NCBI GenBank assembly: GCA_029975165.1
Contig: JARKPR010000089.1
Location: forward strand, 56,883-80,882
Source: Selenomonadales bacterium
GTDB lineage: Bacteria; Bacillota; Negativicutes; Sporomusales; UBA7701
Length of the DNA stretch: 24,000 nt
Reading direction: 5' to 3'
The translations under genes and the position numbers were made by a program. Shown here piece after piece: positions 1-24,000 of this stretch. The first letter of the stretch is position 1; each line of letters starts with the position of its first letter. The notes under the pieces are model-generated. The model had not been told where the DNA came from. It was given only the letters and a program-made list of their open reading frames with translations, and ran no database searches.

Positions 1-213
1 GTGGACGCCGAGAAGATCGAGGCTTTGGGCATCAAGGTGATGAAGGCCAACCTCATCAGTGAGACCATCCTGGTGCGCCACGACCCGGTGAAGCTGTCGC
101 GGGTGATCATGGCGATGGTTTTCCGCCTCAAGGCCAGCTCGGAACGGATGAAGCTGCTGGATTACTACCTGATTTCGGAGCATATCAAGGAGCTAGGCAA
201 CGAGGAAAAGTAA
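1..213 (+). CDS. C-terminal fragment of a YvcK/CofD-like (gluconeogenesis factor family) protein, 5' end outside the window
   Basis: Open frame runs from the window edge to TAA at 211-213. It sits directly upstream of whiA, as in the conserved Firmicutes yvcJ-yvcK-whiA arrangement. The tail LISETILVRHDPVKLSRVIM resembles YvcK C-termini from memory. The first codon GTG is internal, not a start. Confidence 0.55.
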   Translation: MDAEKIEALGIKVMKANLISETILVRHDPVKLSRVIMAMVFRLKASSERMKLLDYYLISEHIKELGNEEK

Positions 214-228
214 GTGGAGTGAGCTGAC

Positions 229-1167
229 GTGTCCTTTTCCGCCGAGGTGAAGAACGAACTGGCCCGGGTCGCGGACGAGCAGGACTGCTGCCTGGTCGCC
301 GAGCTGGCCGCCCTGATGCGGATGGGCGGCACGGCGGTCATCGGCGGCAACAATGCGCTGGGGATAAATTTCACGACCGAGAACGCGGCGGTGGCCCGCA
401 AGGTGCTTACGCTGATAAAGCGCGGTTTCGGCCTGGCGACCGAGGTGGTCGTCACCCGCGCCCGCCGCCTGAAGAAGGCCAACTCATATCAGGTGAAGGT
501 ACCGCCGTCGCCGGCGGTGACGGCGGTGCTGGCCGAGCTCGGCGTGCTGCGCGGCGAGATGATAAGCGCCGGCCGGGACATGGCGCTGGCGCGCAAGGGC
601 TGCTGCCGCCGGGCGTACCTGCGGGGCGCTTTTCTCGGCGGCGGCTCGGTGAGCAGGCCGGAGGGGGAATATCATTTAGAGCTGGTGACCGGCAACCACG
701 ACTTTGCCAGGACGCTGGTGCGGCTGATGAAGTCGTTCCGCCTGCCTGCCCGCCTGACGGAGCGCAAGCAGGATTATGTCGTGTATCTGAAGGACGGCGA
801 CGCGATCACCTCGCTGCTGCGCGTCATCGGCGCCCACAACGCCCTGTTCGCGTTCGAGAACGTGCGGGTCGTGAAGGATATGCGCAACCAGGTCAACCGG
901 CTGGTGAACTGCGAGACCGCCAACCTGCAGAAGACGGTGAACGCGGCGGTGCGGCAGGTGGAGAGCATCAGGCTGATCGCCGCCCGTTCGGGACTGGCCA
1001 AGCTGCCGCCCAGCCTTCAGGCCGCGGCCGAGCTGCGCCTCGCCTACCCGGAGGCCACGCTGCAGGAGCTGGTGGACCTGGCGGACGGGCAGGTGGGCAA
1101 GTCGGGCATGAACCATAGGCTGCGCAAGCTGGAAAGGATAGCCCGCGACCTGGAAGGGAAGGAATAG
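229..1167 (+). CDS. whiA: DNA-binding sporulation/cell-division regulator WhiA
   Basis: 312-aa ORF with a GTG start 9 nt after GGAG (216-219). N-terminus MSFSAEVKNELARV and C-terminal HTH-like segment GKSGMNHRLRKLERIA are typical of WhiA. Codon third positions are G/C rich. Confidence 0.9.
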   Translation: MSFSAEVKNELARVADEQDCCLVAELAALMRMGGTAVIGGNNALGINFTTENAAVARKVLTLIKRGFGLATEVVVTRARRLKKANSYQVKVPPSPAVTAVLAELGVLRGEMISAGRDMALARKGCCRRAYLRGAFLGGGSVSRPEGEYHLELVTGNHDFARTLVRLMKSFRLPARLTERKQDYVVYLKDGDAITSLLRVIGAHNALFAFENVRVVKDMRNQVNRLVNCETANLQKTVNAAVRQVESIRLIAARSGLAKLPPSLQAAAELRLAYPEATLQELVDLADGQVGKSGMNHRLRKLERIARDLEGKE

Positions 1168-1923
1168 ATGAAGCTGCTGGTGAGGGGCGCCGCCGTCGCC
1201 GCCCTCGTTATCCTGGCCGCCGCCTGGGCGGTCTGGCCCGCCGCCGGCGTGCCGATCCTGGTTTACCACAAGGTGGGCGACACCGCGGAGGCTTACAGCG
1301 TGCCGCCGGTCGACTTCGAACGGCAGATGCGCTATCTGGCCGACGAGGGCTACACGGCCGTGACGCTGGCCGCTCTCGTCGACCATATGACGGCCGGGAA
1401 GCCGCTGCCGCCGAAGCCGGTGGTGATAACCCTCGACGACGGCTACGCCGATAATTACACGGCGGCGCTGCCCATCCTGAAAAAGTACGGCCTGCGGGCG
1501 ACGGTGTTCGTGGTGACCGATTTTTTGGACGAGCGGCCTTATCTGACGTGGGACGAGGTCAAGGCGTTACGGGCGGCCGGCATTGAGATCGGCTCGCACA
1601 CGCTGCACCACCGCGACCTCACGACGCTGCCGCCGGACGAACGGGCCCGGGATTTGCAGCTGTCCAAGGAAGGGCTGGAGTGGCGGCTGGACGCACCAGT
1701 GCAGTTCCTCGCCTACCCGTTCGGCAGCTACGACGCCGCGACGGAGGCGGCGCTGAAGAAGGCGGGGTATAGAGCGGCGGTGGGCACGGCCGTCGGCCTG
1801 AACAGGCCGGGGGACGACGTGTACGCCTTAAAACGCATCAACATCCCCCGCAGCCGCTGGGGCCTGGGGGAGTTCCGGCTGCGGCTGCTGCGGGCGAATA
1901 TGTACGCGAGACTGGGGATATAG
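1168..1923 (+). CDS. Membrane-anchored or secreted polysaccharide deacetylase (NodB homology domain)
   Basis: ATG immediately follows the whiA stop. Hydrophobic N-terminus (AAVAALVILAAAWAVWPAAG). NodB-type motifs ITLDDGYADNY and GSHTLHH. Confidence 0.85.
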   Translation: MKLLVRGAAVAALVILAAAWAVWPAAGVPILVYHKVGDTAEAYSVPPVDFERQMRYLADEGYTAVTLAALVDHMTAGKPLPPKPVVITLDDGYADNYTAALPILKKYGLRATVFVVTDFLDERPYLTWDEVKALRAAGIEIGSHTLHHRDLTTLPPDERARDLQLSKEGLEWRLDAPVQFLAYPFGSYDAATEAALKKAGYRAAVGTAVGLNRPGDDVYALKRINIPRSRWGLGEFRLRLLRANMYARLGI

Positions 1924-1983
1924 GGCGGTCCGTCTTGGGCCGTCTTTCTTCGTACCTGCCGAAGAGTATCCATTTCCTGTATG

Positions 1984-2013
1984 TTTACATAATATAACAA
2001 CGTTTGCTATAAT
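1984..2013 (+). promoter_or_regulatory. Candidate sigma-A promoter for the 2047 gene: TTTACA, 18 nt, TATAAT
   Basis: -35 TTTACA at 1984-1989 and consensus -10 TATAAT at 2008-2013, in an AT-richer intergenic stretch about 34 nt upstream of the ATG. Confidence 0.5.
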
Positions 2014-2046
2014 GGTGAGGTATCCAACAAGTTTCGGGAGGTACAT

Positions 2047-3120
2047 ATGACGAAAGGCTATATGATAAGACAGGCCAAAGCCGCGATTGCGGCTGCGGCT
2101 ATGGTTTTGGCCGTCGCCGGCCCGGCCGCGGCCGCCGCCCCGGCGCTCGACGCGCTCAAGCTGCCGGAGTGGGAGGTTACGTCAACTTCCTACGGCGGCA
2201 AGCTGCTGCTGTCCGACAGTCCGGAGATGGTCCACAGCGACGGCATCCTGTACCAGGACACGGTGGCGGGCGACGTGCGCCTGTTCTTCCACCACGTGAA
2301 CGCGACGGCCACGGACAAGCGGCTGGCGGTGCTGGTGGAGAACGCCGGCCCGCAGGCGGCGACGGTGACCGTCCACCAGCACGGCATCGGCGGCCCCGGC
2401 TACGACTGGATGGCGGTGGGCAAGGCGGCCCAGGAGAACTACCTCGCCGGCGGCAACCTGTACACGGTGGAGGTGCCGGCCCGCGGCGCGGCGGCGCTGT
2501 CGCCGGCGCTGCAAAAGGCGGCCGTAAAGCCCAATATGCTGGTGAACGGCATTTTCGACTTCATCGCCGACCGGCCGGTGACGGTCAAGGTGATGATGCT
2601 GCCGCCGGGCGCGGACGAGCGGCGGTTCGCCCTTACGGCGGCCGTGCTGCCGCCGGACGAGCAGCGCCTGCGCGGCACGTTCCACGGCAAGGACCGCATG
2701 CTGGTGCCGGTGAGGATTTATAATCCCCAGACCGACGGGCCGGTGGCGCTGACGCTGGCCGACAACCTGCTCGACCAATACATGGTGGGCGTGGACGCCA
2801 CCGACGGGACGAAGGTGGTCAATTACGGCAATTACGGGGTGGTGTACCGGATGTTCCTGCCGGCCGCCGGCACGGGCAAGACGTCCTACTACCTCAACCC
2901 GCGGGGCGGCGATTATGCCGGCGCTTTAGGGATAAGGTACAAGTACGTGATCGCGCCGCCGGTGCCGACGCCGACGGGCCGGACGGCGTTCGGGCGCGAC
3001 AAGCTGATCGATTTCGCCTATGTGGGGACGTTCGACAGCGCCGAGTCGCTGTGGCTGACGTTCAGCCCGCCGGGGGCGTCTAATTTACCCGTAAAGTTAG
3101 TTATCGTGCCTGAACCGTAA
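2047..3120 (+). CDS. Secreted protein of unknown function (357 aa)
   Basis: GGAGG (2037-2041) lies 5 nt before the ATG. Signal-peptide-like N-terminus (KAAIAAAAMVLAVAGPAAAAAPALD). Coding-type codon bias throughout. I recognise no family motif. Confidence 0.8.
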   Translation: MTKGYMIRQAKAAIAAAAMVLAVAGPAAAAAPALDALKLPEWEVTSTSYGGKLLLSDSPEMVHSDGILYQDTVAGDVRLFFHHVNATATDKRLAVLVENAGPQAATVTVHQHGIGGPGYDWMAVGKAAQENYLAGGNLYTVEVPARGAAALSPALQKAAVKPNMLVNGIFDFIADRPVTVKVMMLPPGADERRFALTAAVLPPDEQRLRGTFHGKDRMLVPVRIYNPQTDGPVALTLADNLLDQYMVGVDATDGTKVVNYGNYGVVYRMFLPAAGTGKTSYYLNPRGGDYAGALGIRYKYVIAPPVPTPTGRTAFGRDKLIDFAYVGTFDSAESLWLTFSPPGASNLPVKLVIVPEP

Positions 3121-3313
3121 TGGTGAGCGGCTGCAGTAAAAGCTCCAGATGCAAGGCGCGCCGGAGGTTGGCGCCACCGTTTCCTCTGCGACAATGTTTA
3201 TATGCGTTGTTTGCACAGTATCGGTGTAACAGCATCGCGCGTACACGGGACGTACGCTGAGGATGGCAACCGAGGAGCAACGCCGCAGATGGGCTTTTAA
3301 TGCAGCCGCCCTG

Positions 3314-3342
3314 TTGTCCGGCTTGCCAATGTGTGGTATCAT
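3314..3342 (+). promoter_or_regulatory. Candidate sigma-A promoter with extended -10 for the SCIFF precursor gene
   Basis: TTGTCC (3314-3319), a 17-nt spacer ending in TGg, then TATCAT (3337-3342), giving a TGnTATCAT extended -10. It lies about 44 nt upstream of the scfA ATG. Confidence 0.55.
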
Positions 3343-3385
3343 AGTCTAAGCGATAGCATACATATCGGCAAGGAGGGAATTTTCG

Positions 3386-3529
3386 ATGGCTAAGCATATC
3401 GTCACCGTGAATAAAGGTTCGCTGCAGAAGACGGTCAAGACGGGCGGCTGCGGGGAATGCCAGGCTTCGTGCCAGTCGGCCTGCAAGACGTCCTGCACCG
3501 TGGGCAATCAGGTCTGCCAGAAGCAGTAA
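3386..3529 (+). CDS. scfA: SCIFF (six cysteines in forty-five residues) ranthipeptide precursor, 47 aa, absent from the supplied ORF track
   Basis: My own translation: MAKHIVTVNKGSLQKTVKTGGCGECQASCQSACKTSCTVGNQVCQKQ. GGAGG (3372-3376) lies 9 nt before the ATG. The core GGCGECQxSCQSACKTSCTVxNQ is the hallmark of the SCIFF family. A radical-SAM/SPASM gene follows directly. Confidence 0.9.
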   Translation: MAKHIVTVNKGSLQKTVKTGGCGECQASCQSACKTSCTVGNQVCQKQ

Positions 3530-3536
3530 CAGCGGC

Positions 3537-3567
3537 GCCCTCGCCTAAGAGCGGGGGCCTTTTACTT
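3537..3567 (+). terminator. Hairpin plus short U-tract between precursor and maturase (candidate partial terminator or attenuator)
   Basis: GCCCTCGC (3537-3544) pairs with GCGGGGGC (3551-3558): 8 bp including one G-U pair, with loop CTAAGA. CTTTTACTT follows. Confidence 0.4.
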
Positions 3568-3577
3568 GGAGGAAATA

Positions 3578-4936
3578 ATGGACATACATAGGTTTGAACA
3601 GAACGGCATGCACATCGTCCTCGACGTCAACAGCGGGGCGGTGCATGTCGTCGATAAGCCGGCATACGAGGCGCTGGCGGTGTGGGACGGCCAAAACGAC
3701 GCCGCGGTGCTGGCGGCGCTCGGCGGGGCTTACGGCGAGGCGGCGGCGGCCGAGGTGCTGGCCGAGCTGCGCGCGCTTATGGACCAGGGGCTGTTGTTCT
3801 CGCCGCCGCCGGCGGTGCCGGCGGCTCTGGGCGACGCGCCGCTGGTCAAGTCGCTGTGCCTGCATGTCGCCCACGACTGCAACCTGCGCTGCGGCTACTG
3901 CTTCGCCGGCACGGGCGATTTCGGCCACGACCGCGGCCTGATGCCGCCGGAGGTCGCCGAGCGGGCGGTGGACTTCATCATCGCCGGCAGCGGCCGCAGG
4001 AAGCATTGCGAGCTCGATTTCTTCGGCGGCGAACCGCTGCTGAACATGGAAACGGTCCGCCGCGCGGTGGCGCATGTGCGGCGGCGGGAGGCCGAGACCG
4101 GCAAGGTGTTCAAGCTGACGCTGACGACCAACGCCGTGCTGCTGGACGAGGCGACGCTCGCTTACCTCAATGCCGAGAATATCAGCCTGGTGCTGAGCCT
4201 CGACGGGCGGCGGGAGGTGCACGACAACATGCGGCCGTACGCCGACGGCAGCGGCAGCTGGCAGGACGCGCTGGCGGGCATCCGCCGGGCGGTGGCTTCG
4301 CGCGGCGGGCAGAACTACTACCTGCGCGGCACGTATACCGCCCACAACCTCGATTTCGCCGCCGATGTGCTGGCCATGGCCGACCTCGGCTTCGCGGCGC
4401 TGTCGGTCGAGCCGGTGATCGCCAAGGACGGCGGTTACGCCCTGCGGCCCGAGCATCTGCCGGCTTTAGCTGCCGGGTACGATGCCCTGGCGGCCGAATA
4501 TCTGGCCCGCCGCCGGGCCGGCCGGCCGTTCGAGTTCTTCCACTTCAACCTCAATCTCGACAACGGGCCGTGCGTGGCCAAGCGGCTAGCCGGCTGCGGC
4601 GCCGGCCACGAGTATTTCGCCGTCACCCCGGCGGGCGACCTGTACCCCTGCCACCAGTTCGTCGGCCGCGACGAGTATCTTGTCGGCAATATTTTCGACG
4701 GCATAAATAAACCCGCTATGGTCCAGAGGTTCCGCCGGGCCCACGCGCTGGCCAAGCCGGCCTGCCGCGGCTGCTGGGCCCGCTTCTACTGCAGCGGCGG
4801 CTGCCACGCCAACGCCCAGTTGTTCGGCGGCGACCTGGCCGTGCCGTACGAGCTGGGCTGCGAGCTGCAGAAGAAGCGGCTGGAGTGCGCGCTGATGATC
4901 CAGGCCAGCCTGGCGCTGGAGAAGGGCGGCTGCTAG
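3578..4936 (+). CDS. scfB: Radical SAM/SPASM-domain SCIFF maturase (thioether-forming, CteB-like)
   Basis: CX3CX2C motif (HDCNLRCGYCFAG). C-terminal SPASM cysteines (GCGAGHEYFAVTPAGDLYPC ... CRGCWARFYCSGGCHANA). GGAGG (3568-3572) lies 5 nt before ATG 3578. The track start TTG 3566 overlaps that SD, so 3578 is preferred. Confidence 0.9.
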   Translation: MDIHRFEQNGMHIVLDVNSGAVHVVDKPAYEALAVWDGQNDAAVLAALGGAYGEAAAAEVLAELRALMDQGLLFSPPPAVPAALGDAPLVKSLCLHVAHDCNLRCGYCFAGTGDFGHDRGLMPPEVAERAVDFIIAGSGRRKHCELDFFGGEPLLNMETVRRAVAHVRRREAETGKVFKLTLTTNAVLLDEATLAYLNAENISLVLSLDGRREVHDNMRPYADGSGSWQDALAGIRRAVASRGGQNYYLRGTYTAHNLDFAADVLAMADLGFAALSVEPVIAKDGGYALRPEHLPALAAGYDALAAEYLARRRAGRPFEFFHFNLNLDNGPCVAKRLAGCGAGHEYFAVTPAGDLYPCHQFVGRDEYLVGNIFDGINKPAMVQRFRRAHALAKPACRGCWARFYCSGGCHANAQLFGGDLAVPYELGCELQKKRLECALMIQASLALEKGGC

Positions 4937-4937
4937 T

Positions 4938-6494
<1,557 letters not shown>

Positions 6495-6553
6495 AAGGGC
6501 AGCCGTCGGCGTCTTCGCCCGCCAGGGGCGCGCCGTGCCCAGCGCTTCCCGGG

Positions 6554-6582
6554 TTGCGAAAAATCTGAATACATGGTAATCT
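6554..6582 (+). promoter_or_regulatory. Candidate promoter placing the transcription start at or next to the hypF ATG
   Basis: TTGCGA (6554-6559), a 17-nt spacer ending in TGg, then TAATCT (6577-6582). The hypF ATG at 6589 is 7 nt downstream of the -10. No SD-like purine run precedes it. Confidence 0.35.
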
Positions 6583-6588
6583 CGGATT

Positions 6589-8838
6589 ATGGAACGTTTG
6601 CGGATCGAGATCACCGGCATAGTACAGGGGGTGGGGTTCCGCCCCTTTGTTCATAATCTGGCCGGCCGCCATAGTATCGGCGGCTGGGTGGCCAACGACG
6701 GTCGCGGGGTGGTCATCGAGGCCGAGGGGGAGCAGGCGGCGCTGGCCGCTTTTTTGGCCGCCCTGCGGGCCGAGGCGCCGCCGCTGGCGGTCGTGGGCGC
6801 GGTGACGGCAAGGCCGCTGCCGCCGGCGGGGGAACGGGGCTTCGCCATCAGGACGAGCGCCGCGGCCGACGCCCGGACGGCGCTGATCTCGCCCGACGTG
6901 GCGACCTGCCCGGACTGCCGGGCGGAGATCGCCGACCCGCTCGACCGGCGCTACGGCTACCCGTTCACCAACTGCACGAACTGCGGGCCGCGCTACACGA
7001 TCGTAAACGATGTGCCCTACGACCGCGAGCGCACGACCATGGCCGCGTTCACGATGTGCCCCGCCTGCCGGGCCGAGTACGACGACCCGGCGAACCGGCG
7101 GTTCCACGCCCAGCCGAACGCCTGCCCGGCGTGCGGCCCGGCGTACCGCCTGCTGGACAGGGACGGACGGCCGCTGGCCGGCGACCCGCTGGCGGAGGCC
7201 CGCCGGCTGGTGGCCGCCGGGAGCGTGGCGGCTATCAAGGGCCTCGGCGGCTTCCACCTGGCGTGTAACGCGTTAGACGCGGCGGCGGTGGCGGCGCTCA
7301 GGGCCCGCAAGGTCCGCGAGGACAAGCCGTTCGCCGTCATGGCCGGCAGCCTGGCGGCGGCGAAGGCGCGCTGCCTGGTGGACAAGGCCGAGGAGGAGCT
7401 GCTGGCCGGGCCGGCGCGGCCGATCGTGCTGCTTACCAAGGGGCCGGGCTACGACCTGGCGGCGGCGGTCGCCCCCGGCAACCCCTGCGTGGGGATGATG
7501 CTGCCGTACGCCCCTGTCCATTGGCTGCTGCTGGCGCCGGACGACGTGTGGGTGATGACGAGCGGCAATACGAGCGACGAGCCGATCGCCTACGAGGACG
7601 GCGACGCCCTTGCCCGGCTGGCCGGCATCGCCGACTTTTTCCTCGTCCACAACCGGCCGATCAACTGCCGGGCCGACGATTCGGTGGCCCGCGTCTTCGG
7701 CGGGAAGCCGTACCTGCTGCGCCGCAGCCGCGGGTTCGCGCCCGCGCCGCTGCGGCTGAAGCGCCCCGGGCCGGCCGTGCTGGCCTGCGGCGGCGAGCTG
7801 AAGAGCGCCTTCTGCCTGACCAGGGACGACCAGGCGTTCATGAGCGCCCATGTGGGCGACTTGGAGAATATGGCCACATACGGCGCCTATACGGCGGCGA
7901 TCGAGCACTATGAGAAACTGTTCGCCGTGCGGCCGGAGCTGGTGGCCCACGACCTTCACCCCGAGTACCTGGCGACGAAGTACGCTATGGACTGCGGCCT
8001 GCCGCGCATCGGCGTCCAGCACCACCACGCCCACATCGCCGCGGTGCTGGCCGAGCACGGCGCGGACGGCCCGGTGATTGGCGCGGCCTTCGACGGCACG
8101 GGCTACGGCGACGATGGCCGCCTGTGGGGCGGGGAGTTCCTGCTCGCCGACCTCAAGGGCTACACCCGCCTGGCCCATCTGGAGTATATGCCCCTGCCCG
8201 GCGGCGCGGCGGCGATCAGGGAGCCGTGGCGGCTGGCGGCCTGGGTGCTGCACGACTTGTACGGGGCGGATTTTGTCAATAAGGATATCCCCTTCGTCCG
8301 CAGCCTGCCCGCCGGCTGGGAGCTGCTGCTGGCCGCGGCCGCCAAGGGGCTGAACGCCCCGCTGGCGTCGGGGGCCGGCCGGCTGTTCGACGCCTGCGCC
8401 GCCCTGCTGGGGGTGCGGGGGAAGATAAACTACGAGGGGCAGGCGGCCGTGGAGCTGGAGCTGGCCGCCGCCGGCCGCAAGGGCCGGGTGCTGCCGTATG
8501 CGATAACGGCCGGCGAGCCGGCGCGGTTGGATTTCCGCCCCGCCTTCGCGGCCATGGTCGCCGCCCTGGAACAGGGGGCGGCCCCGGCCGAACTTGCGGC
8601 CGACTTCCACGCCACCCTGGCCGACGCGGTCGCGGCGACGGTGCGCCGCCTGGCGGCCGCGAGCGGCGTGCGCACGGTGGCGTTGAGCGGCGGGGTTTTC
8701 CAGAACGTTACCCTGCTGGGCGCGGTTGTTGCCCGGCTGGAACAAGACTTCACCGTGCTGCTCCATCGCAGCGTGCCGCCGAACGACGGCGGCCTGGCGC
8801 TGGGGCAGGCGGCGGTGGCCATCGAAAGGAGCAGATGA
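6589..8838 (+). CDS. hypF: [NiFe]-hydrogenase maturation carbamoyltransferase HypF
   Basis: 749 aa. Acylphosphatase-like N-terminus (GIVQGVGFRPFVHNLA). Two zinc-finger pairs (CPDCRAE...CTNCGPRY and CPACRAEY...CPACGP). YrdC-like and Kae1-like C-terminal regions. Confidence 0.95.
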   Translation: MERLRIEITGIVQGVGFRPFVHNLAGRHSIGGWVANDGRGVVIEAEGEQAALAAFLAALRAEAPPLAVVGAVTARPLPPAGERGFAIRTSAAADARTALISPDVATCPDCRAEIADPLDRRYGYPFTNCTNCGPRYTIVNDVPYDRERTTMAAFTMCPACRAEYDDPANRRFHAQPNACPACGPAYRLLDRDGRPLAGDPLAEARRLVAAGSVAAIKGLGGFHLACNALDAAAVAALRARKVREDKPFAVMAGSLAAAKARCLVDKAEEELLAGPARPIVLLTKGPGYDLAAAVAPGNPCVGMMLPYAPVHWLLLAPDDVWVMTSGNTSDEPIAYEDGDALARLAGIADFFLVHNRPINCRADDSVARVFGGKPYLLRRSRGFAPAPLRLKRPGPAVLACGGELKSAFCLTRDDQAFMSAHVGDLENMATYGAYTAAIEHYEKLFAVRPELVAHDLHPEYLATKYAMDCGLPRIGVQHHHAHIAAVLAEHGADGPVIGAAFDGTGYGDDGRLWGGEFLLADLKGYTRLAHLEYMPLPGGAAAIREPWRLAAWVLHDLYGADFVNKDIPFVRSLPAGWELLLAAAAKGLNAPLASGAGRLFDACAALLGVRGKINYEGQAAVELELAAAGRKGRVLPYAITAGEPARLDFRPAFAAMVAALEQGAAPAELAADFHATLADAVAATVRRLAAASGVRTVALSGGVFQNVTLLGAVVARLEQDFTVLLHRSVPPNDGGLALGQAAVAIERSR

Positions 8839-8839
8839 T

Positions 8840-9061
8840 ATGTGCCTGGCCGTGCCGGCGAAGATTATCGACAGACAGGATATGATGGCGACCGTGGAGG
8901 TCAGCGGCGTGACCCGCCGGGTGAGCATGATGCTGCTGCCGGACGCGAAGGTGGGCGACTACGTCCTCGTGCACGCCGGCTTCGCCATCCAGACGGTGGA
9001 CGAGGAGGAAGCCCGGCGGACGCTGGAGCTGCTTGAGGAGTTGGCCGGACATGAGGAGTAA
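8840..9061 (+). CDS. hypC: Hydrogenase maturation chaperone HypC
   Basis: 73 aa beginning MCLAVPAKI, with the conserved Cys2. ATG lies 1 nt after the hypF TGA. The track ORF start at 8726 is an upstream extension inside hypF. Confidence 0.9.
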   Translation: MCLAVPAKIIDRQDMMATVEVSGVTRRVSMMLLPDAKVGDYVLVHAGFAIQTVDEEEARRTLELLEELAGHEE

Positions 9062-10145
9062 GGCAGAGGACAGCCGCCGGCTGGCGGCGTTTTTCCAGGG
9101 CGAGATCGCCCGCCTGGCAACAAGGCCGGTGCGGCTGATGGAGGTGTGCGGCACCCATACGGTGGCGATCTTCAAGGCCGGTATCCGCCAGCTGCTGCCG
9201 GAAGCGGTCGAGCTGGTGAGCGGCCCGGGCTGCCCGGTGTGCGTCACGCCCAACGGGTACCTGGACACGGCGGTGGCCTACAGCCGGCGCGGCGACGTGA
9301 TCATCGCCACCTTCGGCGATATGCTGCGGGTGCCGGGGTCGTCGTCCAGCCTGGCGGCCGAGCAGGCGCGGGGCGCCGACATCCGCATCGTGTATTCGCC
9401 GCTCGACAGCCTGGCGATCGCCGCCGCCGCGCCGGCGAAGAAGGTGATTTTCCTGGCCGTGGGCTTCGAGACAACGGCGCCGACGGCGGCGGCCACGGTG
9501 CTGGCCGCCGAGCAGGCCGGGCTGGAGAATTTTTACGTGCTGTCGGCCCACAAGCTGGTGCCGCCGGCCCTGCGGGCGCTGCTGACGGCCGGCGGGGCGC
9601 GGGTGGACGGCTTCCTGCTGCCGGGGCACGTGAGCGCGATCATCGGCGAGGCGCCGTACCGCTTCCTGGCGGAGGAGTTCGCCGTGCCGGGCGTGATCGC
9701 CGGCTTCGAGCCGCTCGACGTGCTGCAGGCGGTGTATCTGCTGGTCAAGCAGATCGCGGCCGGCGAGGCAACGCTCGCCAACCAGTACCGGCGGGTGGTG
9801 CCGCCGGACGGCAACCCGGCCGCGCGCGCGGTGCTGGACAAGGTTTACGAGGAAGCCGACGCCGCCTGGCGGGGTATCGGCGTCATCCCGGCGTCCGGCC
9901 TGGCGGTGCGCGATGCCTACCGCCGCTTCGACGCCCCGGCCGCGCTGCCCGTGGAAGCGGAGGAGACGCGCGACCACCCCGGCTGTCGCTGCGGCGGGGT
10001 GCTGCGCGGCGAGGTCCGGCCGGCCGAGTGCCCGCTGTTCGGCAAGGCGTGCACGCCCGAGCGGCCGGTGGGGTCGTGCATGGTGTCGGTGGAGGGCACG
10101 TGCGCGGCCTGGTACAAGTACGGCGCAGGGAGGTGGCAGGCATGA
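9051..10145 (+). CDS. hypD: Hydrogenase maturation Fe-S protein HypD
   Basis: Motifs MEVCGTHT, GPGCPVCVTP and GFETTAP. ATG 9051 overlaps the hypC end (ATGAGGAGTAA) and has GAGGAG 10 nt upstream. The alternative TTG 9033 is less likely. Confidence 0.9.
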   Translation: MRSKAEDSRRLAAFFQGEIARLATRPVRLMEVCGTHTVAIFKAGIRQLLPEAVELVSGPGCPVCVTPNGYLDTAVAYSRRGDVIIATFGDMLRVPGSSSSLAAEQARGADIRIVYSPLDSLAIAAAAPAKKVIFLAVGFETTAPTAAATVLAAEQAGLENFYVLSAHKLVPPALRALLTAGGARVDGFLLPGHVSAIIGEAPYRFLAEEFAVPGVIAGFEPLDVLQAVYLLVKQIAAGEATLANQYRRVVPPDGNPAARAVLDKVYEEADAAWRGIGVIPASGLAVRDAYRRFDAPAALPVEAEETRDHPGCRCGGVLRGEVRPAECPLFGKACTPERPVGSCMVSVEGTCAAWYKYGAGRWQA

Positions 10146-11152
10146 GGGACGAGCGCATTCTGCTGGCCCACGGCAGCGGCGGCAAGCTCAGCCACGAGCT
10201 GGTGGCGCAGGTGATGCTGCCGGCGTTCGCCAACCCGGCCCTGGACGTGCTGCACGACGGGGCGCGGGTGGAGGCGGGCGGGGCCAAGCTGGCGTTCACG
10301 ACCGATTCATACGTGGTCAAGCCGCTCTTCTTCGCCGGCGGCGACATCGGCAAGCTGGCGGTGTGCGGCACGGTCAACGATCTGGCGGTCAGCGGCGCGG
10401 TGCCGCTGTACCTCAGCGCCGGCTTCATCATCGAGGAGGGCTTCCCGGTCGCCGACCTGCGGAGGATCGTCGCGTCGATGCGGGCGGCGGCGGCCGAGGC
10501 GGCGGTGGCGATCGTCACCGGCGACACCAAGGTGGTGGAGAAGGGGGCGGTCGACGGCATATATATAAATACGGCCGGCATCGGCGCCGTGATGGCGGGC
10601 ACGGATATTTCGCCGCTGAACGCGCGGCCGGGGCAGGACGTCATCCTGAGCGGCCCGGTGGGCGACCACGCGGTGGCCGTGATGGCCGGGCGCCACGGCC
10701 TTGAGCTGCCGGCGACGGTGGCGAGCGACTGCGCGCCGCTGGGCGGGATGCTCAAGGCGGTGCTGACGGCGGTGCCGTCGGTGGCGGTGCTGCGCGATCC
10801 CACCCGCGGCGGGCTGGCGACGACGCTGAACGAGATCGCCGTGCAGGCCAACGTGGGGATAATGGTGGACGAGGCCGCCATTCCCGTACGTCCCGAGGTG
10901 CGGGCGGTGTGCGATATCCTTGGTTTTGATCCACTTTATCTCGCCAATGAAGGGAAAGTCATTATTTTTGTCGAATCACTACATAGTGAAAAAGTTATAG
11001 CCGTGCTGCGCAGCCATCCTTACGGCCGCGAGGCGCGTGTCATCGGCCGGGTGGCCGCTGCCCCGGCCGGCCAGGTGGGCCTGCGGACGGGCATCGGCGG
11101 CGTGCGCCTGCTCGATATGCTGGTCGGCGACCAGCTGCCGCGGATTTGTTAA
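10142..11152 (+). CDS. hypE: Hydrogenase maturation carbamoyl dehydratase HypE
   Basis: Starts MRDERILLAHGSGG at an ATGA overlap with the hypD stop. AIR-synthase-like sequence. Ends with the canonical PRIC C-terminus. The track ORF from 9146 is the same frame running open back into hypD. Confidence 0.9.
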   Translation: MRDERILLAHGSGGKLSHELVAQVMLPAFANPALDVLHDGARVEAGGAKLAFTTDSYVVKPLFFAGGDIGKLAVCGTVNDLAVSGAVPLYLSAGFIIEEGFPVADLRRIVASMRAAAAEAAVAIVTGDTKVVEKGAVDGIYINTAGIGAVMAGTDISPLNARPGQDVILSGPVGDHAVAVMAGRHGLELPATVASDCAPLGGMLKAVLTAVPSVAVLRDPTRGGLATTLNEIAVQANVGIMVDEAAIPVRPEVRAVCDILGFDPLYLANEGKVIIFVESLHSEKVIAVLRSHPYGREARVIGRVAAAPAGQVGLRTGIGGVRLLDMLVGDQLPRIC

Positions 11153-11273
11153 CATATCCGGGACAGGTTTGTCATAGATATTCATTGAAAGATTCGGTGA
11201 TTAGAGAGATTTAGCGATCGGTCGGCCTTTTTTTGTCTGTAAGGATTGTTTGGGGAGAGGAGGGGTAGCGGCG

Positions 11274-12641
11274 ATGCGCATGGACTACGGCCTGAAGCTC
11301 GAACTGAACCAAAAACTTGTTATGACGCCCCAACTGCGCCAGGCGATCGCCATCCTGCAGCTTTCCTCGCTGGAACTGTCGGCCATGGTGGAACAGGAAC
11401 TCTTGGAGAACCCCGTCCTCGAAGCGGAGGAGAAGGTGGCCGCCGAACCTGCGGAGGAGAGCGACGAGCGGCTGCGGGAGTATTTCGACTGGGCCGACTA
11501 TTTCGACGACGGCACCGATACCGGCTTCGCGCCGCAGCGCGATGACAAGCCGTCCTTCACGACGTTCGTCTCCGCGGTTGCCACCCTCCACGAGCACCTG
11601 GAGTTCCAGCTCCAGCTCACCGTGCTCGACGCGGCCGCCCGCGCCGTGGGCCAGTACATCATCGGCTGCATCGACGAGAACGGCTACCTTACCGGCACGA
11701 CGGCGGAGGCGGCCGCCAACCTCGGCGTGCCCGAGGAGACGGTGGGCAACGTCCTCAAGGTCATCCAGACCTTCGACCCGCCGGGGGTGGGGGCGCGCGA
11801 CCTGCGGGAATGCCTGTTGATCCAGGCCGAGCAGCGCGGTTCCGTCGACCCGCTGGTGCTGGCCGTCATCGACCGGTTCCTCGACGAGGTCGGGGCCGGC
11901 CACTTCAAGCATATCGCCGACAAGCTGGGCTGCACCCCCCACGACGTGCAGCGGGCGGTCGACTTCATCCGCACGCTCGACCCCAAGCCGGGACGGGCGT
12001 TCGACGGCGGCGAACAGCCGTGCTACATCATCCCCGACGTGACCATCGAGCGGGTGGCCGGCAACTACATCATCATAATCAACGATTACAACGTCCCCCA
12101 TCTGACGATCAATCCGTACTACCGCCGCGTGGTGCGCGACGCCGACAACGAGGCCAGGAAGTTCGTGGAGGGGCGGATCAACGCCGCCGTCTGGCTCATC
12201 AAGAGCATCGAGCAGCGCCGCCGCACCTTGTACAACGTGGTGGAGACGATCATCGACCTGCAGCGCGACTTCTTCGACCACGGGCCCAGGTTCCTGCGGC
12301 CGCTGACGATGAAAAGGGTGGCCGACAAGGTGGGCGTGCACGAGTCGACGGTCAGCCGGGCGATCGCCAATAAATACGCCGACACCCCCCACGGGCTGTT
12401 CAACCTGCGGGCGTTCTTCTCGGCCGGACTGCAGGGCGCGGACGGGGAGACGCATTCGGCGTCGACGGTCAAGCGGCAGATCAAGGATTTGGTGGCCGGC
12501 GAGGATCCTTCCCAGCCGCTGAGCGACCAGGCCATCACCGAGATCCTCATCGCCCGGGGCGTCGCCGTGTCGCGGCGCACGGTGGCCAAGTACCGCGAGG
12601 AGCTGGGGATCCAGAGCTCCAGCAAGCGAAGGAGATATTAG
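11274..12641 (+). CDS. rpoN: RNA polymerase sigma-54 factor
   Basis: Region I (LKLELNQKLVMTPQLRQAIAILQLSSLEL). C-terminal RpoN box (SRRTVAKYREELGI). The purine-rich SD GAGAGGAGGGG precedes ATG 11274. Confidence 0.9.
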   Translation: MRMDYGLKLELNQKLVMTPQLRQAIAILQLSSLELSAMVEQELLENPVLEAEEKVAAEPAEESDERLREYFDWADYFDDGTDTGFAPQRDDKPSFTTFVSAVATLHEHLEFQLQLTVLDAAARAVGQYIIGCIDENGYLTGTTAEAAANLGVPEETVGNVLKVIQTFDPPGVGARDLRECLLIQAEQRGSVDPLVLAVIDRFLDEVGAGHFKHIADKLGCTPHDVQRAVDFIRTLDPKPGRAFDGGEQPCYIIPDVTIERVAGNYIIIINDYNVPHLTINPYYRRVVRDADNEARKFVEGRINAAVWLIKSIEQRRRTLYNVVETIIDLQRDFFDHGPRFLRPLTMKRVADKVGVHESTVSRAIANKYADTPHGLFNLRAFFSAGLQGADGETHSASTVKRQIKDLVAGEDPSQPLSDQAITEILIARGVAVSRRTVAKYREELGIQSSSKRRRY

Positions 12642-12652
12642 CGGCGAGAATA

Positions 12653-12683
12653 AAACCGGGCATTATGCCCGGTTTGTTTTTTT
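12653..12683 (+). terminator. Rho-independent terminator after rpoN
   Basis: AAACCGGGC, loop ATTAT, GCCCGGTTT (9-bp stem), followed by GTTTTTTT. Confidence 0.85.
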
Positions 12684-12692
12684 GCGATTGCA

Positions 12693-12723
12693 TTGACGCT
12701 ATACCGTCCGGACGGTATATAAT
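12693..12723 (+). promoter_or_regulatory. Promoter with embedded 18-bp perfect palindrome (candidate TetR operator)
   Basis: -35 TTGACG (12693-12698). ATACCGTCCGGACGGTAT (12701-12718) is a perfect inverted repeat. -10 is TATATA/TATAAT (12716-12723). GGAGG and GTG 12756 lie downstream. Confidence 0.6.
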
Positions 12724-12755
12724 ATGAAGGAAAAAAGGTTTCGGAGGTAAGGCCT

Positions 12756-13316
12756 GTGCAAGCTAAAGGTCACCGTGGAGCAACCGGTACGAAGCGAAGG
12801 ATACTGCGGGCCGCCGCGCACATTGTCAATACGGCCGGCGTGCTGGCGCTGACGCTGGAAGCGGTCGCGAAGGAGGCGGGGATAAGCAAGGGTGGGTTGC
12901 TGTACCACTATGCCGGCAAAGAGGCTTTGCTGACAGGCATGCACGATTATGTAATGCAAGGTTTCATCGGCGGCGTGGAAAGCGCCGCCGCCGCCGATCC
13001 CTGTGAAAAGGGAAGATGGACGAGGGCTTATGCGACAACGACGTTCGCCCAGCTGGCCGGGGAATTCGATCTGAACGTCGCTGTTCTGGCCGCTGTCGCA
13101 ACCAATCCCGCGCTGTTGAAGTCTGCCGCCGGGCATTTAAAAGAGCTGCAAGCCCGTATCGGGAACGACCGGCTCGACCCGGCCGTGTCGGCCGTCGTCA
13201 GACTGGCGGCCGACGGAATGTACTTCAATGAGTTGTACGGGATGAGCTTGGAGGAAGACAGTCGGGAAAAGGTCCTGAACGGCCTGATTTCTTTGACCAG
13301 GAGGGATTCCCTGTGA
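12756..13316 (+). CDS. TetR/AcrR family transcriptional regulator
   Basis: 186 aa. N-terminal HTH (LTLEAVAKEAGISKGGLLYHYAGKEALL). GGAGG 8 nt upstream of the GTG start. Confidence 0.85.
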   Translation: MQAKGHRGATGTKRRILRAAAHIVNTAGVLALTLEAVAKEAGISKGGLLYHYAGKEALLTGMHDYVMQGFIGGVESAAAADPCEKGRWTRAYATTTFAQLAGEFDLNVAVLAAVATNPALLKSAAGHLKELQARIGNDRLDPAVSAVVRLAADGMYFNELYGMSLEEDSREKVLNGLISLTRRDSL

Positions 13317-13639
13317 ACGGGTATGTTTTTCTGGGCATAGCAATTGCCTGCGAAGTGTTTGCCACGTCGATGCTTAAAGCCTCGGCGGGTTTTTCCAAGC
13401 TCCTGCCCAGCCTGGCGTTTATTGCCGGGATGAGCGCCTCGTTTTATACGGTGGCTCAAGCCATGACTACCATTCCCCTGAATGTGGCCTATGCCGTCTG
13501 GGCGGGCTTGGGGACGGTGCTGACGGCGCTGGTCGCCATCCTTGTCTGGAAAGAGACGTTCACCATATACAGCGCCGTGGGGATAGCTCTCATCGTCGGC
13601 GGCGTGGTAGTGCTCAATCTGAAAGGGCCGGGGCATTAA
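13313..13639 (+). CDS. SMR family (EmrE/QacE-like) small multidrug efflux transporter
   Basis: 108 aa with four hydrophobic segments. Conserved membrane glutamate in IACEVFATSMLKAS. GTG start overlaps the TetR stop (GTGA), with GGAGGG 7 nt upstream. Confidence 0.85.
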   Translation: MNGYVFLGIAIACEVFATSMLKASAGFSKLLPSLAFIAGMSASFYTVAQAMTTIPLNVAYAVWAGLGTVLTALVAILVWKETFTIYSAVGIALIVGGVVVLNLKGPGH

Positions 13640-13793
13640 ACCCGGTCGGCGGTTGCTGGTGCGCCGTTTTTCCCTGCGCGTGAAAATTATCGGCCTGCCG
13701 TTGCCGCCAATGGGGCAGGACTTTTTTCGTGTTTCGGGGAAAAAGGGTAAAACACGCTGTACCATAATTAGCACTAACAGAAAGGATGCCCGC

Positions 13794-14972
13794 ATGACTG
13801 ACGACCTCCGCCGGCTGGCGGCTGCGAACCGGGATTACGTAGTCGCCCTGCGCCGGCACTTCCACACCTACCCGGAGCTGTCCACGAAGGAATTCAAGAC
13901 CCAGGAAAGAATCGTCGCCGAGCTGGCCGCGCTGGGCCTCGCGCCGCTGAAGGCCGCGGGCACGGGCGTCGTCGCCGACATAAAAGGGGCGCGCCCCGGC
14001 CGCACGGTGGCCGTGCGGGCCGACATGGACGCCCTGCCCATCGCGGACGAGTGCCGCCGGCCGTACCAGTCGCAGAACCCCGGCGTCTGCCACGCCTGCG
14101 GCCACGACGGCCATATGGCGATGCTGCTCGGCCTGGCCAGGGTGCTGCTCCCCCTGCGGACCGGGCTGGCCGGCACGGTGCGCCTCATCTTCCAGCCCAA
14201 CGAGGAAATGCCTCCCGGCAGCGCGATCGCGCTGATCGAAGAGGGGTTTCTCGACGGGGTGGACGCGATTATCGGCGCCCATCTGTGGCAGCCGCTGCCG
14301 GTCGGGCAACTGGGCCTCTCCTTCGGGCGCATGATGGCCCAGCCCGGCGCCTTCGCAATCGTCATCCGCGGCAAAGGCGCCCACGGCTCGTCGCCGCACG
14401 TCGCCGTCGACCCCATCCTCGTCGGCTCCCAGGTCGTCCAGGGGCTGCATACCATCGTCAGCCGCAGCATCGACCCCCTTGAGCCGGTCGTCGTCTCCGT
14501 CGGCGTGTTCCAGGCGGGCAGCGTATACAACGTCATCCCCGAAACCGCCAGGCTCGAAGGCACCATCCGCGTTTTCGACGAGGAGACGCTCGCGGCCGTC
14601 CACCGCCGGATCGAACAGATCGTCAAGGGCGTCTGCGCGGCCAACGGCGCCGAATACCAGTTCTCCACCGCCCCGAGCTGCCCGCCGCTCGTCAACGACG
14701 CGGCGGTCGTCCGGCGGGTCTGGCGGGCCGGGGCGGCGGTCCTCGGCGAAGCCGGGGTGAGCGAGGTGAAACCGGTGCTGGGCGGCGAGGATTTCTCCTA
14801 TTTCCTGAAGAAGATCCCCGGCGCGTTCATGTTCGTCGGCGCCGGCAACGCGGCCAAGGGCATCGTCCACCCCCACCACCATCCCGGCTTCGATATCGAC
14901 GAGGACGCCCTGACGTACGGCGTCGAGATATTGGCCCGCAGCGCCGTCGACTTGCTGGCGGCGGAGCTTTGA
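13794..14972 (+). CDS. M20D family amidohydrolase (N-acyl-L-amino acid amidohydrolase / hippurate hydrolase-like), paralogue 1
   Basis: Starts MTDDLRRLAAANRDYVVALRRHFHTYPELS. Motifs RADMDALP, HACGHDGH and GGEDFSYF. The track start 13653 adds an implausible leader. Confidence 0.85.
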   Translation: MTDDLRRLAAANRDYVVALRRHFHTYPELSTKEFKTQERIVAELAALGLAPLKAAGTGVVADIKGARPGRTVAVRADMDALPIADECRRPYQSQNPGVCHACGHDGHMAMLLGLARVLLPLRTGLAGTVRLIFQPNEEMPPGSAIALIEEGFLDGVDAIIGAHLWQPLPVGQLGLSFGRMMAQPGAFAIVIRGKGAHGSSPHVAVDPILVGSQVVQGLHTIVSRSIDPLEPVVVSVGVFQAGSVYNVIPETARLEGTIRVFDEETLAAVHRRIEQIVKGVCAANGAEYQFSTAPSCPPLVNDAAVVRRVWRAGAAVLGEAGVSEVKPVLGGEDFSYFLKKIPGAFMFVGAGNAAKGIVHPHHHPGFDIDEDALTYGVEILARSAVDLLAAEL

Positions 14973-14989
14973 ACAGGGTACACGGAAGC

Positions 14990-15024
14990 GGCCGGACCGC
15001 GCTTTCGCGGCGCGGCCTTTTTTT
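14990..15024 (+). terminator. Rho-independent terminator after the first amidohydrolase, stem imperfect
   Basis: GGCCGGACCGCG, loop CTTT, CGCGGCGCGGCC, with an internal mismatch, followed by TTTTTTT (15018-15024). Confidence 0.6.
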
Positions 15025-15057
15025 GCCGCGAAAACAAAATATGAGGAGTTGAAGAAA

Positions 15058-16248
15058 GTGACTGCATTGGATGAAGCCCAAGCAATCAGCGCCGAAATAA
15101 CCGCCTGGCGGCGGGAACTGCACAAGATTCCCGAGATCGGCCTGGTTTTGCCGCAAACGGCGGCGTTCGTCAAGGCGCGCCTGGCGGAAATGGATATTCC
15201 CTATACGACGTTCGCCAGGCATTCCGGGATTGTGGCCCTGCTCGGCAAGACAGCCGGGAAAACCATCGCCCTGCGCGCCGACATGGACGGGCTGAGGATC
15301 AACGAGGAGTCGGCATTCGATTATCGCTCGCAGAACGCCAACATGCACGCCTGCGGCCACGACGCCCATACGGCGATTTTGCTGGGCGCCGCCAAGCTGT
15401 TGAAAAGACATGAGCACGAGCTGAAGGGCCAGGTGAAATTGCTGTTCCAGCCGGCGGAGGAGGGGCCGGGCGGCGCGCTGCCCATGATCGAGGACGGGGT
15501 TTTGGAAAATCCCCGCGTCGACGCCATCCTCGCCCTCCATATGGACCGCAGGCTGTATGCCGCCCCCTGCAAAAACGGCGATGTCATCGTCAAATACGGC
15601 AACAGTTCGGCTGCCGACGATCAGGTCTACATCACGATCAGCGGCAAAAGCGGCCACGGCTCCGAGCCGCACCGCTGCGTCGACCCGATCGCGATCGCCT
15701 CGCTGGTGGTGAGCGCCATCCAGATGATCGTCAGCCGGGAAATCAGCCCGTTCACCCCTTGCGTGATTTCCTTCGGCACGATAACCGGCGGGCAGGGGGC
15801 GGAGAATATCATCCCCAACACGGTCGTGCTGCACGGCACCATCCGCAATCAGGACCTGGCGACAAGGGACTTCGTCTTCAAGCGGATCGAGGAGATTGTC
15901 AGATACATCGCCAAGGCGATGCGCGCCGACTGCGACGTGACCTTTTTGAACGGCTACCCGCCGACCAAAAACGACCAAGCCGTGGTCGACGCTTTCCTGG
16001 CCTCGGCCCTCAAGATTCTTCCCCCCGGGGATATCCACGTCAGCGGGGAAGACAGCATGGGCGGCGAGGACGCCGGCTATTTCTTCCAGAAGGTGCCGGG
16101 GTGTTTTTTCCGGCTGTACGGCGCGGCGCCGTTCGCCGACGGCGAAGTGTATCCGGCGCACAGCTCGCGCTTCGTGCTCGACGATGCGGTTCTTTACCGC
16201 GGGACGGCGCTTTTCGTGCAAAATGTTTTTGACCATTTAATGCGATAG
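15058..16248 (+). CDS. M20D family amidohydrolase, paralogue 2
   Basis: Motifs WRRELHKIPE, RADMDGL, HACGHDAH and GGEDAGYF. GTG 15058 lies 9 nt after GGAG. The track start TTG 15049 directly abuts the SD, so 15058 is preferred. Confidence 0.85.
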   Translation: MTALDEAQAISAEITAWRRELHKIPEIGLVLPQTAAFVKARLAEMDIPYTTFARHSGIVALLGKTAGKTIALRADMDGLRINEESAFDYRSQNANMHACGHDAHTAILLGAAKLLKRHEHELKGQVKLLFQPAEEGPGGALPMIEDGVLENPRVDAILALHMDRRLYAAPCKNGDVIVKYGNSSAADDQVYITISGKSGHGSEPHRCVDPIAIASLVVSAIQMIVSREISPFTPCVISFGTITGGQGAENIIPNTVVLHGTIRNQDLATRDFVFKRIEEIVRYIAKAMRADCDVTFLNGYPPTKNDQAVVDAFLASALKILPPGDIHVSGEDSMGGEDAGYFFQKVPGCFFRLYGAAPFADGEVYPAHSSRFVLDDAVLYRGTALFVQNVFDHLMR

Positions 16249-16294
16249 TATGGTAAAGTATATATATAACTTTCCACAAAGGAGTCGTTAACAC

Positions 16295-17161
16295 ATGAAC
16301 AGGAAAAAACTGTGGCCCGCCATCCTCGCAGTCGCGCTGGCAATCCTCACGGCCTTCGCCGTTGCCGGCTGCTCGTCTAAGGAGGAGAAGAAACCGGCCG
16401 CCGGCCAGCCCGCCGCCGAGGACAGCCTCGCCAAAATCAAGGCGAAGGGCAAGCTGGTCGTCGGCATGAACGCCGAATTCGCCCCCTTCGAATTCCATAC
16501 CATGATTGACGGCAAAGACACGATCGCCGGCTTCGATATGGACCTGGCGAAGGAAATAGCCAAGGACATGGGCGTGCAGCTCGAGGTCAAGGAACTGGCT
16601 TTCGACGCCCTGCTGGCCACCATGCAGTCGGGGCAGGTCGACGCCATCATCTCCGGCATGTCGGCGACGGAAGAGCGGCGCAAGTCGGTGGACTTTTCCG
16701 AGGTATATTACCAGGGCATCCAGACGCTGCTGACGACCAAGGACAACGTGGGCAAATTCAACAGCTTCAACGACGTGAAAAATTATAAGATCGGCCTGCA
16801 GCTTTCCTCCCTGCAGGACCGGCTGATGACCACCCTGATTCCCGACGGCAAGTTCACCAAGATCGAGAGCATGACCACCCTGCTCCTGTCGCTCAAATCC
16901 AAGCAGATCGACGGCATCGTGACGACGAAGGTCGTCTGCCAGATGGCCATCGCCGCCAATCCGGAATTCGTCATCGCCGAGAAGGTGACGATCGACGATT
17001 CCTCGCTCAACAGCCCGGGCGTGGCGGTCGCCTTCCGCAAAGGCTCGGCTTCCCTGAAGGCCCAGATCGACGGCACCGTAAAACGCCTGAACCAATCGGG
17101 GCAGATGCAGCGCTACGTCGACGACGCCTGCAAGCTGGCCGGGACGGCGCCGAAAAAGTAG
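16295..17161 (+). CDS. Amino-acid ABC transporter substrate-binding lipoprotein
   Basis: Signal peptide with lipobox (LTAFAVAGCSS). Type-3 periplasmic binding protein features (KLVVGMNAEFAPFEF, DAIISGMSATEERRK). AAAGGAG SD. Confidence 0.9.
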   Translation: MNRKKLWPAILAVALAILTAFAVAGCSSKEEKKPAAGQPAAEDSLAKIKAKGKLVVGMNAEFAPFEFHTMIDGKDTIAGFDMDLAKEIAKDMGVQLEVKELAFDALLATMQSGQVDAIISGMSATEERRKSVDFSEVYYQGIQTLLTTKDNVGKFNSFNDVKNYKIGLQLSSLQDRLMTTLIPDGKFTKIESMTTLLLSLKSKQIDGIVTTKVVCQMAIAANPEFVIAEKVTIDDSSLNSPGVAVAFRKGSASLKAQIDGTVKRLNQSGQMQRYVDDACKLAGTAPKK

Positions 17162-17194
17162 CCGCATTTTGTGAACTGAGGCGGGGGAAACATC

Positions 17195-17884
17195 TTGGAT
17201 TTTAGTTTTGCCGGCACATACATGCCGCTGTTTTTCAATGGCATAAAACTGACGCTGATCATTTCCGTGCTTTCGATTATCCTGGGAACGCTCGTCGGGA
17301 TTGTCGTTTACCTGTTCAAAGTCTCGAACCTGTCGCTCGGGAAGGCATACCCGCTGCGCATCGTCGCCAACATCTTCATCGAAATCATGCGCGGCACGCC
17401 GGTGCTGCTGCAGATCCTGGTCGCCTACGTGCTGGTGAGCATGAGCCCGAACTCGTCCGCGCTGCCGAGCAACATGGTGGCGATAATAGCCAGCATCGGC
17501 GCCATCAGCCTCAACGCCAGCGTGTATATCGCCGAAATCATCCGCGCCGGCATCCAGTCGGTGCCGCGGGGGCAGATGGAAGCGGCCCGCAGCCTCGGCA
17601 TGCCGCATTATCTGGCGATGAAGGAAATCATCATGCCCCAGGCGATCAAGAACATCCTGCCGGCGATCGGCAACGAATTCGTCGCCGTGATAAAGGGCTC
17701 GTCGATGGCCTATGTCCTGGGCATCGCCGAGCTGACCTTCACCGCCAAGGTCGTCCAGGGCGCCACCTACAAGGGACTGGAGCCGCTTTTGATCTCGGCC
17801 GTGTTCTATCTGGTCCTGACCTACTCGCTGGGCCGGTTTATCAGCTGGGCGGAAAGGCGGATGAAAGCCAGTGATTCGCATTAA
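17195..17884 (+). CDS. Amino-acid ABC transporter permease
   Basis: 229 aa, polytopic. EAA-type loop ([10 protein letters not shown]). HisM/GlnP-like sequence ([14 protein letters not shown]). TTG start after GGGGGA. Confidence 0.9.
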
Positions 17885-18593
17885 CAATCTCCGCAAGGAT
17901 TTCGGCGACAACCGCGTCCTGCGCGGCATCACCAACCGGATAAACAAGGGCGAGGTCGTCGTGGTCATCGGCCCGTCCGGCTCGGGCAAGTCGACCTTCC
18001 TGCGCTGCCTGAACCTGCTGGAGAAGCCGACGGCGGGGGAAATAATCTTCGAGGGCCAAACCATCACCGCCCCCAACGTCGATATCAACAGGGTCCGCAC
18101 CAAAATCGGCATGGTGTTCCAGTCGTTCAACCTTTTCCCCCATAAGACGGCCGTCGAGAACATCATGATTTCGCCGGTAATGGTCAAGAAGCTGCCCAAG
18201 GAAGAGGCGTACGCCAAGGCCGTCGCCCTGCTCAACAGGGTCGGCCTGGCGGAGAAGGAAAACGCCTATCCGTCCTCGCTGTCCGGCGGCCAGCAGCAGC
18301 GGGTCGCCATCGCCCGGGCGCTGGCGATGGAGCCGGACGTGATGCTGTTCGACGAGCCGACCTCGGCCCTGGACCCCGAGATGGTGGGCGAAGTGCTCGC
18401 CGTCATGAAGCAGCTCGCCACCGACGGCATGACCATGGTTATCGTCAGCCACGAAATGGGCTTCGCCCGCGAGGTGGGGGACCGGATCATGTTCATGGAC
18501 GAGGGGCTGATCGTGGAAGAGGGCACCCCCGAGCAGGTGTTCAGCAATCCCCAGAACCCCCGGACGCGCGATTTTCTCTCGAAGGTACTGTAA
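17871..18593 (+). CDS. Amino-acid ABC transporter ATP-binding protein (GlnQ-like)
   Basis: Walker [10 protein letters not shown], signature [15 protein letters not shown], Walker [15 protein letters not shown] start overlaps the permease 3' end. Confidence 0.95.
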
Positions 18594-18607
18594 AAGCGCC
18601 GCGCCAT

Positions 18608-18645
18608 AAAAGCATCGGCAACCGGAAGGTTGCCGATGCTTTTTT
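18608..18645 (+). terminator. Rho-independent terminator after the ABC importer operon
   Basis: AAAAGCATCGGCAACC, loop GGAA, GGTTGCCGATGCTTTT. Long perfect stem followed by a T run. Confidence 0.85.
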
Positions 18646-18794
18646 ATGCCCGGCCGGGCGAAGGAGCGGCCGGCCGGTATATAAAACAAGCCTGTGGGAA
18701 AATTACCTATTGTGGCGCGCAGTGCGCCCCGCGGCGTTGTGTCCGGGGGAGGCGGCGGCGGGCGCCGAAACCTTTTTGAGGAGGATTTCGCCCT

Positions 18795-20177
18795 ATGGTA
18801 ACATTGACATCTGCCCACTGGCTGTTCCTGTTCTGGGTGCTGGTCGTAATCGTGGTCATGGGTCTCAGGAAGGACCCGCTCATCCCCTGTATCATCGGCC
18901 TGCTGACCGTGGGCTGGCTGGTGAAGGGGAGCATGGTGGGCGCCTTTACCACTGTTTTCAATTCGCTGATCGTGGCCGGCAACGAGTTCTGGGGCATCAT
19001 CGTCGTCATTTCCCTGATCGTCTCCCTGTCCAGACTGCTGGGCGAGACGGGGGCCGACTACCTGGTGATGAGCCCGGCGGCCAAGCTGATGGTCAACGCC
19101 GACGTCGCCTTCTGGGTGGTGGGCTTCGCGATGCTGATCGCTTCGTGGTTCTTCTGGCCGTCGCCGGCCACCGCCCTGGTGGGCGCCATCCTCTTCCCGG
19201 TGGCGGTGCGGGCCGGCCTGCCGGCCATGGGCGTGGCCGTAGCGATGAACCTCTTCGGCCACGGCATCGGCCTGTCCACCGACTACGTCATCCAGGGGGC
19301 GCCGACCATCACCGCCAAGGCGGCCGGCTTCGCCGACCCCAGCCCGGTGATCGCCGCCAGCGTGCCGCTGGCCATCACCATGGGCCTGGTGACGACCATC
19401 GCCGCTTATGTATTGATCAAGAAGGATATCCGGGTCAACGCCGAAGCCCACAGGCTGGAGCGCGAAAAGCTGGCGGCCGCCGTGCCGGCCCAGCGCGACC
19501 TCGACTGGGTGTCGTGGTTCCTGGCCATCGTCACTCCGCTGGCTTTCGCCCTCGACGTGGTGGCGATGCTGGCCTTCAAGCTGCGCGGCGGCGACGCCAC
19601 CGCCCTGCTCGGCGCCACCGCCGTCGTCATCCTGGCCGTGGGCTGTCTGCTCAAGTTCGGTTGGGACGGGCTGGAGAAGATCACCGATTACATCCGCGAC
19701 GGTTTTATGTTCGGCATCAAGATCTTCGCCCCGGTCGTGGTCATCGGCGGCTTCTTCTTCATGGGCAAGGGCGACCTGGCCAAGTCCATTTTCGAGCTGA
19801 AGACGGCCACCGGCTTCCTGGAGGACTTCGGCGTGTTCCTGTCGCAGACGGTGCCGCTGAACAAGGTGTTCGTCGCCCTGGTCAGCCTGGCGACCGGCAT
19901 CATCGTCGGCCTCGACGGCTCGGGGTTCTCGCCGCTGCCGCTCGTGGGCAGCGTGGCGGCGACGTTCGAGAAGGCCATCGCCGTGGACAAGGCGACGCTG
20001 GCCGCTCTCGGCCAGATGGCCGGCGTGTGGACGGGCGGCGGCACGATCATCCCCTGGGGCCTCATCCCGGTGGCGGCGATCACCGGCGTCAACCCGATCG
20101 AGCTGGCGCGGCGCAATTTCTTCCCGGTTGTGTTGGGGTTCGCGGCGACGACGATCGTGGCGATATTTCTGCTGTAG
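18795..20177 (+). CDS. Polytopic membrane permease, copy 1 (ion-transporter-superfamily-like, family unresolved)
   Basis: 460 aa, hydrophobic throughout apart from one charged central loop (KKDIRVNAEAHRLEREKLAAAVPAQRDLD). GAGGAGG SD. Gly-rich re-entrant-like segments (IVGLDGSGFSPLPLVG, GVWTGGGTIIPWG). Coding-type codon bias. Confidence 0.85.
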   Translation: MVTLTSAHWLFLFWVLVVIVVMGLRKDPLIPCIIGLLTVGWLVKGSMVGAFTTVFNSLIVAGNEFWGIIVVISLIVSLSRLLGETGADYLVMSPAAKLMVNADVAFWVVGFAMLIASWFFWPSPATALVGAILFPVAVRAGLPAMGVAVAMNLFGHGIGLSTDYVIQGAPTITAKAAGFADPSPVIAASVPLAITMGLVTTIAAYVLIKKDIRVNAEAHRLEREKLAAAVPAQRDLDWVSWFLAIVTPLAFALDVVAMLAFKLRGGDATALLGATAVVILAVGCLLKFGWDGLEKITDYIRDGFMFGIKIFAPVVVIGGFFFMGKGDLAKSIFELKTATGFLEDFGVFLSQTVPLNKVFVALVSLATGIIVGLDGSGFSPLPLVGSVAATFEKAIAVDKATLAALGQMAGVWTGGGTIIPWGLIPVAAITGVNPIELARRNFFPVVLGFAATTIVAIFLL

Positions 20178-20230
20178 TACCCGGGGACTGGCGATAAGGG
20201 CGGCCAGTCCGGTTAAATATGGGGGTAAAG

Positions 20231-20266
20231 ACGCGGCGGCGCAGAGGCGCCGCGTTCTTTTTTTTG
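20231..20266 (+). terminator. Rho-independent terminator after permease copy 1
   Basis: ACGCGGCG (20231-20238) pairs with CGCCGCGT (20248-20255), followed by TCTTTTTTTT. Confidence 0.6.
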
Positions 20267-20339
20267 CGGGGGGTGGGCTGGCGGGCGAAAATAAATATCG
20301 CCGCGGGGGAACGGCAGGCAGGGAAAAGGTTGGAAGACG

Positions 20340-20371
20340 GCGAATATTCGCAAAGCTCATCAATGATGAGC
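20340..20371. promoter_or_regulatory. Two adjacent perfect palindromes upstream of permease copy 2 (candidate operator sites)
   Basis: GCGAATATTCGC (20340-20351), and GCTCATCAATGATGAGC (20355-20371, 8-bp arms around a central A). No equivalent exists upstream of copy 1. Confidence 0.35.
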
Positions 20372-20483
20372 AGCTTATGATTGGCGAAATGGAGGTGGCC
20401 AGCCGCCGCAGGAGAACAGACCGGTCCCTGTCGTAGTTTCGCGGAAAATTAGGATTGCCAAATAAAAGGAGGAATTTTCCTAT

Positions 20484-21869
20484 ATGACGGTAGCACTGAC
20501 CGCGGCTCACTGGTTGTTCCTGTTCTGGGTAATGGTCGTTATCGTGGTCATGGGTCTGCGCAAGGACCCGCTCATCCCCTGTATCCTGGGGCTGCTGTCC
20601 GTCGGCTGGCTGGTGAAAGGGAGCGTGGTGGGCGCTTTCACCACCGTTTTCAATTCGCTGATCGTGGCCGGCAACGAGTTTTGGGGCATCATCGTCGTCA
20701 TTTCCCTGATCGTCTCCCTGTCCAAGCTGCTGGGCGAGACGGGGGCCGACTATTTGGTGATGAGCCCGGCGGCCAAGCTGATGGTCAACGCCGACGTCGC
20801 CTTCTGGGTGGTGGGCTTCGCGATGTTGATCGCTTCGTGGTTCTTCTGGCCGTCGCCGGCCACCGCCCTGGTGGGCGCCATCCTCTTCCCGGTGGCGGTG
20901 CGGGCCGGCCTGCCGGCCATCGGCGCGGCCATGGCGATGAACCTGTTCGGCCACGGTATCGCTTTGTCGACCGACTATATCATCCAGGGGGCGCCGACCA
21001 TCACCGCCAAGGCGGCCGGCTTCGCCGATCCCGGCCCGGTTCTGGCCGCCAGCGTGCCGCTCATCATCACTATGGGCCTGGTAACGACCATAGCGGCGTA
21101 CATTATAATCAAGAAGGATATGCGGGCCAACGGGGCCGCCCACAAGCTGGAGCGCGAGGCGCTGATGAGCGCCGCCGAGACCCGGCGCGAGCTCGACTGG
21201 GTGTCGTGGTTCCTGGCGATCCTCACCCCGGTGGCCTTCGGCCTCGACGTGGTGGCGATGCTGACCCTCAAGCTGCGCGGCGGCGACGCCACCGCCCTGC
21301 TCGGCGCCACCGCCGTCGTCATCCTGGCCGTCGGCTGTCTGCTGAAGTTCGGCTGGGAGGGCCTGGAGAAGATCACCGATTACACCCGCGACGGCTTTAT
21401 GTTCGGCATCAAGATCTTCGCCCCGGTCATCGTAATCGGCGGGTTCTTCTTCATGGGCAAGGGCGACCTGGCCAAGGCTATTTTCGAGATGAAGAACGCC
21501 ACCGGTTTCCTCGAGGATTTCGGCGTGGCGCTCGCCCAGACGGTGCCGCTCAACAAGCCGTTCGTCGCCCTGGTGACGCTGGCGACCGGCATCATCGTCG
21601 GTCTCGACGGTTCGGGCTTTTCGCCGCTGCCGCTCGTGGGCAGCGTGGCGGCCACGTTCGACAAGGCGATCGCCCTCGACAAGGCGACGCTGGCCGCTCT
21701 CGGTCAGATAGCCGGCGTGTGGACGGGCGGCGGCACGATCATCCCCTGGGGCCTCATCCCGGTGGCGGCCATCACCGGCGTCAACCCGATCGAGCTGGCC
21801 CGCCGCAACTTCGTGCCGGTGGTGCTGGGGTTCGTAGCCACGACGATCGTGGCCATCATCCTTCTATAG
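20484..21869 (+). CDS. Polytopic membrane permease, copy 2 (paralogue of 18795-20177)
   Basis: 461 aa, colinear with copy 1. Roughly nine residues in ten are identical by eye. AAGGAGG SD upstream. Confidence 0.85.
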   Translation: MTVALTAAHWLFLFWVMVVIVVMGLRKDPLIPCILGLLSVGWLVKGSVVGAFTTVFNSLIVAGNEFWGIIVVISLIVSLSKLLGETGADYLVMSPAAKLMVNADVAFWVVGFAMLIASWFFWPSPATALVGAILFPVAVRAGLPAIGAAMAMNLFGHGIALSTDYIIQGAPTITAKAAGFADPGPVLAASVPLIITMGLVTTIAAYIIIKKDMRANGAAHKLEREALMSAAETRRELDWVSWFLAILTPVAFGLDVVAMLTLKLRGGDATALLGATAVVILAVGCLLKFGWEGLEKITDYTRDGFMFGIKIFAPVIVIGGFFFMGKGDLAKAIFEMKNATGFLEDFGVALAQTVPLNKPFVALVTLATGIIVGLDGSGFSPLPLVGSVAATFDKAIALDKATLAALGQIAGVWTGGGTIIPWGLIPVAAITGVNPIELARRNFVPVVLGFVATTIVAIILL

Positions 21870-22575
21870 CCCAGGTGACGATTTTTCCCCGGAAAGAGGG
21901 TGGCAACGCGGTTGCCACTCTCTTTATTTCGTTTTCCCGGCCGATGGCGAAGACGATGTCGGTGTCGGCGTCAGGGGCGGCCGGCGGGGCGAACGCCACG
22001 CTGTTGCCGCGGCGGCGCAGACCGTCGGCCAGGGGGGCGAGCGGCGCGGCGAGCGGCGCGGCGGCGGCGACGACGATGGTCCGGCCTTCGGCCGCCGCCA
22101 GCGTCTGCCAGCCGGCGAAGGCGTTGCCGGCCGGCCGCGGCTTTACGGTCCGGCCGAGGAGCAGGCCGGCCGGGCAGGGGGCGAAAGTGAGAAGATGGGC
22201 CAGGCCGGACGGGTAGTGGCGCAGGAGGACGGCGCGGATGGCGCGGCCGCCGGGCAGGGGGAGGCGGAGCTTGACTATTGTGCCGACGGGCGCGGCCGCC
22301 AGACGCTCGTCGGCTCTGACGACCAGCCCCGTCGCGGCGGCGAAGGGGCGCACGGCCAGAACGGCGCCCGCCGGCCGGTCGGCGGCCGCCTGGTCGCGCC
22401 ATTGGTACTGTTCGTAGGCGCAGCGGCCCTGCCAGTCGCAGCCGCATACCGCTTCGCCGCGCAGCAGCGGGCAGTGGGGGCATTCGGCCGTTTCCGCCAG
22501 CAGGCAGGGGCAGCATTCCCGGGATAGTTCCTCGCAGGCCACGGCAATCACCTCGCAGCATTTTTCGTGCTGCAT
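21856..22575 (-). CDS. Cysteine-rich hypothetical protein: putative metal/Fe-S-binding N-terminal domain plus a possibly degenerate flavoprotein-reductase-like body. The 3' end may not be native.
   Basis: 239-aa minus-strand ORF with clear coding-type G/C third-position bias. The + strand frames here give Arg-rich nonsense. 11 Cys in the first 52 aa (CCEVIAVACEELSRECCPCLLAETAECPHCPLLRGEAVCGCDWQGRC). No SD before the ATG. The last ~25 codons run through the terminator hairpin and 14 nt into the convergent permease CDS. Confidence 0.55.
   Translation of the reverse strand: MQHEKCCEVIAVACEELSRECCPCLLAETAECPHCPLLRGEAVCGCDWQGRCAYEQYQWRDQAAADRPAGAVLAVRPFAAATGLVVRADERLAAAPVGTIVKLRLPLPGGRAIRAVLLRHYPSGLAHLLTFAPCPAGLLLGRTVKPRPAGNAFAGWQTLAAAEGRTIVVAAAAPLAAPLAPLADGLRRRGNSVAFAPPAAPDADTDIVFAIGRENEIKRVATALPPSFRGKIVTWAIEG
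21893..21935 (+). terminator. Strong rho-independent terminator after permease copy 2
   Basis: AAAGAGGGTGGCAAC, loop GCG, GTTGCCACTCTCTTT (15-bp stem with one G-U pair), then ATTTCGTTTT. Confidence 0.8.
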
Positions 22576-22761
22576 GATATGCGCGGGGCGGGCGGTTGGT
22601 CCGCGCGGGCGGCAGGAAATTTTTTACTATCTGAAACTCGCTGACGCAGGGATAGCCTCATTGACAGCGAATTCGCAAAACATAGATAAATAATCGAGTT
22701 AAATAAGTGTTGGGTGCGAGGGTGTTAACGCCCCCTTCTCCTGCCAACGGAGGGGTTGTTT

Positions 22762-24000
22762 TTGGCAAATATTCCGGCCAATAGTAAACTGATTAAGAAA
22801 CTTAACAGGATGAATGTCCTGAACATCCTCAAGCGCCGCGGCTCGGTGTCGCGCCAGGAACTGGCCGCCATCACCGGGCTGACCGGTCCGGCGATCACCG
22901 GCATCGTCAAGGAGCTGTTGCAGCTCGGCTTCGTGAAGGAGACCGGCCTCGGCCGCTCCCAGGGCGGCCGCAAGCCCATCCAGCTGGAGATCAACCCCGA
23001 GGCCGGGTATGTCTTCGGGGCCGAGGTGACCCGCCAGGAGGTGTCGCTGGGGATGGCCAACCTTGCCGACGACCCTGTCCTGCTGCAGCGGCGGGCCGTG
23101 GATATGTCGGGGCCGCGGGCCGGGGTGGAGAACTTCGTGCGGATGATCGGGTCGGCGGCCCGCATGGTGGAGCGCAAAGGACGCCTGCTGGCGCTGGGGG
23201 TGGCCTTTCCGGGACTGATCGACGCCGCGGACGGCACGGTGAAGCGGTCGGTCAACCTCGGCCGCGCATGGGACGGGTACGCGATCTGCGCCGCCCTGGA
23301 GGATGAGCTGGGGGTCAAGGTCTTCATCGAGAATAATTCCAATGCGGCGGCGTTGGCGGAGAGCTGGTTCGGCGACGTGGCCGACTGCCGCGACTTGGTT
23401 TATGTTAACTGGGGCGAGGGCATCAGCGCCGGGCTGATCGCCGACGAGCGCATCCTCCAGGGCCATCGGGGCTACTGCGGCGAGATCGGCCATATCGTCA
23501 TCCAGGAGGGCGGCCCGCTGTGCAACTGCGGCAACCGGGGCTGCCTGGAGGCCATTTGCGCCATCCCGGCGCTGGAACGCAAGGTGGCCGGCGAGCTCAG
23601 CTACATCCCGGCCGACGATCCGGTAAAAGCCCGGGCGGCCGGCGGCCGGGTCTCGATCGAGGATATCGTCGACTGCGCGGCCGTGGAGGGGTCGTACTGC
23701 GCCGAGCTGATGCGCCAGGCGGCCAGGTACGTGGGCTTCGCGGTGGCGGATATCGTCAATATCCTCAACCCGCAGGTGGTTATCCTCGGCGGCCGGATGA
23801 CGCGGGCGGCCGGTCCGGCCCTGCCGGTCATCGAGGAGACGGTCCGCGGCCACGCTTTCCCGGAGGTGGCGGCGGCGACCGAGCTGAGGATTTCGTCGCT
23901 GGACGGGCGGGCCGGCTTCGCCGGCGCCTGCGCGCTGGCGCTCAGGGAGACGCTGGAGTCGTCGGCGTCGGATCTGCTCTTTTCCCACCGGACGGTTTGA
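22762..24000 (+). CDS. ROK family transcriptional regulator (NagC/XylR-like)
   Basis: N-terminal winged-HTH (SRQELAAITGLTGPAITGIVKELLQLGFV). ROK zinc motif (GHIVIQEGGPLCNCGNRGCLEA). TGA at 23998-24000. TTG 22762 lies 8 nt after GGAGG. The track start 22756 abuts the SD. Confidence 0.85.
   Translation: MANIPANSKLIKKLNRMNVLNILKRRGSVSRQELAAITGLTGPAITGIVKELLQLGFVKETGLGRSQGGRKPIQLEINPEAGYVFGAEVTRQEVSLGMANLADDPVLLQRRAVDMSGPRAGVENFVRMIGSAARMVERKGRLLALGVAFPGLIDAADGTVKRSVNLGRAWDGYAICAALEDELGVKVFIENNSNAAALAESWFGDVADCRDLVYVNWGEGISAGLIADERILQGHRGYCGEIGHIVIQEGGPLCNCGNRGCLEAICAIPALERKVAGELSYIPADDPVKARAAGGRVSIEDIVDCAAVEGSYCAELMRQAARYVGFAVADIVNILNPQVVILGGRMTRAAGPALPVIEETVRGHAFPEVAAATELRISSLDGRAGFAGACALALRETLESSASDLLFSHRTV

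Follow-up and report, generated by a model that had tools for sequence, protein, structure and literature searches.

The adjacent genes scfA and scfB, found within the 24,000-nt stretch of DNA analysed here (the window), very probably form a bona fide operon encoding a standard SCIFF ranthipeptide system in a high-GC, Selenomonadales/Sporomusaceae-like member of the Negativicutes. As a whole this reading best explains the sequence comparisons, and we put its probability at about 0.93. The pair is already known and is an ordinary member of its family. Both exact proteins are present in public collections (NCBI and Logan sources, 81-kb contig), and the same three genes occur in the same order in two independent sequencing runs. 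The 90% cluster of the scfA peptide has 131 members; the named ones come from Selenomonas, Mitsuokella and Thermincola and go under 'six-cysteine ranthipeptide SCIFF', and Negativicutes copies of SCIFF already carry names in RefSeq. An earlier note on this DNA had described scfA as unlisted, which is true only of the first-stage gene track, because that track had a length cut-off; in public assemblies the 47-aa gene is called and flagged with PF13165. A definition of the SCIFF/ScfB system has existed since 2011, characterisation of the enzymes followed in 2016-2019, and the system has been reclassified as a ranthipeptide system (PMC8326336, PMC10114670). According to the family curators the small SCIFF gene is often missed yet easily recognised, and ScfB accompanies every ScfA (PMC5300114). 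The main value of the present analysis lies in correct annotation, as length cut-offs easily miss SCIFF genes (PMC5300114), and the window is a case in which a sequence-only reading recovered one.

Table 1. Features of the scfA-scfB locus and of the surrounding genes (window positions)
Feature	Position	Strand	Description and basis
-35 hexamer TTGTCC, scfA promoter	3314..3319	+	consensus scan; invariant in window and L001-L004
Extended -10 TGgTATCAT	3334..3342	+	identical in L001-L003; TGcTATTAT in L004
Shine-Dalgarno AAGGAGGG, scfA	3370..3377	+	8 nt before ATG
scfA	3386..3529	+	47-aa SCIFF precursor; profile searches, cysteine spacing, codon comparison
scfA leader	residues 1-19, 3386..3442	+	boundary transferred from CteA (PMC6231123)
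scfA core	residues 20-47, 3443..3526	+	six Cys plus Thr35 and Thr38; boundary transferred from CteA (PMC6231123)
GC-rich terminator-like hairpin and U-run	3537..3568	+	8 pairs, 7 of them G-C (3537..3558), then CTTTTACTTG
Shine-Dalgarno GGAGG, scfB	3568..3572	+	5 nt before ATG
scfB	3578..4936	+	452-aa radical-SAM/SPASM SCIFF maturase; profile searches, CteB alignment
scfB putative N-terminal peptide-binding region	roughly residues 1-85	+	CteB alignment
scfB CX3CX2C	codons 101-108, 3878..3901	+	C101-X3-C105-X2-C108
scfB SPASM cysteines	residues 332-437, 4571..4888	+	CteB alignment
WhiA	229..1167	+	
Polysaccharide deacetylase	1168..1923	+	
357-aa secreted protein	2047..3120	+	
ABC-F ATPase	4938..6494	+	starts 1 nt after scfB stop; not counted in the SCIFF system
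HypF, then HypD and HypE-like protein	6589..8838 (HypF)	+	
Sigma-54, TetR-like regulator, two M20 amidohydrolases		+	other window genes
Amino-acid ABC importer, two unannotated membrane proteins, ROK regulator		+	other window genes

Read on the + strand from its ATG, scfA translates as MAKHIVTVNKGSLQKTVKTGGCGECQASCQSACKTSCTVGNQVCQKQ, in exact agreement with the 47-aa peptide that the earlier note had quoted for this 144-nt ORF. That note had assigned the peptide to the TIGR03973 family and proposed a profile search as a check; when this was run, the peptide scored 83.6 bits against a cut-off of 50 (E 6.4e-24), and a further 85.7 bits against a cut-off of 27 were obtained with the Pfam SCIFF model PF13165. 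Its cysteines (Cys22, 25, 29, 33, 37 and 44) are spaced C-X2-C-X3-C-X3-C-X3-C-X6-C, giving the six cysteines per approximately 45 residues by which SCIFF peptides are recognised. A radical-SAM maturase gene less than 500 bp away is a second mark of the family (PMC5300114), and scfB begins 48 nt past the scfA stop codon (gap 3530..3577; the 49 nt given earlier was one too many). The small ORF is also strongly constrained as a coding sequence, with 173 synonymous and 47 non-synonymous codon differences over ten comparisons with relatives, and with 110 of the 119 base differences in core codons 20-46 located at codon position 3. A PDB sequence search with the peptide yielded no relative, the sole match being a chance, cysteine-rich one to epoxyqueuosine reductase.

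The product of scfB scored 560.2 bits on TIGR03974 (cut-off 425, E 3.4e-168), the maturase family to which it had been ascribed and for which the same check had been suggested. The exception model NF040492 'not_ScfB' gave 483.5 bits, below its cut-off of 855, and scfB likewise fell below the cut-offs of PapB, QhpD and all other peptide-maturase models. Pfam searches recognised Radical_SAM, Fer4_12 and SPASM domains, SPASM with 26.1 bits on PF13186 (cut-off 21.5); TIGR04085 gave a further 67.9 bits for SPASM (cut-off 27). The best solved relative is CteB (PDB 5WGG/5WHY; E 4.6e-146), onto residues 7-450 of which residues 3-443 of scfB align; 441 columns were compared, and 48.5% of them are identical. 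Of the 14 cysteines that CteB has in this region, scfB keeps 13 (C94, C101, C105, C108, C332, C340, C358, C396, C399, C405, C409, C428 and C437), including all those of the radical-SAM and SPASM motifs, so that both the CX3CX2C motif and the SPASM cysteine cluster reported for this 452-aa protein were recovered. The unshared positions are C144 of scfB, which is Leu in CteB, and S227, which is Cys in CteB. The SPASM set is complete for two auxiliary clusters and reads C340-X12-G-X4-C358, C396-X2-C399-X5-C405-X3-C409 and C428/C437, and each of these cysteines, together with C332, aligns to a CteB cysteine. Residues 3-90 of scfB align to the CteB N-terminus, which is an RRE in the crystal structure (PMC6231123).

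Among the closest known systems is CteA/CteB (thermocellin) of Clostridium thermocellum. It shares with the window the order of precursor then maturase, a core of GGCGECQxSCQSACKTSCTV and a leader with KHI, and the two enzymes align end to end. The hosts differ, a Clostridium for CteA/CteB and a diderm Negativicutes of 65% G+C for the window pair. Tte1186a/Tte1186 of Caldanaerobacter subterraneus belongs to the same family, with its fourth cysteine joined in vitro to the Thr five residues downstream (PMC8326336), and is tied to the window pair via TIGR03973/TIGR03974 membership only. PapB, which acts on PapA to give freyrasin in Paenibacillus polymyxa, is likewise a radical-SAM/SPASM enzyme that matures a ranthipeptide, and it falls in the same broad clade. 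However, scfB reached 245 bits on NF047865, short of the PapB cut-off of 340, and PapB makes six Cys-X3-Asp S-C-beta links in a different, repetitive core. QhpD, the quinohemoprotein amine dehydrogenase maturase, is a related radical-SAM/SPASM enzyme that makes non-alpha thioethers; scfB matched its model TIGR03906 over the full length with 228.7 bits, below the cut-off of 453, and the QhpD substrate is a protein subunit rather than a small leader-bearing peptide. The orphan maturases of NF040492 are very similar to scfB, yet scfB differs from them in having a cognate SCIFF gene immediately upstream.

A scan of one genome per species identified 80 loci encoding scfB relatives. The closest were from Selenomonadales/Bacillota MAGs (84-85% identity), next came Sporomusaceae, Dendrosporobacter, Pelosinus and Selenomonadaceae, and then Clostridia at 41-53%. 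By this ranking the source of the window is an uncultured member of the Negativicutes. A SCIFF gene was located directly upstream of the maturase gene in all 80, with 79 copies intact and one, in a Pelosinus MAG, frameshifted. Cysteine spacing alone recovered 75 of these genes and an HMM the other five; of these five, four have Leu or Ile at the position of the fifth Cys and the last is the frameshifted copy. Every intact precursor contains C-Q-S-A-C-K-T-S-x-T-V, including the fourth Cys and both Thr residues, while the leader varies outside the K-H-I motif. Across two classes of Firmicutes no change is seen in cysteines 1-4 and 6, and the fifth, replaced in four loci, is dispensable.

Upstream of scfA the -35 and -10 hexamers are separated by a spacer of 17 nt, with TG preceding the TATCAT that ends at 3342. 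Across the window and the four most closely related species (L001-L004), little or nothing changes in the -35, the TG-extended -10 or the Shine-Dalgarno site; CAAGGAGGG of the Shine-Dalgarno site is conserved in all five, and alignment of the five is lost upstream of the -35. Both the strong Shine-Dalgarno site and the extended -10 promoter to which the earlier note had drawn attention are accordingly borne out by comparison. A consensus scan of 2900..5200 found this one sigma-70-like site, where shuffles gave an expectation of 0.4, and no second promoter-like site in that interval.

Between the two genes lies a hairpin, GCCCTCGC-CTAAGA-GCGGGGGC, followed by a short U-run of four U's and then A; the distance from hairpin to scfB ATG is 19 nt. 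Within the GC-rich window alone its stability is unremarkable (z -0.56), and terminator-like sites are not in excess (2 found, 1.8 expected). Across related loci, a terminator-like hairpin was found within 90 nt of the scfA stop codon in 49 of 72, compared with 1.2 in shuffled sequences and 4 in an upstream control stretch. These counts come from our own simple detector (stem of 6 pairs or more, 4 or more of them G-C; loop of 3-8; 4 or more T among the 8 bases that follow) and from mononucleotide shuffles, and several of the misses are obvious terminators in which the stem absorbs the T-run. The hairpin recurs across Negativicutes and Clostridia with sequences that are unlike between lineages, so that what is conserved is its architecture and not its sequence. 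Scanned with Rfam at gathering thresholds, the whole window gave no match, and hence no known RNA element near scfA. Terminator-like hairpins between a precursor gene and a modifying gene are familiar from other peptide-modification operons. Here the arrangement suggests a leaky terminator or an mRNA-stabilising 3' hairpin through which read-through would control the maturase gene; we infer read-through into scfB because only 19 nt separate the hairpin from its ATG and no other promoter-like site was detected. The invariant donor Cys and two candidate acceptor Thr, the dispensable fifth Cys and the recurring hairpin may be useful to SCIFF biology, but as by-products of the comparison they leave the identity of the system unchanged.

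Two alternatives to a functional scfA-scfB operon were weighed against these data. If scfA were a chance ORF or a dead relic next to an orphan maturase, its small size would be accounted for, and nothing more; the E-value of 6.4e-24 on TIGR03973, the predominance of synonymous substitutions, the conserved promoter and Shine-Dalgarno site and the failure of the maturase to reach the orphan 'not_ScfB' cut-off all run counter to this, and we rejected it as having a negligible probability. The hairpin might instead be a complete terminator, with a promoter of their own, hidden within scfA, serving scfB and the ABC-F gene and the pair not forming one operon. Its seven G-C pairs would fit such a role, and in some relatives, e.g. 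Pelosinus, the scfA-scfB spacer extends to 190-270 nt and has room for a promoter. In the window, however, the spacing from hairpin to start codon is merely 19 nt, 2900..5200 holds no second promoter-like site and the U-run stops at four, which makes a separate transcript rather improbable. An operon with read-through remains the preferred reading.

The cross-link was mapped by residue assignments drawn from two reviews (PMC8326336, PMC8172795) and from the SkfB paper (PMC6231123). The CteA leader has 18 residues; the reactive cysteine is core residue 14, i.e. Cys32, the fourth Cys, and the first Cys binds the open iron of auxiliary cluster I (PMC6231123, PMC8326336). The scfA peptide contains one extra residue relative to CteA (Ala2), which shifts the numbering by +1; the leader is therefore 19 residues long, the first cysteine is Cys22 and the donor is Cys33. 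The Thr five residues past Cys33 is Thr38, and Thr35 is also present, both being invariant in the intact precursors. One of the six SCIFF cysteines has an assigned role, and the natural product may carry more cross-links. The earlier note had equated Cys33/Thr38 with the CteA pair. As a mapping this is correct, but published work disagrees on the acceptor Thr: Tte1186 and CteB assayed in vitro gave a Cys32-Thr37 link, whereas the E. coli co-expression that proved the S-C-gamma chemistry placed it at Cys32-Thr34 (PMC8326336, PMC8172795), which corresponds to Cys33-Thr35 in the window peptide. The product here would thus be expected to be a single -2 Da thioether from Cys33 to either Thr38 or Thr35.

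A natural product with multiple thioethers, in the extreme one for each cysteine as freyrasin has, would be in keeping with the invariance of cysteines 1-4 and 6 in two classes of Firmicutes, and the reviews do not settle which form is active or what becomes of the other cysteines (PMC8326336). We consider it unlikely, given that both characterised SCIFF enzymes have produced one link only, in vitro and in E. coli (PMC8326336, PMC8172795), that four loci do without the fifth Cys and that the core is without the repeated Cys-X3-Asp of freyrasin. That the peptide is a sactipeptide, joined through S-C-alpha in line with the first proposal for SCIFF, is very improbable. Tte1186a and CteA were initially assigned in this way, and one review retains the assignment (PMC10114670), but isotope labelling during CteA/CteB co-expression gave a shift of -2 Da instead of -3 Da, which places the bond at C-gamma (PMC8172795), and NCBIfam now names the family ranthipeptide.

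In the preferred reading, a sigma-70-type promoter with an extended -10 drives scfA, whose ribosome-binding site is strong, and read-through past the hairpin would transcribe scfB and the abutting ABC-F gene. The hairpin would probably raise precursor mRNA above maturase mRNA. If ScfB works like its homologues in the CteB/CteA and Tte1186/Tte1186a pairs, the leader with its KHI motif would be bound, as a beta-strand, by the N-terminal domain, and SAM would be cleaved at the CX3CX2C cluster to a 5'-deoxyadenosyl radical that takes a hydrogen from a Thr side chain. Cys33, probably held at the open site of auxiliary cluster I, would then form the S-C-gamma thioether to Thr35 or Thr38, with a loss of 2 Da. 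This chemistry is carried over to the window system from homologues of about 48% identity. Profile searches of the neighbouring genes found no protease or exporter adjoining scfA-scfB, as had been noted before, and leader removal and export, if any, would fall to unlinked functions.

SCIFF most likely serves in regulation or signalling and not as an antibiotic; a near-invariant core across two classes of Firmicutes fits such a role. In second-hand accounts of Chen 2020 (PMC8102284, PMC8326336), sporulation genes were expressed less and agr more once the pair had been disrupted in Clostridium beijerinckii, and a part in quorum sensing was suggested. The earlier statement that the role is still unknown is thus slightly out of date, although the evidence as given in these accounts is indirect.

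The ABC-F gene that had been listed as a neighbour of the pair is indeed present, but it is a clean, recent, lineage-specific insertion between scfB and the hypF control region. An ABC-F gene within 6 kb is missing from all 80 related loci, and in Pelosinus and the closest relatives scfB is directly followed by hypF. The window shares with L001-L004 a conserved 38-nt motif (6552..6589 in the window) immediately ahead of hypF; in the window this motif follows the ABC-F gene and does not precede it, which places the insertion between scfB and the hypF control region. Two independent assemblies confirm the scfB/ABC-F junction, and co-transcription of the ABC-F gene with scfB is probable. The ABC-F product just reached the cut-off of the 'ribosomal protection-like ABC-F' model (381.4 bits, cut-off 380). 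Were it a self-protection factor, the ribosome would be the target of the mature SCIFF peptide. We regard this as a very long shot, and the comparative evidence leans against it, as the closest relatives carry the same core peptide with no adjoining ABC-F gene. With hypF directly after scfB in those relatives, the coupling looks like an accident of insertion, and a functional ABC-F-SCIFF link was set aside as unlikely.

The window has a G+C content of 65.5%, in line with the description of the genome as high-GC, and all recognised genes are on the + strand; a 1100-aa minus-strand ORF (17841..21143) was rejected as a high-GC shadow ORF. The 357-aa protein encoded upstream of scfA had been called a secreted orphan. 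It does have a signal-peptide-like N-terminus, but it belongs to a family conserved in Negativicutes and has at least 968 homologues; a Pfam domain is found in none of these, and some are named 'copper amine oxidase' by NCBI. The protein itself matched no Pfam or NCBIfam family and no PDB sequence. Its AlphaFold model (pLDDT 85.7) contains a signal helix and beta-sandwich domains, for which Foldseek returned weak matches alone (TM about 0.2). With no family, PDB relative or strong fold match, and nothing that points to a peptidase or transporter, it was rejected as a candidate for the missing protease or exporter. In several Pelosinus genomes its gene is located 1-2.5 kb from scfA or is not within 6 kb. 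Among the surveyed loci the 357-aa protein is absent from the Clostridia and confined to the Negativicutes, and its linkage to scfA is read as inherited synteny for this reason; the order WhiA, deacetylase, 357-aa protein, scfA, scfB recurs in 23 Negativicutes loci.

The ABC-F gene begins 1 nt after the stop codon of the maturase gene scfB. None of the 80 related maturase loci carries an ABC-F gene here, and in close relatives scfB is followed by hypF, so that the gene is a precise lineage-specific insertion. Its product barely clears the cut-off of the NCBIfam model that it matches (381.4 vs 380), and the best of its plasmid-borne relatives are 58–64% identical. Conservation of the motif upstream of hypF extends to the four closest relatives (L001 to L004), and its sequence can be parsed into TTGCGA, a 17-nt spacer and TGgTAATCT. 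On account of this arrangement it is probably the hypF promoter. A promoter consensus scan left the motif uncalled, and no Rfam match was obtained for it.

Ahead of the scfA promoter lies an intergenic element with conserved ends, which occurs only once within the window. A second site was found at a differing location in a related metagenome-assembled genome (L002, 7446..7556), between scfB and hypF; possibly this is a mobile or repeated element of small size. In 23 loci from Negativicutes the gene for the secreted protein is kept ahead of scfA. At least 968 homologues of this protein exist, some of which carry the NCBI label ‘copper amine oxidase’, and no Pfam domain was found in the family. 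Its predicted fold consists of a signal helix followed by beta-sandwich domains, with weak structural neighbours. Four of the related loci, from Desulfovirgula, Moorellaceae, Peptococcaceae and a Clostridia MAG, code for variant SCIFF precursors with five cysteines. In these, Leu or Ile stands at the fifth Cys, and the fourth Cys is retained together with both Thr (Cys33, Thr35 and Thr38 in the window peptide).

Features of the window and of related loci
Feature	Location	Strand	Remark
Secreted protein, 357 aa	2047..3120	+	no Pfam domain
Intergenic element, ends AAAGCTCCAGATGCAAGGCGC...GAGGAGCAACGCCGCAGATGGG	about 3138..3300	+	upstream of scfA promoter
ABC-F ATPase gene	4938..6494	+	NCBIfam ‘ribosomal protection-like’
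38-nt motif GGTTGCGAAAAATCTGAATACATGGTAATCTCGGATTA	6552..6589	+	directly upstream of hypF
1100-aa ORF	17841..21143	-	high-GC shadow ORF
Polytopic membrane protein, 460 aa, copy 1	18795..20177	+	no Pfam/NCBIfam match
Polytopic membrane protein, 460 aa, copy 2	20484..21869	+	no Pfam/NCBIfam match
Five-cysteine SCIFF variants	L038 371..646; L071 4786..5262; L076 5262..5483; L077 5630..5905		
Frameshifted scfA	L006 5565..5771		one Pelosinus MAG

The tandem membrane proteins, preceded in the window by genes for two M20 amidohydrolases and an amino-acid ABC importer, are 89% identical to each other, and neither Pfam nor NCBIfam gave a match even at E<0.1. More than 5,000 homologues were found, and the best 120 share 71–92% identity; Negativicutes supply the majority, the majority are also named ‘hypothetical protein’, and a Pfam domain is present in none. 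An AlphaFold model of this type of protein (pLDDT 73.9) aligned with elevator-type carriers of the Ion Transporter superfamily (INDY/DASS, TRAP DctM, ArsB and YdaH) at TM 0.45–0.62. Judged from the predicted model, the pair belongs to a widespread transporter family for which there is no curated model. The minus-strand ORF, of Arg/His/Asp/Gly-rich composition and with no family match, was rejected as a gene; it runs antisense to an ABC ATPase gene that is itself certain and to both membrane-protein genes.
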